A stretch of DNA of 64,000 bases, taken from Spizellomyces punctatus DAOM BR117. Taxonomy: Eukaryota. Position numbers and translations under genes: made by a program. The stretch's first letter is position 1; every line of letters starts with the position of its first letter. A model generated the notes under the pieces. It ran no database searches, was not told the DNA's origin, and saw nothing but the letters and a program-made list of their open reading frames with translations. This document shows positions 1 through 64,000 of the stretch, piece after piece. The DNA is taken from assembly GCA_000182565.2 (NCBI GenBank), contig KQ257470.1; one strand, 5' to 3'.

Positions 1-18
1 TACCTAACTTAATAGTCC

Positions 19-1819
<1,801 letters not shown>

Positions 1820-3171
1820 ATTTGTGTCCAGTTGTTGCCGTGTCCTGCAGTTGATGCAACGTGTGCACTTTTACCTATAAAGCGCTGCGTAAGTCAATAC
1901 TTGTGGACACTGGTCGATAAGCTTATTGGGGAACAAGTGCTCCGCAGGCTTCGAGAAGCGGAGCGAACGCAAGATAGATTACGTTAGCAAGAAATGAAAT
2001 CCACGCGCGTCCAACACGCGGATTCAATTTCGTGTTGTTTTCGAGCACAAATTGGACATTAAGTTGTTCTGCATTTAAGACCAAGCTAACAATAGGGGAG
2101 CCACGCTGTTGAGGAACGAGCTGGAAATTCTAGCCATGTGAGCTCATGCGGGGAAGTGTGCGGGGTGGGCAGGAGTTTGCATGTTGGTTATCCAAATGGT
2201 CAACACAAGAACAATCGCCAGTCATCAATGGCTATGCTGTACCCGGCGTGTGGGCGGTAGCATTTGCCAAAGGCGGAGAGGTCCCGGCAATATAACCAAC
2301 ATTGGTTACTCTTAGCTACCAAGATTGATGTACCAATCACGGGATAGTTTGGGGAAGTTCAACTCCTAAAAACTTGAGGTTTTGATCTGTAAGATGTAAA
2401 TGGAAGCGCTGGCTGACAACACCAGGGGTATATACATCTACAGCAGGAGCTGACGCATGGCCACCTAACAAACGTCACTATTGTTTCCATGTCGTTAGGG
2501 TCCTTTCCTTGCTACCCACTGATCGGCTTCAGAAAGGCAAAATTCGGTCTAATGCCTGCCTTGGAGTAGACCTTAGGTACGCATTACAGCTTTCATTGTA
2601 AGGTTCTATTGCCAGAGCAACTGGCTCAAGCTCGATTACTGCCCATTTGTTCTTGTTCACCATCGCTACAAGTAATTCTGTTGTGTTATGCTTGGGCATA
2701 ATGAGGGTAGCTTACATGCTAGCAAAAGTGTCCTCACATTTCATCAAGCTTTGCCTCCTAGCCCTCCGCGCTGCCCCTTTCCCTTTCAATTGACATCCAC
2801 AACGATCCAACATTTGCGAGCTGTGAATGTTGGTCAAGTGTATACTCAAAAGTTACCGTGAACTTTACAATCCAGTAAAGCAGGGAGTCCATGCTTTGTT
2901 TTTCTTTCGCTAAATCGCTGGCGTACAAATAGGTTATGGTCTGCGTAAACATCGCTGCTTTGTATTTTTGCTGCCATGCGGGTTTTGCAGTTACTGATGG
3001 ATGGGTATTTGTGCACTGGTCGGCAAAGAAGTCGGGATTCCGACACCGCATTCACTTTCGCCGCAAGTGTCCGGCATATAAAAAAAGGACTTGGTTGAGC
3101 ATGACTGTAGGCAATCAGACAACGCTTCGCAAGTTTACATACCTCATATAAATCCTGAGCAATTCCTCATT

Positions 3172-4649
3172 ATGGCCCCGCTCCACAACATCCTAACGAC
3201 TCTCTTGTTGGGTTCCATCTCGTTGGCCGCGGCGCTTCCAGCGAACATTACTACATCCGCCGTGAATCTTGAAGGTTCCTTTGTTAATGATATCGCAAAA
3301 TGCCCAAGGCTAACGAAGAGAACCAGTGTACCTACCAACGTAGCAGGTCAGTTACATTTGGTCTTTAACATTGAAAATGGATTTACAAATGCTCACATGT
3401 GATCCAGATGTTCGTCCGGATGATTTGAAAGTTGTCCTGGCTCTCGGTGATAGTATCACTGCCGCCTTCGCCGCAAAAGTAGGTTCATGATAGCATCTGT
3501 AGCGTACCAGAGCCTTGCATTAATCATGTGCAATGTTCCCTCAGGGCCACCAAATCACCAAGCCGTTTGAGCTTCTCGATGAGCACCGTGGCCTCTCCTT
3601 CGCAATGGGTGGGGACAAAGGAGCTGTTAGTTTGGCAAACTTCTTCAAGGCCTACGCTCCGGAAGTCAAGGGCCCCTCGACCGGCCAACATCTAGTGACG
3701 GTCTGCTACGGAGGTCTCTGTAATGGACTCAAATACTATCCTGAAGACGGCTTCAACGTCGCCCAAAGCGGAGCCATGGTGGAGAACCTGGACGCGGAAC
3801 TGGATCTTCTGATCACTCAGGTCAAAGCAAACAAGAACGTTGACATCCAAAATGACTGGAAGGTTCGTACATTACATAGCATTGGAAAGTGCGCCATTAG
3901 TCATCTAATTGTTCCATCAAATGCAGTTCTTGAACATCTTGATCGGAGCCAATGACATGTGCCAAGCATGTCCCGGGAGTCTCACCGGCGACAAATACGA
4001 GCAATCTATGCGAGCGATCATTGAGAAGCTTCGTGCCAACTTCCCACGTTTGGTAAGGCCCAGAAAAAGATTCCACTGCCTCTTTCCGTGCTTCTCAACA
4101 GTATTTTCAATTAGATTGTTCACATTCAAACCATCTTCAAAGTGTCCCAGGTGTGGGACATCACAAAGGACATTCCTTACTGCAAAACTATCCGTGCTTT
4201 CGGTCTCAGCATGGTATGCCCTTGCGGCTTCCTTGGTGGCGACACATTTATTGGCGTTGGAGGTCGCCAGATGATGGACAATGCTGCCGATACGTGGAAT
4301 GCGCGCTTGATGAAAATTGCAGCTGACTACAAGGGCAAGTACAATGACTTTGCTGTGGTTGTCGACCCTGCGACTGGAGGAACCCCGGTGGTAAGTCAAA
4401 TCTGAATGAATAAAGATACTTAAAGCGTACTAATGCCAGATGGCCTTTCCATTGCAGAAAAGTTTCGGTCAAGACTTTATTTCCAACATTGACTGTTTCC
4501 ATCCTTCTGTCAATGCCCATCAATTCATCGCCAAGTCGGTTTGGAACAACCTGTTTCTCCCCTCAAACAAGAAAGCCACCACCTATGACACCAAGCGCGA
4601 AACCAGCATCTACTGCCCGACAGAAGCAGACAGGATTCAAGTCTTGTAA
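3172..4649 (+). CDS. Secreted phospholipase B1-like SGNH/GDSL lipase
   Basis: Signal peptide, then VRPDDLKVVLALGDSITAAF, FNVAQSGA, ILIGANDMC and DCFHPS (catalytic D-x-x-H) across several GT-AG exons. Confidence 0.85.
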
Positions 4650-6047
4650 TGAGAGAATACTCCAAAATCTATGATTAGTGGCTGTCTCGAAATAGCTTTG
4701 TTTACCGTGCTTGTAGGACTTTAATATGTAGAAGCGCCGGTCGCTTAATAATGAACCGCTGTGAATTTTCCGCACGTTGAGCTTTTACTTGCTGTGAATG
4801 GGCGTGATTATCGAGTCAGTAATGGTAGCTCCAGAGCAAACAACTTTACGTCGACTTTTGCCATTGCAGATTTTGCATCCCTTCCCATCGGAAAAATATC
4901 TGGATATGTCAGAGGAAAGAGCAAAAAAGGACTACTCATATCTTGACGTATTCTGTGTCAACGGGAGTGATGTTGAATCCAGGTGATTTGGTTTTGGAGC
5001 AAGCGTCGGATAAAGTTCCGATCGGGTGACTAAGCGACTGGTACGTGGGCTGGCTGACGGACTTGACAAGCCCTGTACCATCCAAATCCCTGGCCAGCAC
5101 CGCCTTTCCATGTTATTGCCTCGACAGTCTTTTGCAAATAGTAGAGTTATGACCATACGTTATTAGTAGCATGAAATCATGGTGGCATTGTGTGATGTGA
5201 ATGGAGTTATTATAGATGAATCTAGTGAAAGTGCCTAGAACCAGAGATGCCTGACGATGCCAGTAAACCTGTGTGGAGAATAGGATGACGCTTCACCTAG
5301 CAGACTCATCATTCTCCACAATTCCCCTCCAAGTCTTACTGAGGCTGCCCTTGGCGCTCTCCCTCTTACATACAAGGGAAACCCTTGATGCCTGCAGGCC
5401 AATCCGGGGCCCGATTCAGGATGGTTCTCAGTAGTACTAACTCAGCTCATTAAGAGGAGAACGCTTTTACCTTTTTCTCCGGAATAACGTAAACTAAAAA
5501 GAGAGAAAATACTCATATTTGACGTACGATGTGTCAGGGGTGACTTTCCATGGCATTGAAATAGTCAGGTGTGAGCTCATCCAGTGCGAGCTCATCCATA
5601 CCGCAGCGCGGCAGTAGGAATGGCAGGGATGAGTTCACGCACACTGGCAGTGTGAGTATGGGAACGCAAGGGTTATGTTTCGGCGAGATCTGTCAGAGAG
5701 AAAGTTCTTTTTTCCTCCATCCATGGTGTTCACGATCTGTTAACTCGCACGAGACAGAGCAGGAAGACCATGGACTAGGGTTGGATGCTCGCCTGCGCCT
5801 GGCAAAGCAAGAAGGTTGTTGGGCTTGAAAGCACCGCCTCCACCACTATACTGAGACATCAGCAAGAGAATCAAACCTTCATCATCTCCTCTCCTCCTTG
5901 GTTTCACTGACAATTCAAGCTCACAGCCCTTTATAAAGAGTGCGCTGGACATTCAGCCCTCATAATCGGTCTCAGATATCACGTCCGCAGTGCTCGCCCA
6001 ACTTCCAGCCCATCGCCATCCAACAGGCTTTGCCGCATTTTTCAAAC

Positions 6048-7384
6048 ATGGGCAATTCATTTCCATTGGCAAAGATGCGCTGCCTGCCCATTCTTCTTGG
6101 AGCTTTTTGCATACTCTTTGCTCCTGTATACGGTCAGAACTCTTCAATTGCGGGACCTGGAAGGAACGCTACGGTCGCTGGTCCTGGGGACACCCTTCCT
6201 GACTTCTTCCCTGACGCGGACCACCTACAAAAACATTTGTATATTGACTATGTTGACGCTGCTGAAGACCCCTGCTTGATAAATGAAGGATGCTTGACGG
6301 GAAATGGTAAGTGTTACTTTTCTTTTATCATATGTATTGAAGCGCTCCTCATGTTTGCCTCATGCTCTGCCAGGAACACGGATGTTACTTCGATTTCCAA
6401 GTATGGTTCACAACAATGGCACTGCAGACGCCTTTCTTGGAAAACCACCTGCCGACAGAGACGATCCGAACAATCCCCCATATTGGTAAGACGGATCTCG
6501 TCGCATCCGTACGTTTAAGATTCTCACTACTGTCCATCGCCATTTGGCAATAGGCACTGGGATACATGTCATGAGTGAGCTGCCGTTCGCAATTGAGAAT
6601 CCAAGAATGATGACTGATCTATACTACCGTTACTATTTCTCTGTACAGACATTGGCATTTCACCGCGTACGCAAATTATCGCCTCCTCAGCGCAGATCGT
6701 TCCACCGTGATTCTGAACGGACACAAAAACGGATTTTGTCTCGAAGATGTTGGCTGCGATGAAGACGGTCTTGAACCGTTTTACAATTGCACAAATCAGG
6801 GAGTTACTATGGGATGCCATGATCTTTACGACGAGACGCTACCCTGCCAATGGATCGATAGTAAGTAATCAACATCCTTGAGCGTTATCTTGCCTGAAAT
6901 CAATTATTCTAATTGCATAATTGCACGGTCTATCTGTGAAGTTACTGATCTGCACCTTCAAGCTAACTATACTCCCGAGACGGAATATACTCTTGAGATT
7001 GTGATCAACGAGGAGGGATTCTTTCCCGAAATGTCCACAGCAAATAACGCCGCCTACTCTAGCGTCGTGATTGGGAATGTGCCACCATACACTGGTCCAT
7101 CGCTCGCGGAAGTTCAAGCACCCAACGGACCCGGTTCTCGTGGGAATAGAAGACCGAACAATAACGAATCCGAAGCTGGTAGCGGTGATGCTGCTGGCAC
7201 AGAAGACGGTAGAGGCAATTCTAACGGGATGCGAGGGGCGGGAAGTGGAGCTTCAGCCAGTAGGAACGCTGAATCGGTTACCGCTGCTGCAAGCGCCTCT
7301 ACCAGTGCGAGTGCCGCAAGTGCTACCAGTACCATGTCTCCAAGCCGAGTCCGTCATCGCCGCTGGTTGACAAAGTGGTGGTAA
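6048..7384 (+). CDS. Secreted lysyl oxidase (LOX) domain protein
   Basis: Signal peptide (start at 6048 or 6075). Spliced product has RMLLRFPSMVHNNGTADAF, WHWDTCHEHWH (Cu site), GHKNGFCLED (LTQ Lys) and GCHDLYDETLPCQWIDxTD (LTQ Tyr), followed by a Ser/Ala/Gly-rich tail. Confidence 0.9.
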
Positions 7385-7740
7385 GAAGGGACAGCTCTCT
7401 TTTATAGTGTTCACATCGTTCCAAAGAACCGTGCATGCAGCCTTCATGCATGTTTGGCAATACTATCGCTAGCAATCTCGTTTTCTGCGTCTTCACTTTG
7501 TTTGTAAATTCGAAAGTTGTCAATAAATTGTACATGTTTTTGGTGTAAGATGCGAGCATCCCTTCGCGTCTGTCAGATATGATCGAGGATCATTAAGGGT
7601 CCGGGCATTTGTCCATTCAGATTGCAGGAAATGTCGCCTAAACGACAAGCGTCCAGCCTCGTCGCTATTTTTTCTTTTCTACATAAACGTTAGCCTTTTC
7701 CGCTTATTCTGGCCAAAACCTTCTTTGTGATTCGAGCATC

Positions 7741-8320
7741 ATGTCAACAACCCAGGCACCTCCAGCAAATGCATCTGCAACGAATGCAGTCTTCCGCGAT
7801 GCCATTCATGCAGAGACGGTGCGAAAAGAGATGAAACGGTACAAAGTATACGAGAACTACATGCTCACGCCCAGTGTTGAGAAAGGTGAGATAGTAATAC
7901 TGGAGTTCAAGGGTGCGAAGTCATTAACTCAACCTCTACGGTCAAGGCCTCGTTGTGACAGAGAAACCAAACCGGGTGTCAATACAAAATATGGAGAAGA
8001 GCCTGGACTTGGATTCTGGAAAGAAACGTACGTAGATCGTGGACATTATGATTTGAAGGAAACGAAATTTACCATCGTTTGGTTTGACTCTTTGTCCTTA
8101 TGCGGGGGCGTTTGAACTGTCTACAGCTGGAATAACTATTGACCACGGCCAGACACTACCAAGAACTACCAACGAAACCTACGGCTGGGATACTGTTCCG
8201 CTGATGCGTAATACGGATAGACGATTCTATCACCCCAAAATCGAGACGGAGATTACAAAAATGTATGGAACCATTATCTCAAGCGGAGGATCGAAAGGAA
8301 AGGTGAAGGAGGCCCAGTGA
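7741..8320 (+). CDS. FAM183/CFAP144-like cilia/flagellum-associated protein
   Basis: Three exons. AIHAETVRKE, VTEKP and PRTTNETYGWDTVPL...DRRFYHPKIETEIT resemble the FAM183 family as recalled. Confidence 0.65.
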
Positions 8321-8700
8321 GACATTTCAGTAAAGACAAAGATTCTGTTGTAGGGAACAGTTTTAGAGATGCAGATATAGGTAGAGAGCTCGCAGTTTTT
8401 TAGGGTAATTATTAAGAACTAGCGTGTTTTGAGACGACGACTTGTAGAAACGAACAAGTCCACCAGTTGATGATAAATTCGATATTTTTGTTATAGAATC
8501 ACCGGCATGTCTTTTCCAGGATATTTAAAAGTTGATGAGCCTTAACGCACATCGGGGAATTTTGGCCATCGTTATTTCCCGTAAAACGTGTCAAGAAAGA
8601 TATTCTTAGATCTGGGGGGAGATTGAGGGTCTTTACCTGCTGCTATTAACGATCAGCATACATATCTTTGGCCTTCAGAAGTTATGATATTCCGGCCGAT

Positions 8701-11344
8701 ATGGGATGTGGCGCTTCATCTGAGAAGGGCCGTTCAAATACGGTTGTTCCAGCAACTGCCCCTAAGCTTGAAGACAAAGCATTCTCCGGCAATATTGGCC
8801 ATGCGGATCATTCTCGAGAAGTCCTTGCGAAAAATGAAGATGTAAAGCCTACCACTGTGGACCTGAAGCGAGATGTAACTTCCAGCGCACAAATTGATAA
8901 TGCACAGTCTGCCATCACGCCGGACGAAGCACCAGATGCGACCAAGGATACTGCGAGAGCTTCTTGTAATCAACTGCGACATAGCGATCAGTCTGTGAAT
9001 ACACCAGCACACGAGGGAGCCGTTTTCCCTTCGATTAGATTGTTTTTGACATCTGGCCCAGACTTGTATGTACGTATGTCCAGCACCTTTGTTGGCTGGT
9101 AGGCCTCCCAAAGACGTTTAATTCATATACTGACGTACGTAGGCTGAACGCGATGTCTTGGCAAGGGAGGTGTTTCCTGGTCTGGAGCGGGAGGTGCGCA
9201 AGAAAGGCCTGGATGCGTTCACCTTCATCGACTTTCGGTAAGCCTTGATGCGGTAATTCTGTTACCTGGGATTCAATGCTCATGGTGCTGGTTTGTAAAG
9301 GCAAGATCTGCCTCGGTATACCCCAACCGACTCCACAACGCTGCTTCACGCTTTGATGCACATAGAACACTGTCGGCCATATTATATTGGGATAATAGGC
9401 CATTCCTACGGTTGGATACCAGATATGAATGATCCAACCCACATTTCCTCGGCCACATTAGTCAAGTACCCCTGGCTAAGAAAATACGAAGGGGCTTCGA
9501 CAATGGAATTAGAGATGACATACGGCGCTTTGGATCGAGACTTGGTCGGAGATGACTTACAAGCACTTTTTTACATCAAGGCAGGAGAATCTGAGCAACA
9601 TCCGATGAGTGACAATGGCTCGGTTGTGTCGTTGCAAAATGCACAGGAGCAAACCCTAGAGAATGATCGCTTGGAACGATTGAAAGCGCGAATAAAAGCG
9701 GATGCGATAGCAAAAGTGCGAACGTTTGATTCCGCGGAACACCTCGTCGAGCTAATGAGAAAGGATTTGTTAGAATTAACCAGTTCAGCTACATATCTGG
9801 ATCCTCGACTGGCTCTTCAGCATTCATACGCCCTGGCAATGACAGGTTGTCTACCGTATCTACAGATATACTCCCAGCTGGACGAGTTAGTGGAAAGCGG
9901 TATGGGCGAGAACTCGAGCAAATGCCTGATGCTGACAGGACCACCTGGGAGAGGTGTTTCAAGTGTCCTTGCAAATTGGATTATACACCAGAAACAATTG
10001 TCGCAATCGACATCCCACCCGAGGAGGATCGTAATGCATTTTGCTGAATGCAACACAGAGTCCTCTGATCCAGTCAGCATGCTGATGAATATCATGCATG
10101 ACATATACCCTGTCGGCAGGGAACCGGCGTCCCTCCCAGCAACACCCCAGGGAATCTTTTCGGCGTTCCGCTCCATGCTCCAAACTGTTTCAGAACATCT
10201 CATTGTTGTTATATCCTCCCTTCACCTTTTGGAAAATATTTCCAATGCCCATCATTTGTCGTGGATCCCTGACAGCTTGCCACCGAACGTTACCCTCGTT
10301 TTATCTTCCGCCGCCGATAGTGCACCCGCTGTCGCTGCTCGAGCAAGAGGATGGAAGGAAATTTCTGTGAAGTCCCTGACGTGTGCAGAAAAGCAAGACT
10401 TGATCAGCAGTCTGGAGGACAGTAGTGGCGATGCCACCAAAACTCGTCTTTTAGAGGCGATAGCAAGAAATAAGCTAATTGACGATCCCCTGCTCATAAT
10501 CCTCCTCTGCTCACATTTCAACAACCTCCCGGGTGGCCTCTCGGCATCGCTCATACGCACATTTACGATGACCAATATTCACACCATATTGACAACAGTC
10601 TTGGTATCCCTCGAAAAGACTTTCGCCCATCATATCGATACTCTCCTAAACCCACCTACACGAATCCCGAATAATCATGCTTTCAAAGTCAACCTGCCAA
10701 CTCAGACGACGCCTCACCCTCTGGCAGCGACTCTTGCCCTCATCTACGCGACGCACACTGGGATTTACGAGGAAGAAATCCGCGGCATGCTTTGCATATC
10801 CCATCGAAGTTGGGCGGCTATCTTTAATGCCATTGGTCCACTTGTTGTCTCCTCTTCAGGGAGGGTGGTATTCATACATCCCGCAGTTCGAGCCGCCGTT
10901 GAAACACGATATGTGCCGACCAACAGATTGCGGAAAGGAGTATATACCTCTCTTGCAAGGTTTTTCTTTAAAAGAGGAGAATGGGATGTACGAGCAGTCA
11001 AGGAAGTTGCATGGGCGCTCGTACGTGGTGGAGAAGGTCAACATGTGAATTTATGTGGATGGCTCGTTAGGCCAGAAGTTGTCCGACTCTTATTGAGTAA
11101 AGGCGAGTCTGCAACAATGTTTCGGTTGTGGAATGCTGCTGGTGGAATCGGACTGGCTAAAAGACTGTACAGCCGCCTCATGGAGACAAAAGACATGGAT
11201 AAGGATGAAGTCGTTCGGATTTTGATGGATGGCAAGGAGCCTGATTTGTCGCTTTCCGACCATTCCTTCATCTCCACCGAGCTGTTTACAAGTGCAGATC
11301 AGCAACTAATCACACGGTATTTGACCGCATGTGAATCAGGTTGA
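8701..11344 (+). CDS. N-acylated DUF4062 plus NACHT/STAND-like P-loop protein (NPHP3/TEP1/NWD-like)
   Basis: MGCGASS N-terminus. IRLFLTS...ERDVLAREVFP...FIDFR and CRPYYIGIIGHSYGWIP...STMELEMTYG fit DUF4062. LMLTGPPGRGVSSVLANW is P-loop-like, followed by LSWIPDSLPPNV and FIHPAVRAAV. Confidence 0.7.
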
Positions 11345-11899
11345 TTCAATGCTGGCTTGTTTTATGGAGACATGGTGTACAACTGGGTAGAATATGAAAA
11401 CACCCTTTTTGAACTGCTCTGCTACAGTTTTTATTGATGGCATGAATAATAGCATGATAAAATGTGCAAAGCACGATAGAGTGACTACAGAATGCAGTTG
11501 GTCGCTCCCAGTGCGATATCCACTTACAGTCATAGTTGGCCCTTTATGATGCAGCAGAAGGATGGGCACTGACAATGGAAATATTTTCTTATAAAACGAA
11601 GGAATAATGATCATGTCTCATTCATCATGTGCGAACAAAGCAGTAATCATGCGCTGCAATACTCTTGATGACCAGAGATGCAGCCACCAGCTGAGATTGT
11701 CAATAAAATGTATAAATACTGTCTGTTTCAAAGTCTATTCCATGCATTAAATCATTGAAAGCATCAGCCCCTTCTCTAACAGCATAGTGTATACCCATCA
11801 CAGCGTAAAATATCGAGCTACCCAGTGCATATACAAATAAACAACCCCCAGTCCCTCCATTATCTACAAGCCCTTGCCGCAAACGTTAAAAAATCACGC

Positions 11900-14800
11900 T
11901 TACTTCTTCCCACCCCCATAGCCCTTAGCAGCAACTCTTGCCAAGGCACTAGCCAGCTTCCGCGGTGCCCTCCGAGATACTAAAGCGTACGGGTTAGCAA
12001 CTTGACTCGGGTCTAGTTCGATAACCTCATGTAGCTCATTCCCCTCGTCAGGACCCCCCGTGGAAAAGGATCGCACTGTTGGAATGCGGTGTTCAAGATC
12101 TGTGTGCTCGGTTAAGAAAATGTTGAGTTCCTGTGCGAGAGAGAAACTGAGTACAATGCTTATGAAAAATAATCCAAAAGTACTCGTTTGCTTACCTGCC
12201 ATCCACCACCTATCCGCACCATAACACTATTTCTGACTAAGCGACAGAAACATTGCCTCCGCAGCGTCTCCCCAAACCAGTATCGCCCAGGTTCATCTGC
12301 TCTCTCAACACGTATGGCAGACGGATGATGGTTGATGACATTTGCAAGAGCAACATCCAAAGGATTTCGAGGATCAGGCACGTAGTTGTTGGGGCTCGGC
12401 AAGTATATTCGCACTGGGCCACTAGCCGTTCTCACAGGAGGCGCCGGAGAGATCGGAGACGAACGTCCACCAGAAAGGGTTGTAGGAGTTGGAGACGGTG
12501 ATTTAGTTCCATGGGGTGAGAGTCGTAAACCTCCCGTCGGCGTAGCAGAACCGGAACGAATCGACCAACTTGGTGAGCGTGAGCGATTGGGCACAGGAAT
12601 CGAGCTCTTCTTCGGAGTGCGCTTTGCCAGAATTGGCCTCAACAAATCTTCTTTGACCTCGTTCTTCCAGGCACGAACCCCTTCCCATCGTGCCACTAAC
12701 TCGATATGCTTTGGCATTTCATTAACTGCTCGCGCTGCCGACTCGAGTCGTTCAAGAAGCAGGCGAACTCTTCCGTCAAAGGAACCAAAATGGGTTTCTA
12801 GATTGATAGCCATAGTTTCGCATTCAGCGTCGGTAGGTGCAACGATCTCCCCAGCTGGCAGTTTCACGCCTTCTGCCAATGCTAAAGCGGCGGCAGCCGC
12901 GGCCGCCGCTTTCTGCACAAACCCAGAGAACTCTGCATTTAGCATCTCAATCTCTTCAATAAGCCGTGCCACACGTCTTTCAAGCAACACAGGATCGGCA
13001 GAATTGTTTTGTGATTCAACATGCTCAAGTAAAACCCGAATCTGATCCTCCAAAGCTCGTTGTTTGGTCAAGAACCGCTTTCTTTCCTTTGCGTCTCGTG
13101 CTGCGCTGTCAGCGGTATCCCGAAGTTCGATGGCTCTGGGGAGTGCCTTGCCGTCCAGAACATCTTCCACGTCGCACAGTACTTCAGGCGTCAATGGTCC
13201 GAATTCCCCACTGAGGGTGGCCTTTGTCTCTTCCACCATCTGCCACACTTCCTCCACAGCCTCATTGAATTCAATCTCGCGCCGCCGATCAACAGATGAA
13301 CCACGCAGGTTGGCAACCGTCAGGATAAGGGCGTCCCACTCGGCCCTCACTCTTCCAATCCTTCGTTCAATCTCCTTCCGGGAGCCCTCCACCATATCAC
13401 TGCCTCCATAGGCAACCGGGACAGCCCCAAACTCATCCTTGGCCGTCTTTGCAACGTTCATAAATCCATTGACCGTACTCTCAAACACTTTCAATCGATC
13501 TTCCAGTTCCGTTACCTCCTCAAAAGTGGCAGCCAAACGTTGCTCCTCGTCACTCAGCTCGGTGGCGCCGTCGGATCCTCCTTCCGCCAGACTGCGTTGG
13601 GTTTGAGCAATATCGTCAGCTGCCACCTTTGCCGCAGCTATCCACGTCCTGACATTGGTCATAGCCTTATCCAGAGCAAGTAATCTCTTTGTATCTTCTA
13701 TACGAGCCTTTTCCGCTTTAACCAAGGTTTCCACGGTGACCAGACGGTCTCGCATCAATCTCAATTCATTTTCCGTCGCCTGTCCCACAAGTTGTTCCAC
13801 CGCCAAGCGATGCTGTCCCAATTCAACATCGATACCAGCGCTTAATTTGACCGCATCCAGCAGAATCTTTTGAACGTTAACAGTCTCATTCGGTTTGTCA
13901 TCCGCAGAGTGACTTCCGATCAATGCACGAGGTGGTAAAACTCCGCTCCGGTCACCCAGACGAGCACAGACTCTTTCACACCAACTCAGCACCTTATCCA
14001 TCTCTTCTTTGACTGTTTTCTTCTGTTTTTGGTCCGACATTTCTTGGGAATATTCAGTAACCGCGGCGGTCAATTTTACAATGGTCCCAGAAATCCCATC
14101 AGTGCGCTCTTTGAGATGTGATGCATTGATTTCCTCGGCAAATCCGACAACCTGAAGACTAACAAGCGATCGATGACGCCTCATAGAGCGATCCTTTGGC
14201 GATTCGGCAGCAACCGTTGAAGGAGGACGCGTATCCTTGTCCTGCTCAGTCATTTTGAAAAACATTGACATGGTCAGTTCCAAGGCACCCAACTTTGTTC
14301 GCATGTCCTCCAACTCGGCTTCATATTCGAGATTGCCCTGTCCTGGAACAAGGTTCGCTAGACGTTCAGCAACTGATGATGCTTCAAATTCCAGTCTTGC
14401 CAACATCGCATGCCAATGCTGATACTTTTTGGCACGCTCAATTCCGACTTTCTCCTCTGCAACAAGCCGGGTAGCCTCTCGCCACCGCTCTTGCAGTTGG
14501 TCTGTCCGCTGCTTAATGTCTTCTTTGATCCCAACCGCAATCTGGCCTCCTACTTCCTCACAGCTGCTCACAACTTGGGCACCCACTATCTGCAGTTCCT
14601 TGATGCGTTGAGTACCCTCATTCGCAAGTTGTGCTTCCAACCGCTCCTGGTTTTTGATCCAGTCATTCAAGTTATCCTTATCCGTCTCGTCGTCCCCTGT
14701 TATGACTAAATGACGCGAGAGTAACGGATTTGTTCCCAAGTCATCCGTAGACAGTAGAAGAGATTGTCGGCTGCCTGCCAGCGACCGGCTACCGGTATTC

Positions 14801-17800
14801 GATCGTCCACGGTATAGTCGTTCCCGCAAGCCGCGCACCGCATCTTCCAGCAAAGGCTCACACTCAGTCAAGGATGCCAAAAATGCTTGTACGCCGGCAT
14901 TCCATTTTGAAAGGGTAGCCTCCCGTTGCTGCACACCCGCTTGAAGTTTGGCTGAGCTCGCTTCCACGCGACCTCGCATGTGTATTGTCAGGTTTTCCAA
15001 GAGCTGCTGATCCCGCGCATCCATCGGGCTCTTGTCTCCGGTTTCGTTATAGGCAAACGTCTCCCAGTCAAGTTCGCTCACAAAGTTCAAAACGGCTTCT
15101 GCTTGTTGTTTCCAGGACAGAGAGTCACTTTGGTACGCTCTGATGACTTCTTCTACAAAACCTCCCAAGTTGTCCAGTCCAACTTCCGGACCGTCGACAC
15201 CTCCAACAGAACCCATTCCAATCCCCACTTTGTCTTCAGTGATTTTCTTGGTGGTTTCCTCAATTCCCCGGAGAACCTCCTTTCCGCACCGCCGCGCCCA
15301 GGTGAACACTTTCCGTTGCCACTCAAGTCTTCTTCTCACCTGCCGTAACTTATCTCTCAACGCTGTCCAAGCAAGATCAACATCTTCCTGCTTCCTACGA
15401 ACCGTCTCGGCCGCCCCAGTGTCATTCACACATCCTTCAATAACTGTGCGTGAATACCCCTGCAAATGCTCGTAGGCCCTGGCATATCGCTCCAAAGCAG
15501 CCTCTGCAGAGGCTATCCCAGTTTGCCTATCCACTGCACGAGCCGCGGCATGTTCAATGCAGTCATCGAGTGTATCACCACTTATGGCCGCGGTGACCTG
15601 AACAGCCTCGGCGGTTGCATCCCTCTCAACGGCTTCCAAATTCTCCACTCGGGCGCGAACCCATGAATACACTTCCTCAGCCTGGCGTAGGTAGGCCTCA
15701 ACGGCGTCCCGAGTCCGCTTCGAACCAACCAGTAATCCGCGAACCCGCTGCACATCGTCCAACAGTCCTTCGAATCGTCGTGTGCAGGCTTGCACCACCA
15801 CAGCATGGTCCTTGGCAATACTCGACGCACCGGGGTGCGCATTTAATTCATCAAGTAACACAGCCAGGTCAGTATTCAAGGACGTTCGTTCCAGGTCCGA
15901 GAGTCGCCGCTCCAAGTCTTGACTCAACTTCCCCCCAGAGTCATCCACTGCCCCGGTGGTGAGCGCCGGTAGCTGCTGAGTCTCAAAATCCTTGATCAGT
16001 GCAGCACAGGTTGTAGCTTGCTCTGCAAATCGGGTAGCAATACGCACGAAAGATGAACCCTCACGGACAGCTCGTGGCAAAGCATCGGCTTTCGATCTAA
16101 TTTCAATGTACCGTGCTTGTAAACTTTCCGGCCGGGGTATAGACGAAACTCCCAATAGTGGCATTGATGATCGACGATCAGCTTCCGGCCCTCCTCTCCT
16201 CCCTTCCCACTCCCTGAGACCACGAATCACAATCTCAGTGGCAGTTTCAAAATCCGTCAGTTTGGGAGTTAGATGCTGTAGGTCGGTGACAAGGTTCGAA
16301 TACTTTGCTTCAACCGCTTCAATGACCTTGCTGGCATGCCCCGCAAGGTCGATGCCGTCAACCTCAACCTCTGGCGTACTCCTGATACGTGAATCCAAGT
16401 CCTTGTTCAACGTGACAATCTCCGCAGCAACATCATTCTCCCAGTTTTCCACAATGGCGCGTATCGTTTCCCGACCTGCCTCTTCAGTCTGCTCCCTGAC
16501 TGCCTTGGCCTGCCCTCGAAGCTCTTCAACAAACGCTTTGACCTTTAAATCGCTCGTCTCGTCTACAGACTTGTCCATCTCCTCCAGGGTTGGAACGAGA
16601 CTCCCAGCACGTTCAGCAAGGACCCGAATGTTTGCTATAATATCCAAAGCAGCCTCATCTTGTGCCGCGGCGACCGCAACTTCACTTACTGCTGCATGAA
16701 TTTCCTTACATGCATCATTGACCTTTTTTCCGGGAATGCGAACCTGCTTCAGTATCTTTATCCCTGCTTCAATTTGCTCAGTGCTAATCTGAGTTGCATC
16801 AGCAATTGACGCCAAGACGCGCTCAACTTCATCCATCTTTTTCTGTACTGCGATCGGTACAAAGTGACACTCTGGGTCACCGCGAACCAGTTCCACACAC
16901 TGATTGCCCACTTGTCGCAAGCTGCCAACCAGCCGCTTTGTCTCGTCTTCCTCCTTTGCTATATCCCGGAGTAGGCTTGCATAATGGTCCTGACTGACTT
17001 CAGGGTCTAACCCATGGGGCACTTGCCGATCTTTTTCAATCTTGAGGTGCCGCTCAAGCAAAGATAGCAATGTCGCAGCTTCCCTCGTAAACTTCCCAAT
17101 GGTGCGCTCAAGGGAAAGACGAGCCTTGAGGACAGGGGCACGTTCCAATAATGCAGAATGCTTTGTTTGAAGTCGCTCGATGACATTCTTAACAAAATCA
17201 TTCCGGCCCGTGAACAACTCATCCCTTGCCCAGGCTAACTCTTTCGGTGGAGTTCGAGTCCACTCGGACGAAAAGGGTGTTTCAGCAACGGTGGAAACCA
17301 AAGGCGTCAATTCCTCGACCAAGTGCTGCTCAATCGATGTTGCCGTTGTCTCATGCAACGTTAATGCCTCCTCCTGTCCCATGACTTGACCGTAGCCCGT
17401 ATTATAAATTACCGTCCGCATAGCAGCCATCACGCGATTTTGATCAAACTCTATAGAATCGATACTGGATTCCGCTTCGGAAGCATTACCAAGCCACGTC
17501 CTCTCTGCCGTCAGGAACTGTTGCAGCCAGGTGTAAGCTTCCAGCATGATTTTTTCACGAGTTTGAAGCTCCGGCATGGTAGATGACCGCCGAACTAATG
17601 CTTGCTCAAAGGACTGCCGCAACTGTGCAAACCGAGTCTGGATTCGAGAATGAAAATTCGGCTCACTTGCTAAAGCCTGCAGTAAAGATTCCGTACGCGC
17701 CACAAAAGGAGACCAGCGCGTCTCTTCAAAGACGGCCGCGTCTGCTTCAATAGCCCGTACTCGGCCTACAATGTCCTTTACAAATTTGCCGACCTCCTCC

Positions 17801-20800
17801 TTAGATTTGTGGATGGCGGCACTGCTGGTATCAGCTATGCCCAATATCACATCCCATCGACTCGCTTCCTTCATTCCAGTGATCATGTTCCGCCGAGTCA
17901 TTAGACAGTTTTCCAAACTCGATTTGATTGCAGCATCGACAAAATCAATAGAATTGGACTCGCCCCCTAATGCTTTCACGACTCTCTCCACCTCATCGGC
18001 AACTTGTCCCCATTGAGTAACGAGAGCCTCGCGTTTCTCAGCAACGGCACCACGAGCGCGTTCCAGGATTTCCGTCTTGAACAGAGACATGGCTTCTAAA
18101 AGCGCTTTAGCAGAACTCCGCAAATGCTGATGCGGAATGGCGACAAACGGAGCCGAGACATTTAGCAACCCCGTTGATGCGGATGCTACAACTGTCTCCC
18201 AGATATTATCCAATGCAGCCAAGGACATCCCCACATTAGCACCGCCCTCCACACATTCTCGGACAGTGGCCATACGCTCCTCCCACCATTTTTCCGCAGT
18301 AGCAATCCAATTGTCATCCTGATGAGCATTCGCCATTCGGTCATTCCCTTCATTGGTCCACTGAGCTAATTCCTCCCTCCACCGCTTAATGGCTTCGTCT
18401 ACCCGCCGAACCTGTACACAATATGCCTTTGTAACCGAAACAGCGGAAGTTCGCAATTGAGCCTCCCGTCCTTCCTCCTCATTACGCCGTAGACAGGCAC
18501 TCTCCACTTGTTCGGCTACTTGCGCACGACGGGTGGAAAGCAAGGGTGCCATTTCTTGTGCGATGAAAACAAGGATATCATTGTTCCCCGTGTCCACAAG
18601 TTTTTGAATTTTCGCAGAGAGAAAAGATGGTACCGAAGTAAATTTAATTGAAGTCTTGAGAGAAGCTGACGTAGCTGGCGATGACGAATTCATAATGTCC
18701 TTTTCCAGCACCAAAATGAGTTCTGTGGTCCTGGTTCTCAACAGTTGCATACGAAGCGCAAAAGTCGATTCAACCTTCTCAAGTAATTCCTGCAAGACCT
18801 GCATCGACTGCTCGTATTCTTGCACATAATCCCGACTCGGTGGCTCCCACTGTACAAGGCCACCTCCCAGTCGCTCAAACACCACATCTTTCATCGCCTT
18901 GACTCGCTGCGCGGCCCTCCTCGCATCCTCGAAATCAATCAATTTATCCTCATTCTTTTGAGCCGCATGCAAATCTTTCCCCATGGCTTTGATATCCCTA
19001 ACAAAACGCTGGGCCTCCTCGCGCAGCCCACCTCGCCAATCCAACCCGACCAGCTCTGCTTCAATTTGTTGCACCTTTGCGCTGCGCTCCGCAAGCAATT
19101 CCAAATAGGATTTCATCGAAGATACAAAGGTCGGAAATGTCTCTTTGGCAAACACTTGAAGCCGGCTCTTCAAGTATCGGTGCCGCTCCTCTACTTTCCT
19201 TGTGTCGGGTGCCGCTCCTTCGTTTCCTGATATTAAATCTTGTTCAGCGCGCTTGACATCGTCGTAAAGTCGGAGGAGATGGGGCATCAGAGCAGCTCCA
19301 TATATTTCATCAAGATGCACAGAATCCTGTTCGGCTACACTGGTAAAGGCGTTTGCCAACTCTCGCTCAATTAGAGAGACTTGCGTTTCAATAGTGCGTT
19401 TCAAATTGTCGACATTGGTACCCGGATCTGCCCATGCGTTTAAAATGGGACGTATCCAGCTTTCTTCTGAGACCGCTACATTTGAAATATCCGCACCGCT
19501 CGCGAGTACTTCGCTCAATCGAAGAAGATCTTGTGTTTGCTTGGCGAGCCATGATCCGAGACGGTTAGCATGGTTCACGTACATTGCAATGAGCCTTTCG
19601 CATCTTGCTGTAGGTGACGCATCGTTGCGTTCCCCCTCCGAAACCATGACCCGGAACGCGGTGGGGGCCGGAAATGGCCGATCACGCAATACCCAATAGA
19701 TTTCCGATACCTTTTAAACCTCATCAGTTAGCAATTCCAATATGTTATATACTGCATTGAACGATCTCTCACATAGGTCATGATCACCATCTCATCGGGC
19801 CGATCTACATTCGCAATATCCTCCACATCCAATAATTGCGGGATACCCATACGTTCTTCCGCAAGAGCAAAAGCTTTCGACAAAGAGACGCGCCAATCAG
19901 CTGGGTTCGTGCTATACAAATAACTTGTCATAGACAGCCTGGCGCGCATGACAGGACTCGAAGGAGGTGATGCCAGTCCAGAACTGGTGGAATTGCGTGG
20001 AGATAGAGTAAATGGAGGATCGCGGGGACCTGAAGGTTTTGGTGATGAAGGGCCGAACGGGTCCAAAGAACCAAGTGAAAACTCGCTACTCAGAGAATAG
20101 CGGAGGCTAGATTTTCCAGGTATATCAGGGGAGGAAGGTGCAGACGATCCTACGCTAGATCGAGATATGACGCTACTGCGAGCGGCTCGGCCGGCAAGGG
20201 CTTTGGATTCCCCGTAACGCCGACATATTTCTGTCAGCTCGGGCAACAGTTCGTGGTTATAGGTATGTACGAGGCACAAAAAGGCCATGCCACTCTGCCA
20301 TGCTTCTGAAAAGTTGGTAATACGGGGAATTACGCCAACATCGACATACGGTGCCAAAATCTGTTGACACCAATTCAAGAGGGCGGCTTTTCCACCTGCG
20401 GCAGACAATGCGGCCGGTCGATTTGACGTCAGTGATGGCGTATCTTGTGAAATGGGTGAATTTGGATCTAGGTTTGGTGACTATATAAAAGCAAGTTACT
20501 CTACGGGTTCTCGGCAAACAACAAATACTATGACCAAAAAATGATACCTCGAGTCTCATTCCCGGGTCCGACACTGATGCCACCGACTGAACCGACACTC
20601 GCTTGTCCTTCATGGCAATGGCCTCAATCCGAAATCTCAAAATCAAAACCCATACTAATCCCATTGTCAATTTCAAATTCCCATCGACAATATCCTCACT
20701 CCCAATATTCGATAAGGGTTCTCGAAGTTTTGTTTGCAGAAATTTCAAGCATTTGTCTACATTGACGATACTGTAGATTCGCGTCAGAGCTCCAGCGTTG

Positions 20801-21295
20801 CCTGACGATGCCACGCGGCTGACAGCACGTTCCGGTTTTGGTAGTTTCTCGTCGCTGAGTGTTTCAATGAGGTGTGCGAGGCGGATACCGTCGCGAAGGT
20901 CCTGTCCAAGATCGCGAATGACGAATTCGTCGCCCAAAGTATCTACATTTTTGTTTCGAGCTTTTGCAAGCTGGACATTGCACCTGAAAGAAACAACATT
21001 CATATTTAAGCATAAACCTTTTTATCAACACACCTTGTTTCAACAACATTTGCATAGCTCACCACTTTGTAAACGTCTTTTTTTGAACCAACAAATAGTC
21101 CGTCCTCAAACTATCTACCTTGGTATCAGCCTCCTCAACCGCAGCAACAGATCCCCTCCGTGAACCACCCAAACTCTCCTTTGACCCCCTTCGCGATAAA
21201 CTCCCGAAATCGCTGTTCCCGTCGCTACCCGAAATGGACTTGTTGTTGTCGTCCCGAGAGGAACGACGAGAAGCTATACGTTTTATCCACGACAT
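11900..21295 (-). CDS. Spectraplakin-like cytolinker: tandem CH actin-binding domains, long helical rod, C-terminal GAR (GAS2) microtubule-binding domain
   Basis: CH1: VQKKTFTKW|CN...DLRDGIRL...IGSEDIVDGNLKLTMGLVWVLILRF. CH2: ALLNWCQ...NFSEAWQSGMAFLCLVH...AFALAEERMGIPQLLDVED...DEMVIMTYV. A ~7.5-kb exon encodes the helical rod. GAR: GRYWFGE...VMVRIGGGWQ|ELNIFL, with the last exon at 11900-12131. Confidence 0.85.
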
Positions 21296-22629
21296 GGAGT
21301 GACAGGGAAACTAGAATGTCTTGCTGTAGGATGAGATTAGCATATGCGATATGGAATCAACAAAGTTTACTGTGATGCGCATTTGTGTCCTACCGTAATA
21401 ACTCAAAACATGATGTCCATGATTGTCATCATTTTTAAGAAAAAAGTGGTCGCTACGAAACCTCTTGATGTCTATGACGTTATCCACCGAATAAACAATA
21501 TAAAAAAAACTTGAACGTCACGATCTACAAATAAAAATCCTGGATTGGATGATGAGGCAGGAATTCGGAAAGTGCAATTAACCTCTTGGTTGTGTAAAGC
21601 CACGCTTTCCAATACACAGGATTTGATAACGTAAGCGCGATCCTGCTCCGTATTGAAAACACTAAAGTATAGGCAGGAATGAACGGAATTTTATCACATG
21701 CAATATTGAGGGATGCGTAAGGATTGAGGGTCGACTAAATGCAAAGGTTCCGTGGTATTCAGTGGACAATGTTCGGGATCCTTAGAGGGATATTGCGAAG
21801 ACATCAGTGGTAATATAAACGATCAAATAACATTTGCAAGATGGTGCACTTGTTGTTAAAAGCACATTCATGTACTCTAAAGCCTAGAGGACATCAACTC
21901 CAAAGGTCTAGTATACACAATATCTGAACATACGGCACACATCTCGCATTGTTTTGTAAATCTCACATAGATTAACAATTGCTTTGAAATCATTAAACAA
22001 TAAAAGTTCCCATTTCTGAGACATTATTCCAAAAGCCATAAACTGTTTGTCCCAGATTTTATAACTCGCCTCTAGAGGGAAGGAAACGCGCATCCCATCA
22101 AACCCCAATTTCCAACACGATCCAAGGCGTCCAGCTAGTCAATCACTACCAGAACCCAACCAAAACACTCAAACCAATAGAGAAAAAACGTAAGGACATG
22201 ACACACACAACTGCGAGTTTGGTATTGGTATATTTTCTATTAGTCTTGTCAAATCGTTTAAATCTCGTGATGGATTTTCTTTTTTTTTTTTTCTTTCGGT
22301 TTGTGCTAAGACTAAAAATACTATCCAATCTTGACACTAAAATCGCTAATACTGTATAACGGTCAACCGACCATTTTGGTACAAGAAAACGTTTCCAGGC
22401 GGTGAGGAAAGGACACCAGGAATATACAGCCTCTCTTCGCATCCCCCACTTCTGAATTCAACACACATGCAAAAAGTCCTTACCCATTTCGCTATCGTAT
22501 CTACACATGCCCCCGCTCAGATTTGCAATCAATAAATAGAAAAGACCGAGTTCTCGTGTCTTTCTGTTCTTTAAAGTCTATCTACGGTTGAGTTTTTGCG
22601 CCTTTTTCGTGTGTTTTGCGTGGAATATG

Positions 22630-25176
22630 CTATCGCTCCCTCTCTCTTTGGATTGCCTGGTCGCCAGCGAGGCCCTCTATGACACGAACCAGATATCCTC
22701 CCATATACCATCTCTCTCCAAAAACTGACATCCACCAAATATGGATATCCAGTTCTGCGCGAAGTTCAGCAGTGTCCTCGCGGTTGTACTCGTCCGACAA
22801 CGCCAAGGCAAGCGCCACGGCAGAATAAAATGTAAAGTAACATATAATAAGAGTAATGTATTTAGCACTTGGGTCGAGGTTTTTGACTTTGTGGATGAGC
22901 TGGGATATTCGGCGTGTATGGTGACGAGTCGTTGCGTTGACGTGTGCTAGGGAAGGGTGGGTAGAACGCACTCCATTTCGACGGGCTTTGAGAAGGGTGG
23001 GGAGGTGGAGAGCAACGTAGCAGGCATGATACATGATATGCAGTGATAATAGTTGCCATGGCGGCGGGTGGCGGCTGATGGTAGATGGGACGAATGTGGT
23101 ATGGTGGTCGATGGATCGGGCCCACGGTGGAAGGTAGGTAAGCCACGTATGCAGCTCTTGTTCGATTTGGTCGATGAGCTCTTGATGTTCAGGGGATAAC
23201 AGAGGCTGTGCAGTTTGTGCATGGGATTGGCTCGTCCCTGGGGTCGTATCCATGAGCTCCCTGCGCCCTGGAGTTCTCGGATTACTGGAGACATTTTGTA
23301 CAATCTCGGACACTCCGATACCCAGTATTTGAATCCTAGCATACAACCTCGTCAACCTTCCTGATGCATCCCCACAATGCAGGTCTTGTACGGGGTCAAA
23401 GGCGCCAATAGCCGGTAATCCTTCTTCTGTGTGGACCGACTCCCACATGTGATCCGGCGCGGGAACCCGTACTCGACGCGTATAATCATGAATAAAGGGC
23501 GTCCGATCTAAAATTGGTTGATCCCTCTCGGCAATGATTCTCGCTCGATCTTCTGGGCTGCAATCCGTCACGTCCAGCGCGCATAATGTGAACCACATGC
23601 GTCGGCGCGCTTCCTTGACAAGCCACGGAAGCGGACCGTGCACTTCTTCTACATCCGGATCGATATACATGTTCAGCACGACGGCCATTCGTATGGACAT
23701 TGCATAGAAAGCGGATGCACTTGCTGCCAACAGAAAACAGAAAAGCGCATCATTAGATGAGAATTCATGTACGAACATCGTACCGTTGCACTCTGCCATG
23801 GACCGCCAAAAGAAGTGCAAACGATAACTTACGTTCTCCCATTCCTGGTGAATAGACAGAGCACGTCACAATGGAAGCGAGGAAACATACAATCAGTTGA
23901 TGAACAAAGAAAAAAAAAAACAGCAATAAAGGAAAAAAAGGGACATGATGCATACTTGTGGCAGCTATTTCGAAAAAAAGTTGATGTGCGTAAGAATAGA
24001 GAAAAAACAACATTCATACATGACCCAATAAACTACATACCAATTCCAATCAGAGACAGTCCCCAAACGGTCTCAAAAGTGGGGTTTTCGAGCAGCTCAG
24101 CAATCAATCCTCTTGCTCGATAATAATACGGTTCGCCTGCTCTATACAGTGGCAATTGTCTCTCCCTGATATATTCCTTGACGGCCGGATGCTCAGAGTA
24201 CGGTGCCGATTGCGCCGCGATGGAATAGATGAGAAACGGGGAATGTTCCGAGAGAGGTTTGGCCATAAAAGTACGACGATGTGCGGGTGGATGAAACCAT
24301 CGGACAGCAACGTAATCAAAGTAGATGCGAAGCATATCCTCTAGTACATCTTGCGCAAAAACAGCAGCAGACGGTGGTGGAGGACGTGCACTGGGCGATT
24401 GAGAAGGATGGTGGCGTGTGCCCGGTGATACCCGCGAAGGGTCGTTATGAGCAGGTGTAGGTGTAGTGCGTCCATCGGAGGGGGATCTGTAATTGTGGGA
24501 CCCAACTGGTGTGGACCGGTCCGAGTCGCTACTGCCAACTGAAGGTCTACGGCCGGTCGCAATGAGTTGTTCCACTTCTCGCAGTCGCTCTTCCAACATG
24601 CGTACATCTGCAAAGAAAAGAAAAAAAAAAAAAGAGTTGAACAAGAGAGCAACAAATGACATGTATGCAGCAACACCAAATATCCCTTACATGCGTCTAC
24701 CGTCGTTGATCGTCGCCCGCGACGCGCGGCACCGAGCCCTCGTTCTCTAGCGGTATATGAGCAGGTGAAGCGGCCCCGAATGCATGTTGCGCACGCCGGT
24801 CGACCAGAATCGCACTTGCTCTTTAGTCTGTAACCTGTTGTTAATGGGAAAGAATATGGGGAAAAGCAAAAAAATAAAATCGTATGGAAAAACAGCCCCA
24901 GATCAGAATCTTTATGATGATTTTACAACGCGTCCCCCAGTCCGCAGTTTGGACAAACTTACATCTATCACAGGCCCAAACCGTCCTTGTCTGTCCTTGG
25001 GAACGAACTCTTCGTGCGGTTTCAAACTGCCTTGAAATTCCCCGCGGTACAGAAGAGTATGTGACTGCGTCGGATGGATACGAACCCGACGGGGTTGACG
25101 GAGAACCTAAACCCGAAGGTTTTGACGGCGATGCAGTCTGGGAAGAATCCGACGGCGAACTCTCACGAGAAGTCAT
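22630..25176 (-). CDS. Zn(II)2Cys6 transcription factor with fungal-specific TF middle domain
   Basis: Spliced ACDRC..LKSKCDSGRPACATCIRGRFTCSY, then coiled coil LEERLREVEQL, then SIRMAVVLNMYIDP...KEARRRMWFTLCALD. Confidence 0.9.
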
Positions 25177-28100
25177 ATCGTGAGTGGAGAATATCGCACA
25201 ACGAATCGAAACGACGTTGCCCTGATATCTCCCGTTGTGCTGTTTTTGACTCTTGCTCTGATGTCACAATTTTTTTTTTAAAAATTGGATCTAGGTAAAC
25301 AGCTGTTTTTGTCCCTGGGGAGCGGATGACTGTCTCAGCACATTGCGGTGCTGGCCACCAAGCCGTACGCCAACGAGATACGATGTTTATAGCGTTTGGA
25401 TCGCCAGATCTGTCCTCTTGTGTGTGTTTTTGTATCGGATCTAGTGTGTGGGTTGGGGGGGGATCGCAGGGGAGAGGCAGAGCCTGTGGCGTTTTGACTC
25501 GTATCGACCAGAGCGGATGATTTCCAACAAATGCACGATGGCGAGGATATAAATTAATGCCTTGTGAGCCTTCGTTTACCAATGGTGATGTGTGTTTGTG
25601 TCGCGGGGAGTAGGTGCTAGCGTATACTTTCTAATGTTGTCGTATTTTCACAGTGTGTTCTTTATATACATGCGACTGCAGTTGAGACACGTTCGCGTTG
25701 GGGTTTCGCGTCCGCTTTTTGGGCTTTCTTGGAATTCAACCCTTTTTATTCTCTTTTGCAGTTCTGCAGTTTTTCTTGGGAGGAAGGCCGAGGGAGACAA
25801 AAGGAAGCGGGTTCCGAGTAGACAACCAAAGAAAAGAAGAAAATCCAATGGACACAGCGAACGGTCCACAGGAGGTAGAAAAATGGCTTTCGAGTAGGAG
25901 CGGCCGGGGGAAGGAAGGGAGGAGGAGGGGGGAATGAAAGATGGGGGAAATGTTTAAATGGGTTGTGTAATAAGGACAAGGTAAGCCGGCCGGCCAGCCG
26001 ACGATCGAAAAAGAAATCAAATTCAAAAAATTAAAAAAAAAGGGGACACACCACACCCAAACAAAAAAAAAAAAACGACGACAATCGGAATCTGCCAGAT
26101 TGTTCAATAACCCTTTTGTTCCTTGTCTTGGTTTCCCTCGGATGAGTTTTGTTTTTTGTTTTAGAAAAAGGGCCGTGATGTCAAAACTACCACGGATGCA
26201 AGTGGTCTGTTTTTGAGGATAGAAAACTAACGAAAGCAAACAGGTCTAGTTTGGGATGCGATTCAAAGCAAGTGTTCCTTGTCGACACTCCCTAATGTGT
26301 TTGGGGAAATCCTCCCCCCCCCCCCCCCCCCCCCTTCTGCGGTCCTTTTTTGTGCTTGTTGCAAGCCCGCCGTCTCCCGTCATCTGTTTTCCTTCCGCCA
26401 GTGTGTGCCCAAAAGTCCACCAAAAAAAGGACTGCAAAACAAAACAAAACAAGAGAAAAACCGCGGATTCCATAATAAATAATGGCCAATCTGCATGTGG
26501 GCAAGTCTTGAACAATGCCCATTATGTCCCAATCGTGGATTCCTTTTGTTGGATGTTGACTCCAACTGCAAGAGGCTTAGTATGCATTGAAAACTCTTTT
26601 AAAGAATGCTTACCGTGATTTCATGTATGTATTGGATATGCAATGTGTTTTGGTATGTGTGTGTGTATGTGTGCATTTTGTTCATGTAATGTTGCATGAT
26701 AAGTGCTGTATGGCTTCCCATGCAAATTCATGCAACACTGTCCTGCTCATTCTGCAACCTCGCTTGCTTCTACTGTATTTTGCTCCCCTTTGCAAGCAGC
26801 AGGATGGTAGAGAGTGTGTGGTGCTAGTAGCAAAACAATTATCCCTTTGTAATGTCACACGTCGGCACACATTTAAACCCTTTGTTAACAAGACCTATTT
26901 TTTTTTTCTTCTTTTGCCATGTCACGCTTATATCCCTTAACAAACTTTAACCAGCCATATTCGATTGGAGGGGGGGATCGGGGCGAAATCGAGTATTGCC
27001 TCCCCAATCGTAAAAGTTCGTGTCCGATTCTGTGGTGTTTTTCACGGTGTAAGTTGACAAGACACTTGTAAACGGGACATGTTGATCCGGACGCAAAGGG
27101 CATATAAAAGTCATTTTCTATTCAACCGGAACCTAAAGCGTACACAGGGCATGTGTGGTATTTGTCCTTTGGGTTGGCTGGGGTGTCCCGAGAAACTGGT
27201 TAGGAAAAAGAAAACCCAGCAGTCAGAGAGAGATAAAAAATAAAACATGGTAAAAATGCGATATTCTCGTGGCGCTCAGCAAAACCCCCCAGCAGTAAGA
27301 GTAGTTTATAAACCCACCACACATACACACAGAGACAAGTGCCAGCTGTGATGACTTTTACGTGCTTGATATATATAATGGGGCAAGCGATACTTTAACT
27401 CCTACTTGAAGCAATTTCCCACAAGAATTGCATTGTTTTTCCTGCCTCGCTTGCCTTTTTGGGTGTGAGTCTCCACTCCCAAATGCTAGTAAAAGTGAAT
27501 TTCGATCCATACGGGCGGGATATTTCCCTTTTATTTTTTAGCTTGTCCAGCTGGCCATGGCTCCCACCGCGGCGGATATGCAGGGGGATATAGACGACAT
27601 TTGCCAAGTGCTTATCAACGGCGGTGCAAGCTGCCACTTTTCCAAGCGGGATCTCTGAAGAAAAAACTTTCCCGCGTCCTCTTTTTCCCCTCTGCCAGAT
27701 GGCTCATTCCCCAATTGGCATAACCATTGTTTATGAACCAAAATAAATATCTGTTGGCATAAAAAAATAAACTTTAGGAAATTAATCCTTGCAAACCTCT
27801 CGCCAGATAACAAAAAGTTACAAAGCAATATGCACCAGGGAGTGACATCCAAAAACTAAAAAAGGAAATATCTTCCACATATCGACCATCATAAAAAATA
27901 GAGAGTGACTACAAAAGTTTCAAGATCTTTCTCAACAATTCTCTCCCTGTGTGTGTCTGTGGGAAAAAAAATAACAGCGAGATCTGCACAGCCAAAATGG
28001 AGAAAGAAAAGGAGGTTCCGGTCTCTCGGCCATTGAGATTTCATTTATCCGCAATTGGTGTCTATGACGTCATCACATGGCAAGTTTCACAGCGAGTTGG

Positions 28101-28841
28101 ATCCCTCTTAACCTTCTTCCCACAGACCACAACCAGCGGCGGGTGGCGGCGGCGGCGGCGGGGGGTTTTTTTTTTACGACGATCGACGGCGACAGCGACA
28201 AAAGTGACGACCATGGCGCAGGAAACATCCACCGTATGACTAGATGTGTTTATCATTTTATTTAATTTCTTGTTTCCAATTGACATCATTGGTACTGGGG
28301 TTGTGTCGGTTATTGTACACATGCTTGTTCGTTGTATTTGCATGTGTATGTCAAACAGGTCTTTTAGTGTGTGAACAAAGATGCAACAAGTACTTGTTGG
28401 GTGACAACGACAACATCAGCTGTCGTGTGAATTGCAAAAAAGGATCTCTTCCATTGAAAACGGGCGCGCCATGTCCATCCAGTCGGACGTGGATCGCATC
28501 ACTACCAGTACGCATCTATTGTTCTGTAGATCGATGGGATTCTATATGCAGTTATTACATTCACTGCACACACCAAAAATACCGACAAAGCAAACTAAAA
28601 CTTACTTTGGGGTCTATCCCCAATATTTACCCCCGATCGACTTTCTGAGCCCGGAGGGTCATGAGCCAATAATCACGTCAGGGTGGAGATTGAACAAGTT
28701 CTAGCTGCGGGCTGCCGGTTGCTTGCTATTTTGGATTTCCGTTGACCTTCTGATGGTGCAAAAAAAGTTCTTTTTGTTTTTATCCAGTTTTCCAGTCGTT
28801 TTTCGGGCTTGTTTTAACGGGCCAGATTATTCCATCATTCC

Positions 28842-34207
<5,366 letters not shown>

Positions 34208-45739: not shown

Positions 45740-47015
45740 AAGTGTCTGTAAACAAGGAAATTGTGTGGTAAACGATAGGTGGAGGGAAAGCGGAAGGGTA
45801 TCTGAACTTTAAAGAAAAACAGCCTAGTTTAACCTTTAATCTTTTGGAAACGCACGTCAATTATCAAGCATGTGTGATTGTATCACATTTCCTCCTTCTT
45901 GTCACTTCCGATTTCCCTTCCTGAGCTGCCTCGTCTTTATTAGCAACCAGCCAAAATACGACACATTAGGCGACGCTACACACACTCCCCTTCTTTCTTG
46001 TTAGAGGTGTCATCTTTGTCTCCTCTGGTGCCTTGCCTCAGAAGACGTGCAATTTCCCCGTGGTATCCAACAACAGTGATCCATTTGTTCTGTAGTCCCA
46101 TCTCTTTGGTTGCTTCATTCCATTTGCGACGACTGATGGTCGTTTCAAAGTATGTGTTGAACAATTTTAACATTTCATATCGCTGGTAATATCATAAACG
46201 TCGTCCATTCAGTATGTCAAGAGACTTTTCTTGTTAGATTCTGATATAATTCACCGTATACACAGGTATTAGGCGCTCGTTCCAGAGTTTGGTAGTGGCA
46301 TCCCACATCTGTTGCATGTTAAACAGTTTCCGAAAGATGTATTTGCAAACCTGCAAAGATATGCTCGACATCTGCTTCAACTCGACTACTCAACTCGTTG
46401 CAAATTTAATACAAAATGTCGTCAAAGCTGTCCAATGTGTGCATGTTGAATGTCCAATCGAAGCACAGGTCCAGAATCATTCCTCCTTTTCGACGTTTGC
46501 TATATCAACTGATATTCATCCAGATTGCAATAGAAAGCCAAGATATCTGAAAATGACACTCTATAATTGATGCAAAATACCTCTTTCCGCGTCGTAGAGT
46601 AGACCCTTTTAAATAGTGGACAATCCACTTTCTCATACTCATATCATCTTTTGCTAAATGTGTGAAATGCATGTCTTTTTGCTTGGACTTTTGCATGCGA
46701 TAAATCAGAGACAGGATCAAAGAAGAGTTGACATGAAATCCATTTATTGGAAATACTCGACTTTCGGCAAATGTAAAACTTCCCATTAGCTTTGCATCCA
46801 AGTTTTGTTTCTATAGGCCAAAAATTACTAAAAAGAAATTAAAGATGCCTACTGCTGTCTGTTGGCTATCGGCGACAGATTCCACGGCGGGGGCCATCGT
46901 CCTGTTTTGTCCTTTTGATCTTAACTTATCGGGCAATAGCAATACAAGAGATGAATAGGGCAATTCAAGTGATGCAAATGGATGGACATGTATGTTATTT
47001 AGATTTACAACAAAT

Positions 47016-48261
47016 CTAACCAAGATACAGTGTAGAGATCCGGTAGCCCTTTTTGCCTGTGGAGTGTGGCCGGTTTTCATGTAAGTTGGCCGCTATCCTC
47101 ATGTTCTGCGGCACAGACAGGCGGTCACATTTGCGCTGGTCTTCATCTCGACACTTAATGTACAAGTCCATGGCTCGGGCCCAGCAGTACAAAGCTTTGA
47201 TGGTTCCACCAAACGACTGTAAGTCCTTGGCAGTCCGGGGTATCCGTCCACCTCCATACTCGATCTTAAAGTAAACTGAGTCAATGTATTTCGTCGGTAG
47301 GAATGTGTTTCTCTTCTAATGCGTGGCGGACAATGGTAGCGTTGATTACATCTTTGCTGGTGCGGCCTAATTGTCCGAGATCATCAAGGTATTCTTGGGG
47401 TGCAGGGTATGGCTGGCTGATCTCTACGGAACCAACCTCTGCACCTGTTGGTGCGTAGACGACACCATCGGCTCTTTCCTCTATGTCATCTTGGTCTTGT
47501 CTCCTTTTCCGATCTACGATGCATTGCAGCAAGACATCTCCCCCTTCGTACCGGAGCCCTGTGAATTCGCGAAAGATCCTCTCAATCAACGGGTGCAGGA
47601 ACTTGGCCGAAAAGCGCAATTCATCGAAACGGTGGTCCAACAATTGATTCTCCTCACCAAATATCGCCTCAAAGAATGCCGGCATCACATCGTACAATAC
47701 TGCCTTCATTCGTCTCCTTTCCAGAACCTCGCCTTCCGACATATTCAGCAGTGCATCTCGTCTCTCCTGCCAAGTATCCGCACGAAAAGGCTCTCGAAAA
47801 AACTCATCAACTGTCTCTTCCACGCTTTCTGTCATCATGGAGCTAATGCTATCCACTTCCAACTTCACCAATTGATTATAGTCTTCATCGCAAAGTATTC
47901 CAGAAAAAACGGCGACCTCATCCGAATGTCGCATATTTTCTCCTTCGTAAAGCTGTCATCGGTGAAAATTCGATAGTCTTCAAAGGCCTTTTTCAAGCGG
48001 GAAAATAAGCCCTGCACCTCCTCTTCCTTCTCATCAGCGGTTACCATCGGCTCTGTGGTGGTGCGTGTCCCTTTGGTGGAAGGGTCATTAAGATCGTCAC
48101 GCTTTCGTTTCCTCGACGCCTCTGGGGAAGGAGGGCTTTGAGGTTTGCAAATAGTTCGCAAATTCGCCAGCATTAAATAAAACGAAAATTGGAGACAAGC
48201 GAGAGACAAGGGAATCAACTCGAGGTTTATTTATAGGCCTTCTGGAGAAAAAAAACTCCAT
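47016..48261 (-). pseudogene. Restriction-endonuclease-fold protein of the type expanded in early-diverging fungi (Crinkler-associated REase-like), apparently frameshifted
   Basis: RADGVV...EVGSVEIS...DDLGQLGRTSKDVIN with an upstream NLS-like RKRKR. The reading frame changes near 47940 and near 47285 without clear introns. Confidence 0.5.
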
Positions 48262-49622
48262 GGTAACTGTTCTACTGTGGGAAGAAAGCGAAGAGAATAA
48301 GGGGTGGGAACTTTCGGACAAAAGATGAACGTTGAAAGTCAGATGCTTATCTCATCTCAGTGGCGTAGTTGCGGGAGATTGAATCACGTGCGTCTACGTG
48401 GGTTTATAAAGGGCTTCTCTCCTGATGCGTTGTTCTCCCACGCTCCCTCTCGTTCCTGTTGAACATCAAGGTAAGGTTTCGTTCCTCGATGTGGAAAGGT
48501 GCCAGATCCCACGCATGGCCGCAGAGTCGCATCAATGGGTGTCTTGCAAAAGCACCTGCGACAGGTTTGCGAAATGCAATCTTGGCTTCGCACAATCCGC
48601 GGGGACAGGTTGTGATGGGAGTCCTCGACGGAAAGTATCCCCCTTGGACTTCTTGGGTGAAGGTTAAGGTCGGAAGAGTATAGGCAGTGTCTGACACCTA
48701 CCCGTGGGGCACGCTCGTTGCTGACACGTCTTGTCAGCCTCATTTGTTACTGGTGGTTTGCGATTATGGTTAGAGTGTGCCCCGCATCCCACGCCAGCCC
48801 TGGACTCGCAGAATGAGTGTCCTGAAAAGGGTGCTCGCGATAGGCGCGCGAAATGAGCAATGGGGGCTTCCGCGAATGGGCGGGGGATACCATTGAGATG
48901 GGAATCCTGGTCCGGATGATGCATCACCCTGGGATTCCTTGGGAGAGGGCGGGTGTCGTTCGTTGATGCGCCGCATAACAGCACTGTTAGCGTCCTTGCC
49001 GCGGCACCTTGATGGAAGCATGGGCGTTTGTACTTTTTTCTTCCGGAAACAGATATGCCTACCAACGATTTGTCCCCTTTTACTTCTTTCTTATTCCATT
49101 CATGGCAACAATCAACACTATTGCGGTCGAGAATCATGCTCGAGTATCTTGCACTGGATCGGAGGCCGTGATGCCGTGGACTCTCGTCGGGTGCTCCGCT
49201 GATCACATATGTTCTGTGACTGGTAAACTAGTGCCTGCTCCATTCAGTGCATCTATTCCCACCTAAGTTTCGTTCTACCCTTTAGAAGCAAGCATCTTAC
49301 GAGAGACAAACGTTGGCGATGCCCCAGAACTGAGCCGGACACGCATGCCTCAAATTTCAACCAGATGAAGCTCCACTAGTTCGCAGCAGATTCCCCATGT
49401 AAATTTAACAATTGTAGATGAATCCATAACCCAGCTAACTTTGTGACTCTAATAAAACGCTATCTAATCGAATGCTGTTGGTTTTTATTCCGTGACCCAT
49501 TCAATTATACAGCACTGAGTGAAGTTAAAGCCAGTAGCTGTCTCAGGTTGCTGATCTTGTGAGTGGTGCTTGTCTTTTCCCTTACAAAACTTCAATTCAA
49601 TGTCGTCCATCGGCATCTGTCT

Positions 49623-50189
49623 TCACTTGTCATCCTCAACTTCCGATAAATTTGAATACTGATATGTTCTGGCACGGTGGACCTCCAGGATGAACTTGTC
49701 CACAATTTCCTCGATGATACCAGATATCCTTGCTTTGATGGTTTCGACAAGATCTTGTAACTGCTTCTCGAAGTCCGCTGTGACGGGTGTTTCCCCGTAA
49801 CCAGGATTGAGCATGTATATACCCAGATCAGTGTAGCACTTCAAGAAGCGGGGCCAATCTTCCAACTCCAATTCTGCTACGTGCATTATAGCTGTTTTGG
49901 ATGCCGATTCGACTCTGTAAGCAGTGTTCGGCCCACATGATTTTATCATGGATTTCAGTTGTGGAAGGTATACGAGGGTAATGTTGCCATCCATCGTCTT
50001 CTCAATATCCAACCACACCTCGTCATCGATCGTCCGTAACTCCTTCACTCGTTCCTCTAGGTATAATCGCATACGCTTTCGGAACTCCTTAAAGGAACCC
50101 AGCGATCCATCAATAACCTCCCTCGCACTGCAAAGTTGAATCGAGAATAGTGTCAAGACGAGGATGCTCCAGAGATTAATGAGCCTCAT
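49623..50189 (-). CDS. Intronless secreted hypothetical protein, about 188 aa, helical
   Basis: Signal peptide MRLINLWSILVLTLFSIQLCSA followed by an open, charged helical ORF. No domain recognised. Confidence 0.65.
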   Translation of the reverse strand: MRLINLWSILVLTLFSIQLCSAREVIDGSLGSFKEFRKRMRLYLEERVKELRTIDDEVWLDIEKTMDGNITLVYLPQLKSMIKSCGPNTAYRVESASKTAIMHVAELELEDWPRFLKCYTDLGIYMLNPGYGETPVTADFEKQLQDLVETIKARISGIIEEIVDKFILEVHRARTYQYSNLSEVEDDK

Positions 50190-50850
50190 CTTGTGCCGAT
50201 AGGTAAATTCCCATAAAAGCTCACTACTCTGCCATCCGAGAGGTGGAAAGTTTATGGCAAATCGAGTTCTTATGTGAGTGTGGCGCATTAAGGTTAGGGC
50301 TCATTCAGCTATTCTAAGATCGGAAGCTGTTTATTCATATTCATCTGAAAAAGACGTGTTTGAAAGCGTTCTTTCTGGGCTTTCTGCTGATTATATCACG
50401 ATTGGAACAGTGAAGCGCCACAAGGTCAGAATTAGCGGGGTGGGGTGATGAACCTCGCTCCCTATTGCAGGCGGAAATCGTCGATATCCCCGTCATCACG
50501 CGAAAAAAGTGCCATCTCCATAAACACACATTGCGAATTGCAAGAGAGAGCAGAGAGAGCGTCATGAAATATGATCAACAAACCTGCTATCCAGCGAAAG
50601 CAGCCAATGCACCAAGCGATAATTCCAATATTCAAAGCCAAGTGTCAAATGTTTACAAAAGTAAACAAATGACCCGTTCGCTTAATTGTGGCAATCATCT
50701 GCGGATGGCACAGTTTTATTCTGCTGGGGAACGTGATCGCGTGTGCTGGCAGCGATAAGTGCATTCTCCCACTTCAAAGTCATCGTTGCCAACAATTTCT
50801 TTTAGAATTCTATTTATGCATCACAATCTATAGACGCTGTGGTTACAATT

Positions 50851-52504
50851 ATGGCGGAACCCATGGAAAGCGCGTTCGCAACGGACGTGCATGGACATTC
50901 AAAGTTGGGAGTTGACTTTGCGGCGGGCATTGTTGGGGGTACGTCGCTGCAAGCAAATCTCGCGAAACTTTGTGAAAGACAAGGTCAAATGTCTAATGTC
51001 TTGCTTTGCGCTGGTGCACTTTGTCTGTCTTGCAGGGTAAGTATCGCATTTTACGAGCGAAGGTCGGAGAAATAGAGGGAATGCTAAAAGAGTTTGATGC
51101 AGGTGTGCGGGAGTTTTGGCAGGGCATCCACTGGTATGCTTTCCGCAATGTCCAAGATTTGCGCTTTTATGTCTGCTCCACTGAAATGCTCACCGCGGAT
51201 AGTTGGTTTTTGTTTCGGGCGTCATTAGGATACAATAAAGTGAGTGTTACCGCGTTTGTGGGAGTATCTGTCGACAGGCGTGCGGTGATCCTTACAGTAT
51301 GGCCCATTGTTGCGTTTCAGAGTACGTTTGCAAAGTCAGGCAACGCAAGGTGCGAGATATAGAGGGACGATGCATTGCCTCACAAGCATAATTAGAGAAG
51401 AAAGGGTTCGTGATGCAAACAATGTCGTCCGAATCTCGGGCACCGCGTTCTAACGTAGATGAATAGGTATACGGTCTTTACAAAGGCATGGCGTCCCCGC
51501 TAGTTGGAGTGGCGGTAATAAATAGGTACACCCCAGCCACTTGGTGCAGATAGGCTCGTCTTTGTTGATCGTTTGCAGTCTTCTCTTTGGCGTGTACGGA
51601 TTTTTTCTCCGACACCTCGGACCGGGCGAAAACGCGGTTTGGAGTATATTTCTGGCTGGCTCAGCTTCGGGTGCTGTCAATGCCTTCTTCAGTTGTCCAA
51701 TGGAGCTAGGTACGAAAACCCGATGTGCTCGGGTCTTAGTAGTCATTTTTTATTCTAATTCTTGTCATCGAGTACAGTAAAGATCCGTCTTCAAAATCAG
51801 CGAAGTACTTCTACGCTCCAAGGGCAAATTCCTATATATAAGGGACCTTTGGATTGTATGCGGCAGGTAGGAAAGCGACATGTGAACCTCGGCAGAAGAA
51901 CAGAAGACTGATCGATCAGTGTCCCACAGATATATAGAACCAACGGGTTGAGAGGATTTTATCGTGGACTAGCGTGTACATTGTGGCGGGAAACACCGAG
52001 CTATGGAGGTATAGCAATAGCAATGTGTTTCTGCCCATCCTGAACTGATGAAGGCTGATTTTTTGTTTTGTTCCGACGGTAGCATATTTCGCATCATATG
52101 AGATACTGTGCCGAATGATGTTGCCTGAGGATGCACCAACAAATGAGCCATCGCCAAAGTTACTGTTCGCGGGAGGCCTTGCTGGTGTGGTCGCATGGCT
52201 GGTTACATACCCATTCGATGTGGTCAAAACCCGCTTGCAGTCCGGTATGTTTCATCACGCTGTTTGCGCGTCGCGAATGGCCTCTCACAATCCCTTTAAT
52301 CTGTCAGTCGAACAAGAGACAAAACCACTGTACAAAGGCACGTTTCACTGCATGCGAACCATTATCCGATCTGAAGGGTGGGGTGTGTTGTTTAGCGGAT
52401 GGGGAGCGACAGCTATTCGCGCGTTCCCAACCAACGCAGCAACATTTTATGCGGTATGCTGGGCAAAGAATATTTTAAACAATCTTGGATCGGACGACGG
52501 ATAG
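50851..52504 (+). CDS. Mitochondrial carrier (SLC25A29/45/48-like basic amino acid or carnitine carrier)
   Basis: Three PxD/ExxKxRLQ signatures (HPLDTIKVRLQ, CPMELVKIRLQ, YPFDVVKTRLQ), plus GLYKGMASP and RAFPTNAATF. Many short exons. Confidence 0.92.
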
Positions 52505-52883
52505 ATGTGATGGTGCAGTATTTGAAATATCACTGCATCATGTGGGGATCGGGCGTTGTAGATATCATCATTTGAAATAGACTAAACAGCGAACGCGTCG
52601 AAAAACCCCTCTTGACGGACTTTGTTAACCCTCATGATTGGTGAGCGCTGTCCTGGCCAGGTTCCATAACTGCATGCAAGAGCCGTACATTGACCAACAG
52701 ATGAAGAAGATTCAATTTTAATCAATGGTGTCGTCGTGACCCCTTTTTTTGGATATTGGATTCACCGTCAGGAATTAGTGACGCAGACTATCTATTGTGG
52801 TCTAGCTTATCATACTGAATTGCTAGCTAGATTCACATCATACGTCGGTTGACCAGCAACCATCCTAGTGCTATGAACAACTA

Positions 52884-53644
52884 TTAGTATCTACATAAGA
52901 TCAAAGCCTCTCGAAGCCAAGCCTCTTGATCAAGAGAAAGAGCGTTCATTGCGTCCAGAATGGATCCTAATGAAATGGAAAAAGCATGAGGCTACCTGAA
53001 AACTCTAGGTATTTAAGCGAAAGTGCAGCATACCAAACTATTTTTCTTCGCCCTTCTCTCGTTCGCAAACAGCTGTCTCATGGTAGTTTTACCATCTTTC
53101 AGCAACATTTGTCCACTCATGTTCTTAGCAATTGTTTCTTCGAGTCCAGGTGGTGGTTTCATTTTCGATATGGGCTGAATTGGAGGCAGGGGCGACGACT
53201 CTCGTGGAGTCGAAGAAGCCTTTCGGAACAGAGGGTGATGTTGAAGAGGGGGTAGGTGCACCGGTAACGATGTTAGAGGTCCTGTGGGTAGCGGTGGAAG
53301 ATGTAGTGGCAGTTGTTTATGGGACGTCACTGATGAACGCGATGTTGATGTGCGTACATTGGTTGTCGTCGGACGGGAAGATTGACGGGCGGGGATTGCT
53401 GATGGGTGGTTGAAGGTCATTGTATGCTGTTGAGGTGTGACCTGCGTTCGTTCCTGTGATGCAATCCGATGAGCAATCTAGTCCTTACTATACCCGACAC
53501 ACGGCCACATACCCGTCTACTTGGTTTCTCATCCTTCCTCTCCTTTTCCCATTCTCCTGGTAGGGGCGGCAGCCCACCTCCTACCGGTTGACTCTCAAAT
53601 CGTGCAACTAGCGACGCAATCCGACCGGGTTGAGTAACAGGCAT
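52884..53644 (-). CDS. Hypothetical Pro/Ser-rich protein (spliced)
   Basis: Adjacent ORFs 53417-53644 and 53013-53420 have GT donors, and a plausible last exon ends LREALILCRY*. Confidence 0.4.
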
Positions 53645-54322
53645 TTGGCCTTCCTCAGAAAAAGGAGCGATGCTGCAGCGAGGACAAGAATAAGTGTTAA
53701 TTTATCTGGTGCTCCAGTCTCACATCCGTATTCCAGTTAATTCTTGGACATTAAATGCAATGTTATTTTTAGGTGACACCAACTATTTTTGAATACATCA
53801 GGGACTACTGGACAATGCAAACGTTGGCTGCAAGAGCTGGGAAATAGCCGTCAATACCCGCAAGCCACGGCAAGTTGCAAGGTTTTTTGGATTGCGGCTG
53901 GCGACTACATGGCGCACCGCAACATTGGAAGGCACCAAAAAGCTTAATCACCATGTAAACTACGTTGACGTTGGATGCTGCATGCCTGACCTAATAAATA
54001 CATAGAGCGCTTGTCTCTATCGGAAAACGAGGTGATCTGCCGAATATTCATAATCAAAGACAGATCAAGAAGGTCCTGAATGAGTGATTTGGAATACTCA
54101 TGAGTCTGTCAACCATGCGATCCTCTAGCGTTGGCCAAAGGTCAAAGTTAAACGCTGAAAGTCAACCAACATTACCAAATTGATTACCTAATGTTCCTCA
54201 CGTGAGGGCGATTCACACACAAACGCATCTTGGTGCTGGGCTCCCGCGTCTTGGTTGACGGGGATCCTTCAGCAACCCTTCATCACGTAGTTCGCGGCAA
54301 TCTCTTGGTATATCGTTGTACG

Positions 54323-56538
54323 ATGACTACCAAAAGCCGTCCAACAAGCGAGGTCTTTGGATCGGGCAGTCCAAATGGGAGTATTCGTCGGGAAGGTCCA
54401 GGAGACAGCGCAACATCAAAGCAGCGAGGTATGGCCTCCCGTCAGTGTACATGACACACGTTTTGGAAGAGTAATGAAGGTGTAGTTTACTCACTACGAT
54501 CCTTTCTCCTCTTAAGCGACAAAAAGGGCTTTGAAGACTTTTAACTACTCCAACACGGCCCTGGCAAACACACCAACGTGCGTGACTAGCGTCGCACTCT
54601 GTTTTCATTAAAGCTTGGTTGTTAACTTGGTTCCACTGATTTCAATGCAGCCTTCTTTTGGAGTCTCTGAACGACACGTTCACTGCCAAATCTCTCGACT
54701 TGTTTGAACCCATCAAGATTGGACGTAAAGTGAATCCCAAGAATGGACCAGAATCAACGAACGGCGTGTTTGATTCAAAAGTCCTCAGCAGGAATCACGC
54801 CGAAATATGGTTTTCGGACAATAAGGTGCGGTTGGGTACATTTCCACATGGTTTTTTATCAATTGGAAAATGGGACAACTGAGACTGGTCTTTTTGACAG
54901 GTGTGGATCAAAGATGTGAAGTCCAGCAATGGGACCTTTGTTGACGGAAAACGGTTGAGTGAAGAGGGCGTGGAAAGCGAACCTTTTGAGCTACACTCGG
55001 GTACCAAATTGGAGTTTGGTATTGACATCAATAATGAGGATGGGACTGGTATGAAGCTGTTGTTGCGCTGCTTCGAGGCACGAGCTAAGTCGATATCTTG
55101 TATCCAGTGATGTACAAGAAGGTTTCATGCAGGGTAACCATTCAACCGCCACCGCAATTGGGGACGCCGTCAACGCCCGCAGTGGAAACTGAGCCTGCTA
55201 AAATGTGAGGTCAAGAAACTTTTATTTTTGGCTCTTGGAGACGTATCTCACCGGCAGTATGAGTTTAGGACTGCCCCTAACGCTGCAAAGAAGCCAAAAG
55301 AGAAGGAGAACATTAATGTAATCCTTGAGGTACGCGTATTGTGATATGGAAACCCATTGTGTGAAAAAGCAAAGCTGAGCTATGTAACTATGATAGCGAG
55401 AGTTGAAGCAAGCCGACGAAGTGCATGCCGAGCTGGAGCAATTAAGGGAAAAGTTGGATGTTTTGGAGGCTCGCAAGTCGTCACCATTACCCTCACAAGC
55501 AGAACCGGTACCATCTACGGATCACTCTGCAGAGGTCTCAGCGGCCATCGCTGCCGCAACAGCAGATATGCTACGCCAGTTGGAAGAAGCTAGAGCGGAA
55601 GTGAAAACTTGGATGGATAAATACAATAACAATCTTCCTGGCTTGCAAGAACGTGATGCATTGCAAGAGAAAGCGATGCACTTGGCTGCTGAGGTTGAGC
55701 GACTCACCAAGGAAAGCCAGGTGATTCAGACATTACGAGAGGATGCGGAGCAGTGGAAGGAAAGAGCTACGAAAGCGGAGGCGGAAATTGTAGCGCTGAA
55801 AGAGGTATGTAGGCAGGAGCGCCTTCCCAATTCTTCGCTGTAGCCCAAATTCAACATTCGGATTTGATTACAGAGGGCCGCTGACGACTCAAAGACCTCG
55901 AAGCAGACGCAATCTTCCTCTCAACAGCTAAAAGCTCAGCTGGAAGCCGCTGAAATTCAGATCACCCAATTGAAGCAAGAGAAGAGTGAACTGACTGCCA
56001 ACACAGAACGCATCTCCACCGAACTACAAACCCTAAAGAAAGATCTAACGACAACACAAAACAGTGCTGACGCGCAACGGAAGGAATACAATGAATTGGC
56101 AAAGGCCGTTGATGAACTCCGTGAAGCGAATCGTCTATTGAGAGAAGCGCAGGGGTCGCCGGCTACTTCTCCCGGTACGTCACCGACTTCTTCACCCAGT
56201 AAAGATCACATTGGCGACCATCACCACGGGCGCAAATCAGGAAGTATTCGAAGGAGAGGCAAACAGGCAGCAGCAGCGGCCGCGGCCGCGGCCATCGCGG
56301 ATGAGGCAGAGAAAAAGGAGATTGCCCGCAATAGTTCACCAAAGAAGGAGCGTAGATCACGTTATCAGGTTTGTCCTTGTCATATTTTCCTGTGACCGTC
56401 ATATTCTTACATGCCATCTACTTTCAGATGATGGCGATTATCGCGTTCAGTCTGCTGTCCGTAGGGGGTCTCGCGTATTTGAATGGTTTCTTTGCACCAA
56501 ACTCACCGTTCCTTGCGGCCCTACGTGGGATGTGGTGA
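54323..56538 (+). CDS. FHA, coiled-coil and C-terminal TM protein (SLMAP/Far9-Far10/Vps64-like STRIPAK subunit)
   Basis: IGR...NGVFDSKVLSRNHAEIW...IKDVKSSNGTFVDGKRLS...LEFGIDI (FHA), long heptad repeats, and tail MMAIIAFSLLSVGGLAYL. The 5' exon phases are consistent. Confidence 0.88.
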
Positions 56539-56826
56539 TAGAAAAAATGTACCAACGTTCTTTTGTATATATTAATAATGGCCATGTGGCTCGAAGCTCG
56601 AAGCTTTGAAAAAATATACTCGTTGCATTTGATAGCAAATGCAGCGTCTGTCCACAGTTGCTTCAGAGTGATTGGATAATACTTGGAAAAATGAACTGCT
56701 TGAATTATACCAAAAACCTTTATCTTTTAATGTACGTAGAAAGAACTGAAAAAGAGAGCTATACATAAAGTGGGTGCCAGTGCAGATTTAAAATCCGCTA
56801 CCGATCGACCCAGAAAAGTCATGCGG

Positions 56827-57624
56827 TCACATGCATCGAGCATGCTGCGCACCAACGGACGGGATACCAGCCACCTCACATAACCTATCAACCTCCTCAA
56901 CTAGACTTTGGACCCTTTTCACCAACACCTTTTTGCGTGTTCGGATGATTTCAACAGCCTGGTCCATGACCTTTATAACATCGGGATCTATTTCTACTGT
57001 TTCGTCCAAAGACACATCTGATGAAATGTAGGATGGTAGGATAATATCCTGTGGACTGACGGCGTCGAGCTTTTCAAGGAGACGTACAAGCTGGTCGTCT
57101 ATTTCGTGGAGGCGGCGGTCGACGGTGGATGTATTCATAAGAGGTATTAGCGGGGACATTGAGATGGAGGTTGTGGAGGAAGTTGGAGATGGGAGAGATG
57201 TCAAACTGGTAGTAGCAGACAAGGGGCTGTCTGGAGCGCTTGATTTTGGCGTCCGAGTGGCGACTCGCAACTTCTTTTCTACGCTGGTTTTTTGTCCCCG
57301 CTTTTTGGTTTGTCTAGATTCTGTAACTTGGAATGCACCTGTGGCTAACGCAGCCTCTGCCGCGGGAGCCACACCGTCCAATGCTTCACAAACTGTCTGA
57401 ATCTGGGGTTCTATGATATCTACGCATTCTGCTTCAATACCCCTCAAAACATCCAACACCCTCCGTTTCCGTGCTCTCAGCTCTCTCCTAGATGCTGTTG
57501 AATTGTGATCTCTGATCAGGTATCTGGTGACGTAGGTGACTGCTACACCTGTTGCCACAGTGCAAGCTACTCCAACAGCAATTTTAAGGGAGAGATGAAG
57601 AAGCGGATGGTCGAACGCGATCAT
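56827..57624 (-). CDS. Membrane-anchored BAG-domain-like co-chaperone
   Basis: N-terminal TM (IAVGVACTVATGVAVTYV). C-terminal DQLVRLLEKLDAV...IRTRKKVLVKRVQSLVEEVD fits BAG helices 2-3. Confidence 0.6.
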   Translation of the reverse strand: MIAFDHPLLHLSLKIAVGVACTVATGVAVTYVTRYLIRDHNSTASRRELRARKRRVLDVLRGIEAECVDIIEPQIQTVCEALDGVAPAAEAALATGAFQVTESRQTKKRGQKTSVEKKLRVATRTPKSSAPDSPLSATTSLTSLPSPTSSTTSISMSPLIPLMNTSTVDRRLHEIDDQLVRLLEKLDAVSPQDIILPSYISSDVSLDETVEIDPDVIKVMDQAVEIIRTRKKVLVKRVQSLVEEVDRLCEVAGIPSVGAQHARCM

Positions 57625-58043
57625 TTGGGATGATAATGATGCGCAGAGGTGATTGAGAGGTCCGAGTGACTTTACCGTAGTAGGGGCTGTGGCATGAGAC
57701 GGGTACTGTACGCCGACAATCGAGCGGTGAGTCGGGAAAGCGACGAAGACCGCAGCGAAAGTGTCCAAAGATTCCCCGTCTCGACGGAAATCTCGGTCGT
57801 CTCAAAGGCGGAACCCGGCGATGCCCGCTATCAAGTTCTTTTGTTGAACAAGTTGAACTTTTTTGGAGTTTTGCTCATGTAAGCACAAGCCACACCTGAC
57901 TCAGCCTGGATCGGTGTTGTTGAGTGTGCTTTTAGCAGCCATTTGTGCCATCTTGACTTGACTTGTCTTGGGTCCGTAGCCCGTCTCTACTACTGCTTGT
58001 GCCTTCTGTCCGTTCTGGATATTTGTGTAGGAGTTTGATAGCC

Positions 58044-59179
58044 ATGTTTCCTATCGGCTACATTCGCGTTCCCCGCTCCACATGGTCGGTTGGGAGGCGG
58101 TTTTACTCGTCGGGTGAGGTGTTCGTGTTGTAAACTTTGTAACAAACCCGGTCGACTGACATTTATTAATGCTTATAGAGATTAAAAAGGTGGATACAAA
58201 GCCTGCATACTTGCCAATATCATAATGCCTAATGTTTCACTGTTGCCTTCTCCAGACCATTGGCTTTATCGGATTGGGTCAGATGGGCTATCCAATGGCA
58301 CAGAATCTCCATGAAGCGACAAAGAACACTCACAAATTCATCATCTACGACAATAATGCGCGCGCTACGACAAACTTTACCAGCTCCAATTCTGGCACAA
58401 AAGCAGCGTCAACCCCGCGGGATGTTGCTGCAGAATCTGATATTCTTTTCACCATGCTCCCAGCCTCAGCGCACGTTCGCGCCGTTTATGAAGGATCTGA
58501 CGGTGTTCTAGAAGGGGTTACTCCTGGTACTATATGCGTCGACTGCAGTACGATCGATGTGCGGACCGCGCGGGACGTCGCCAAGAACGTGGAAGCCAAG
58601 CAGGCCGTCATGTTGGATGCACCTGTGTCAGGCGGCACACCTGCAGCTCAAAATGGAACACTGACGTTCATGGTTGGAGCGCCTCAAAGCCAGTTCGAAG
58701 GTGTCAAAGAGTTCTTGCAGAAGATGGGCAAGAATGTCTTTTATTGTGGCGAAAACGGGACTGGGCAAGCCGCCAAAATCTGCAATAATATGATGCTCGG
58801 TATCTGCATGGTGGGGGCATCTGAGACGTTTAATTTGGGACTTCGCCTTGGCCTTGAACCTGAACTGCTGAACAAGATATTGAACACGAGTTCTGGCCGA
58901 TCGTGGAGTACAGATACGTACCACCTGGTCCCAGGGTTGAATCCAAACGTGCCTGCAAGTAAAGATTACGAGGGGGGATTTGGAGTTTCTCTAATGGCAA
59001 AAGATTTGGGACTGGCTGTGTCAGCCGCCACCGAAGTAAAGAGCTCTGTTATGTTGGGTTCCGCCGCGGAGCAACTCTACAAGATTATTGCTGGAACAGA
59101 AGGGTATGAAAAGAAGGACTTTTCCGTCGTTTTCCGGTGGTTAGGTGGCGAAAAGATTGGAAAGGGAAAAGGAAAGTGA
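58044..59179 (+). CDS. HIBADH: 3-hydroxyisobutyrate dehydrogenase, mitochondrial
   Basis: IGFIGLGQMGYPMA, DAPVSGG, GTLTFMVG, GQAAKICNN, NTSSGRSWS and YEGGF..LMAKDL. The 5' exon looks like a presequence. Confidence 0.93.
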
Positions 59180-59583
59180 TAAGGGATGCCTAGGAGAATG
59201 GATACATGGTTTACGGTTGCTCTAGAATCTGCGTATAGGATCTTTGGTGATCTCCCATAGAAAACTACAATTTTGGGTATTACGCTGCTCGTGCACTCTT
59301 ATTTGCAACCTTTCTCTGGCGATGGCGATTGTCATACACCTGCATTTCGTACTTTTACGTATGATGCACTCTCCTGAATACTTCAAGACTGTCAAATTGC
59401 CGAGCATATCGCAATTACTAGGATCGTCATAGCTGAGCAAATGCAAATGTACGGGGGGCTGTGTAGTTGATTTTACCCTTTTCGTGACTGTGCATGACAG
59501 TTATGGTCAAGCTACCAGTGAGACTCTCGAGTCTGAACACCGAACGAGATCACCAAATCGAACACGACAGAATCCAGCACACA

Positions 59584-60412
59584 ATGTCACAGCAACAGCA
59601 ACAGATTGATCCCATGCAAATCCCGCTGCCTCAATTGAAGGCTATGCACAATACCATTGGCGAGGTACTTTCCACGTCCAAAACCGTTCTTGATCCTCGC
59701 GGCTGATCATAAGCGACATCCTCCTGCACGTGTAGGAAATTGAGACGTTCACAAACTCTTTTGCGCAACTCAAACAAGTCCATGCCAAGTATAATGACTG
59801 TATGGAGAGTCTTGGATATATGACGCCAAAGAGTGAAGGTATGGAAGTGTAATTCCGAACGCAAGATCGTTTCGAAAGATTCACCACATTGTGTCTCTCG
59901 ATCAGGCAAAACGCTCCTCGTCCCGCTCACAAGTTCAATATCCTTCAACCTTTATGCTTTGATCGTTTTTTATTTCTTTTAGCAATATCATGTGTCCTTA
60001 ACTCCTTCCACACTTGTATGTACCAGGAGAGCTCGCAGACTTGGAAAACGTGATACTGGATGTTGGAACCGGGTATTACATCGAAAAGGTACGTGAACTC
60101 TCAACGATGAATTCATGTTTGTGTATCTAATTATCGAAATTTGGTTAGCCAATCCCCGAAGCAAAGGATTATTACAAACGAAAGATCGAATATGTCAAGA
60201 GTAACCTTGATAAATTGCAGGAAACCATTAATGATCGCCGAAAGCGGTATGGAGGTATGTTTTCGAACCGTTTCGATCGTCAACTAGAGTTGAGGCGTCT
60301 GGATGTGCCTTCTCACGCAATTGTTTCCTTTGCAGATTTGACAGATTTGATCAATTTGAGGGTAGCTTTGCTACAGAAGGAACAAGGGCAGGCTGGGAAG
60401 GCTCAGGCTTAG
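59584..60412 (+). CDS. PFDN5: Prefoldin subunit 5 (alpha)
   Basis: LPQL...EIETFTNSFAQLK...LLVPLTSS|LYVPGELADLENVILDVGTGYYIEK...AKDYYKRKI. Confidence 0.92.
59938..60013 (+). other. U12-type AT-AC intron in PFDN5
   Basis: 5' end ATATCCTT, branch TCCTTAAC (59995-60002), 3' end CAC. Removal restores VPLTSS-LYVPG in frame. Confidence 0.93.
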
Positions 60413-60736
60413 TAACGTAAACTGTATAATATATATCCTAGAAGCAATTTGAGCGGACAAGATATACCGAGGTTTGACCAATATGCTCAAGGTCGGGAAG
60501 GAAGTCCAGCCATTGAGAAAAGATGTCGTGGAGTGTGGGTTGGCTGGAGTACATCGTAACAAGATCTCTACTCGAGTTGCTCACTTCTCATCCAGGCGAC
60601 CGAAATGAGTTTATTGCAAGGTACAGATTCGTATGATTATTGATAAGGAAATCAAAGTACTCGAAGAGCACTAAAGGCATTAAACTAAAGTATAATACAG
60701 GAATTACTGAAATAACGTGAAAGTGAACATGATGTC

Positions 60737-61480
60737 CTACCCCTCTTGTCGGGGTACGACTTTGACGGATAACATCAGCCCGTCTCCATCAGGAGATATC
60801 AGGACGTCTGATGGCCCTGTTTCATAGTAGGAATGCCGTCTGCTAGCGGGTGAATCCAAAAGGATGACATGTAGTTCCGGTTCGGAAGGCGCTGATTCGC
60901 CAAGACCGTAACGAGGGTGTACCGCAACATTTCCCGCTCCCAGGATTTGGAAGCGAACATTCTTGGGAGCCCTGGCATTCCATTCAACCAGTATCCGATT
61001 GACCTCCGACTGCAATGACATCAAGGGCTTAGTAATCATTGGACCGCTTCCTCAAGACCCATGTCCGCCACTCACCTCAACAGTATCCAAAAGATCAGCA
61101 AACCATGCTCGCGCAAGTATAGGTTGCAGTGCCCATAGAGCCACCGTCAGCGCTACACAAATCCCACCCGCCCAATACGCATTTTCTTTGATTGCTAACC
61201 ACAAGCTCAGCGCGCATACAATGGCACCGAACGTCGCCAACAAAAGACAAAATCCGACGTATTTACTACGTCGACGATCATGCGCTGATCGAAGGAGAGC
61301 ATTTAGAGCGGCAACATGGGAGCGGTAGAGAGGGGAAGGAAGGGTATCTTCAAGAGCAGACGGTAGGTCAAACGAGAATGTTGGCGGCGTGGTCAATGTG
61401 GCAGGAGTGTTTGGATATATGACAGTCGCGGCACCATCACCGGTGATTATTCGTTGTGGGGCTCGACGGGGAGGTCTTCT
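60737..61480 (-). CDS. Hypothetical two-TM membrane protein; start not resolved
   Basis: ORF 61052-61396 has two TM helices and joins ORF 60737-61039 through a GTGAGT...TTGCAG intron. Confidence 0.5.
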
Positions 61481-61970
61481 TGGCTGTTGTCATTGGCGTG
61501 GACAAGAAATGACCCTGTGATCTCAGTAGTTGGACATATCGTCGAAATTGCACTCATTTTGAACGCACCTGCTCGCTCCCCAAAAGCGGTGAGAACTCCA
61601 ACCTGTCGCTTGCCTCATCCTCACCCACACCGAAATGCTCCAAAAATCTTTGCCAGCTTTTTGGGCGTTCGCGCTGTGGCATGTTGGGATGAGGGCCAGC
61701 GGGTGGTGGCGGAAGGTCAACCATCACTTATCCAGAATTCTCCAGCCCACCAGAGCCAGTGGTCACGTGATTTATTATTCACAGCTTGTGACGGTCTTGC
61801 AGGTAGTTTCTCGTACGGCGACATTACCCCACAAATGACTCATGCTGGCTTAGCCAATTGAAACGCTGCTGATTCCCCCAACCGATCTTTTGCCCTCAGG
61901 CACTCAAAAGGCCCTTCGACAATGCTTCATATCTCTTGACGAGGAGCAAAGGATACCTTTCACGGAAGCC

Positions 61971-63846
61971 ATGGCCACCCCTCAGGGTGACAGTACAAGC
62001 GGGCCCGAGGTGCAGACATATGCCATTGAGCTTGCGGATGATGCTTGCACTATTGGACCTAAAGACGCTGCAGACGAGGATGCGAAACTTGTCCGTAAAT
62101 GGTTCTACTGGAATATTGGCTGTGTGGCTCTCGCTTGGGCGCTGGGTTACATTGTCCAGTTTATTCATGTCTCTGGTATGTCCCTGACTCGCCGGGTGTA
62201 AATACCGACTTATGTACTGACTTTTCATTTTCAAAGCTACCGTGGTCATTGCCAAAAAGTTGATCGGGAATGATCAGTTATCTACCATTCCCTTGGGCTT
62301 CATGTCCTTTGGAACTATTCTCGCTTCATTTCCATTATCACTACTTGGCGAACGGTAGAGTGAATACATGGCTTCAATATGTCGAACTGCTAACATCTCT
62401 TAATGTCGTCATGCTCAGCGTCGGTATGCGGTGGTCATTTCTGTTGGCGAGCTTTACGGGTCTTGTTGGGGCATTTGTGGCATTTTCAGCCTTGTATATT
62501 GGATCCTTTCCCTTACTTTGCACTGCGCTCTTTTTACAAGGCGCTTTCATGGCTGGTACTCAAGTAAGACTCTCTATTGATGATCCCGTCTCGTTATCTG
62601 CCTTCCTAAAATGTGGGGCCTATTAGCTCCTTAGATACACAGCGAAAACGCTGTCCCCACCTGAATATGTCTCCCGTGCCCTCTCCGTTATTGTTGGCGG
62701 GGCGGCTCTGGGCGCCGTGGTAGGACCCAACATTGCAAAATATACCGAACATACAATCCATTCTGTCCAATATGGTGGCGCATATGTAGTCATGGGAGGT
62801 TTGAATGCCCTTATGATGATTGCTATTTTGTTAATTGTAGGTATATTAAGAGTTGTCGAAGAATGTACCATCTTGGCTAATATTTTCGCTCATTATAAAG
62901 CGCTTTCCACCACGAAGAAGCGAGGTGACTATCAAGACGCCAACAGAGGGCGTGGTAGCATCTAGGGAGGAAGAAACACGATGGACGATTGTCCGCCGTT
63001 TCCTTCGAAATGCAAACTCTCAGATTGCACTGATTGCCGGGACAGGTACGCCATGCTGACTACCATATAGAAAGCGTTAACACTATCTCATAAACTGTAT
63101 TGCAAAGTGTCGTACATGATCATGGTGCTCTTTATGGCACCAGTACCACGTAAGTCGTAGCCACATAAGAGACGTTTTACGCCGGGCACTTGTCAATTAA
63201 TCTCTGCAACGGCAGTATCCATGCTCGACAATAACTACACATTCCAAGACCAAGCAAACGTTCTAATGAGCCATATTTTGGGAATGTTTGCGCCGTCGCT
63301 TTTCACTGGATACCTTATTGAGAAAGTTGGCACGATGAGGATGATTGCGCTTGGATTTGGCTTTTTGATGATTGGTGCAGGTACGGTTTAGGGGAACTAA
63401 TCTGAGTTGTGTTGGCTCAATGTGCTGAATTATCTTTGCTTCAATGCACGCGTCCAGGCACCCTACTCGGCGGCCAGACCCTTGCCATCTACTTTATCGG
63501 TGAAACTTTTGTCGGACTTGGATGGAACTTTGCGTACGTTTCCGCCTCCGCACTCATCACAACTCTCTGCAAGACACGCAAAGAATCAACAACGATACAA
63601 GGACTGAATGAAACAGTAATAGCCATCTCTGCCGCTATATTTACATTAGCTAGTGGGGCCATTTATAGAGGCATTTCTTGGAATCCGTTATTATGGTTGG
63701 GCTTGGCTTTTTTGGGCTGTAGCTCTTTAGTGATGATCGGGATCTGGCTGGGGGCAAGCAGGTGGGATTGGAAAGATCTAGACAGTACGACAAAGGGCGT
63801 TCGGACTATAGTATGGCGGCCGGAAAAAGCGCCATCTATGGCCTGA
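61971..63846 (+). CDS. MFS transporter resembling the bacterial RfnT (riboflavin transporter) group
   Basis: LRYTA...SRALSVIVGG..LGAVVGP, SYMIMVLFM..VP, HILGMFAPSLFTGYLI and GLGWNFAYVSASALI...IQGLNE. Multiple GT-AG introns. Confidence 0.75.
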
Positions 63847-64000
63847 TTTGAGTCTATCCAATTGTTTAATTGTTCTTTAAGAAACCTGTCAATCCAGTTG
63901 TCCAGCATCATTTTGAGAATCTTGTCAAGGAGTACTTATTCATGTATTCGGCGCGGATGACAAGCGGTCGATCGGCAACGCTGTCTCCGTCTTGGATCAC

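Follow-up and report, generated by a model that had tools for sequence, protein, structure and literature searches.

The window, a stretch of 64,000 nt from Spizellomyces punctatus DAOM BR117, holds a mitochondrial carrier gene on the plus strand whose public protein is SPPG_08365. We read this gene as 11 exons, the second of which is the lone G at position 51036 (Table 1), and we place the probability that this G is spliced into the mRNA as a one-base exon at approximately 0.8. The model with G 51036 comprises 933 nt and 310 amino acids, is stop-free and can be aligned to orthologues over its full length, and no further disruption was found across the coding model. It carries three P-x-[DE]-x-x-[KR]-x-[RK] signatures, as expected of the mitochondrial carrier family (SLC25, Pfam PF00153), and exons 10 and 11 match Mito_carr (E values of 1e-10 and 5e-11); a search of NCBIfam gave zero matches. 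A more specific name, carnitine/acylcarnitine or basic-amino-acid carrier (SLC25A20/29-like), is taken solely from the source names of more distant relatives.

Table 1. Features of the SPPG_08365 locus (positions are those of the window).
Feature	Position	Strand	Remarks
Exon 1 (88 nt from ATG)	50851-50938	+	Ends in phase 1 and splits the second Gly codon of GG in helix 1
Five-G run	50935-50939	+	Followed by T; the intron 1 donor starts with the last G
Intron 1 (97 nt)	50939-51035	+	Donor GTACGT; CTAAT at 50993-50997; acceptor TTGCAG at 51030-51035
Proposed one-nucleotide exon (G)	51036	+	Middle base of a Gly codon split G/G/G
Intron 2 (66 nt)	51037-51102	+	Donor GTAAGT at 51037-51042; CTAAA at 51084-51088; acceptor GATGCAG
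Exon 3 (31 nt)	51103-51133	+	First base finishes the split Gly codon; remainder of helix 1, up to where the first carrier signature begins
Intron 3 (95 nt)	51134-51228	+	GTATGC..TTAG
Micro-exon (11 nt)	51229-51239	+	Inside the first carrier signature; seen in the X6 cDNA contig
Intron 4 (81 nt)	51240-51320	+	Removed in the X6 contig
Exon 5 (85 nt)	51321-51405	+	Boundary CAG/A/GTACGT; X6 contig contiguous over 51321-51404
Spurious annotated intron (46 nt)	51350-51395	+	Inside real exon 5; restores the true frame to the annotated model
Exon 6	51467-51525	+	Exons 6-11, with five introns between them, encode carrier repeats 2 and 3
Exon 7	51579-51709	+	
Exon 8	51778-51866	+	
Exon 9	51930-52008	+	
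Exon 10	52083-52244	+	
Exon 11 (stop included)	52308-52504	+	

The splice elements reported in the initial annotation were all found when the sequence was re-read. The N-terminus encoded by exon 1 agrees with that of orthologues and is identical at 29/29 residues to that of Spizellomyces sp. 'palustris'. Intron 1 has a pyrimidine fraction of 0.68; the branch A of its CTAAT element is 39 nt away from the 3' end, and the first AG at least 8 nt past the branch A is the one at 51034-51035. Intron 2 begins with the strongest donor of the gene; its branch-like CTAAA, which falls short of a full CTRAY, places the branch A 15 nt from the 3' end and is accompanied by a weak pyrimidine tract (0.32). Both mini-introns are equipped with their own donor, branch-like site and acceptor and have a workable length. 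Taken as a single intron the 164-nt interval would be far longer than the other eight introns of the gene (53-95 nt), all of which are GT..AG. U12-type introns were set aside because of the donors GTACGT and GTAAGT.

Direct joining of 50938 to 51103 is out of frame, as had been claimed, and a stop is then met within the 11-nt exon. When the in-frame solutions for this interval were enumerated, 30 with a single intron and six with two introns were obtained, and among these only the one with the 1-nt exon combined strong signals with the near-invariant spacing of helix 1; the 30 single-intron and the five other two-intron solutions were rejected on signals and protein conservation. An assembly error, that is, a sixth G in the run, had been raised in the initial annotation and was ruled out by independent DNA reads. 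Two DNA (ChIP) runs carrying the same species label covered the bin 50918-50954 approximately 133x (X21) and 21x (X22), and at a threshold of 1% neither contained an inserted or deleted letter anywhere in 50400-51500. Because variants appear in these reads at 50596, 50601 and 50621, they do not simply reproduce the assembly.

The public model of SPPG_08365 is disrupted at exactly the joint of exons 1 and 3. Its protein, P0001, is exactly reproduced by exons at 50851-50938, 51103-51349 and 51396-51405 together with exons 6-11. Without G 51036 the model runs 247 nt out of frame and needs a spurious 46-nt intron. We attribute the break in the public annotation to omission of the proposed one-base exon. 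Orthologues have three Mito_carr repeats versus two in the public model, and the reading with the one-base exon would correct both SPPG_08365 and its 'palustris' orthologue, the first carrier repeat having been lost by compensating mis-annotation in each. Mis-annotation of this kind skews counts of domain gain and domain loss as well as orthology tables.

The spacing of helix 1 was measured against homologues. From 150 representatives 143 were usable, two being without the signature and five having too little upstream sequence. In none of the 143 are the 24 residues preceding the signature Pro interrupted by a gap, and Gly is found at -13 in 141 and at -9 in 142 of them; the 1-nt model keeps both residues, and the lone G yields Gly at the position where 142/143 homologues carry it. 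On a small orthologue profile the 1-nt model scored best, with 511.6 bits compared to at most 506.0 for five rivals. The exact GG-CAGV spacing was also present in two relatives in which the sequence is uninterrupted, the metagenome locus L001 (ORF 443-1369) and the Logan protein P0169, and the same spacing occurs in Gaertneriomyces, Cladochytrium, Polychytrium, Boothiomyces and Chytriomyces. L001, which is 56% identical, came from a metagenome scan that returned seven loci; L002, without an N-terminus, and L003-L007, at 31-38% identity, were left out of the ruler. The earlier claim that inclusion of G 51036 gives the helix-1 spacing of carriers is thus upheld by the homologues and by the two uninterrupted relatives. 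The annotated protein of Phlyctochytrium arcticum has two extra residues at this spot which, if real, would mean that some length variation is tolerated there.

In S. sp. 'palustris' the annotated protein continues from exon 1 into intron 1, keeping the five-G frame, and the exon closes immediately behind ..GCAGG, the point at which the GTAAGT donor begins in S. punctatus. Conservation of AG-G-GT in this species is accordingly suggested by an annotated protein and not by DNA, and it weighs little because the two species are close (approximately 21% amino acid difference in the intron read-through) and the motif is read from protein.

The occurrence of the AG-N-GT motif was compared with chance using 20000 dinucleotide-preserving shuffles of the 164-nt interval, in which the outer donor and acceptor were held fixed and at least 45 nt were required on each side. 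YAG-N-GTRNGT arose in 85 of the 20000 shuffles, with N=G in 18 and with GTAAGT in four. Across the window YAGNGTRHGT was observed seven times versus 3.65 expected, and seven of 100 shuffles reached this number, so the looser motif alone is not rare; what is unusual is its position within the 164-nt interval. A look-alike, AG-N-GTACGT at 51318-51327, lies at the start of exon 5, and the X6 contig shows that its GT is not used as a donor, from which it follows that the motif alone makes no exon. The five other YAGNGTRHGT sites lie outside the gene, have open frames or purine-rich sequence upstream, and resemble regular exon ends or chance occurrences.

Transcript data cover the part of the gene immediately downstream. 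In the X6 cDNA contig (word depth 51) the letters of the 11-nt exon stand directly before 51321, which bears out the 11-nt exon proposed in the initial annotation, and since this exon is present in cDNA, micro-exons are used in SPPG_08365. The contig begins one base before the 11-nt exon, and this loose end joins the last base of exon 3 to it with one base of support only; the joint of 51404/51405 to 51466/51467 was also seen. An RNA run (X20), of which approximately 6% was read, yielded 36 reads of at most 60 nt, 28 of them partly placed, with no joint above the listing threshold. A search of the protein collection for transcript-derived proteins with the exon 1 peptide found none, the six candidates including only two annotated proteins. 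Since the exon base and its neighbours are all G, six G's in a cDNA would by themselves be compatible both with the 1-nt exon and with a shifted non-canonical junction.

The last point concerns one of several rival explanations, namely a single non-canonical intron at 50940-51102 (TA..AG) or 50939-51101 (GT..CA), which would give the same mRNA with G 51036 uninvolved and, the flanking bases being G, an identical six-G cDNA. We consider this quite improbable. The other eight introns of the gene have regular termini, to our knowledge introns that lack G1 or the terminal AG are extremely rare, and the strong internal acceptor-G-donor, the branch-like sites and the unusual 164-nt length would all be left as coincidences. 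A marginally better case can be made for a single intron running from the weak donor GTCGCT at 50943 to the acceptor at 51102, by which exon 1 would gain 4 nt and Thr would be added between GG and CAGV. This is one of the in-frame, stop-free single-intron solutions, its profile score lies just 5.6 bits below that of the 1-nt model, and the annotated P. arcticum protein likewise has extra residues; we nevertheless regard it as improbable, as positions +3 and +5 of this donor are both C, which is seen in none of the gene's 10 donors, and it sits 4 nt from the much stronger GTACGT. In its product Thr replaces the Gly of 142/143 homologues and the -13 Gly (141/143) is shifted by an insertion that 0/143 homologues have at the spot, while the coincidence of AG-G-GTAAGT (18/20000) is left unexplained. 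Splicing of the donor at 50939 to an AG inside exon 3 (51113 or 51122) would also be in frame, stop-free and GT..AG, with helix-1 residues deleted, but the sequence upstream of these acceptors is purine-rich, the products lose conserved residues and score 491.8 and 482.1 bits (20-30 lower than the 1-nt model), and a deletion at the spot occurs in 0/143 homologues, all of which makes this very improbable.

Two further explanations accept that 50939-51102 is removed whole. The gene might be defective or mostly unproductively spliced, with a frameshift and the stop in the 11-nt exon as the outcome; the public annotation does assume this splice, and expression looks low in the single RNA run X20. 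Against this, S. punctatus and 'palustris', both of which have five G's, are identical at 258/266 amino acids of coding sequence compared to 47/61 of intron read-through (Fisher p 1.5e-6), the coding model shows no other disruption, and spliced cDNA from the downstream part was recovered as a contig (word depth 51). This comparison indicates purifying selection on the gene in both Spizellomyces species, in which the phase problem is the same, and a defective gene has little probability. Alternatively the frame could be recovered after single-intron splicing by recoding, whether through a -1 shift of the ribosome on the G run or through an extra G inserted by polymerase slippage. The five-G homopolymer of the spliced mRNA could conceivably let the Gly-tRNA re-pair, but the heptamer is no classical slippery site and the internal splice signals would be unexplained; we know of no precedent for recoding in nuclear carrier genes and hold this to be among the least probable of the readings.

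Inclusion of G 51036 as a one-base exon is thus the reading that we favour. The initial annotation had called this exon apparently obligatory, and that claim stands in part: frame, signals and protein spacing support inclusion, which we strongly infer. The short introns of this gene (53-97 nt) would be recognised by intron definition, each mini-intron being spliced via its own donor, branch site and acceptor. The 3' splice site of intron 1 and the U1 site of intron 2 overlap, so that the two introns could not be processed simultaneously; splicing would be sequential and intron-defined, as the initial annotation proposed. Either order would be workable. If intron 1 left first, exon 1 would be followed by G/GTAAGT and a strong donor would be re-created, much as at a recursive splice site, with an offset of one base; were intron 2 the first to leave, TTGCAG/GG would stay a normal acceptor. 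The predicted product has six G's after GTT and reads Gly-Gly-Cys-Ala-Gly in helix 1, and skipping of the G would lead to the frameshift and stop described above.

As to its origin, we tentatively suggest a lineage-specific repair by splicing, a scenario to which we give somewhat less than even odds. The ancestor would have had a single phase-2 intron of approximately 164 nt behind six G's; Spizellomyces would then have lost one G and exonised an intronic G between a cryptic acceptor and a cryptic donor, turning one intron into two. The annotated proteins of P. arcticum and Batrachochytrium salamandrivorans have insertions after GG which start with Tyr followed by a G-initial codon, as a GTAYGN donor read through in phase 2 would give; this support is indirect, the gene structures of Phlyctochytrium and Batrachochytrium being derived from proteins only. 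S. sp. 'palustris' reads Thr-Ser, as a GTACGT donor in phase 1 would give, and the acceptor side in S. punctatus is still phase 2. The insertion in Batrachochytrium, 20 residues long, could not be decoded as a simple retained intron. If true, the repair would be a datable example of an origin that Nelson & Syed only postulated for Fusarium (PMC12940212). It would also supply a concrete hypothesis for how 1-nt exons arise, namely by splicing that makes good a single base lost from the end of an exon.

If confirmed, the exon would extend one-base exons, shown so far in land plants and Dikarya fungi, to an early-diverging fungal phylum, and would place one in a conserved helix of a membrane protein. 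S. punctatus is a soil chytrid that can be transformed, and with its short introns the gene would make a tractable test case for how the spliceosome handles 3' and 5' splice sites one base apart. Among the papers listed by literature searches, none tied Spizellomyces to micro-exons or 1-nt exons.

Several known systems are close to this arrangement. Stwintrons are nested or abutting fungal introns that are removed consecutively and in which a splice signal of the outer intron is split by the inner one. The carrier gene resembles them in having abutting introns in a fungus and in the consecutive removal proposed; it differs in that the donor, branch-like site and acceptor of each intron are complete in genomic DNA. 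Recursive splice sites (ratchet points, zero-nucleotide exons) likewise set an acceptor beside a strong GTAAGT donor, the first splice regenerating a donor, but they retain nothing and belong to very long animal introns (discussed in PMC4674806), whereas in the carrier gene one base, needed for the frame, lies between AG and GT and the introns are 97 and 66 nt.

The initial annotation described 1-nt exons as very rarely documented, which is fair, although there are more published cases than it implied. They include plant APC11/VPS55 (PMC4674806, PMC8831610), Fusarium CYP621A (PMC12940212) and 13 genes of Coprinopsis (PMC12230235). The arrangement is already documented elsewhere and is probably proposed here for the first time in a chytrid. 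In Arabidopsis APC11 (A333) and in plant APC11/VPS55 generally (Guo & Liu 2015, PMC4674806; Yu et al. 2022, PMC8831610) a single base between GT-AG introns is needed for the frame and was missed by annotation, as in the carrier gene, and the donor after the VPS55 exon is GTRAGT, like the carrier GTAAGT (PMC4674806, PMC8831610). The plant microexons are constitutive, and their authors also propose a sequential, intron-defined and recursive-like removal (PMC4674806). Proof of them came from cDNA sequencing and from substituted bases that turned up again in the cDNA, whereas the carrier exon is proposed from sequence; the APC11 base is an A and can be told from its neighbours while that of the carrier is a G among G's, and the flanking intron of APC11 is much longer (422 nt in all) than those of the carrier (PMC4674806). 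Coprinopsis cinerea is an intron-rich fungus with short introns in which omitted microexons likewise break gene models; unlike the carrier exon, its 13 exons of 1 nt, in 13 genes, have genome-wide long-read support (PMC12230235).

The closest counterpart is CYP621A of Fusarium (Nelson & Syed 2026, PMC12940212), likewise a nuclear gene of a fungus, in which the exon sits in the same AG-G-GT context. There too the exon falls at the second position of a Gly codon within a conserved motif, public annotations are broken, the enclosing 'intron' is approximately twice the usual length, and an intronless relative serves as a length ruler (PMC12940212). The two differ in phylum, the carrier being from Chytridiomycota, and in gene family; the Fusarium exon is kept in the DNA of 20 orthologues and seen in 18 SRA reads (PMC12940212), whereas conservation of the exon proposed in the carrier is suggested for one close relative by its annotated protein.

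The reading frame of the mitochondrial carrier gene of Spizellomyces punctatus DAOM BR117 breaks between exon 1 and exon 3. When 50938 is spliced straight to 51103 the product is one base short and a stop is reached within the 11-nt exon, so that translation bore out the initial annotation in stating that direct joining is out of frame; the coordinates it gave for the elements of the joint were exact on re-check of the sequence, and the layout observed there is confirmed. With the G at 51036 included, the coding sequence is 933 nt long and encodes 310 aa without an internal stop, and the last exon, once translated, matches NCBI protein SPPG_08365 at 100% identity. The initial annotation had proposed this G as an obligatory one-base exon. 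Frame, helix-1 spacing, splice signals and DNA reads argue for it, and from these we infer its inclusion in the mRNA, with a probability of about 0.8. On the minus strand the gene is overlapped by short mechanical ORFs only, the ORF listing containing none which overlaps 50939-51102. An uninterrupted 221-aa ORF lies on that strand at 49623-50288, ~560 nt upstream of the carrier ATG and divergent from the carrier.

Coordinates of the carrier gene, the elements of its first joint and other motif matches
Feature	Position	Strand	Description or basis
Mitochondrial carrier gene	50851-52504	+	modelled: 11 exons, 10 GT-AG introns of 53-97 nt
Exon 1 end	50938	+	phase 1, inside five-G run 50935-50939
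Donor GTACGT	starts 50939	+	sequence
Acceptor TTGCAG	51030-51035	+	sequence
Lone G, proposed one-base exon	51036	+	sequence; inclusion predicted
Donor GTAAGT	51037-51042	+	sequence
Acceptor end of second intron	51102	+	next exon begins 51103, phase 2
11-nt exon	51229-51239	+	sequence and X6 cDNA contig
Other YAGNGTRHGT match	926-935	-	motif scan
Other YAGNGTRHGT match	5637-5646	-	motif scan
Other YAGNGTRHGT match	5648-5657	+	motif scan
Other YAGNGTRHGT match	10751-10760	-	motif scan
Other YAGNGTRHGT match	38139-38148	+	motif scan

An extra G in the run, dropped during assembly to leave five instead of six, was one of the observations set beforehand as counting against a one-base exon. Two independent ChIP runs with the same species label were aligned over 50400-51500 and contained no inserted or deleted letters in this stretch at a variant threshold of 1%, with read depths of ~133x and ~21x in the bin holding the G run; assembly error was rejected and the five G stand. 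Both runs differ from the assembly at 50596 (G>C), 50601 (C>A) and 50621 (A>C), in a share of reads ranging from about one half to about four fifths, indicating that the ChIP data are not simply the assembly's own reads. These sites are intergenic, upstream of the carrier gene, and could represent heterozygosity, a strain difference or a repeat. Depth in ChIP run X21 rose from ~7x at 50400 to ~185x over 50955-51100, the 5' part of the gene, which may reflect a promoter-proximal chromatin mark.

The number of residues from the helix-1 GG pair to the first signature Pro was equal in all seven relatives with an intact N-terminus, where two uninterrupted coding sequences, metagenome locus L001 (ORF 443-1369, 56% identical) and Logan protein P0169, served as rulers and the other five were from Gaertneriomyces, Cladochytrium, Polychytrium, Boothiomyces and Chytriomyces. 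The one-base model has this same spacing, with residues Gly-Gly-Cys-Ala-Gly, as the initial annotation had claimed for the carrier helix. When the full library was searched with the ORF of L001, 143 of the best 150 representatives were usable homologues (two lacked the signature and five had too little upstream sequence). Their alignment showed no internal gaps in the 24 residues preceding the signature Pro, with Gly at -13 in 141 and at -9 in 142; in clear repeat-1 rows Gly was found at -13 in 119 of 121, and Gly, Ala or Ser at -9 in every one of the 121. The near-invariance of these residues requires G as the middle letter of the split codon, and the base found is G.

A sequencing-run index search returned no RNA runs recorded as containing the 50400-51500 stretch. 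The one RNA raw-read run aligned, X20, gave 36 reads at the locus, of at most 60 nt and with 28 aligned only in part, and no joints above the listing threshold. A fully spliced contig of 858 nt, aligned over 51321-51500 and 100% identical to the window, was obtained from run X6, which the run records list as possible DNA and under a different organism; the contig is S. punctatus cDNA. It omits 51405-51465, a cut that can be shifted one place right to give intron 5 (51406-51466), leaves exon 5 unbroken, and carries before 51321 12 loose letters which correspond to the last base of exon 3 and the 11-nt exon. This layout confirms introns 4 and 5 together with the 11-nt micro-exon that had been predicted from the sequence; for intron 3 the support is a single base, and the disputed joint itself lies just upstream of the contig start. 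A search of the protein collection with the exon-1 peptide found no transcript-derived proteins carrying it (six candidates, of which two annotated proteins match).

Intron 1 combines its GTACGT donor with the CTAAT noted initially as branch-like, and the proposed 3' splice site, 39 nt beyond the branch A, uses the first AG that follows this CTAAT at a distance of 8 nt or more. The GTAAGT of intron 2 is the best donor of the gene, and this intron has CTAAA 15 nt from its acceptor and a weak pyrimidine tract. As a single intron the interval would measure 164 nt, compared with 53-95 nt for the gene's other eight introns. When the interval was shuffled 20000 times with its dinucleotides preserved, a motif of acceptor, N and donor that left space for two introns occurred 85 times, 18 times with G and four times with GTAAGT. 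The motif alone is insufficient to make a one-base exon. A second candidate at 51318-51327 (CAG-A-GTACGT, exon 5 start) was rejected since the cDNA contig reads through it; GTA CGT there encodes Val-Arg of the carrier signature. Of the other YAGNGTRHGT matches in the window, that at 926-935 closes a 101-codon open frame and is an ordinary exon end, and the remaining four have no upstream pyrimidine tract; none of the five resembles a one-base exon.

Enumeration of in-frame, stop-free solutions, allowing GT or GC as donor and AG as acceptor, gave 30 with a single intron and six with two introns on the outer sites, and among these six only the one-base exon had a pyrimidine-tract acceptor and a consensus donor. 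Three of these solutions are serious rivals: a single intron from the donor GTCGCT at 50943, which would add one Thr and is improbable, and use of the acceptor at 51113 or 51122, which would delete helix-1 residues and is still less probable. All three have poor splice signals and break near-invariant glycines, and a small orthologue profile scores them 5.6 to 29.5 bits lower than the one-base model. A non-canonical single intron (TA..AG or GT..CA) would yield an mRNA identical to that of the one-base exon, and we consider it slightly less probable than the donor at 50943.

The public annotation of SPPG_08365 is broken exactly at the exon 1/exon 3 joint. This 353-aa protein was rebuilt letter for letter from exons 50851-50938, 51103-51349 and 51396-51405 plus exons 6-11: the model joins 50938 to 51103, reads 247 nt (51103-51349) out of frame from exon 3 into part of exon 5, with intron 3, the 11-nt exon and intron 4 in between, and regains the true frame via a spurious 46-nt intron (51350-51395) inside the real exon 5. 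It contains two Mito_carr repeats compared with three in orthologues. The annotated orthologue of the close relative Spizellomyces sp. 'palustris' is broken differently: its exon 1 keeps the five-G frame of S. punctatus across intron 1, stops right after ..GCAGG and joins an AG within exon 3. As gene finders require GT or GC as donor, this exon end suggests that AG-G-G[T/C] is kept in 'palustris', as read from the annotated protein rather than from DNA. Its intron 1, also from the protein, has a pyrimidine-tract indel, and CTGAT in place of CTAAT (Asn to Asp). Other chytrid orthologues are mis-modelled at the same joint (P0003, Phlyctochytrium arcticum; P0170/P0171, Batrachochytrium salamandrivorans; P0174, B. 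dendrobatidis; P0004; P0005), two with 2 or 20 extra residues directly after the GG pair, one with its N-terminus replaced by an intron-derived start and two without an N-terminus. The intron position at this joint seems to be an old one that gene finders handle poorly.

Between S. punctatus and 'palustris' 258 of 266 aa are identical in the coding parts, compared with 47 of 61 in intron stretches read through by both annotations (Fisher p 1.5e-6). The five-G phase problem is common to both species, so a productive reading of the gene must exist in both. Short introns of fungi are recognised by intron definition. Each mini-intron would be spliced by its own signals, and U1 bound to GTAAGT would cover the intron 1 AG, making the two splicing reactions consecutive; whichever intron went first, the second reaction would have a normal substrate. 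Such an arrangement would be a recursive splice site shifted by one base.

The post-GG insertions in the annotated Phlyctochytrium arcticum and Batrachochytrium salamandrivorans proteins open with Tyr followed by a codon beginning in G, as would result from a GTAYGN donor read through in phase 2. The Spizellomyces read-through is Thr-Ser, in phase 1, and the acceptor side is still in phase 2. A one-base loss at the exon 1 end, rescued by a cryptic AG-G-GT, would fit these annotated proteins and is a tentative origin to which we give somewhat less than even odds; it is the scenario proposed for Fusarium by Nelson & Syed (PMC12940212).

One-base exons are already known in plants and fungi, and the S. 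punctatus carrier is a further candidate; our literature search found no report tying Spizellomyces or chytrids to a one-base exon. They are described more widely for plant APC11 and VPS55 (PMC8831610), and for 13 genes of Coprinopsis (PMC12230235). That of Arabidopsis APC11 was proven by substitution tracing, and its published mechanism model is the consecutive splicing proposed here (PMC4674806). The one-base exon of Fusarium CYP621A, seen in 18 SRA reads (PMC12940212), has the same AG-G-GT context as the S. punctatus carrier.
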